Source: Candidatus Harpocratesius repetitus
Lineage (GTDB): Archaea > Asgardarchaeota > Lokiarchaeia > Sigyniarchaeales > Promethearchaeaceae
DNA: 32,000 bases
NCBI GenBank assembly: GCA_021498095.1
Contig: JAIZWK010000001.1
Location: forward strand, 2,370,001 to 2,402,000
Direction: 5' to 3'
Numbering within the stretch: position 1 is the first letter of the stretch; every line of letters starts with the position of its first letter. The notes under the pieces were generated by a model. The model saw only the letters and a list, made by a program, of their open reading frames with translations. It ran no database searches and was not told the DNA's origin. A program made the translations under genes and the position numbers. Below are positions 1-32,000 of the stretch, piece after piece.

Positions 1-268
1 TCGAAACTCGAACTTCATATTTACTTGCTAATTCATTTGCTGTAATTGCTTTCATTTTTAAAATATCTTTTCGTAATTTCTTTTCTAAAGCTAAAGGAAG
101 ATATGGATCACGTTGGATTGTTTCTAAAGTAGCCACTTTTCCGTATTTCTTATTCATTTTTCGAACTTGGGTTTCAGCTTGGACTTTATTGATCTTATCA
201 TCATCCATAACTAAATCTTCGGATTCTTCTTGTTCTTCTTCCGAATCAATTTTTTTCTTCTTTGCCAT
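1..268 (-). CDS. rps25e: 30S ribosomal protein S25e (eS25), 3' end truncated by the window edge; not in the ORF track
   Basis: Manual translation from ATG at 268: MAKKKKIDSEEEQEESEDLVMDDDKINKVQAETQVRKMNKKYGKVATLETIQRDPYLPLALEKKLRKDILKMKAITANELASKYEVRVS, open to position 1. KLRKDILKMKAITANELASKYEVRVS resembles the eS25 winged-helix core. Confidence 0.8.
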   Translation of the reverse strand, partial: MAKKKKIDSEEEQEESEDLVMDDDKINKVQAETQVRKMNKKYGKVATLETIQRDPYLPLALEKKLRKDILKMKAITANELASKYEVRVS

Positions 269-484
269 CGTACAACACATCAAATATGGTATTTATATCT
301 ATGAAGGCTCAATGTTGCATAATTAAAAAATTTTGGCTTTTCTCAGCAAAATATTACTCATTTGATGAATTATGTGCATCTAATTCATCAGTAATAAATG
401 GAAAGGAAGACTAATTATCTTAATAATAAATGAAAGAAAATATGTTTAATCTTAAGACTTTCAATTAATTGGAGAATTGATTTA

Positions 485-1138
485 ATGGGGAAAAATCGGC
501 AAGAACAGAAAAAGAAAGCTTATGAGTTTTTTATAAAACATCAGCGACCAGAAGAATTTGCTAAAGATCCCCTCATTTATTATACTCCAGAACGAGTAAA
601 AGAGTATGCTGAATCTAAGTCTTTAATGCGAATTCAAGAAGGAATTACTAAAAGGTGCGTTGAATTAGTTCATGCTGCGCCACCTGCACTTTTTTTGGAT
701 ATTGGGATGGGATGTGGATTTGCATCGGTATTCTTAAATTTAAAAGGATTTAGAACAATAGGATTGGATATAAATCGTTTCTTCCTTTCTTATTATTCCT
801 TACCTGAATTAAATTCAATACAAGCAGATATGCGGGAATTTAGATTACGTCCTCGCTCTATAGACTTTATTATTTCGATTTCTGCGGTTCAATGGATTTT
901 GGCTGAATCAGATGAACAAAAACGCCGACAATATCTTAAAGATTTCAGTCAATTTTGTGCAGAAATTTTAAAACCTCAAGGAAAATTAATTTTTCAATTT
1001 TATCCCAAATCAGATGAAGCCATGATGGAATTAGGACACGAATTTAAAGAAATAGGTGCATTCGAAGGAAATTTTGTGATTGATAATCCGGAAAACCCCA
1101 AAAAAAGACGAATTTTCTTACTTCTTGATAGATTATAG
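485..1138 (+). CDS. Class I SAM methyltransferase, Bud23/WBSCR22-like (paralog 1)
   Basis: RPEE..P..YY N-terminus, LDIGMGCG motif I, ISISAVQW, QFYPKSDE and VIDNPENPKKRRIFLLL mirror recalled yeast Bud23 motifs (RPEE..P..FY, LDIGCGSG, ISISAIQW, QFYPKNDD, VVDDPESKKNKKYYLVL). Confidence 0.8.
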   Translation: MGKNRQEQKKKAYEFFIKHQRPEEFAKDPLIYYTPERVKEYAESKSLMRIQEGITKRCVELVHAAPPALFLDIGMGCGFASVFLNLKGFRTIGLDINRFFLSYYSLPELNSIQADMREFRLRPRSIDFIISISAVQWILAESDEQKRRQYLKDFSQFCAEILKPQGKLIFQFYPKSDEAMMELGHEFKEIGAFEGNFVIDNPENPKKRRIFLLLDRL

Positions 1139-1175
1139 AAAAAATTTGCTGATAGAGAGATGGAGAAAAAAAAAC

Positions 1176-1886
1176 ATGGTGAAGAAAAAGACAAAAAAAA
1201 GATTAAAAAAAAAAAAACCTATCAGCAAAAATAATCGACCTATGATCCATGAATATTTTGGCTTAGATGCTGAAGCATATGCTCATTCACAGTGGATGGA
1301 ACGAAATCAGAGAAAAACAACTCTGAAAGCCATTGAATTATTAAATACTTCACCGTACTTTGAAATGGAATATAATTCTGAAACAAAAAAAGAAGAAATA
1401 GGAGATTCATACATTGAATCTAAATTATGTCTGGATTTAGGATGCGGTTCTGGGTTTTCGAGTTTAGAATTAATTCATTTCTTTTCGCGGGTCATTGGTT
1501 TGGATTTTTCAAGAGATATGATTAAATTTATTCCTAATAATAATTCTCTTCATTTAGTTCAAGCAGATCTACGGGCTCTACCATTTCGCTCCAATCTTTT
1601 CTCTACGGTTATATCAATTTCTGCATATAATTTTGTGAGTGAAGGTGCTAAAAATAAAAATCAAATTAATCGACAGATTTACCAAGCTTTTAAAGATCTC
1701 ATTTATTGTATTGGTGATTTAGGCAAAATTGTAATTGAATTTTATCCCACTCCCTTAGAAGAAGAAATCTTTTTTCAAGTTTTAAAAAAATTCCCCATAC
1801 AAGGTGGAATGTTAAAAACAGATCCTGGAACACGTAAAGAAAAAAAATTTTTACTATTGCGAAAAATTTCATCAGATCTCGATTAA
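1176..1886 (+). CDS. Class I SAM methyltransferase, Bud23/WBSCR22-like (paralog 2) with Lys-rich N-terminus
   Basis: Q.KTTLKAIELL, LDLGCGSG, LDFSRDM, ISISA, EFYP, GG...DPGTRKEKKFLLL. ATG at 1176 is preferred over the TTG at 1080, which overlaps the upstream gene. Confidence 0.75.
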   Translation: MVKKKTKKRLKKKKPISKNNRPMIHEYFGLDAEAYAHSQWMERNQRKTTLKAIELLNTSPYFEMEYNSETKKEEIGDSYIESKLCLDLGCGSGFSSLELIHFFSRVIGLDFSRDMIKFIPNNNSLHLVQADLRALPFRSNLFSTVISISAYNFVSEGAKNKNQINRQIYQAFKDLIYCIGDLGKIVIEFYPTPLEEEIFFQVLKKFPIQGGMLKTDPGTRKEKKFLLLRKISSDLD

Positions 1887-2170
1887 TTCTAACAAACGAT
1901 TAATCTTGATTATATTTCATCAAAAATCGAAATATTTAAAGGGAATCCCCAAATATAACCGCAAATTTTTTTTACATTCAAATATTTTATCAAATTAGTT
2001 AGTTTGGCGAAAGAATTAAAAACTCTTTTGCGGGTATGTTGAAAGGAGAGTCTCAATGTGAATAAGTTTTCTTTTTCACAAGCCGTTCTCTCTTTTCTTT
2101 TTAACCTAGCTGGCAAAAGAGAATCTCCGTCAACCCAAATTAGAAAAAATTACAAAATTTGTGATATAAT

Positions 2171-2476
2171 ATGCAAAGAGCCCGCATTCGTTTAAGTTCT
2201 CCTGATTTAGATGCATTACAAGAAGTTATTAATGAAATTAATCGCGTTGTAACCAAAACTGGTGTAAAGCAATACGGTCCTGTTCCATTACCAACAAAAA
2301 AATTGACAATTCCAACACGAAAAACTCCATGTGGTCAAGGAACATCAACATGGGAAACTTGGGAGCTTCGGATTCATAAACGCTTGATTGATATTAATGC
2401 TGATGAACGATCCATGATATTGATTATGAAGATCATTTTTCCAGAAAGCGTTTTAGTAGAAATTGAATTAATCTAA
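2171..2476 (+). CDS. rpsJ: 30S ribosomal protein S10 (uS10), archaeal type
   Basis: ARIRLSS, GPVPLPTKKL, RKTPCGQGTSTWETWELRIHKRLIDI. Confidence 0.97.
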   Translation: MQRARIRLSSPDLDALQEVINEINRVVTKTGVKQYGPVPLPTKKLTIPTRKTPCGQGTSTWETWELRIHKRLIDINADERSMILIMKIIFPESVLVEIELI

Positions 2477-2738
2477 TTCTCCTTTTTTTAAGGAATTCTC
2501 AAAGAAAAATTTTTTCTTACTTTTCAAATTTTTAATCTTCAATAATAGTGCTACTATGATAAGATCGTATTAGTGAAGAAATTTTACAAATAATTTACCA
2601 ATAAATCTAAGAGAATTTGCCAAAAACATTATTCGATATATTAAAACATAAAGTTGATTTATTTAAAAGAAATCGTAAAATAAAAAATCATAAAGGGACA
2701 TCCCAATTAATATATATTTAAAAAGAGGATGAAAAATA

Positions 2739-3569
2739 ATGAGTAACGAAAATACAAAAATCACTAATATTGAAAAAAATTCGCAAAATGTTCTTACTCA
2801 ACGATTATCTGATGAAAAAATTATTAGAAGCTTTTTTATTCCTTATAGAACCACTTCACTCTTCGGATTTATTATTTGGATTTTATTATTACTTTTCCCT
2901 ATTATTTTACTGATTATTAGTAATAGATCTGATGATATCTCTAAGAATACACAAATTTTTCTTGATGTTGTATTGGGAATATGGATAATATTTATGATTT
3001 CTTTGTTATTTTTCATAGGATATGGAAAGAAATACTTAATTCTAACCAACAAGCGCGTAATCTATAAATCAGAATATAACTTATTATTTCTGAAAAAATT
3101 TCGTATGATTCGTGAATTTTCAACCAAGATTTCAGATGTTTTGATCGTTGAACGTAATCAATATCGTTATCCTGATATTCAAATAATGATCTTAGGAGGA
3201 TTTATGCTTTTAACAAGTGTAGTTTTTTGGATATTTGAAAAAGTTGCAGATATAGCTAACATTTTGACAGTACAAGAAAGTAATTGGCTTAACTTAACAA
3301 CTATTACCACTTTAGCAATAGGTGGAGTATTATTACTTTTAAATGTATTTTTCTTTTCACGCAAACATTTTAAAGTTGTTTTAGTCATCGGTCAAACATT
3401 TCCGCTTCCAAAAATTATGGGCCGGTTTTTTTCTTTCAATGCCAAATCAGGATATTGGGTTATTGGAGGACATAGTAAAGATGCAAAAAAAATGTATGAA
3501 CAATTTCACAATTTGTTATTTGAAATGCAGGAATCATATATTAAATCGACTAAAAAAGATATAGAATAA
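2739..3569 (+). CDS. Membrane protein with four hydrophobic segments and a possible bacterial-PH-like domain
   Basis: Two pairs of hydrophobic helices; LILTNKRVIY after the first pair resembles bPH-type domains. Confidence 0.5.
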   Translation: MSNENTKITNIEKNSQNVLTQRLSDEKIIRSFFIPYRTTSLFGFIIWILLLLFPIILLIISNRSDDISKNTQIFLDVVLGIWIIFMISLLFFIGYGKKYLILTNKRVIYKSEYNLLFLKKFRMIREFSTKISDVLIVERNQYRYPDIQIMILGGFMLLTSVVFWIFEKVADIANILTVQESNWLNLTTITTLAIGGVLLLLNVFFFSRKHFKVVLVIGQTFPLPKIMGRFFSFNAKSGYWVIGGHSKDAKKMYEQFHNLLFEMQESYIKSTKKDIE

Positions 3570-3686
3570 ACCAAAATTTTTTTTTCAATTTTCCCCGCGC
3601 AATTAAATTAACTCCTTCTTCTAATAAGAAATGCTTATAAAAATGAATAATATTGACCAAATTGACAACTAAATTGAAAAAAGAAA

Positions 3687-5153
3687 CAGTCTTCAAGGTT
3701 ATAATCTAAACGAATCAATACGACAATAAGCGAAGACCGAAACAGTTTTGAAGGGAAAGGAGAAAATTTATTTGATAGATTATGAGTTCTTTTACAGAAA
3801 CGACGATTCCCCAATCGTCCCTCCCACCTTTCCCTATAAATTTATTTCTCCGTGGAGAATTTAAATCTTATGTTAACAAGTTGGTGGGTCGATCGGAAAT
3901 CGCTCAGAAATTTCGTCCAAGACTGTATACCTATTGTGATTTCATTTTAGTCAAACTATACGCTTTAGCCAGCAAGAAATCCATCGAATATGCTTCAAAT
4001 TATCTTAAGAAAAAACTTTCTAAGCACTACCGAAAGAAATTTAATCTTAAATTGAAGGACTTTCGCGATGGAGTTCGTAAGAGACGGTTAGTCCCTCATC
4101 AGACTGATGTTGATAAATTCTTTAGGCTATTATCTGAGAAAGATATTCACTTTATCTTCGGAAACCTTTTAAACCATGTGAATCAAAAGATTCGAAGTCA
4201 TTCGATTGGTGGGTCAAAAATGCGGTTGCTGGTCGACAACACAGAGTATCCGTACTATGGAAAACCTAGACCGCCTTTTGAAGTTGGAACTCATAAACAA
4301 CCGGGAACTCGTAAAGCCCGTTTGTTTCAAGGCATAGCAATTCAAGGATGTGGTATGACTCTGTTTTCAGAATTCCGACTCCTTCGCCACAAACAATACC
4401 GTGCAAAACATATTGGACTTTCCGCAAAATGGCTCAAATTTCAAGGATTTAACCTCAGTTATGCGCTAATGGACCGCGAATTCTACCGCGCTTCGCTTAT
4501 CAAAGAATTAAAAGATCAAAAACTTCCCGTTTTAATTCCTGCTAAAAAATTCCATAAAGTTAAGAGGCTTTTCAAGGAATTTTTGTATGGTAAAAAGGGA
4601 TTATGTGAAAAATATCTGTTCGCACAGAGTCCAAAGACCAAACCTTGGCCGAGCTCCGTTTATGTGAATTTAGTATTAACTGCACATCGAAGTAAATCAG
4701 CTTTGCAGGTTCGTGAGCAATTCCGCAGAAAAAAACTTGCGCTTGATGAAGCGGTTGAAGAAATTGAAGGTTTTTTTACCACTCTTCATCCTCGAAAGAA
4801 TTTAGCTCGATGGAGCTGCTGGCTCTCCAGAACTTATAAAAAAAGATGGTTCGAAGAAACTAGATTTCGCATGCTTAATTCTATCCATGAATCGTTCCGA
4901 AATCACCATCCCTTCCCACAATTAGCTCAGATATATCTGAGAGCATATATTTTTAACTGTTGGCAATTTTACCGCAAACAACAAATCAAATGTCACACTA
5001 AATTATGGGAAACGAGTTTAAATGTTTATCAATCAAGCTTAACTGAGGTGATCGAGAGGGAGATGCTTAAAAATACTAAAGAAAATGTGTGGTTTTTACA
5101 AAAAGAAAAAAGGAGGTTGTTCTTTGAAGTTTAGAACATAACCTTAAAGACTG
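3687..5153 (+). mobile_element. Insertion sequence, ISH3-like (IS4 superfamily), 1467 bp
   Basis: 25-bp terminal inverted repeats: left CAGTCTTCAAGGTTATAATCTAAAC (3687-3711); right GTTTAGAACATAACCTTAAAGACTG (5129-5153), whose reverse complement matches at 22/25. They enclose one transposase ORF. Confidence 0.9.
3782..5134 (+). CDS. DDE transposase, ISH3/IS4-like
   Basis: VDNTEYPYYG, MDREFY and YKKRWFEETRFR (YREK-type) motifs; stop codon lies inside the right inverted repeat. Confidence 0.9.
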   Translation: MSSFTETTIPQSSLPPFPINLFLRGEFKSYVNKLVGRSEIAQKFRPRLYTYCDFILVKLYALASKKSIEYASNYLKKKLSKHYRKKFNLKLKDFRDGVRKRRLVPHQTDVDKFFRLLSEKDIHFIFGNLLNHVNQKIRSHSIGGSKMRLLVDNTEYPYYGKPRPPFEVGTHKQPGTRKARLFQGIAIQGCGMTLFSEFRLLRHKQYRAKHIGLSAKWLKFQGFNLSYALMDREFYRASLIKELKDQKLPVLIPAKKFHKVKRLFKEFLYGKKGLCEKYLFAQSPKTKPWPSSVYVNLVLTAHRSKSALQVREQFRRKKLALDEAVEEIEGFFTTLHPRKNLARWSCWLSRTYKKRWFEETRFRMLNSIHESFRNHHPFPQLAQIYLRAYIFNCWQFYRKQQIKCHTKLWETSLNVYQSSLTEVIEREMLKNTKENVWFLQKEKRRLFFEV

Positions 5154-5190
5154 GAAGAAAAAAGAAAAAAGAAAAAGTTCATTTATTCAT

Positions 5191-6966
5191 TTATTTTCGG
5201 CGTTTTATGTAATACACTATAGCAAACAAGGAAAGAAGAGATGCAAAACTAATCATGCTTACAGGAGCTCCGGGGATATTTGAGAAAAATCCTCCATCTA
5301 AATCACGGTTTTCTCCTATTTCTCCATCTTGTATTTGCTCAGCTGTTGGTGTTTCATATCCCTCACGAACGATTGATTGAGAAATCGAATACGTAACAGT
5401 TTCGCCATCAATATCAAATTCTGTTATTGATGTGTTATCAAATGCAATAGTTAAATCGATATATTGAGCAAATGAAGCTAAAACCATATCACTATTATAT
5501 TCAATTGCAAATGAAATTGAAACTGCTGAGTTGTTGTAATCAATGCCTTGATTTACTAATTGAGTTGCTAGATCTTCTTCTAAATCTCCATCAGTATAAT
5601 TTAAAAGATCTTGTAATGCATCAAAATCGATTCCACTTGACGACCAAACAAAGCCGATTGATTGCTTATCAACATGGAATGATGAGATTCCTCCAATTTC
5701 AAACAAATCTTGAATAGAGTGATCAAAAACAGATATATCTTCTCCTTCTTGTTCTGCGTATTGTGCAGAAAAATTATAGACATCTAATCCCCAATTATAC
5801 CAATCTAAAAAGCTAAAATCTGTAGGGTAACATAGTTCAACGCTTGAAAATAGACTGAATATTGAGTAATATCCTAAAAATCCATTAAGGGGTATTGGGA
5901 GATAATGATTGTCTGGTAATGCTGGAAATACGGTTCCATCATCAAGGGGGTCTACAGATAAATCAATTGCGTCTGTAACATTATCTAAGTAAGTGTGAAT
6001 TGATATAAGTAAGTCTTCAAATTCTTCAGCTTCAACTTCATTTAATTCAGTAATTGATTCGTTTAAGCCAGATTGAACATCATCATAAAAATCAGGATCA
6101 AAATATGGTTTAAATGTTGAATTTAAGTCTTCAAGTTTTCCTGCCAAATATGCTGAAGGTAAAACCCAATTATCGTCATTTCCCATCATAAAAGATCCTT
6201 CGATAATATCATTGGACATATTATCTTTCTGTAAATCAAGATTATAGATATCACTTATGCTGAATTTTAAATCAACTTCCGTAGAGATAAAATCTAAAAG
6301 ATCCCCCATAAAATGTGAGAAATTAAAACTATTGGAGAAAACATCTTGACCTTCATTACTTTCAATTTCATCGACAATATAGCCTCCTACTTCATTATAA
6401 AACTTTGAACTAGCTTGTAAATCAATATTATTAATCGCAGTATATATTAAATCGTCACCAGTTTCAATTCCATAACTAAATTTAGTTTCTCCTTTTGGAT
6501 CAAAAATAGTTATTCTAAGTGTATAAGTTGCATCATTTGTGTTCCAAAAAGAATTATGGCATTGAATGTATATCATTAATGTAAATTCATCTGCATAATA
6601 TGAAACCTTTCCCTTATTTTCATAATTATCATCAGTATAGTATGAAAAAGATTCACTATCTAAATAGGTTTCATTTTCATTATACAATTGAAGATAAAAG
6701 TAATTTGCATTATCTGAATCAGTTACTTCCATTTCTACAGAGATTGCCATCCCTTCTGTAAGTTCAATTTTAAACCAATCATCATCATCTGTTGTTGATG
6801 ATAAAGTTAAACCAGTATGTTCTCCTGTAGTGATAAGAGCCGCATTCTCTAAATCATTATTTGGTTCATAATCACTATCATCTAGTGCACGTGTATAGAT
6901 GGGTGAAAAATAACTTGCCATCAATAGCACTAATAATACTGTTGATATTTTTATTGTTTTTCTCAT
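5191..6966 (-). CDS. Secreted acidic surface protein with N-terminal PPC-like domain and C-terminal Loki-CTERM-like sorting signal
   Basis: Signal peptide MRKTIKISTVLLVLLMAS; DYEPNNDLENA and DDDWFKI motifs typical of PPC domains; C-terminus IPGAP + hydrophobic helix + KRRK. Confidence 0.75.
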   Translation of the reverse strand: MRKTIKISTVLLVLLMASYFSPIYTRALDDSDYEPNNDLENAALITTGEHTGLTLSSTTDDDDWFKIELTEGMAISVEMEVTDSDNANYFYLQLYNENETYLDSESFSYYTDDNYENKGKVSYYADEFTLMIYIQCHNSFWNTNDATYTLRITIFDPKGETKFSYGIETGDDLIYTAINNIDLQASSKFYNEVGGYIVDEIESNEGQDVFSNSFNFSHFMGDLLDFISTEVDLKFSISDIYNLDLQKDNMSNDIIEGSFMMGNDDNWVLPSAYLAGKLEDLNSTFKPYFDPDFYDDVQSGLNESITELNEVEAEEFEDLLISIHTYLDNVTDAIDLSVDPLDDGTVFPALPDNHYLPIPLNGFLGYYSIFSLFSSVELCYPTDFSFLDWYNWGLDVYNFSAQYAEQEGEDISVFDHSIQDLFEIGGISSFHVDKQSIGFVWSSSGIDFDALQDLLNYTDGDLEEDLATQLVNQGIDYNNSAVSISFAIEYNSDMVLASFAQYIDLTIAFDNTSITEFDIDGETVTYSISQSIVREGYETPTAEQIQDGEIGENRDLDGGFFSNIPGAPVSMISFASLLSLFAIVYYIKRRK

Positions 6967-7131
6967 GAATAAAATTCACCTGGACATTAAATGTCAAAGG
7001 AATAAATAATGAATTTGACTTTTAAATTTATGTTGACACTTTTAAATAATTAAGTAAAGTATTCAAAAAATGCTTAAATAGAAATAAAATAATTGTGAAG
7101 TGTTTAAATTTCCAGATGAGAAAGGTTACCT

Positions 7132-8040
7132 ATGTGGTTAGAATTATTTGAATGGATGATTGTTATTATATATTTATTTACCGTGATTGGCTTAATTTTG
7201 AATAAAAATGGAATTGTTTTAAGTGAATTAATTGGTGGAACTCTATTTGGTTTAATGCTTGAATATTTGAACATTGCTCTATTTCATGGTTATACTTATC
7301 ATGTAGGATTTCTGTTTCAGATTGGAAATCCTCCTAATAATGTTCCAATTGTTATTGGACTAGCTTGGGGTTTATTGGGAATAACAACATCTGAACTCAG
7401 TGAAAGATTTCAGATTCCTGAAATTCTTCAAATTCTCATGTCTGTTATTTTAGCAGTTTCTTATGATTTATTTTTAGATGTGATTGTAATTCGGCTTGAA
7501 GGTGGTTTCTGGGTTTGGGGAGGCTTTGCAATAGATTGGACTATTAACTCTGAAGCGTTATTTGGAATTCCTTGGGGTAATTTTATAGGTTGGTTTTTTG
7601 TAATGTTCTATTTCGGTCTTTTTAGAAAAATTGGACGGAAATTTCTAAAAGATATTAATTGGAAACAAAATCTTATTCGTATATTTGCAATTCCAATCTT
7701 GTCAGATGGGTTATTATTATTCACTTTCTTTCTTATTGGAATTTTAGGATTACATCATTATGGTGCGATTCTCTTTTTAATTCTTTTTTTAGGGAGTTTT
7801 ATTTCTGTTATAAGTTTTATTATTATTAAGCATCCATCAATTCACTATGTGAAACAATCTTTTTCATTGTTCTTTTGGATATCAATTTATGTATATCTGA
7901 TTGTAATTTCTTTAATTATGAATTATTGGTCTCAAATTCCTATTTATTTAAGTTTTTGTATGATACTAATAATTGGAACAATAATTCTTGATCTTTTATC
8001 AATTAAAAAAAATAAAAAGCATGATGATTCAAAGAAATGA
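7132..8040 (+). CDS. Polytopic membrane protein of the carotenoid biosynthesis protein (CruF/DUF422-like) family
   Basis: NVPIVIGLAW, YDLFLD, GFWVW and FGIPWGNFIGWF motifs; many TM segments. Confidence 0.65.
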   Translation: MWLELFEWMIVIIYLFTVIGLILNKNGIVLSELIGGTLFGLMLEYLNIALFHGYTYHVGFLFQIGNPPNNVPIVIGLAWGLLGITTSELSERFQIPEILQILMSVILAVSYDLFLDVIVIRLEGGFWVWGGFAIDWTINSEALFGIPWGNFIGWFFVMFYFGLFRKIGRKFLKDINWKQNLIRIFAIPILSDGLLLFTFFLIGILGLHHYGAILFLILFLGSFISVISFIIIKHPSIHYVKQSFSLFFWISIYVYLIVISLIMNYWSQIPIYLSFCMILIIGTIILDLLSIKKNKKHDDSKK

Positions 8041-8522
8041 GAAAGATGTGAGAAAGATGTGAAAAAGACATTAAAAGATAAGAAGAATATATAGATTACA
8101 CTTTGAAAATAGACCAAAAAAATTTTTTTGAATTATTTTTTGAAATTTCTTCATTTTTTATGAGGTTCTAGCAACTTCTTTATTTTTGACAGAATTTCCA
8201 TTTTAATCTTTCATTTTCCGACAATAATCAATTCTATCCAAGAATTATTTCAGTCGGCAAAAATGAACTTTAGAAAATATAATTATGGGTCGATTTTTGA
8301 CTATTTTTAATCATATTATAGTTGAATTTGATAAAAAAAGTTCTAAATTTCTGATCGACAAATTTCAAATTTGGATGGAATGTTGGTAAATGCGTAGATT
8401 ATGCAGGATTTTTATTTTTTTATTAATCTATCAAATGTTGATAAAGGCTCTTATATCAAATAATTATTGCTAAACAAATTAATAAATCAATCATTTTATT
8501 ATTATTAAAAGAGAAGAAAAAA

Positions 8523-9935
8523 ATGAATAACAGTTCATATAATTTTCAGGATTTAGATAAATATATAAGAAAATACATGCGATCGGGGAAAATACCTGGT
8601 CTTGCAATTTCGATAATTAATAATGGACAAATCATTTATTCAAAAGGTTTTGGTGCCCGGGATTTGGAGAAAGGTCTTCCAATGACACCTCAAACATTGA
8701 TAGGGATTGGCAGTGTGACTAAATCGTTTACAGCAATGGCAATAATGAAATTAGTTGAATCTGGAATGCTTTCGTTGGATGATTCTGTTAGTAAATATCT
8801 ACCTTATCCACCATTTTCTAATCATCAAAATGTTAAAATACGACATTTATTATCACATAGTTCTGGAATTCCTGCTTGTGATGCTAGTCTTTTTGAAATG
8901 TTTTATCTTTTTGGTGATTTTTCTAGAATTTGTCCTGTACAAACACGTGATGAATTTTTAGCTCATATCTCAGATGCTGAAGAATATTTCTACTTTTCTC
9001 CAGGAGAACATTTCTTCTATAATAACGATATGTATGTTTGTCTTGGATTTATTATTGAAAATTTGACTGGGCGCTCATATGCTGAATTTGTTAAATCAGA
9101 AATATTAGACCCATTACAAATGACCAATGTTGCGTTTACACCTGATCAGTTTAATAATCATTCAGAAAATAACCGCATGACAGGGTATCTTCCTAAATTA
9201 AAAGATAAAAAAACGGTTCCGATTAAAGCTCCCGTCCCAATTTTTAATGATTTACAAGCTCCAGGAGGTCTTTATGTATCGATGGAGGATATGATGCATT
9301 ATACTGAATGCCTTCTGAATAAAGGGCGCTATAATAATATTCAATTAATTCAACCAAAATCAGTTGAAGAATTATGGACTCCCGTTATTAATACTCCTTA
9401 TGGATATGGACCTCAACCAAAATACTGTTTAGGATGGGTAATTGATAAAGGAATAAATGGAATTCCCTATACAATAATACACCATGGAGGTGGTTTAGGA
9501 ACTAGTTGTTCATTTCTTGCTTTAATTCCAGAATTAAAGATAGGTATCTCTATTGCTCAAAATACTTGTATCGATTCTGTTGAAAAAGTAGGACGAGCTG
9601 CTATCGCATATTTATTAGGACAAAAACCTGAAATAATTTTCGAAGATTTTCGCCGAATTATTTTATTAAAAGAAATATGCGGTGAATATATTGCTCCGTA
9701 TGGAATGTACAGTATGAAAATTTCTGAGAAAAAAGGAATTATTAATGCACAATTGGAAATTGATGATGGTGCTTTAGAATTTCCATTATTCTTAGAAAAT
9801 TTTGATAAATTACAATTCGTAGTGTCTCAATCAATCTCTCCTAAGCCTATTTATGTGCAATTTTATAGGGATTCTAAAAGTAATCTTATTAAATTTGCCA
9901 CATTTGACAGATACATATACATGAAGCAAATATAA
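8523..9935 (+). CDS. Serine hydrolase, beta-lactamase class C/AmpC-like family, with C-terminal extension
   Basis: SVTK (SxxK), YNN (YxN), HHGGG, LLSHSSG, PGEHFFY; no signal peptide. Confidence 0.9.
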   Translation: MNNSSYNFQDLDKYIRKYMRSGKIPGLAISIINNGQIIYSKGFGARDLEKGLPMTPQTLIGIGSVTKSFTAMAIMKLVESGMLSLDDSVSKYLPYPPFSNHQNVKIRHLLSHSSGIPACDASLFEMFYLFGDFSRICPVQTRDEFLAHISDAEEYFYFSPGEHFFYNNDMYVCLGFIIENLTGRSYAEFVKSEILDPLQMTNVAFTPDQFNNHSENNRMTGYLPKLKDKKTVPIKAPVPIFNDLQAPGGLYVSMEDMMHYTECLLNKGRYNNIQLIQPKSVEELWTPVINTPYGYGPQPKYCLGWVIDKGINGIPYTIIHHGGGLGTSCSFLALIPELKIGISIAQNTCIDSVEKVGRAAIAYLLGQKPEIIFEDFRRIILLKEICGEYIAPYGMYSMKISEKKGIINAQLEIDDGALEFPLFLENFDKLQFVVSQSISPKPIYVQFYRDSKSNLIKFATFDRYIYMKQI

Positions 9936-10418
9936 ATACATAAGAAGAATATATTTTATTTTTTGTTCTTAAAGCAAATATTCTTTCTTTTTTATGATTC
10001 AATTGAGGATGTTTTATCTTTTTGAATTTAAACGCTTTTTTGAATATCATTTACATATATCCGACTTAAATTTGAAATATCGCAATTCTTTTTTTGTCGA
10101 ACTCGATTTTTTCAAAGAATTTGTTAAAAATATACCATCCTGTTTATAAATTCTTCAATCTGATGTCGATTTTATTATAATTTTTGATTTGCATATCTTG
10201 AATTTAGCACCTTGGTAAAATCGACAAAAAATAAGGAAGGATATTTTAGATTTGAGTCGGGAGAATTAAGATGATGAAATGAGAAACTTCGAATCTTTGA
10301 AATTTAAAATACCCTCAATTTTCTTTTTGTGTTCTTTTTTTAGATATTTATTGAAAGTGCCATTTAATTTTTATTAGATGATTCGTTATTTCAACTCAAA
10401 TATTCTAATGTTAAATAA

Positions 10419-10490
10419 GCGTCATTTGTATAGCGGTTAGTATGCTGGCTTCCCAAGCCAGCGACCCGGGTTCAATTCCCGGATGACGCT
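10419..10490 (+). tRNA. tRNA-Gly (anticodon CCC), intronless, CCA not encoded
   Basis: Acceptor stem GCGTCAT/ATGACGC; D-arm GTAT-AGCGGTTA-GTAT; anticodon arm CTGGC-TTCCCAA-GCCAG; T-arm CCGGG-TTCAATT-CCCGG. Confidence 0.97.
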
Positions 10491-11226
10491 TTATAAACTC
10501 CAAATCTATCCCAATTTTAAATTTGTCGAAACATCGTTTATGAAAAATACATATAAATAAGTCAATAATTCAAAGAAAAATGATGGAAACGTGAAATTCT
10601 TGACCGCATTTAATGTTTTAAAGATACCGATTCAAATAGTAATTGGATGCGCTGGAATATTGTCGAGAATATTGGTCCAAAAGATAGAATTTGATTAAGA
10701 TAAAAAAAATTGCTAGAGCCTCTTATAATAGAATAATTAAAGAAAACATATTTTTCTATAATATTCTTTCATCTCTAATTCTATTTTTAAGAAAATATCT
10801 ATAAAATGGATAAGAATTATGAAAAGTTTTCATAATAAAAGTTTTTAAAAAAAAAGAAAGAAAAAAAGTTTTCAATTGATTCAATTTTAAGTTTTGATGG
10901 ATTAACTTCTATTATGATGTTTTTTTAAGGAAAACTCGATTGATCAGGCATTATCATTACATTCACCTCGAAGAATTAATCCTAACAATATTTTTAAATC
11001 TCTATTTTTTTTTGAATTATTAATTAAATAAGCATTTTATTCTTAATTGAATTAAATATATGCAAATTTGATGAAATTTTTAAAATCTAGTTCAGATTCA
11101 TGTATTATTTTTATAAAATATTCTAAAATTTCCTATTTTTTTGATTACTCATTCACAGTATTAATTTCTAAAATATCATGAAATTCTTTCCAAACCTTCA
11201 AATAGAAATAGGACAAAAGCTAAATT

Positions 11227-12150
11227 ATGCAAAGTAAAACTTTTACTTATACAGATTATGCTGGTATCGAAATTTTTGTATATAAATGGATTCCTGAAGA
11301 ATCAACTAAACCAAGAGCTGTTGTGCAAATTTTACATGGAATGGCTGAACATGCTGCTCGATACCAACATGTTGCTGAAGCATTGACTAAGCATGGTTTT
11401 ATAGTTTATGCAGACGATCATCGTGGACATGGAAAAAGTGCATTAGGATTAGAACACGCAGGAGAATTGGGTCCTGATGGATGGAAAGGGACCTTGAAAT
11501 CAATTCGAGAATTAACAGATTATCTTAAAGCAGAATATCCCGATTTGCCTGTTTTTCTTTTAGGGCATTCATGGGGCTCATATTTAGCACAAGATTATAT
11601 CCAACAATGGGGATCTGAATTAAAGGGTGTTGTTTTAAGTGGGACCAATGGTGTCCAACCAATGCTTAATTTATTATTAATTATCGGAACAATTATTGCA
11701 AAATTCAAAGGATATAATGCCAAGGGTAAATTCATTGATAAATTAGCTATAAAACCATTGAATAAACCTTTTGAACCAGCGGATTCACAGAATGCTTGGT
11801 TAAGTAGGGATCCTGAAGTTGTAAAAAAGTATGATGAAGATCCATGGTGTGGTTTTATGGTTCCTTACAGTTATTTTATTGAATTGGCCAAAGGATTAAA
11901 AAAAATATGGAAACCGAATAATGAAGAAAAAATTCCAAAAGATCTTCCAATTTATCTATTTTCAGGGGGAGAAGATCCAACCAACATGCAAACTAGAGGA
12001 TTTAAAGCATTAGTTGATCGTTATGAAAAATTAGGAATTAGAGATCTAAGTTATAAAATATATGATGGCGCCCGGCATGAAACACTAAATGAAACAAATA
12101 AAGAAGAAGTAATACAAGATTTAATAAATTGGCTTGAGTCTAAACTATAA
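11227..12150 (+). CDS. Alpha/beta hydrolase, lysophospholipase/monoacylglycerol lipase-like
   Basis: LHGMAEH, DDHRGHG, GHSWG nucleophile elbow, GGEDP, GARHETLNE. Confidence 0.9.
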   Translation: MQSKTFTYTDYAGIEIFVYKWIPEESTKPRAVVQILHGMAEHAARYQHVAEALTKHGFIVYADDHRGHGKSALGLEHAGELGPDGWKGTLKSIRELTDYLKAEYPDLPVFLLGHSWGSYLAQDYIQQWGSELKGVVLSGTNGVQPMLNLLLIIGTIIAKFKGYNAKGKFIDKLAIKPLNKPFEPADSQNAWLSRDPEVVKKYDEDPWCGFMVPYSYFIELAKGLKKIWKPNNEEKIPKDLPIYLFSGGEDPTNMQTRGFKALVDRYEKLGIRDLSYKIYDGARHETLNETNKEEVIQDLINWLESKL

Positions 12151-12198
12151 GTAGATCTGCTTAAATTCATAAAATTGTGCTCTATTTTTTATTATTTT

Positions 12199-12636
12199 TC
12201 ATTTTTCATAGTTTTCTAGCGAGATCATGGTGTGTGAAGATTGGATACCTGGAATCTTCCTTAATTCGTCGATAATGAATTTATCTAAATCAGAAATTGA
12301 TCGGCAACGGAATTTTATCATCAAATCTTGATCCCCCGTAATTATTGCTGCTTCTTCCACTTCAGAAATATTCAACAGGTGTTTTGCAATTTTACGCTGA
12401 TTTGCTTGAAAAGTTTTTATTAAAATAAATGCAACGATATTACCATATAAGCGATCTTTATCAACAGCGATGGTATAATGATCAAGAATACGATTTTCTT
12501 TTAATTTTTTTACTCTATTGTGTATAGTTGTCGCTGGAAGCCCTGTTTTATCAGATAATTTTGCCACAGAAAGGCTGGCATCTTGTTTCAATGCATTTAA
12601 TATTTTTATATCTTTTTCATCGATTATTGATCGCAT
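12199..12636 (-). CDS. Lrp/AsnC family transcriptional regulator
   Basis: IDEKDIKILNALKQDA, HTH, ITGDQDLMIK RAM-domain motif, 145 aa. Confidence 0.92.
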   Translation of the reverse strand: MRSIIDEKDIKILNALKQDASLSVAKLSDKTGLPATTIHNRVKKLKENRILDHYTIAVDKDRLYGNIVAFILIKTFQANQRKIAKHLLNISEVEEAAIITGDQDLMIKFRCRSISDLDKFIIDELRKIPGIQSSHTMISLENYEK

Positions 12637-12770
12637 AATGAGGTAAATATACCGAAATAATTAAAACTTCTGAATATTTGCCTTAAAAAATATTGAAATT
12701 TGGAAAAAAGACATGTAATTCTAAATTTTTATTTGATTTATGAAAAATCTCAAAAATCGATAAATATTAT

Positions 12771-12786
12771 TGGAATGTTCATTCCA
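12771..12786. promoter_or_regulatory. Palindrome, candidate operator between the divergent Lrp and asparagine synthetase genes
   Basis: TGGAAT-GTTC-ATTCCA; a second inverted repeat AAAATGTG (12800-12807) / CACATTTT (12826-12833) is nearby. Confidence 0.35.
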
Positions 12787-12896
12787 TAAATTAAGGATTA
12801 AAATGTGTTTATTGATTAGTTATTCCACATTTTTGGGATGAATAATCTTAAATTTAATAATTTCTTGAAAGAACATACTATTATATTATTAGTGAG

Positions 12897-13898
12897 ATGT
12901 TTAAAATGTTAGATACAATTAAAAAAACCCTAAAATCGCAACAATCTTTATCGAATAAAAAGGAGAAAAAGCTATTAAAATATTTAAATTCTCAAGATAT
13001 AGACATAGAGAAAAGAACAGCCCTACTTAGAATCCAGACTGAAGTATTAAAAGCACTACATGATTCATTATATAGTCGAGGATTTATTCAACTCATGCCT
13101 GTAATTTTATCACCTATAACAGATCCACTTAATCATTCTGTATATGATGCATCAATTCACTATAGTAAGCAACAACTTCAATTAACTAAAAGTATGATTT
13201 TGCATAAACAATTAGCTTTGTCCATGAGTAGAGCTGAAGGTATATATATTGTTTCACCCAATGTTCGCTTAGAAACTGAAGAAAAAGAACAAAGTTTGCG
13301 ACATTTATTGGAATTCAGTCAAGTTGACATTGAATTACGCCATGCTTCCCAAAATGACTTTATGACATTGATGGAAAATGTTATAGTTGAGGTGCTTAAG
13401 CATGTAAAGAGTCAATGTCAAGCAGAATTGGCAGTATTTGAATCAAATTTGATTATTCCAAGCCGTCCATTCCCGCGGTATTCAAGTGAATCTGCTTTCA
13501 ATCGATATGGTAGAGATTTTGAACAAATATTATCAGATACAGAGAAATCGTTATTTTGGATTACTGATTATAAACGTGAGTTTTATGATAAAGAAGATCC
13601 TAATCGACCGGGACATTATATAAATTATGATCTTTTTTATCCGGAAGGTTTTAATGAAGCTCTTTCAGGAGGAGAACGTGAATATGAATATGAGGTTATT
13701 CTCAGAAAATTAAAGGAGCGAAATCAAGATCCTTCTGCTTTTTCATCATATTTAAAATTTGCAAAAAAAGGAAAACTCTTCCCCAGTGCAGGAGGGGGCT
13801 TAGGTGTTGAAAGATTGCTTCGATTCATCACAAAACAAGCAAATATTGCGGATGTTTGTCTTTTTCCAAAAGTTCCTGGAGAAAAAATAATATTTTAG
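12897..13898 (+). CDS. asnA: Archaeal-type asparagine synthetase A (class IIb aaRS catalytic-domain paralog without anticodon-binding domain)
   Basis: PVILSPITDPL, LTKSMILHKQ, SPNVRLE (motif 2), HLLEFSQVDIE, SAGGGLGVERL (motif 3); no N-terminal OB fold. Confidence 0.85.
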   Translation: MFKMLDTIKKTLKSQQSLSNKKEKKLLKYLNSQDIDIEKRTALLRIQTEVLKALHDSLYSRGFIQLMPVILSPITDPLNHSVYDASIHYSKQQLQLTKSMILHKQLALSMSRAEGIYIVSPNVRLETEEKEQSLRHLLEFSQVDIELRHASQNDFMTLMENVIVEVLKHVKSQCQAELAVFESNLIIPSRPFPRYSSESAFNRYGRDFEQILSDTEKSLFWITDYKREFYDKEDPNRPGHYINYDLFYPEGFNEALSGGEREYEYEVILRKLKERNQDPSAFSSYLKFAKKGKLFPSAGGGLGVERLLRFITKQANIADVCLFPKVPGEKIIF

Positions 13899-13949
13899 AA
13901 ATGCTCTTCTTTTATTTTATTTTTAAATGATGAAAAACAAAAAAACTTT

Positions 13950-15065
13950 TTATGTGTGTTCCCAAAGCCAGACTTCATCCTTAGGCAATTTTCTGGTGAA
14001 TATCTTGTTATGATTCTCCGGATACTTACTTTGGTGATACTTAAATAAGATTTCATCACCCATTTTTCCTATAATTTCAATCTTTCCAGTTGCATGAGAC
14101 ATGCAAAATTTAAAGCGTTTACTTTGACCATTTAAGTATTTCCTAGCTTCATTTATTATGTCAATTCCTTCCCATAATGGAACTTGGAATGCAGATGGTT
14201 TATAAGTGAAAGGACGGCATTGAAAGACATAATAAGGATTTACTCCGATTCCCACCAGTGAGTTCAATAATTCCGCCAATATTTTTGGATCATCATTGAC
14301 ACCTCTTAAAAGAACACTTTGATTTTGAATTAAAACATTTGCTGATATTAAGGCGTCAATTGCTGAAATTGATTCTTTCGTTATTTCTTTTGGATGGTTA
14401 AAATGAGTCTGTAAGTGAATTCTACGATTAGGTTTGCTGTAATCTTTTAAAATATCTAGCAATTCTGGATCATTTGTGATTCGACTTGGAAATGTTACAG
14501 GCACCTTACTTCCAATTCTGATGAATTTTAATTGAGGTAACTCATCTAGCAATTCTAAAATTCGTTTAATATTCTGATTTGATAGTATTAGTGGATCTCC
14601 TCCTGAAAGCAAGACATTATTAATTTCTGGATGATCCTTAATATACTCTACTGCCTTTTCAAAATTATGCATAATTTCTTTCTGATGTAATCCTACAAAT
14701 CGTTTTCTAAAACAATATCGACAATAAGATGCACATTCATTAGAAACAAGAATGAGAGCGGTCTGATCATATTTATGCTGTAATCCAAATAACTTTGTAT
14801 TATCATGTTCATGAGTAATTGTTCCAATATCTTTGTAATTCAATTCATCTTGGGAAGGTATAACCATTTTTGCAATAGGATCTGCTTCATCATCCCAATT
14901 TATTAATGAAAGGTAGTATGGGGTACTTCTCATAGGGAATTTTTTAACAACTTCAGGGTAGGTATTTTTAATCGATTCTAAAATTTCTTTTGTCTCTAAA
15001 TAGTTTTTATTGTATTGATTTTGGTCTATATTCCAATTTTCTGAATATTCATGATGGGTTTCCAT
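13950..15065 (-). CDS. KamA family radical SAM protein (lysine 2,3-aminomutase-like)
   Basis: LQHKY, CASYCRYCFRKR, VLLSGGDPL, THFNHPKEIT, NQSVLLRGVND, YYVFQC, SHATGK. Confidence 0.9.
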   Translation of the reverse strand: METHHEYSENWNIDQNQYNKNYLETKEILESIKNTYPEVVKKFPMRSTPYYLSLINWDDEADPIAKMVIPSQDELNYKDIGTITHEHDNTKLFGLQHKYDQTALILVSNECASYCRYCFRKRFVGLHQKEIMHNFEKAVEYIKDHPEINNVLLSGGDPLILSNQNIKRILELLDELPQLKFIRIGSKVPVTFPSRITNDPELLDILKDYSKPNRRIHLQTHFNHPKEITKESISAIDALISANVLIQNQSVLLRGVNDDPKILAELLNSLVGIGVNPYYVFQCRPFTYKPSAFQVPLWEGIDIINEARKYLNGQSKRFKFCMSHATGKIEIIGKMGDEILFKYHQSKYPENHNKIFTRKLPKDEVWLWEHT

Positions 15066-15604
15066 TTTTATTTATCCTCCTTTTGTATATTTCGACATAT
15101 ATATCTCCCTTTAAGATATTTTTTTTTCTTTTGAGATTTTCAAAGTAGATTAATTAGTGTTTTTATTGCTTTTTTCTTTGGATATTCTCCAGACATAGAA
15201 TGTACGTAACAATATTCGCCAGAAACATCCTATCTTGTTTTATATATTTCAACGACAGAGTTAAATGTGGGAGATGTATGTTGTCGAGGATTAAACCATT
15301 TCACGCTTTGAAATGATTGAATGTTTTTAAAACACTAATATAAATATGTTTATCTTCATATTTAACTCTTATCTCAAAAATGGGTTTATTATAAGAATTT
15401 TTTTGAATAAATAAAAATGCATTTTACTTAAAAGAAAAAATATAGAAAAATTTGTGATATTTTTAGAAATCTAAAGAAATCTAATTTGATTTGACTTTTC
15501 TAAATAAAATATGTTGCTATATCACAATGAATGAGCATTTTTTGACTAATAATCCAAATATACTTATAAAAGAACAGAGAAAAAAATAGGGTAAAAAAAT
15601 CCAC

Positions 15605-18352
15605 TTAATCAACGTGAACATCAAGTAGTTCTATAGGAACTGTAAAATCATATAATCCAATTTGAATGGTTAGATCTCCAATAATGTCCAATAAGAGATT
15701 GTTGTCTAAATTGTAATCATCATTTAATCTAACTGTGGTTTCAACATCATTGCCTGTGAATTGATAAGATTTAGTCGTAGAAGAATGTTCACTAATTTCG
15801 ATGGGTGATCCAGACCAATCTAAATTTGGATTATCTAAAATATAATTCATATATGGGCTATATGAAATAGGTGTTGAACAACCATCTATATCATCGAAAT
15901 CTATCGTTCCTACAAAATTTGTAATGTTGATTTCAAATCCCATAGGATTGGTGAAAATTAATGCTAGATTGACTGTATATGAATATGATGGATCGGGAAA
16001 TCCCGCTGTGATTGTTACACTTATAGAAGTTACTGATATGGTCAAAAGATCTTCATCAATTCCATATAAAGTGAAATTCATACTATCTGTGATTTTCAAA
16101 TTATAAACCATTATCGAAATGTTGATTTTAAATAAGCTATTATTCCCATTGATATAATTACTCATGAATTCTTCCACGTCGCTCGAATTACCAGAAATCC
16201 GGAGCACAAGATCAAGTACGTTTTCTCCTGCAGTTAGATTTGGTTGAGAAATAAAAGCAGTTCCAATAAAAGAACTGTTATAAAACACATCTGCTGAAAT
16301 ATTGTGGGGATTTACTGAAATTCCTGTAGCTAAAGTTACATTTGTCTGAACAATGAAATCAATATAGGAATTGGTCGCTTCGCTGACTGTGAAATCAATT
16401 ATACTCACTTCCATTGTACCTAATCCCGTTACGTTATATTTCCCACTAAAAGTGATATTACTATCAAATAATGAAACTGTTATGTTGTAATCAAATGGAA
16501 TTTGCTCAGTGTGCAAATAAAGATCGAGGATTTCATCAATTACGGCTGGATCATCGATAATTAACCATACAATATAAGTATTTTCAGAAGTCGTTAGATT
16601 TATTTGCAAATTTTGATTGCTAACTAAGATATTGTTATAGTAGATATCGATATATAAATTCATGTTTGAAAATTCAAATTCGGAGGGATTATTGAACGAT
16701 GTTTCGATAGTAAAATTTAGAAAATCATCTGCTGCGTCATTTACTTCCAACTTTTTAATCTCTAAGTTCAAACCACCCATACCTATAACTGTATAATTTT
16801 TATAAATTTCTTGGAGAATATTTGCCACTCCATAGCGCGCTTGTACAGTAATTTCAAAAATTAACTCGGTTTCAAAAATAAATTCATTTACTAAATTAAT
16901 TTCAGTAAGATTTAAATCAACGTTAAAAGAATACAAATTTGCTCCTTTAGTTAGTTCTACATCATGATATACTTCTGATGCAACTAAAAATCCCTTATAC
17001 TCAACATTGATACCTAATTCAGGAATAGATGCTTCCAATAACGCTTCATTATTTACTAACACATCGACTTTAACTCCCATCTCCGTCTTTGTCAGATTAA
17101 TTAAATCAAAAGCCGTAATACTTAAAGGTAACCCTTTAAATCCTTCTAATTCAAATTTTTTACTGAATAGGAATACAGATTCGTTCTCATCTTTGATAAT
17201 ATTTGCATATCCATTAAGCCAGAACGTTAATGTATCAAGATTAATATAATCATCCAATAATGTAGTGCCAGCAGGAATTAAAGTTGCATTAATACGTAAG
17301 TTATTATCACCTGGATTTAAAACTAAATTTTCAACAGAGATGTTCCCGACTATATGATCATTATAAGTAATATCTATAGTTAATGAAGACATCTGAACTG
17401 TTACAGCAGAAGGATTCGTGTAGTTTAAATCTAATTCGATTTCGATTGCAGAATCGGTATAATTAACCAAATGCATATTATTTATTATTAAAGGTAATTG
17501 ATCTAAACCTGCCAGAGTAATTGAATCTCTGTAAATTTCGCCTAAATTCGTTTGATTTTCAATTCCTAAGTCTGGAACTAATCCATATTCAAATTCAATT
17601 GATTTTTCTTGAACAAAATCGCTCATTAAGCTGGAAGATGTGGCATCAACAGTTAAGCTAATATGTACTTCATGTATTCCAGGGGAAATTGTAATTATCC
17701 CAAAGATATAATCTCCAATCTTGGTATTTTTATAATAAATGTTAATTTGCAAGTTTTTTAGGTTAATTTCTAAATCAGTAGGATTTTTCCACGAAATGTC
17801 ACAATCAACAAATAAATCAGTTGAATTACCACCTGTAACATGCAAATTTGATAGTTCTGGTGCCAAACCATTAAAACCGGTTAGCGTTACCAATTTATCA
17901 AAAGATGCTGTTATTGTATAAACAATTGCACTGAAATCTACTGAACCTTTAAGAGAGACATCAACAGAAGAATCAGAAAGTAAATCTGAAGCAAGATCTT
18001 GATAAATACTGGGATTAGATATTGTTACTGTACCTGTAAAAGAAATTTGGCTTTGATTTGTTGAAATTATAGGATTGCTGATAGTTACTGGACCAATTTC
18101 TTTGTTGTTATATGAGATACTAATGTCTCGCAATTCCACTGATACATTTAATGGAACATCTGTGCTAAGCGATAGAATTGCATGGAAAATAAATTGGTTA
18201 TTTTGAAATTCCATGAGTTCAATCGAAGTAAGATTGATTTCGGCTTCATTAACCTTTGATGAAAAATAGATTTGACCACCGAAAAATGCTCCTAAGCCTC
18301 CACCAGCGAGTAGAAGGGTTAGAACAATGGTAATTATTGCTCCTTTTTTCAT
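15605..18352 (-). CDS. Membrane-anchored protein with about seven tandem LEA_2/WHy-like beta domains
   Basis: N-terminal TM helix; recurring ~125-aa unit with xNP-x(10-14)-I-x-Y-N-x3-(I/V)G and G-x-x-G-L-like linkers. Confidence 0.7.
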   Translation of the reverse strand: MKKGAIITIVLTLLLAGGGLGAFFGGQIYFSSKVNEAEINLTSIELMEFQNNQFIFHAILSLSTDVPLNVSVELRDISISYNNKEIGPVTISNPIISTNQSQISFTGTVTISNPSIYQDLASDLLSDSSVDVSLKGSVDFSAIVYTITASFDKLVTLTGFNGLAPELSNLHVTGGNSTDLFVDCDISWKNPTDLEINLKNLQINIYYKNTKIGDYIFGIITISPGIHEVHISLTVDATSSSLMSDFVQEKSIEFEYGLVPDLGIENQTNLGEIYRDSITLAGLDQLPLIINNMHLVNYTDSAIEIELDLNYTNPSAVTVQMSSLTIDITYNDHIVGNISVENLVLNPGDNNLRINATLIPAGTTLLDDYINLDTLTFWLNGYANIIKDENESVFLFSKKFELEGFKGLPLSITAFDLINLTKTEMGVKVDVLVNNEALLEASIPELGINVEYKGFLVASEVYHDVELTKGANLYSFNVDLNLTEINLVNEFIFETELIFEITVQARYGVANILQEIYKNYTVIGMGGLNLEIKKLEVNDAADDFLNFTIETSFNNPSEFEFSNMNLYIDIYYNNILVSNQNLQINLTTSENTYIVWLIIDDPAVIDEILDLYLHTEQIPFDYNITVSLFDSNITFSGKYNVTGLGTMEVSIIDFTVSEATNSYIDFIVQTNVTLATGISVNPHNISADVFYNSSFIGTAFISQPNLTAGENVLDLVLRISGNSSDVEEFMSNYINGNNSLFKINISIMVYNLKITDSMNFTLYGIDEDLLTISVTSISVTITAGFPDPSYSYTVNLALIFTNPMGFEINITNFVGTIDFDDIDGCSTPISYSPYMNYILDNPNLDWSGSPIEISEHSSTTKSYQFTGNDVETTVRLNDDYNLDNNLLLDIIGDLTIQIGLYDFTVPIELLDVHVD

Positions 18353-18454
18353 AGATATTCTTTATTTTTGGAACTTTAATTATTTTGTAAAGAAAATCGA
18401 CGAACTTGTAGTAAGCATACACAATAGTATAAAAAAATCAATTTAATTTGAATA

Positions 18455-18982
18455 TTAACTTTCATTTCTTCGATAACATTTTAAAATTTTCCCTACATAC
18501 ATTCTATGATAATCTTCTGAAGAATAGAATTCATTCTTCACTGAATTTGGAATTTGCGTTGAATTCAAATCTTGATAGAAAATTTTCTCACAAATAAATA
18601 CTAAATCTGCTTCTTTGAAATAAATCGCTTCATCAAGAAGTTTTATTGAGACAGGACTTAATCCATCTATCTCCATTTTATTAATATTTCTTCCCGATTT
18701 AGAACCGCAAAGTTTTAAGATCTTTCTTTTCTCTTCTGGAAAAAAATTCAACGAGAATAACTCATTTTGATTTAAAAATTCATATGTATATCGACTTGGG
18801 CGAACGAAGATATACATTACTGGTTGTTCCCATAGAATTCCTGCACCACCCCATGCTGCAGTCATCATATTATATCGATTAATCGTTCCTGCAGTTATTA
18901 AAAACCACTCTTTTTGCATTCCTGTGAAGAAATTTTTTGATACTTCTTCTATGGAAATTTCATTTAAATTTAATGATACCAT
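18455..18982 (-). CDS. Flavin reductase-like FMN-binding protein
   Basis: WFLITAG, NMMTAAWG, FVRPSRYT, CGSKSGR, YHRMYVGKI. Confidence 0.9.
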   Translation of the reverse strand: MVSLNLNEISIEEVSKNFFTGMQKEWFLITAGTINRYNMMTAAWGGAGILWEQPVMYIFVRPSRYTYEFLNQNELFSLNFFPEEKRKILKLCGSKSGRNINKMEIDGLSPVSIKLLDEAIYFKEADLVFICEKIFYQDLNSTQIPNSVKNEFYSSEDYHRMYVGKILKCYRRNES

Positions 18983-19030
18983 AGTTATTCTTTCATATTT
19001 ATTTCATCTTAAAGAATTTTTCACTTTTTA

Positions 19031-19846
19031 TTACCAATTGAATCGTATAGGTTTTTTTAGAAGATCTTCTTTCCACTTTTCTGCATTAAAAGAATCGTTT
19101 GGTAGCTTTCCGATTGGTTGATATTGCGGCTTGATCCATGAATTTTCAAAGAAAAAAGAAGGAAAGAAATGCTTTTTACTATATATGTAAATTTCCCACA
19201 TTAAAAATCGATTAATAGGAATATATGAGCCACCAGGTTGACATTTTCCACGTTTTAGGTATTTCACCAATTCATCAGGATCTTCTGTGCTAGTTGGAAC
19301 TTGTGTAAAGGTATACCCGAATTGGCTGATATGATGTGCATCAGTACCAGCAATTTTTCCTTTTTTCCAACCTTTAAACCATCTGTGAGTCCGTTTATTT
19401 AGGAAATAATTCGAGCCATTTACCCATTCTATGCCATCAATATCTAATCTCTTCACAATTGCTGGTGACCAATATCCTTTAAAAGGATTTAAACCTGGAT
19501 GAGCTAAATAAATGGCACAATCTTGTTCTCTGAGAAGTTCGATAACTTCTTCTGGATTCCATGAATCTTTTGCTAAATGCCATTCTTGAACCCCATATGC
19601 CAAGATATGATTAAATCCAGTAGAAATTTCCAAAGCAGGAATTACAGGAAGACCTTTTTCCTGAGCTAATTTTCTAATCTTAGGTAAACCGCGGAGACTA
19701 TCATGAGCCATGGCGTTAACCCAATTAAATCCCCATTTTAATGTGATTTTAATTAAGTCTTCAGCTGATATTGTTCCATCGTGAAGATCGTAATATGTAT
19801 GGATATGAGCATCAAAAATCGCTCCAAATTTAGATCGTGAATACAT
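19031..19846 (-). CDS. PHP-family metallohydrolase
   Basis: FDAHIHT, AHDS, PALEIST, NHIL, AHP, IEWVNG, GTDAH metal ligands. Start could also be 19861. Confidence 0.85.
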   Translation of the reverse strand: MYSRSKFGAIFDAHIHTYYDLHDGTISAEDLIKITLKWGFNWVNAMAHDSLRGLPKIRKLAQEKGLPVIPALEISTGFNHILAYGVQEWHLAKDSWNPEEVIELLREQDCAIYLAHPGLNPFKGYWSPAIVKRLDIDGIEWVNGSNYFLNKRTHRWFKGWKKGKIAGTDAHHISQFGYTFTQVPTSTEDPDELVKYLKRGKCQPGGSYIPINRFLMWEIYIYSKKHFFPSFFFENSWIKPQYQPIGKLPNDSFNAEKWKEDLLKKPIRFNW

Positions 19847-19958
19847 TTTAGTTGATTGCATGAAAATCGTTCAATTAATAAAGCAGCGGAACATTGATAA
19901 AAATATCTTTTCGATTCATTTATTGAAATTTCAAAAAAAATTAAGTGAATTGCTTACA

Positions 19959-20858
19959 ATGAATAAATTTCCACAATCTCATTCCTTTCAAATAACAGAT
20001 GAGAGATTTATTACATTCTATGAATTTGGGGATCCATCGGGTATTCCCCTTTTTTATTTTCATGGATTTCCTGGAAGTGGTATGGAAGGAAAATTCTTAG
20101 ATAATATTGCCAAAAAAGAAGGAATTAGAATAATCAGCCCTAATCGACCTGGCATGGAGCATTCTACTTTTTATTCTCCAAGGCAATTGATTGATTGGGC
20201 ACAAGACGTTTCAAAATTGGCTGAATTTCTGCAGTTAAATCAGTTTTCCATTTTAGGTATATCTGGTGGATCGCCATATGCACTTGTATGTGGAAAATTT
20301 ATCGATCATACACATCTAAAATCCATTATTACAATATCTGGAGTTGCACCTTTACAATCGAATTTGCAAGGAATCGACCGTTTGTTCAAAATTGGCATTA
20401 TTCTTGGACGATCTTTTCCCCTTTTTTTATCCTTTGGATTATGGATAACTTTAACTCGAAGGTATAATAATTGGCAAAAAGCATTAAAATCTACTCTGAA
20501 AGATATTAGTTCATTTCCTGAAAAAGATCAAAGAATTTTTCAAATTCGGGAGAATGTTGAAATTTATGCCCGCTTAATGTATGAGGCATTCATGAATGGA
20601 ACTAAACCTGTGAAAGAAGATGCAATGATATATTTAAGAAATTGGGGTTTTAATCTTTCATCAATTTCTTCAGATATTCCTATTGAGATTTGGCACGGTG
20701 AAAAAGATCAGATCTTACCTCTGTTCATGGCTGAAAATCTTGCTGAAAATATTCCCCATAGTCTGTTAAGAACATTTCCTAATGATGGGCATCTATCTAC
20801 TGTGTTTAACCATTCTGATCTTTTGGTGAAACGGATAAAGTTCTATTTTCATAAGTAG
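19959..20858 (+). CDS. Alpha/beta hydrolase
   Basis: YFHGFPGS, PNRPG, GISGG elbow, WHGEKD, DGH; ATG at 19959 avoids a head-to-head clash with the PHP gene. Confidence 0.88.
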   Translation: MNKFPQSHSFQITDERFITFYEFGDPSGIPLFYFHGFPGSGMEGKFLDNIAKKEGIRIISPNRPGMEHSTFYSPRQLIDWAQDVSKLAEFLQLNQFSILGISGGSPYALVCGKFIDHTHLKSIITISGVAPLQSNLQGIDRLFKIGIILGRSFPLFLSFGLWITLTRRYNNWQKALKSTLKDISSFPEKDQRIFQIRENVEIYARLMYEAFMNGTKPVKEDAMIYLRNWGFNLSSISSDIPIEIWHGEKDQILPLFMAENLAENIPHSLLRTFPNDGHLSTVFNHSDLLVKRIKFYFHK

Positions 20859-23313
20859 TAAATAAATGCTGAAGCGCTTTACTCAATTGAATTTGATATT
20901 GTTGATATAGGTCATCTTGATTTAGGAGTTTATAGATTTTGCTTAAAGAATATCGATGATTGATATGATTATTTGAAAGATTTGTCGATTTTGTAGGATC
21001 TATATCGATTTTATTTTCATGATATATTTGAAAAACCCTTGTTTCCATTTTTTTCCCAATTTCTGCAATTTTATTATAATCATTCGCATTTTTATATTTA
21101 GGTAGGGGAAATTGCCATGGTGCTAAGTGAATTACTCGTATTGAACCATTTGCTCCAATAGAACAAACACGATGTAAATTTTCTTGTAAAAAATTCGAAT
21201 TAAGCCAAGCAAGAAGATAATAAGCTTCATTTTCGCATTTTGGAGTCAGGTAATAAAATGTAACATCAATCAATAGTTTTGAATCTCGAATAACTGCTGC
21301 TTTACAGCGACTACCTCCGACGGGATAAATAACCTTTAGGTATTGTGTTAAATGAGGATTAAAAAGCTTCTTTCCATAAGAAATACTTTGAATCAATGAA
21401 GTATTTCGTGCTTTTTGATTACGATTGTTTTGATAAATAAATTTCAATTTTTTGTAATGTTCTTTAGCCAACGGCGGTAATTGATCTTCAGATAATACCT
21501 GATAGCGTTTTTTCTCCAATTTAATTGGAAGAAATGCAAAATGTTGCGATATAATTTTAAAAGGAATAAGATCGGTACTTTTTATTAGTTGAAAGATAAA
21601 ATCGCGCTCTATTTTAGTAGGTGTAAAGGTGACGTTGTTCCAACGGGTACTCTGAGTCGAGTTATAGCCGGATTTTATAGGAAAGACTTGAATCACTTCT
21701 CTTTTTGGGTCTTCGATATGCTTTCTATTACAATCAACAAAAAGTAGTTTGCGAGGTGTAATATCAAATCCTCGATAAACCAACTTTGTATAATCGGAAG
21801 GAGAAATAGATATTTTGGAACGATCTTGACTTGTAACAATATATTTTCCAACTAAAGGCTGATTTCTGTAAATTTTAAACGTTACTGGATATGATATTCC
21901 AAGAAATTCTTCTATCCAATTTAAGTTGGGATGTTTTAATTCAGTATTTTGTTTTTCTAGAAAAGTAACTTTACTGGATTTTATCGGTAATGGCACAAAT
22001 TTCAATTTACTATCTAATTCAGAGGTGTTTATCTCATCTTTAGTTCTGCAAATTAGTAACATTGAATGAATTGGAAAATAATCGGGAAATAATTGGAAAC
22101 TTGAGATTTTACTTATTCCCAAAAAACGACGGAATTTTGCATGTTGTGATCCAGTTAGTAAACTGGCTGGAAGCAGAAATGCCATTATTCCTCCTGCTTT
22201 AACTAATGTTCTACGGATAATTTCAAAGAAAATAGTAGCGATTTCAATATTTGACTGATTTTTCCAAGTCATTCCAATTTGATAATATTTAGCCAAAGAA
22301 AGAATTTTATCTTTAAGGGCTGGAGTGCGGATATTATTCAAAACATTCCACGGTAAATTACCAATTGCAGTAAAAAAATATCGAGAATTTGGTTTCTGTT
22401 TATTCTCTTGAATTTTTGATGATTGAAATGAAGTATTCGTTGGAACAATATGAAATATATGAAATATCCGTTCTGAAAATAATTGATTGTCTGCTATATC
22501 GAGTAAATCCAAACAAAAATAATTTTTCTTAAAATATTGATATAATTCTTTGAAGTTGTGCTGATGATTATAGTGCTTTACAATCATTATCCAGAGATTT
22601 AAAATAGTTGAGAGTAAAGCAGCAGGATTTTCATCAATTCCATAAATATTGCTGAAATAATGGAGAAATTTTGAAAAAGGGATATTTAAATCAAGAATTT
22701 GCTGAACTAACACTCGTAGAATTGCCCCACTGCCGCAAGTAGGATCAATTTTTGCATTTTCTAAGGTGAAACCATCAATTCTATTTAGTTGATAGACCAA
22801 AAATCTGGCAATACTGTTAGGAGTAAAGAACATACCTTTTTCTTCTAGAGTATCCAAAGAAAGCAGATCAGTCAAAAGTGGGGAAAACAAATCTTCATCA
22901 GCAAATTTCTTAATTACGAAAATACTATTTGTAAGTTTTTTGTCTAAAGTTTTTTTAGCAGAAAACTGTTTATTTTCTAAAGATTGAATTGGATAATTAA
23001 AATTAAATTGAAATGGTGCGAACGAAAAAGGTAAATTTTGATTGAAATCAAATGTAGAATCAATTTCACGAATGATTTGCTGTGATATCCAAATAAAATA
23101 AGAAATTCGTAAATAGAATTTCAATTTCATTTCCTCTGAGTCTAAATGAGCCGAAAGATTGCCAAATTCTTCTTTCCAATTTCTATAAGAAGATTTAAAC
23201 TCTTGAGAGTGAATGTTCTTTGTAAAAATTTGAGAATAAAGACGAAAAAAGGTTGATTGTGAACCAAATTGGTTTTTTAATTCTTCTGCATTAATTGAAG
23301 ATTGATCACTCAT
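20806..23313 (-). CDS. N6-adenine methyltransferase-like protein (type IIG/Eco57I-like architecture) with C-terminal recognition-domain-like region
   Basis: GMFFTP, IDPTCGSG (motif I), IYGIDEN, IGNLPW (motif IV variant), AFLLPASLL; ATGA overlap with the upstream gene. Confidence 0.75.
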   Translation of the reverse strand: MSDQSSINAEELKNQFGSQSTFFRLYSQIFTKNIHSQEFKSSYRNWKEEFGNLSAHLDSEEMKLKFYLRISYFIWISQQIIREIDSTFDFNQNLPFSFAPFQFNFNYPIQSLENKQFSAKKTLDKKLTNSIFVIKKFADEDLFSPLLTDLLSLDTLEEKGMFFTPNSIARFLVYQLNRIDGFTLENAKIDPTCGSGAILRVLVQQILDLNIPFSKFLHYFSNIYGIDENPAALLSTILNLWIMIVKHYNHQHNFKELYQYFKKNYFCLDLLDIADNQLFSERIFHIFHIVPTNTSFQSSKIQENKQKPNSRYFFTAIGNLPWNVLNNIRTPALKDKILSLAKYYQIGMTWKNQSNIEIATIFFEIIRRTLVKAGGIMAFLLPASLLTGSQHAKFRRFLGISKISSFQLFPDYFPIHSMLLICRTKDEINTSELDSKLKFVPLPIKSSKVTFLEKQNTELKHPNLNWIEEFLGISYPVTFKIYRNQPLVGKYIVTSQDRSKISISPSDYTKLVYRGFDITPRKLLFVDCNRKHIEDPKREVIQVFPIKSGYNSTQSTRWNNVTFTPTKIERDFIFQLIKSTDLIPFKIISQHFAFLPIKLEKKRYQVLSEDQLPPLAKEHYKKLKFIYQNNRNQKARNTSLIQSISYGKKLFNPHLTQYLKVIYPVGGSRCKAAVIRDSKLLIDVTFYYLTPKCENEAYYLLAWLNSNFLQENLHRVCSIGANGSIRVIHLAPWQFPLPKYKNANDYNKIAEIGKKMETRVFQIYHENKIDIDPTKSTNLSNNHINHRYSLSKIYKLLNQDDLYQQYQIQLSKALQHLFTTYENRTLSVSPKDQNG

Positions 23314-23675
23314 AAAATAAGCACATTTTTTGGCTGTTTTTCTAAAAATTCGACTAAATCAGAATAATTGATGATTCTAATTCCTGGTAACATATTTTTT
23401 TTTTCTATAAACCATGATTTAGAAAAAACACCTTCAGATGAATCCAATGGAATCGCATAAAATCTAATTAAACCAATAAATTGTAAAATCAAATCTGAAA
23501 TGGGGGGTATTTCAAGATGATTTGCCGAATTTTGCTCAGGAAAGAGATTATATAACCCTTTTTCAAGAAATATTACTTTTGTGGGAATTGCTTGCTGAGC
23601 AGTGGAGAAACCAATAAAAAGACTTGCTAACGGAAATTCTGAACCATAAGGAGAAGATTTCAATAGAATTATCAT
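23310..23675 (-). CDS. DsrF/TusC-like sulfur relay family protein
   Basis: ILLKSSPYGSE, VIFLEKGLYNL; no cysteine; GAGGT precedes the ATG. Confidence 0.65.
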   Translation of the reverse strand: MIILLKSSPYGSEFPLASLFIGFSTAQQAIPTKVIFLEKGLYNLFPEQNSANHLEIPPISDLILQFIGLIRFYAIPLDSSEGVFSKSWFIEKKNMLPGIRIINYSDLVEFLEKQPKNVLIL

Positions 23676-23710
23676 TTGATTTACCTCATATTATAGATAT
23701 TTTTAGTGAA

Positions 23711-23785
23711 TTCATTATTATCATCATTATTATTATGATTGTTATTATGATTATTATTATTATGAATATTATTATGACTATTTCA
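23711..23785. repeat. Degenerate trinucleotide microsatellite (ATT/ATC/ATG units), about 75 bp
   Basis: ttcattattatcatcattattattatgattgttattatgattattattattatgaatattattatgactatttca. Confidence 0.85.
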
Positions 23786-24184
23786 TTATAATTGAAGAAG
23801 CCGATACCCTTTGGCAAGTAATTCTCCAAATTTACGAATTGAGACTATTTGAACGAAGGGGAATAATTTTGACGAAACATAATATTCTTCTTCAAGATTT
23901 GATTGATTTAAACTAATATATCCTCGAGCAGCTGTACAACGAGAACAAGCATAGAATTGTAAATCAGGATATAATTGATGTAAATATGCGTATTGTTGAC
24001 CTATATTGGCAAAATTTTTAGGAAATTGCTCTGTTTGAAGTTGGTGAATTCCATCGATGTAAAAGAATAAAGCTATTTCAAATTGATGTTCGAGTAAGTG
24101 CTTTATTATTCGAATTTTTTCAGGTAAGAGAGGAGTGGAATAAGGTGAATCGACTACCAGTGCAAGAATTTTTTTATTTTCCAT
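23786..24184 (-). CDS. DsrE/TusD-like sulfurtransferase
   Basis: LVVDSPYS, LFFYIDGIHQL, ACSRCTAARG with the conserved Cys; ATG at 24184 follows GGAACGGGA (alternative TTG at 24211). Confidence 0.8.
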   Translation of the reverse strand: MENKKILALVVDSPYSTPLLPEKIRIIKHLLEHQFEIALFFYIDGIHQLQTEQFPKNFANIGQQYAYLHQLYPDLQFYACSRCTAARGYISLNQSNLEEEYYVSSKLFPFVQIVSIRKFGELLAKGYRLLQL

Positions 24185-24211
24185 ATTAATTCCCGTTCCT
24201 TGAGTTATCAA

Positions 24212-24586
24212 TTAAAACTTTAAATAGCAGACGCTAGGATTTTGTATAGCTAAGATAATTTCTTCATTAAATAATTCTCTTTTAATCCATTGAAAAGATT
24301 TATTTTGAAAAATTAAATTTTGAGTGTTTTTTTCATTTAAAAGACTTTTACAATGTTCAAGATTAAAAAAAATCTCCGTATTTGGTTGATCTTTTAGTTT
24401 TGAAAGAAATGATTCAGGAGAAAGAAGCATATAGACTGCCTGTTCACTGCATAGGATCTGGATTTGAAGACTTGGATTATTTTCCATGTTAATGAATATT
24501 TGATTCAGTAATTTTGTTACAATGGAAAAATCATCCGTGTTTAACAAATTCTGGGTCAAATGAAAGGTGAATTTCGTTATTTGCAT
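24212..24586 (-). CDS. Divergent DsrE/F/H-fold protein (possible DsrH/TusB equivalent)
   Basis: ILCSEQAVYMLL aligns by eye with the FFxxDGVYxL segment of the family; size and position next to the DsrE/F-like genes. Confidence 0.4.
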   Translation of the reverse strand: MQITKFTFHLTQNLLNTDDFSIVTKLLNQIFINMENNPSLQIQILCSEQAVYMLLSPESFLSKLKDQPNTEIFFNLEHCKSLLNEKNTQNLIFQNKSFQWIKRELFNEEIILAIQNPSVCYLKF

Positions 24587-24629
24587 TAATTTAAACCTCT
24601 AATATCATTTTAATGTATAAAAAACAAAT

Positions 24630-25586
24630 TTAGATAAGATTTTGGCTTTTTTTCTGCTTTAGATACGATAAAATTATAGGAAGTGCAATTGTGGCATCGA
24701 TATGAACTTGAGAAGTATCTCCATGAGCATTTACTTTCCCCCAAGATATAGCTTCATTTAAAGAAGCAGAAGAAAGGCCTCCAGCAGAAACCTGCACATC
24801 AGTGGTAAGTTGAACAACAAACTTCGCAGAATTAGGGGAAAATTGCATAGCTTGGAATATAAAGTTTTTAGGGACGCCTCCTCCAACAATAAACACTCCC
24901 GGTACAGCAGAGTCCCATGCTAAATTAATACAATCTTGCAAATCTGAAAAATGATTCAAGTTTAAACCAGGATAGAGAAATGATAACTGCATTCCTAATC
25001 CTGAGTCAGTGATTGCAGGACAAAAAATTGGGATTTTCTTTTCAGCACATTTTTTTAATATTGATATCGATCCTTCTGGTAAATGTTCCCCGATCGTCCA
25101 TAAAGCTTCTTTTACTGATGATTTTGGATCAATCTTAAAAGTTTTCAACCAATCTTCCATATTTTCATATACTTGATTTGGCATGAATACATCATAAATC
25201 CTATTTAAGGCTTCTTCATGAAGTGTTTCATTAGTTTGGGGTGATTCACTTAAAAATCCTTGTAGATGATGATCACCTAATGATTCTACAATATCATGGG
25301 TTAGGTTTGCTCCAGTGGTGACTAAAACATCCACAAATCCAAGATCTAGAAAATCGTATATTATTTTCTGCATACCAGCTGGAACCATAGCTCCAGATAA
25401 TGCAAAAAATTTCACGCATTCCTTATTTCGAATCATTTCTTCATAGATTTTACATGCTTTAGCTAATCTTTTTGCATTAAAACCCATATTGTCCCATGAG
25501 TCTACCATTCTAACAATATCTTGGCTGGCTGGAACATCCATCTGCTCGACTGGGCGTGTCTTTAAACCCTCTGGTAATTCTTTCAT
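24630..25586 (-). CDS. dys: Deoxyhypusine synthase
   Basis: SGAMVPAG, VTTGANLTHD, PAITDSGLG, GGGVPKN, SASLNEAISWGK with the catalytic Lys, DATIALP. Confidence 0.95.
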   Translation of the reverse strand: MKELPEGLKTRPVEQMDVPASQDIVRMVDSWDNMGFNAKRLAKACKIYEEMIRNKECVKFFALSGAMVPAGMQKIIYDFLDLGFVDVLVTTGANLTHDIVESLGDHHLQGFLSESPQTNETLHEEALNRIYDVFMPNQVYENMEDWLKTFKIDPKSSVKEALWTIGEHLPEGSISILKKCAEKKIPIFCPAITDSGLGMQLSFLYPGLNLNHFSDLQDCINLAWDSAVPGVFIVGGGVPKNFIFQAMQFSPNSAKFVVQLTTDVQVSAGGLSSASLNEAISWGKVNAHGDTSQVHIDATIALPIILSYLKQKKSQNLI

Positions 25587-25605
25587 TTTATAACTTTTTC
25601 TCCTT

Positions 25606-26547
25606 TTATTCGTTTAATCGGGTTTGCTCAATAATAAATCCCATGAATTCTGTTATTAGTTTAACAGCCGTGATTTGGGTTAGATTTGTTGGGAGATCTA
25701 AATCGGGAGCTACTTCAACCAAATCAAATCCAATAATTTGAAAATGAGAAGCTAAGAACCTTAGTGCGTTCCATAACTGTCTATATGTCAAACCACCTGG
25801 AATACTATAACCAGTCCCTGGTGTGTTTGATCCATCAAGGACATCTATATCTATTGAAACATATATTTCTGATAACCCTATTTTTTGAAATTGTTGTAAT
25901 ACTTTTTGCAGTTCAGCTGCTATTTGTTCGTAATTTTGCAGTTTGTATGCTGGAATGTATTTTAAATTGTCGTGATGAGCCATTTCGATTTCTGGAATAT
26001 CCATATCTCTTACTCCGAGAATTATTACCTTTTCTACTCCCATATTGGGAAGATCTGCAATTCTCTTTGTCACCGTACAGTGAAAATCTGATTCTTCATC
26101 TAACCATTTGTCATAATAATCTAAATGAGCATCAAAAACAATGACACCAAATGAAGGTTCTTGCTTTTCTTGACGTCGACTATGAAGTGCTTTAATTACG
26201 GGATACGTGCAATAATGATCTCCTCCTAACATGACTGGGATCGGTTCGCATATATTCCACGGTAGCATTTCGTTGATAAATTCAATAATATTTTTTCGAG
26301 TCTGTTCGGGTTTTGAAGAAAGAACCTTGATATCACCAAAATCACAGATATTAAATTGGGTAATATCTTGTTCCAATTCTGTCGCTCTTCCAAGAAATGA
26401 TGTAAGTTCTCGTAGTTTATATGGTGCTGCTCTTGGGCATCCATGAGTATGAGTAGAATTAGCATCCCAAGGAATTCCGAATAATGCAAATTTGGTTGGG
26501 GTTTGATAATCACCTGCTAGTGCATCATAAAAGGTAAATGGAATCAT
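25606..26547 (-). CDS. speB: Agmatinase (ureohydrolase family)
   Basis: GIPWD, GGDHY, FDAHLD, SIDIDVLD, PGTG..PGG, DLVEVAP. Confidence 0.88.
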   Translation of the reverse strand: MIPFTFYDALAGDYQTPTKFALFGIPWDANSTHTHGCPRAAPYKLRELTSFLGRATELEQDITQFNICDFGDIKVLSSKPEQTRKNIIEFINEMLPWNICEPIPVMLGGDHYCTYPVIKALHSRRQEKQEPSFGVIVFDAHLDYYDKWLDEESDFHCTVTKRIADLPNMGVEKVIILGVRDMDIPEIEMAHHDNLKYIPAYKLQNYEQIAAELQKVLQQFQKIGLSEIYVSIDIDVLDGSNTPGTGYSIPGGLTYRQLWNALRFLASHFQIIGFDLVEVAPDLDLPTNLTQITAVKLITEFMGFIIEQTRLNE

Positions 26548-26573
26548 ATTTTTTCACACAACGTCGTAATATA

Positions 26574-27137
26574 TCATTTTTCTGTTTTATCGATAATATT
26601 AACTATAGGAATTTCCTTTGAATTAGGTGGTTTTTTTTCAATCTCTTCAAATTTCTTATAAAATATAACTTTGACAGAACAGGCATCATCATCGCTTTGG
26701 CTCTGGTCATATTTATATTCAACATTCAATCCAGTAAGTTTTTTCATCGCAGTTTCGAAATAACCAAAGGTAAATTCGCATAATGTATCCCCGAATTTTA
26801 ATTCTTCATGATTTTTAATAATCTGGCGGTAAATACACTCATTTTTTATATGAATGATATACCGATCTTTAAGTTCTTCATGTCCAATTACTTCTGCATC
26901 ATATAATTTTGTAATTGTATTTTGGAATAAGCTAAATGCGGCTGACGGAACATCAAATGGTTCTGATTCTGTTTTGCCATATTTTTTTAAAATATTATCA
27001 GCAACAATTTCTGCAGGCTTTTGTCCCATCCGGTTAAGAATTGCCTTTACGGTACTTGACCCAAATGTTTTTTCAATTTCAGTAAAAAAAGATCCCATAA
27101 AGATTCTTAAACCAATTAATTCTTTTTTCAACTCCAT
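26574..27137 (-). CDS. Stand-alone V4R / methanogen-output-domain-like protein
   Basis: MG...A...A N-terminal helix; ECIY, LCEF..GYF and ACSV cysteine pattern; ATG at 27137 preferred. Confidence 0.6.
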   Translation of the reverse strand: MELKKELIGLRIFMGSFFTEIEKTFGSSTVKAILNRMGQKPAEIVADNILKKYGKTESEPFDVPSAAFSLFQNTITKLYDAEVIGHEELKDRYIIHIKNECIYRQIIKNHEELKFGDTLCEFTFGYFETAMKKLTGLNVEYKYDQSQSDDDACSVKVIFYKKFEEIEKKPPNSKEIPIVNIIDKTEK

Positions 27138-27293
27138 ATGGTTTGAATTTAGGCAGAATTCCCAATAAAAATTTCTCTTATTAACTAAGATCACAAAATG
27201 AATAACAAAAGAAAAGCCCCTTTTTTATGTTTGCTAATAAAAGGCGCTAGAATATTTAATAAAGAAGTTCACTAATGTTATACCTAGGATAAA

Positions 27294-28004
27294 GTGATCA
27301 TTATGGCGTTTGCAATTGAACAGATAATCTTACTCATTTCTTTTAGTTTAATTTACTTGGTTTTTCTCTTCTATGATTTATTTAAACGGGGCGATAATTA
27401 TGGGTCTATCGCATACATTGCCGCACTTCTGCCTGCAAATTATCTTTGGAGTATTGTAACTAAAAACAATATGCTTGATTTTGGAGCTTTAGGTGCAATG
27501 CTTGTTTTATGCGTATTGTGGTTGTTTGCAGTTATTAGGGATATAATTATCAAAGATAGAGCACAAGGATTTAAAGATGCAGATGATGTTGCTTTAATGC
27601 TAATTGTTGGAATTATCATAAACTTAATTCTGTCAGCTGTTTTACCAGCTCTTCCTGGTCTGGAATATATGAAGAATGGAACAACACCTGTGTTAAAATA
27701 TTTCTTTTTACCAATCTTTGATGCTGAAACTACAGGTCACGCAGTATTTGGAATCGTTTTAGCCTATAAAATACTGGTTACATTATTAACACTATCTGTA
27801 ATCATTCCTGTAGTGATGGATCTTAAGGATATGGAGACAAATATCGTTGCTTTGGTTATTCTTACATTAATTTTTGGAATTCCATTTACATTCTTAGCCT
27901 TTTTATGGTCTCCTGCAACTTCAACCATTTGGGTTTTTCTATTCTTGTTTATGGTCTTGTTCTTCATCTTTTTACTGATGATTACAAGAGGAAAGAATAA
28001 ATAA
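27294..28004 (+). CDS. Hypothetical polytopic membrane protein
   Basis: About seven hydrophobic segments; no recognised motif. Confidence 0.6.
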   Translation: MIIMAFAIEQIILLISFSLIYLVFLFYDLFKRGDNYGSIAYIAALLPANYLWSIVTKNNMLDFGALGAMLVLCVLWLFAVIRDIIIKDRAQGFKDADDVALMLIVGIIINLILSAVLPALPGLEYMKNGTTPVLKYFFLPIFDAETTGHAVFGIVLAYKILVTLLTLSVIIPVVMDLKDMETNIVALVILTLIFGIPFTFLAFLWSPATSTIWVFLFLFMVLFFIFLLMITRGKNK

Positions 28005-28092
28005 ATTAAATCAGATCCTTTTTTTTTTGAATTTTTGAATTTACTCTTTCTCTTTTTCTTTTTCTTTATGGTTTTAGTTCGTTGTTTCTCTC

Positions 28093-28674
28093 TTATTTAT
28101 CAAGATGCGATTTAAAATAATTAATAAATTTCTCTAATGCGCGCCGTCTGTGGGATATTTTATTTTTTTCTTCCAAACCAATCTCAGCAAAGGTTTTTCC
28201 AGGAGTATCATTAGAGATAAAAATTGGATCAAATCCAAATCCAGAAGTACCACGTTTTTCTAAAGATACTTCTCCCACATTTTCCCCCTTAAACAGGAAA
28301 ACATTTTTATTTACATCCATATATGCAATTACAGCTTCAAAATGCGCTCGTCTTTCTTTTTTATCTTGCATTAATGTTAAAATTCCTTCGCATCCAATGG
28401 TATCCATTACATAATGACTATATACACCTGGAAATCCATGTAAATGATCATCTACAAAAAAACCAGCATCTTCGATAAAAAAGGGTGGTGTTATTTTATT
28501 TTGAATGCTTTGAAGTTTAAATAATGCCACTTGTTCTAAGGTTTCTGCTTGAATTTCAACTAACGGTAATTTATGTTGAACGATAGAAATTCCTGGGAGT
28601 GAATTTGTAAACATTGATTGCACTTCTTTAACCTTATTTGGATTTCCAGTGCAAAACTTTATAGACTGAATCAT
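28093..28674 (-). CDS. rdgB: XTP/dITP diphosphatase (RdgB/HAM1 family)
   Basis: TGNPNKVKE, EIQ, EDAG, GFPGVYS, GFGFDPIF, KNKISHRRRA. Confidence 0.95.
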   Translation of the reverse strand: MIQSIKFCTGNPNKVKEVQSMFTNSLPGISIVQHKLPLVEIQAETLEQVALFKLQSIQNKITPPFFIEDAGFFVDDHLHGFPGVYSHYVMDTIGCEGILTLMQDKKERRAHFEAVIAYMDVNKNVFLFKGENVGEVSLEKRGTSGFGFDPIFISNDTPGKTFAEIGLEEKNKISHRRRALEKFINYFKSHLDK

Positions 28675-28733
28675 AATTGAATTAAGTTATCATGCAATAA
28701 AAAACATTTAATAGATGGTAAATATACAAATTC

Positions 28734-29618
28734 ATGGATAAAAAATCACTTTTTTTGGCTTATCTGGCAATTTTAAGTGTTCCGATTTCTTACGGTTCTT
28801 TTTACAGCGTATTTATAATTCTTTTAAGTGATTTTCCTGTATTTTGGCTTTGTGGAATTAGAATGTTAATCGCTTTCATCTTTCTTCTTCCGTTTCTTAA
28901 AAATAGGTTAAAATTAAGCAAATTATTGTTTTTACATTCCTTTATTCTTGCATTTGTTTTTTTTATTGGTTTATTAGCACAATCCTTTTCCTTACAATTT
29001 ATTTCTGCTGGAACTGCTGGATTTGTAATCATATCCTTTATTATTCTCACTCCTTTTTTTGCATGGTTAATTTTACGAACCGTTCCAAACAAAAAAATAA
29101 TTATTTCTATTTTTTTAGTAATTTGTGGTTATCTTATCATGTTTTATAACAAATCAGGTCAGCTATTCAATTTTGGATTAGGAGAATTATTAAATTTTAT
29201 CGGAGCTTTTGTAATTGCCTTTCAAATTGTATTATTTGAAAAATACGCTCAAAAATATGATAGTATTATGATAACAATTGCACAATTTTTCTGGATTAAT
29301 ATTTTCATGATAATTACTCTTCTTATAACCAAAGAAACTTTCCCTTTCAGTTCAATCTCTTTAAGACAATGGGCATTAATATTATATATTGGAATTTTTG
29401 CAACAATTACTCCTTTTATAGCTCAATTTTGGGCTCAGAAGCATATTACTTCAACTTCCACTGCAATAATAATTTCTCTTGAACCGATTTTTGCAACAAT
29501 ATTTGGCATCATTTTACTTCAGGAATCAACTTCTATAAATTTCATTTTTGGAGCTATCGTAATTCTTATTGGTATTCTCAGTTCAATTATTCTTAACAGA
29601 GACAAAAATAAAGATTGA
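28734..29618 (+). CDS. DMT/EamA family transporter
   Basis: About ten TM helices in two repeats; ISAGTAGF, LEPIFATIFG. Confidence 0.9.
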   Translation: MDKKSLFLAYLAILSVPISYGSFYSVFIILLSDFPVFWLCGIRMLIAFIFLLPFLKNRLKLSKLLFLHSFILAFVFFIGLLAQSFSLQFISAGTAGFVIISFIILTPFFAWLILRTVPNKKIIISIFLVICGYLIMFYNKSGQLFNFGLGELLNFIGAFVIAFQIVLFEKYAQKYDSIMITIAQFFWINIFMIITLLITKETFPFSSISLRQWALILYIGIFATITPFIAQFWAQKHITSTSTAIIISLEPIFATIFGIILLQESTSINFIFGAIVILIGILSSIILNRDKNKD

Positions 29619-29838
29619 ATTTTGAGAAAAAAATGTTAAAAAAAGACTGGTCACTTTGGTCGAATGAAGGATTAATGAGACCCTTGGAGAAAAATATAGG
29701 CGAAATGATATAAATATGAATGATTGCAATTAGAGTGTTATAAAAAATTCGTGCTAATCATTTTTTGTTATTATAAAGCTTTTTATTTTACCTTTACTAA
29801 GTTTGTATTATCCATTCTCAAAATAGGTTGAATTAAAT

Positions 29839-30663
29839 TTGCTTAATCAATTCTTCTTTTATTTTCATCAAGGGCGAACTGCTATTGCCAAATCTATCTT
29901 AACTTTAATTGCAATGGGCTTAGCTGTAAGTTTAATTTCAGGAGTAAATTATTACATCGATTCATATCAGTCTCAGGCTCTCGAAGAATCTTATAATAAT
30001 GTTTTTGATTTAGGATTTGTAAAAGAGGGAGATAAATCCTTTTCGAGCGATTTTCTAACTGAACAAAATAAAATAACACTATTAGAAATGCTTGAAAACA
30101 ATGATTTTGAAATACAAGGGTTGTATCCAAGTATTTATATCTATAATGGTTATAGTATTTCTGCATACACAGAATCTAATAATAGTTGGGATCAATCTTT
30201 CTATATTTTTACCCCAGATTTTTATAATTCTCAAAATTTCCAGCATTATTTTTATTTACTATCAGGACAATATCCAAAAGCAGACAATGAAGTATTGATA
30301 TTGGACGATTTAGCAAAATATCTAAATTTAACTGCTGGATCCAACTGGTCTATTCATCCTGAATATGATATGGATAAAGCGAAGAAAGGTCTTCCATTTG
30401 AAAAACCACTGTTACAAGATGAAATCCAGCAACATTTACGAGATAAACCTTATCAAAAAAATTATCCAAAAATTTCGGAAATAACTAAATGCCCATACTG
30501 CGATTCTCTTCATATTAATTTTGGATTAGATAAACGAAAGGGTCAGTTTCAGCTGCATAATGGATACATTATCACCAGAGCAGTACTGTATTGTGAAGAT
30601 TGCCATAAATTCGACTTTAAAACTGTGAAACTTGAAAATCTTGATGAACTAAAAGAAGATTGA
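29839..30663 (+). pseudogene. Apparent chimera: N-terminus of an FtsX/MacB-like ABC permease fused in frame to a CxxC...CxxC zinc-ribbon segment
   Basis: SILTLIAMGLAVSLISG TM1 and SGQYPKADNEVLI periplasmic motif, but no later TM helices; the tail has CPYCDS and YCEDCH; TTG start. Confidence 0.5.
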
Positions 30664-30677
30664 TTACTTTTAACTAT

Positions 30678-30820
30678 AGATTAAGTATAGATTAAGTATG
30701 AATTGAGCACAGATTAAGTATAAATTGAGCACAGATTAAGTATGAATTGAGCACAGATTAAGTATGAATTGAGCACAGATTAAGTATAAATTGAGTATAG
30801 ATTAAGTATAAATTGAGTAT
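30678..30820. repeat. Non-coding tandem array: six 22-bp units (AGATTAAGTAT[G/A]AATTGAG[CAC/TAT]) plus a leading 11-bp half unit
   Basis: Units at 30689, 30711, 30733, 30755, 30777 and 30799; half unit at 30678; no spacers. Confidence 0.95.
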
Positions 30821-30899
30821 ATAAGTATAGATGCAGTTCACTTCTCCATCTTTATATCAAAATCACAATATCCTTATTGAGCAATACTTTTTTTTTACT

Positions 30900-31241
30900 A
30901 TGATAATCTCAACTAAAGCTCTTCAATATATTGAAAAGCAGCGCCATTCATTCGAATTGCCTGTATTACTTTTGTATGAAAAAATATATCGTGGTTGATG
31001 CGGAATCTCAACCTATCCCAAAGCTTCACTTAGTTCTCGGAATTCTATCACTGATTTCTCAGCATACATAGAAATAACACAAATGAATTGGAAAGAACGC
31101 ATATGTACAAATCCGAATTACTGTGAGTTATTACAAATGCCAATTTTGATTACTCACCAACTCATGGAAGCATGGGATAGATTAGAAGTGCACCTTTATG
31201 GAAAGTACTTATACAAGCAGTTAATTCTCATGCGCACCTAA
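30900..31241 (+). CDS. Candidate selenoprotein, HesB-like / CC-Se-motif-like, 113 aa with Sec33 encoded by TGA 30996-30998
   Basis: Manual translation: MIISTKALQYIEKQRHSFELPVLLLYEKIYRG-U-CGISTYPKASLSSRNSITDFSAYIEITQMNWKERICTNPNYCELLQMPILITHQLMEAWDRLEVHLYGKYLYKQLILMRT*. The frame stays open for 80 codons after the TGA. An in-frame ATG at 30831 is an alternative start. Confidence 0.7.
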
Positions 31242-31242
31242 A

Positions 31243-31298
31243 GATATGGATGAATTCATCCCGCAAATTTTGGAATGAATGACGTCGAGCCATCGATT
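31243..31298 (+). ncRNA. Candidate eukaryote-type SECIS element in the 3' UTR
   Basis: ATGA (31250-53), 11 nt, AAA (31265-67), stem partner GGAATGAAT (31272-80), GA (31281-82); outer ATGG/CCAT pairing (31246-49 / 31290-93). Confidence 0.6.
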
Positions 31299-32000
31299 AT
31301 TATTCTTAGATGCGCTAAATATTATTAAAAAATTGTCTTCAATTCAAACTCGCAGTTATTGATGCTACAGCAGTGCTTCGTATATTACTTGAAATACAAA
31401 AACGAGATGCACTTATACTATGAAGAATATGCTGATGAAAGTGCCATGAATAATTTTAATGCATATTTAGATGCAATTGAGAGATTTATCGGATAAAAGA
31501 TTGGTCTGCTCATGTTTATAACGATAAATTAGAATTGATATTGGTTAGGCAGGATTTCGATATTAAAAAAAGGAAAGATGTTGATAAAGTTTATAAAATA
31601 GATGCATATAGTTGTATTTTTCCCAATAATGAAGCAGATTTTTCTGCTTTCATCAACTGCAGAGAAATTGAAATATCTGGAGAAACTCCATCTTAAAAAC
31701 CTAATAATATCTGGATTTGAATTTTCCTTTGCATACCAAAACATCCCTTAAAAAAAATTATAAAAATATTAAATTAATTAGAATGACTGATTATGCAAAT
31801 ATTGCTTTAGTAATCGCTGGATTAGTTCCTATTACTATTTCAGCAACGAAAGTAGAAAAATATTATACGGAATTTTATGGTTATACTTTAATTATCTTAG
31901 GTTTCATTTTAGATGAACAGATATATATTGAATTAATGATTATTGCTATATTTTTTATAATTTAAAAAAGAATTGTTGTTAGCAAATTAATAGAATAATA

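Follow-up and report, generated by a model that had tools for sequence, protein, structure and literature searches.

Two anciently diverged Bud23-family methyltransferase genes in tandem beside small-subunit ribosomal protein genes in a lokiarchaeal genome

Bud23 from S. cerevisiae and human BUD23/WBSCR22 are 18S rRNA (guanine1575/1639-N7)-methyltransferases (KEGG K19306; structures 4QTT/4QTU and 6G4W). According to specialist reviews on Trm112 networks from 2017 and 2018, archaea possess no Bud23 homologue (PMC5372719, PMC6144793), which agrees with the statement of an earlier note on this DNA that Bud23 is regarded as a eukaryotic 40S biogenesis factor. The stretch analysed here (hereafter the window) comprises 32,000 nucleotides from the genome of Candidatus Harpocratesius repetitus and contains two tandem, co-directional open reading frames for class I SAM methyltransferases at positions 485–1138 and 1176–1886. 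This raises the question of whether the two encoded proteins belong to the Bud23 family and, if so, on which substrate they may act. A literature search pairing Bud23/WBSCR22 with Asgard or Lokiarchaeota returned nothing. It is already known that large-scale orthologue profiling caught BUD23 in Asgards, in a 2021 supplementary table only, and that IMG auto-annotation labels some such genes K19306.

The first gene encodes P0001 (217 aa; 485–1138, plus strand, ATG start), the counterpart of Bud23 by sequence, fold and motif matches, and the second encodes P0002 (236 aa; 1176–1886, plus strand, ATG start), a paralogue whose top PDB match is Bud23 and which falls into its own clade. These are referred to below as the Q-W type and the N-F type, respectively, after the dipeptide following the ISISA-x motif. 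The gap between the two genes is 37 bp when the ATG at 1176 is used as the start of P0002, as was done here; the program-made list opens this frame at a TTG at 1080, which would lead to an overlap with P0001. Both genes alike carry a GGAG about 12 nt 5′ of their ATG. On the left side, the 5′ part of an eS25 gene occupies positions 1–268 on the minus strand, diverging from the P0001 gene and continuing beyond the start of the window. Its full-length product of 118 aa, read from locus L003, scored 40.1 bits with Pfam Ribosomal_S25 (cut-off 28.8). Direct reading of the sequence shows the intergenic region between these divergent genes (269–484) to be AT-rich, and it is presumably the site of both divergent promoters. 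On the right side, the uS10 gene (2171–2476, plus strand; TIGR01046 uS10_euk_arch, E 3e-37; Pfam Ribosomal_S10, E 1.5e-24) starts 284 bp downstream of the P0002 gene and is co-directional with it. Both the coordinates and the flanking genes bear out the claim that two tandem methyltransferase genes lie between eS25 and uS10.

In sequence searches against the PDB, the top match of P0001 was yeast Bud23 (E 1e-24, residues 20–214), with human WBSCR22 in second place, and for both P0001 and P0002 generic methyltransferases scored far below these two. The similarity between P0001 and Bud23 extends over the full length, from the N-terminal helices through the last strand. When a eukaryotic Bud23 (P0275) was searched against the genome, the P0001 gene was the top match (E 2e-21), while P0002 was reached merely at E 1e-6, the same level as an unrelated methyltransferase. 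In the reciprocal search that the earlier note had proposed, P0001 is thus the reciprocal best match of Bud23. Only 498 matches to P0001 were found at E ≤ 0.001 among 1.84 billion representative proteins, which indicates a narrow family rather than generic SAM-motif similarity. All four Bud23 signature elements outside the SAM site are present in P0001, namely RPEE, ISISA-V-QW, QFYP and DNPENPKKRR. Within the SAM site, all 27 aligned family members, among them P0001 and P0002, have without exception a glycine in motif I and an aspartate following strand 2 (G76 and D95 in P0001). The human substitutions G63E and D82K at the corresponding positions yield a catalytically dead enzyme (PMC4472018). 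In a PDB fold search with the AF2 model of P0001 (pLDDT 90.8), ranks 1–8 were all occupied by Bud23/WBSCR22, with E values of 1e-18 to 1e-15, TM by target of 0.76–0.91 and rmsd of 2.0–2.3 Å. From rank 9 onward, generic methyltransferases were found at E 1e-9 and TM of about 0.5. Membership of both proteins in the Bud23 family, as claimed before, is therefore borne out, and with its reciprocal best match, full-length motifs and fold matches P0001 is a true archaeal counterpart of Bud23.

For P0002, the top PDB sequence match is also yeast Bud23 (E 5e-15), again followed by human WBSCR22, and Pfam assigns Methyltransf_25/11 at E of about 1e-12. Its SAM site is intact, its N-terminal tail is rich in Lys, and it contains an insert of about 23 aa that is specific to the genus. 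Of the motifs that had been attributed to both proteins, they do share ISISA, (Q/E)FYP and the basic strand at the end, but RPEE occurs in P0001 only; P0002 retains the R-P, has E-F-Y-P instead of Q-F-Y-P and carries N-F where P0001 has Q-W. Directly behind ISISA-x, all 119 matches of the P0002 family show N-F, and 81 of the 82 matches of the P0001 family show Q-W. Q-W was also counted in 31 of 36 eukaryotic rows, the search pattern having found no dipeptide in the other five. Judged by its sequence, P0002 is a member of a separate family that is sister to Bud23. Since the SAM residues are kept while the two Q-W positions, invariant throughout the Q-W type and in eukaryotes, are altered, P0002 most likely has methyltransferase activity towards another target, which would probably also lie in the head of the subunit.

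Trm112/TRMT112 is the activator of Bud23, Trm9, Trm11, Mtq2 and METTL5. The genome contains one convincing Trm112-like gene, located outside the window (G000:C1:3304901-3305521), whose product P0206 (206 aa) matches Pfam Trm112p (PF03966) with 46.8 bits versus a cut-off of 22. A second Pfam Trm112p match in the genome (L002) was not accepted as Trm112, since it represents a zinc ribbon at the C-terminus of an unrelated protein of 224 aa. The zinc knuckle of P0206, formed by C11-P-I-D14 and C164-x-x-C167, is conserved in 36 relatives. The archaeal Trm112 signature given in the 2017 review is [C/D]-P-x-[C/D] ... C-x-x-C with a spacer of 19–36 residues, compared with about 149 residues in P0206 (PMC5372719). 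By fold, P0206 matches eukaryotic Trm112 chains with two domains best, over about 190 columns, and these matches are weak (E of about 0.02, TM by target of 0.45–0.56).

The predicted complex of P0001 and P0206 scored 0.93, compared with 0.01 for the best control, although this prediction may echo the solved Trm112-methyltransferase structures. Of 80 solved complexes, 58 attain the mark applied to this score, compared with 2 of 110 mismatched pairs. Three runs share at least 96% of the contacts, with a partner pLDDT of 94. In the predicted interface, residues 110–115 of P0001 lie strand-to-strand against residues 177–181 of P0206, which is the β-zipper reported for Bud23-Trm112 (PMC5372719). 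The search for Trm112 and the co-folding that had been suggested thus yielded both a gene and a predicted complex with the canonical interface. P0001 most likely pairs with P0206 by zipping its strand β3 onto a strand of the zinc-knuckle domain, as judged from these models. In Haloferax, Trm112 binds many unrelated class I methyltransferases (PMC6144793); therefore, Trm112 binding does not identify the substrate.

As to the gene neighbourhood, at 10 loci in the order to which the window belongs, eS25 is positioned head-to-head with a Q-W-type gene whose product shares 44–76% identity with P0001; at an 11th Q-W-type locus (L008), the sequence ends before the eS25 side. In three Odin-like genomes, a single-copy Q-W-type gene is found head-to-head with uS7. 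In the sister taxonomic family, uS10 lies about 0.1–3 kb from the N-F-type gene in 10 of the 12 loci examined, and the Q-W and N-F genes are located on separate contigs, where each has a conserved set of neighbours of its own. Throughout the order of the window, Q-W-type genes remain adjacent to eS25 and N-F-type genes close to uS10. In a natural fusion (P0211), one domain of the N-F type and one of the Q-W type are joined, and this fusion is encoded directly after a RIO1 kinase gene. A 428-aa open frame in the Micrarchaeota genome G320 was rejected as a second fusion, since its C-terminal half alone matches. The radical SAM gene that neighbours the N-F type in the sister taxonomic family was not found in the genome of the window with that query, and is therefore not a required partner. 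The association with genes for head proteins of the small subunit is genuine and is conserved rather than a local accident, and such a neighbourhood of ribosomal protein genes is suggestive without amounting to proof.

Combined, we consider it moderately likely that P0001 and P0002 form an operon encoding two anciently diverged Bud23-family SAM methyltransferases acting on the small ribosomal subunit. We infer that the P0001–P0206 pair, with SAM as the donor, would methylate N7 of a conserved guanine in the head of 16S rRNA, and that it would do so late in 30S assembly. The proposed guanine is the counterpart of yeast 18S G1575, here within GUGGAAUCCC; we take G1338 to be its equivalent in E. 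coli. Two 16S copies were located by a pattern search with Y, and both contain this guanine, while the pattern with the bacterial base gave zero matches. Because the guanine is universally conserved, its presence is uninformative. The C-terminal extension of eukaryotic Bud23 serves nuclear and processome-linked roles, and P0001, which has no such extension, is therefore expected to be a plain modification enzyme. To our knowledge, the nuclear, U3 and Dhr1 setting in which Bud23 plays its non-catalytic role does not exist in archaea.

Alternatively, the archaeal proteins may descend with Bud23 and use a different substrate, such as another rRNA position, a tRNA guanine or the ribosomal protein of an adjacent gene, in which case the G1575-type specificity would be restricted to eukaryotes. 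We regard this as unlikely, though still worth weighing. It would fit that m7G at the equivalent position is unreported for those archaea whose 16S rRNA has been analysed to date (PMC5372719, PMC6144793), but the archaea analysed for m7G are lineages without a reported gene, so that a missing mark in them carries little weight. The patchy distribution of the family would likewise suit an accessory modification. Besides the single-copy gene of Odin-like genomes, the Q-W type occurs in 15 of 201 sampled Micrarchaeota genomes (about 7%) and in one Bathyarchaeota record, and no member of the Bud23-type family turned up in about 220 genomes sampled from 25 other Asgard families. A genome-wide locus search with degenerate patterns from 12 sequences returned mostly generic SAM motif matches, and the two true full-length relatives among the matches listed were both from Micrarchaeota. 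Since the family is missing from most of the sampled Asgard families and from most Micrarchaeota, its function appears to be dispensable for archaeal ribosomes in general. In addition, the N-F paralogue illustrates that this family is able to change its pocket residues. Against a change of substrate in P0001, the Q-W type has every family-invariant residue of eukaryotic Bud23, and the folds superpose at about 2 Å.

It could also be proposed that P0002 is no independent enzyme and serves as the partner subunit of P0001 in a heterodimer of the kind seen with other two-subunit RNA methyltransferases. The tandem pair with its 37-bp gap is found in all six other genomes of the family of the window, and the natural single-chain P0211 joins both types. 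However, some genomes scored as 100% complete carry one type alone (N-F only in G071 and G174, Q-W only in G030 and G113), the Odin-like genomes are single-copy, and the two genes are unlinked in the sister taxonomic family. The SAM site of P0002 is canonical as well. Taken with these observations, a heterodimer seems improbable, and two separately acting enzymes remain our preferred reading.

Phylogenetic analysis placed the P0001-type and P0002-type proteins in separate clades with support of 100/97 and 99/98, respectively. The earlier note had described the gene as duplicated at this site. In contrast, two well-supported clades whose genes are unlinked in the sister taxonomic family point to an old duplication, with the tandem pair being specific to the family of the window. 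The duplication that gave rise to P0001 and P0002 is ancient and not local. The eukaryotic sequences form a single clade (100/99) with no archaeal sequence within it. In the free tree, they are placed weakly (84/69) with the N-F clade and the Odin-like clade, and in the AU test their grouping with the Asgard Q-W clade was not rejected (p 0.39). The tree, built from these sequences, gives no answer as to which archaeal group is sister to the eukaryotic clade, and we claim no donor lineage.

Acquisition of the archaeal genes from eukaryotes via horizontal transfer would make them uninformative on the origin of Bud23, and the patchy spread over archaeal phyla could be read in this way. We consider it very improbable, because the eukaryotic clade is free of archaeal sequences, several deep, well-supported archaeal clades track lineages, the eukaryotic C-terminal extension is missing in all archaeal members, and the synteny with archaeal ribosomal protein genes is conserved. 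Finally, that these are ordinary small-molecule methyltransferases (UbiE/BioC-like) resembling Bud23 through generic SAM motifs is hardly credible: Pfam and NCBIfam do give generic families (Methyltransf_11/25) with weak BioC and UbiE matches and some sources name relatives UbiE, but every NCBIfam match is far under its cut-off (e.g., BioC with 36.7 bits versus 184.95), the similarity to Bud23 is full-length, the Bud23 fold matches stand nine orders of magnitude above any other methyltransferase, and the tree sets the family apart from five further Methyltransf_11 proteins that this genome encodes.

Archaeal counterparts of Bud23 with a predicted Trm112 partner and a conserved head-protein gene context revise the eukaryote-only picture of this enzyme. 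In that case, the catalytic module would have an archaeal origin, and the eukaryotic novelty would consist of the C-terminal extension and the processome-linked, non-catalytic role. As a broader and more tentative hypothesis, which we find plausible yet doubtful as a whole, the Bud23-Trm112 m7G step at the P/E-site guanine of the small-subunit head may be pre-eukaryotic and inherited from an archaeal ancestor. Loki-type Asgards would have kept the enzyme, a eukaryote-like two-domain Trm112 and an Asgard-specific paralogue making a further head mark near uS10. If this is true, rRNA modifications never seen in archaea are to be expected in cultured Lokiarchaea, of which Lokiarchaeum ossiferum encodes both genes (NEF87_000158 and NEF87_000157). 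The head-protein gene setting of both paralogues predicts an rRNA modification that can be tested. The idea of an Asgard precursor, put forward in the earlier note, has to be tempered: the family is not restricted to Asgards, as the Q-W type also occurs in Micrarchaeota and in a Bathyarchaeota record and was not found in most of the other Asgard families sampled, and a phylogeny that does not settle the sister group of eukaryotes cannot show an Asgard source of the eukaryotic gene. The analysis also identified a second, uncharacterised paralogue family, the N-F type.

In comparison with known systems, the class represented by Haloferax volcanii Hvo_0019 (PDB 6F5Z) consists, like the proteins described here, of class I methyltransferases and binds a Trm112 protein through a β-zipper (PMC6144793), as is predicted for P0001. 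Nevertheless, the fold match between P0001 and Hvo_0019 stays at the generic level (E 6e-9, TM of about 0.55, rmsd 5.5 Å), and the Trm112-dependent methyltransferases of Haloferax do not contain the Bud23 signature motifs. P0206 resembles Trm112/TRMT112 in its knuckle signature and predicted enzyme-binding surface, but its knuckle is split by a mostly helical insert of about 130 aa, which far exceeds the central domain of eukaryotic Trm112 in length and has no equivalent in the 60-aa euryarchaeal form. P0002 shares with Bud23 the fold family and the SAM site. P0001 is closer, as it has the same class I SAM fold and N-terminal helical segment, 31–32% identity to yeast Bud23 in the structural alignment, and RPE, ISISA-x-QW, QFYP, the basic last strand, the motif I glycine and the strand-2 aspartate in common, together with a predicted binding of Trm112 through strand β3. 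Unlike Bud23, both P0001 and P0002 lack the basic C-terminal extension of 70–90 aa (PF12589, WBS_methylT), as had been noted before, and carry short basic N-terminal tails instead. This extension is absent from all archaeal members seen, and the catalytic domain of Bud23 was crystallised without it (PMC5372719), in line with its being a eukaryotic accessory.

Four genes occupy the first 2.5 kb of the window. The eS25 gene, on the minus strand, runs off the window start, and its full-length protein scored 40.1 bits against the Pfam Ribosomal_S25 model (cut-off 28.8). It is followed on the plus strand by the genes for two methyltransferases, P0001 (217 aa, 485-1138) and P0002 (236 aa, 1176-1886), and by uS10 (2171-2476, plus strand; TIGR01046, E 3e-37). 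Both methyltransferase genes thus lie between eS25 and uS10, as the earlier note had stated. The P0001 and P0002 genes are likely co-transcribed, since the gap between them is 37 bp and a GGAG lies about 12 nt 5' of the ATG in both. One contig of 4.36 Mb, with a G+C content of about 30%, makes up the genome; its nearest named relatives are Candidatus Harpocratesius (83-84% protein identity), a genus placed in the Loki-type family Promethearchaeaceae. Upstream of the window, 3' of eS25, lies an ORF of 273 aa that contains a G-D-D-D motif (L003:2-820, minus strand) and keeps its place beside eS25 in four further loci (L005, L006, L007 and L113). A 450-aa ORF (window 3782-5134, plus strand) may be a mobile-element gene; it lies in the one region of the window where G+C is raised (0.356 at 4001-6000 vs about 0.29 elsewhere).

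In Pfam and NCBIfam, both proteins matched generic methyltransferase families alone, all far under the specific cut-offs. Among all PDB sequences, yeast Bud23 was the top match for P0001 (E 1e-24, spanning residues 20-214) and P0002 (E 5e-15), followed in each case by human WBSCR22. When 1.84 billion representative proteins were searched exhaustively with HMMER, only 498 matched at E<=0.001, among them eukaryotic proteins, 270-300 aa long, with M-S-R-P-E at the start and the Bud23 tail D-S-K-Y-T-G-R-K-R at the end. The AlphaFold model of P0001 (pLDDT 90.8, pTM 0.87) matched Bud23/WBSCR22 chains in its first eight PDB fold matches (E 1e-18 to 1e-15, TM by target 0.76-0.91, rmsd 2.0-2.3 Å), while generic methyltransferases came after them at E 1e-9 and TM of about 0.5. 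The likeness to Bud23 therefore extends beyond generic SAM motifs, as had been claimed. When a eukaryotic Bud23 representative was searched against the whole genome, the P0001 gene ranked first (E 2e-21), whereas P0002 (E 1e-6) did no better than an unrelated methyltransferase, so that the reciprocal relationship holds for the former and not for the latter.

The two proteins represent distinct types. P0001 and its relatives share with eukaryotic Bud23 the N-terminal RPE, ISISA-x-Q-W, Q-F-Y-P and D-N-P-x-N-x-K-K-R-K, a set also found in DPANN and Bathyarchaeota members, while P0002 and its relatives carry ISISA-x-N-F and E-F-Y-P without RPEE. Of the 82 matches of the first type, 81 have Q-W as this dipeptide, and all 119 of the second have N-F. 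The motif I glycine and the aspartate that follows strand 2 are retained in both types; human substitutions at these positions, G63E and D82K, inactivate the enzyme (PMC4472018). P0002 and its Harpocratesius orthologue also have a Lys-rich N-terminal tail (residues 1-20, window 1176-1240) and a ~23-aa insert past the first helices (residues ~60-82, window 1350-1420), both absent from other N-F-type members.

A maximum-likelihood tree (93 rows, LG+C20+F+G4) was rooted with five further Methyltransf_11 proteins encoded by this genome, from which the Bud23-type proteins stood apart. Support was 100/99 for eukaryotes, 100/97 for the Asgard Q-W clade (which nests with a Bathyarchaeota-type clade at 96/95) and 99/98 for the N-F clade. 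The backbone lacked resolution, and the grouping of eukaryotes with the N-F and Odin-like clades reached only 84/69. Placing eukaryotes with the Asgard Q-W clade was not rejected by the AU test (p 0.39). It follows that the duplication is old and that none of the archaeal clades can be singled out as sister to eukaryotic Bud23. The earlier note's 'here duplicated' thus gives way to an ancient split, and the tree does not single out an Asgard lineage as the source of the eukaryotic gene.

A profile search over 301 sampled genomes of the phylum, many of them incomplete, agreed with a single-protein search. The Bud23-type family occurred in 6/6 genomes of the window's own family, 67/69 of a sister family in the same order (about 30% G+C), 3/4 of an Odin-like group with 1.3-1.4-Mb genomes, and 1/1 in each of two single-genome families. 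The remaining 25 families (about 220 sampled genomes) gave no full-length match; no Bud23-type gene was found in three families with 76, 21 and 19 sampled genomes, and one further family of 28 genomes gave weak partial matches in 2. Outside the phylum, full-length Q-W-type genes were found at two Micrarchaeota loci (44-46% identity to the metagenomic clade), 15/201 genomes of that phylum had such a gene, and one member came from a Bathyarchaeota record. Not found in most of the Asgard families sampled and present in these other lineages, the family is patchy across Archaea and not Asgard-specific, and the earlier note's Asgard precursor is not supported as worded. Submitter labels on these MAGs are an unreliable guide to distribution, since P0119, which NCBI lists under Heimdallarchaeota, is 100% identical to a protein (L117:2861-3535) encoded on G204:C13, and the G204 genome (about 30% G+C) belongs to the window's own order; further relatives bear Thor- or Hermodarchaeota labels.

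The strongest functional clue is the conservation of neighbours. The Q-W-type gene is head-to-head with eS25 in 10/10 loci of the window's order that reach the eS25 side (an 11th, L008, ends at a contig end before it), and the pairing persists down to 44% identity to P0001. Next in line, in the window's family, come the N-F-type gene and uS10, and one member has all four genes co-directional. The sister family has its N-F-type gene at a site separate from the Q-W-type gene; uS10 lies within about 0.1-3 kb of the N-F-type gene in 10/12 loci, and a radical SAM gene begins 3 bp after it, before uS10. These radical SAM genes (356-380 aa; L118:3562-4632 and equivalents in L119, L120, L123, L125 and L126) have a weak AmmeMemoRadiSam-like match, and the sister-family query found none in the window's own genome. 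In three Odin-like genomes (G013, G001 and G035; L108-L110), the sole Q-W-type gene forms a head-to-head pair with uS7 (Pfam E 9e-44). All three of these ribosomal proteins, eS25, uS7 and uS10, belong to the small-subunit head. P0211, a 412-aa protein from a 5.6-kb JGI metagenome contig, fuses an N-F-type to a Q-W-type domain, and its gene lies directly 3' of one for a RIO1 kinase; Rio kinases act in the maturation of the small subunit. That the two types can be fused, and that they stand in tandem here, argues for a shared pathway. Obligate partnership is improbable, because genomes scored 100% complete carry the N-F type only (G071, G174) or the Q-W type only (G030, G113), and Odin-like genomes have a single copy.

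One convincing Trm112-like gene was found in the genome, outside the window (G000:C1:3304901-3305521, L001:1042-1662). Its 206-aa product, P0206, scored 46.8 bits on Pfam Trm112p (cut-off 22). Both its N- and its C-terminal segment can be aligned to the 60-aa Archaeoglobus Trm112, and between the two it carries an insert of about 130 residues, a form kept in Loki-type genomes and Sigynarchaeota. The insert is mostly helical and splits the two halves of the zinc knuckle. For the P0206 model (pLDDT 95), the top fold matches were eukaryotic two-domain TRMT112/Trm112 chains, weak (E about 0.02) but over about 190 columns, whereas archaeal Trm112 aligned over only about 30. The predicted P0001-P0206 complex scored 0.93 against 0.01 for the best control, passing a mark reached by 58/80 solved complexes and 2/110 mismatched pairs; runs agreed in at least 96% of contacts (partner pLDDT 94). 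The best-defined contacts, between enzyme residues 110-115 and partner residues 177-181, would form the same strand-to-strand zipper as in Bud23-Trm112 (PMC5372719). Since like complexes have already been solved, this prediction shows likeness to them, not proof of binding.

Most likely, P0001 and its Trm112-like partner would methylate N7 of a conserved guanine in the 16S rRNA head late in 30S assembly, with target, chemistry and timing all inferred. The candidate is the second G of GGAAUCC, present in both 16S copies located, which we take to be the equivalent of E. coli G1338 and yeast G1575. P0002 is most likely also active as a methyltransferase, on a different target that would lie in or near the head.

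A 2017 review and a 2018 Haloferax study stated that a Bud23 homologue could not be found in archaea and that m7G has not been observed at this position in archaeal 16S rRNA (PMC5372719, PMC6144793). A 2021 survey of ribosome biogenesis factors leaves Bud23 out of its text and states that none of the factors is confined to Asgards; in Supplementary Table S10, however, BUD23 is listed for Asgard, Euryarchaeota and TACK in the unfiltered sets and for Asgard only after abundance filtering, and the entry is gone after the domain-architecture filter (PMC8481954). Our literature search found nothing joining Bud23 or WBSCR22 with Asgard or Lokiarchaeota. Several relatives are named '18S rRNA (guanine1575-N7)-methyltransferase' in IMG. 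Taken together, the earlier observation stands and its interpretation is supported in part: P0001 and P0002 are a well-documented archaeal addition to a known enzyme family. What is new here is that there are two ancient paralogues, each separately linked to head-protein genes, and a long-insert Trm112.

Follow-up and report, generated by a model that had tools for sequence, protein, structure and literature searches.

A candidate SECIS element of the Asgard eukaryote-like kind behind a small predicted selenoprotein gene in a Lokiarchaeia genome

SECIS elements of Asgard archaea have been described in two surveys, which provide the frame for the locus reported here. The lokiSECIS of the first survey (Mariotti et al. 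2016, PMC4989117) consists of AUGA, a 9-bp stem, an A-rich loop of 11 nt that ends in G, and GA, all situated next to the stop codon; it was described behind VhuU, VhuD/HdrA and PrxL genes, SPS being followed by a variant of it, and no SBP2 was found in Lokiarchaeota. The second survey (Huang, Xiao & Zhang 2024, PMC11227280) distinguished eSECIS-like types I and II in Asgard archaea, in which a GA_[G/A]A core is combined with a stem of 7-15 bp and a loop of 8-20 nt; G[U/G]AAA is among the loop variants described. Five Asgard selenoprotein families are named in the first survey and seven in the second.

Here we describe a hairpin in the genome of Candidatus Harpocratesius repetitus, a single contig of 4.36 Mb with 31% GC, of which a stretch of 32,000 nucleotides was analysed as a whole (the window). 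Judged from sequence comparison, this hairpin is very probably a functional SECIS of the Asgard eukaryote-like type I, which lies in the 3'UTR of the mRNA of a small selenoprotein (CDS 30901-31241) and serves the in-frame UGA at 30996 (table 1). Provided that element and gene are on one transcript, as we assume, the AUGA/GA core would fold as a kink-turn, as in published Asgard and eukaryotic systems, and by the same analogy this kink-turn would recruit the Sec-specific elongation factor with Sec-tRNA(Sec), either directly or through a binding protein. The ribosome would then read UGA 30996 as selenocysteine, and the TAA located 8 nt before the element would be the true stop.

Table 1. Features of the candidate selenoprotein gene and its 3' element, in coordinates of the window.
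Feature	Positions	Strand	Basis
Candidate selenoprotein CDS, 113 residues, ATG 30901, TAA 31239-31241	30901-31241	+	two same-frame ORFs joined by TGA; homologue alignment
In-frame UGA, putatively read as selenocysteine, motif Y-R-G-U-C-G	30996-30998	+	same alignment column in all 20 homologues
Predicted helix I, 5' arm; overlaps last three codons and stop	31232-31246	+	free and SECIS-constrained minimum-energy folds
TAA stop of upstream ORF	31239-31241	+	sequence reading
Perfect 14-nt palindrome GGATGAATTCATCC, central EcoRI site; possible competing 5-bp hairpin burying AUGA	31248-31261	.	sequence
AUGA, 5' half of non-Watson-Crick core (putative kink-turn)	31250-31253	+	sequence; invariant in relatives' alignments
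Helix II, 5' arm	31254-31262	+	pairs with 31272-31280; homologous helix covaries in relatives
Apical loop GCAAAUUUU, unpaired AAA at 31265-31267	31263-31271	+	sequence; AAA invariant in 16-element alignment
Helix II, 3' arm	31272-31280	+	sequence; aligned to 3' arm of both R1 and R2
GA, 3' half of core	31281-31282	+	sequence; invariant in both element alignments
Predicted side hairpin, 5 bp, loop GCCA, between core and helix I 3' arm	31284-31297	+	folds; same-place hairpin predicted in most relatives and VhuD
Predicted helix I, 3' arm	31301-31315	+	13 pairs, three blocks, with 31232-31246

At the level of the gene, two short ORFs (30831-30998 and 31083-31241) share one frame and are joined by the TGA at 30996-30998, past which the frame stays open for 80 codons in a genome of 31% GC. 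The start codon was placed by alignment with the starts of the homologues. The resulting candidate protein can be aligned from end to end with 19 homologues, and none of the seven invariant residues (P21, U33, C34, G35, P81, G101 and L108) is missing from it; it also carries an insertion of 14 residues that is absent from every homologue. A close orthologue of this paralogue was found neither in the metagenome scan nor among the matches from 41 related genomes. Directly upstream of the gene lies an AT-rich tandem array (30678-30829, period ~22 bp) with TATA-like motifs, which could hold a promoter. A look-up of RNA runs covering 30700-31500 returned no entry.

An AlphaFold model based on the alignment of 20 sequences (pLDDT 88.4, pTM 0.80) resembles the IscA/HesB fold in that its six best structure matches in the PDB are IscA and SufA, but these matches are weak (E from 1.4e-3, TM about 0.5). 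Among curated protein families, NF041239 of NCBIfam ('CC/Se motif family (seleno)protein') is matched by 19 of the 20 family members with a best E of 1.8e-9, whereas the candidate itself reaches 14.9 bits (E 0.021) and thus remains below the curated cut-off of 40 bits, so that a relationship to NF041239 is likely but distant. The served family is like NF041239 also in that both UC and CC forms occur. TIGR01911 (HesB-like selenoprotein) matches a single member of the 20 (E 0.12) and Pfam Fe-S_biosyn matches four (E 0.044 or weaker), and nothing was returned when PDB sequences were searched with a profile of the family or when the read-through protein was used in a word-index search of proteins. 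The sole named database relative is a 'hypothetical protein, partial' of 63 residues from a Promethearchaeota MAG, i.e. the C-terminal fragment that is left if the UGA is read as a stop.

The UGA is conserved in all aligned homologues. A six-frame search of the 41 related genomes with the read-through protein yielded 21 matches in 11 genomes, each with exactly one in-frame TGA, and this TGA occupies the same column in 20/20 aligned homologues. With a profile, matches were obtained in 23 of 161 genomes of the class (39 of the 45 matches have one or two in-frame TGA codons), and within the taxonomic family to which the candidate's genome belongs, 12 of 13 other genomes have matches. The genome of the candidate itself contains two more single-TGA paralogues according to the six-frame search and a total of five profile matches, four of them with an in-frame TGA. 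Outside the window, a divergent fourth paralogue (G000:C1:2668700-2669080, minus strand) has two adjacent in-frame TGA codons (K-G-U-U-G) and a perfect AUGA-8 bp-AAAAAGUAUGG-GA element that starts ~40 nt past its stop; similar matches with two TGA codons are present in at least six related genomes.

Conservation extends to the region behind the stop codon. In 16 of the 20 homologues, an AUGA-N-8 bp-loop-N-GA pattern is found 1-23 nt past the stop, with loops that hold AAAC or AAAU and that, except for the candidate's, comprise 10-17 nt. Fifteen family elements together with the VhuD element of the candidate's genome, with the candidate left out, were used for the covariation alignment as well as for a covariance model, R1. 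In this alignment, 92% of the helix II cells are paired and 8/8 pairs have changed on both sides, with a covariation score of 0.71 compared with 0.23 in shuffles and at most 0.30 in slid controls; the helix also covaries in an alignment of VhuD elements only (0.69 versus 0.27 in shuffles). One homologue without the strict pattern (L029) has an element that R1 finds at 27.3 bits. Three others (L021, L026 and L028) keep the TGA and have no element past the stop by either the pattern or R1 (best score 15.6 bits); the 3' region of L028 is GC-rich, and all three may carry another SECIS variant.

Full-length relatives in a large protein library provide a natural control. Some of them translate under table 11 and are genuine Cys forms, and in two of these no element was found past the stop (best score below 10 bits). 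A third Cys form (L051:117-473, on an ENA metagenome contig) reads TGC TGT, with TGC replacing TGA, and is close to a clade that otherwise contains Sec; its hairpin is kept at 44.9 bits with AUGA changed to UUGA, which suggests that Sec gave way to Cys recently in this gene and that the SECIS is a relic. In eight further library proteins (P0002, P0004, P0005, P0008-P0011 and P0017), W stands at the Sec position (G-W-C-G), which suggests that gene callers have used a TGA=Trp code on short Asgard contigs. Gene calling of this kind would hide selenoproteins as seemingly normal proteins.

Turning to the hairpin itself, all the features that the earlier note had read from the sequence were found there. 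The element had been said to start within 10 nt of the stop codon, and 8 nt separate the TAA from AUGA. The AUGA/GA core is present, as is a helix II of nine positions with eight standard pairs and one C.A mismatch (C31260/A31274), and AAA lies 11 nt past AUGA. The apical loop, described as shorter than in eukaryotic elements, comprises 9 nt, and helix II is shorter as well. In its outer part, helix II consists of the pairs A31254-U31280, U31255-A31279, U31256-A31278, C31257-G31277 and A31258-U31276, followed in its inner part by U31259-A31275, the C31260.A31274 mismatch, C31261-G31273 and C31262-G31272, with an optional G31263.U31271. If this last pair closes, the loop shrinks to 7 nt, and only with C31262-G31272 opened would it reach 11 nt. 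Both AUGA and GA are invariant in the 16 elements of the family and VhuD alignment as well as in 10 VhuD elements. The distance from the in-frame UGA to the hairpin is ~250 nt. Unlike in many relatives, the sequence after the candidate element contains no T run. In L019, L023, L024, L025, L027, L031, L032 and L037, the outer helix is followed, within ~10-20 nt of its 3' arm, by a run of at least six T, as archaeal termination right after a SECIS would lead one to expect.

At a larger scale, the core hairpin seems to be embedded in a three-part architecture. An outer helix (helix I) and a side hairpin are present in both the free and the constrained folds of the candidate, and with these additions the element would extend over ~31232-31315, i.e. 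be wider than the span 31243-31298 at first assigned to it. The same layout recurs with unrelated sequences in most relatives and in VhuD, where the outer helix ends 2-6 nt before AUGA and a small hairpin usually follows GA. A test of helix I by the longest complementary run gave a weak signal (own mean 7.3 versus 6.2, sd 1.4, for mismatched flank pairs), and MAFFT with RNAalifold on extended flanks recovered helix II alone; helix I and the side hairpin are thus structure predictions. An outer pairing of AUGG with CCAU had also been proposed for the candidate: AUGG (31246-31249) and CCAU (31290-31293) are indeed complementary, but they do not appear as an exclusive pairing, because the folds prefer helix I and use CCAU in the side hairpin. 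As a whole, the 93-nt region is more stable than 198 of 200 shuffles (z = -2.54), whereas for the 70-nt core alone the unconstrained minimum-energy fold is unexceptional (z = -1.54) and prefers a hairpin formed by the palindrome. This unconstrained fold misses the SECIS shape because a G.A core carries no term in the energy model. As the stop and the three codons before it lie within the outer helix, this helix would be opened by a terminating ribosome, which fits a published remark on stop proximity, i.e. that the SECIS elements of Lokiarchaeota lie too near the stop codon to recode it (PMC4989117).

The earlier note had further proposed an Infernal search with known Asgard elements, which we ran twice, i.e. 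with R1 and with a second model, R2, that was built from VhuD 3'UTR elements only (from the candidate's genome and eight relatives), because the family elements are themselves unvalidated while VhuD is an established selenoprotein gene. Both models placed the candidate at the top of the window: R1 at 31244-31288 with 21.4 bits (E 0.016 over 64 kb; runner-up 12.7 bits) and R2 at 31244-31286 with 18.1 bits (E 0.069 over 64 kb; next 10.6 bits). Scaled to the ~100 nt past the stop, these E-values come to ~1e-4 or less. By R1 the candidate is the weakest member of the family (the members used for training score 38-59 bits, the second held-out paralogue 27.3), but by R2 it ranks fourth among the family loci, above most members. 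As VhuD elements of relatives on which R1 had not been trained reach 16.5-26.5 bits, 21.4 bits is typical of accepted elements under a foreign model. At the scale of the genome, the R1 score of the candidate alone is insufficient for significance, and when R1 was applied to the whole genome (150 of ~12,000 candidate sites were scored), three sites had E <= 1, with the candidate not among them. R1 also misses the element of the genome's SelD gene, which has ACGA and a 12-nt loop.

When the remaining elements of the family were condensed into a descriptor (ATGA-N-8 bp, one mismatch allowed-loop of 9-17 nt with AAA near its start-N-GA), this gave 37 matches in the genome (4.36 Mb, both strands), versus 12-27 in shuffles, and the chance of a match starting within 30 nt past one given stop is ~1.3e-4. 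Three identical matches to this descriptor on the plus strand (G000:C1:3456352, 3457390 and 3458427) are spaced ~1038 nt apart and suggest a tandem repeat unit, with upstream frames that look repetitive, stop-rich and not selenoprotein-like. A looser AUGA-stem-GA pattern was tried as a genome-wide SECIS finder and discarded as too noisy, with 1250 matches and 107 UGA-ORF contexts. In Rfam, the library of which we presume to contain the model of eukaryotic SECIS, a search of the whole window at the gathering threshold returned a tRNA alone; over the 251 nt of 31150-31400 with E <= 10, no SECIS family appeared among chance-level snoRNA, miRNA and lncRNA rows, of which a minus-strand C/D-box row can be attributed to the palindrome. 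Of the description as a eukaryote-type or Lokiarchaeal SECIS, the Asgard part is thus supported by both models, by context, by the Sec machinery and by the conserved TGA together with the element, whereas membership in the eukaryotic family is not, since Rfam lists none; 'eukaryote-type' is therefore to be understood as resemblance.

The genome also contains the machinery to go with such an element. SepSecS (443 bits) and EFSec/SelB (247 bits) score above their curated cut-offs, tRNA-Sec (59.8 bits) is above the Rfam threshold, and a PSTK-like gene (94.8 bits) is below the equivalog cut-off; SelD has one in-frame TGA and VhuD has two. By its gene content, the genome can decode Sec. A comparison with these same-genome Sec genes, also suggested in the earlier note, turned out in favour of the candidate: the 3' hairpins of VhuD and SelD have a GA...GA core, with AUGA in VhuD and ACGA in SelD as the 5' part, and share the loop motif GUAAACUUUG, of which the loop of the candidate is a close variant, and VhuD also shares the geometry and the three-part layout. 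The SelD 3' element itself (G000:C1:3802252-3802287, minus strand; L007:1260-1295) has ACGA instead of AUGA/GUGA and a 12-nt loop, and R2, like R1, fails to detect it. In a related genus, the VhuD elements L090, L091 and L092 from three genomes contain an internal tandem G.A/A.G mismatch in helix II (UUCGAGC / GCGAGAA), which possibly represents a second sheared G.A motif.

Some of the doubt that remains as to a working SECIS stems from the short loop, the mismatch in helix II, the missing T run and the lack of a close orthologue of this divergent paralogue. Some of these features would also suit a decaying relic, i.e. an element descended from a functional SECIS behind a divergent paralogue that is losing its function and at which Sec insertion is inefficient. 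The lowest R1 score in the family goes together with the short loop and the C.A mismatch, the protein has its private 14-residue insertion, and the hairpin of the Cys form with UUGA indicates that such structures could persist. Yet, the frame has remained open for 80 codons past the TGA at 31% GC, the seven invariant residues are kept, AUGA, GA and AAA are intact, and the model built on VhuD elements only scores the candidate above most family members, all of which makes decay an improbable explanation.

The palindrome that covers AUGA bears on two further alternatives. Its presence as a perfect 14-bp palindrome, as described in the earlier note, was confirmed, and the suggestion that it might act as a switch would imply that a functional SECIS is tuned by a palindromic hairpin that sequesters AUGA together with the helix II 5' arm. 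In the energy model the two folds are indeed isoenergetic, both as isolated hairpins (-4.8 kcal/mol each) and in context (-24.3 kcal/mol for the free fold, which has the palindromic hairpin, versus -24.1 with helix II enforced). This model ignores, however, the stabilizing G.A pairs and protein binding of the kink-turn, a hairpin of 5 bp is readily out-competed, and none of the 16 other elements carries a palindrome over AUGA. As it is unique to this copy, the switch is left unsupported and we regard it as very unlikely. It seems still harder to believe that the whole structure is unrelated to selenocysteine, i.e. a generic AT-rich 3' stem-loop that stabilizes or terminates the transcript, or an incidental palindrome around an EcoRI site. 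Such a view could draw on the unexceptional fold of the 70-nt core, which prefers the palindromic hairpin, and on the abundance of loose AUGA-stem-GA patterns, with 1250 of them in the genome. But position, strand, the AUGA, GA and AAA motifs and the helix geometry match what is seen in elements that follow other genes with a TGA, the probability of a chance match is ~1e-4, R1 and R2 both rank the candidate first in the window, the palindrome recurs in 0 of 16 relatives, and the T run typical of archaeal termination is absent. A functional SECIS thus remains our preferred reading.

If so, the value of this hairpin is that of a signpost which validates a hidden gene rather than that of a new mechanism. 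The element probably marks a multi-copy selenoprotein family of the Lokiarchaeia type, with small proteins of the IscA fold and a G-U-C-G or G-U-U-G motif, which is split by gene callers and absent from the two Asgard surveys as far as their accessible text goes, and whose elements share the three-part shape. Throughout the lineage, single genomes contain several copies of this family, and annotation always splits or truncates it. The accessible parts of PMC4989117 and PMC11227280 do not include it in either selenoprotein list, nor did we find in them a description of an outer helix, core hairpin and 3' side hairpin combined. In the accessible part of a 2026 review (PMC13188914), a table marks several archaeal families with a superscript 'a' but not NF041239, and a full-text literature search returned no paper that links the NF041239 family name, Asgard, selenoprotein and IscA. 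If our interpretation is correct, the Asgard selenoproteome gains a family otherwise predicted only in bacteria. Moreover, the family supplies natural SECIS variants, i.e. a loop of 9 nt, a helix II that contains a mismatch and, behind a Cys form, a relic with UUGA instead of AUGA, and these could show what features the archaeal SECIS reader needs and thus bear on the origin of the eukaryotic Sec system.

Among the known types of SECIS, the candidate differs from the canonical euryarchaeal one, which has a GC-rich lower stem of 10 bp, a GAA/A asymmetric bulge and an all-GC upper stem of 3 bp (PMC4989117); by sequence reading, the candidate does not conform to this, as it has no GAA/A bulge between GC-rich helices and an AU-rich helix II in which three of nine pairs are G-C. 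With eukaryotic SECIS elements it shares the AUGA/GA quartet, an unpaired AAA ~11 nt past AUGA, the location in the 3'UTR and the order of helix I, internal loop, core, helix II and apical loop, but helix II and the loop are shorter, no SECIS family of Rfam matches, and the eukaryotic model has no counterpart to the side hairpin that is predicted to separate the core from the helix I 3' arm. With the lokiSECIS (PMC4989117) the candidate shares AUGA directly before a stem of nine positions, GA directly after it, adenines in the loop and proximity to the stop, and lokiSECIS elements and the candidate alike are missed by eukaryotic and archaeal SECIS tools. Here the difference is in the loop, which is fixed at 11 nt in lokiSECIS but has 9 nt in the candidate, where it starts with GCAAA (A at three of the first five positions, which are mostly A in lokiSECIS) and ends in U; the ultraconserved final G would be present only with the last C-G pair open. 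The VhuD and SelD loops of the same genome (GUAAAC...) deviate from the lokiSECIS as the candidate's does.

A counterpart within the genome is the VhuD 3'UTR element (G000:C1:3155802-3155836, minus strand), which has the same AUGA-N-8 bp-loop-N-GA arrangement, a loop that starts with G-Y-AAA and continues U-rich, and the three-part layout, and which differs in a loop of 11 nt (GUAAACUUUGU) instead of 9 and in its first stem position, A.G in VhuD and A-U in the candidate. With Asgard eSECIS-like type I (PMC11227280), finally, agreement is broad: the candidate has an AUGA_GA core, a stem of nine positions with one mismatch where 7-15 bp with at most two are described, and a loop without a ministem, the 9 nt of which are within the range of 8-20 nt (7 nt, just below that range, if the optional G.U pair closes) and which starts with G-N-AAA, close to G[U/G]AAA. 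Its place is the 3'UTR of a gene whose in-frame UGA is conserved, the genome encodes Sec machinery, and the covariance model of accepted Asgard elements, i.e. the VhuD-only R2, recognizes it at 18.1 bits. The difference lies in the served gene family, which is not among the seven Asgard families in the accessible text of that paper. Thus, the type of SECIS is one already published (Mariotti 2016, PMC4989117; Huang 2024, PMC11227280), of which the candidate, by its sequence features, is a further example.
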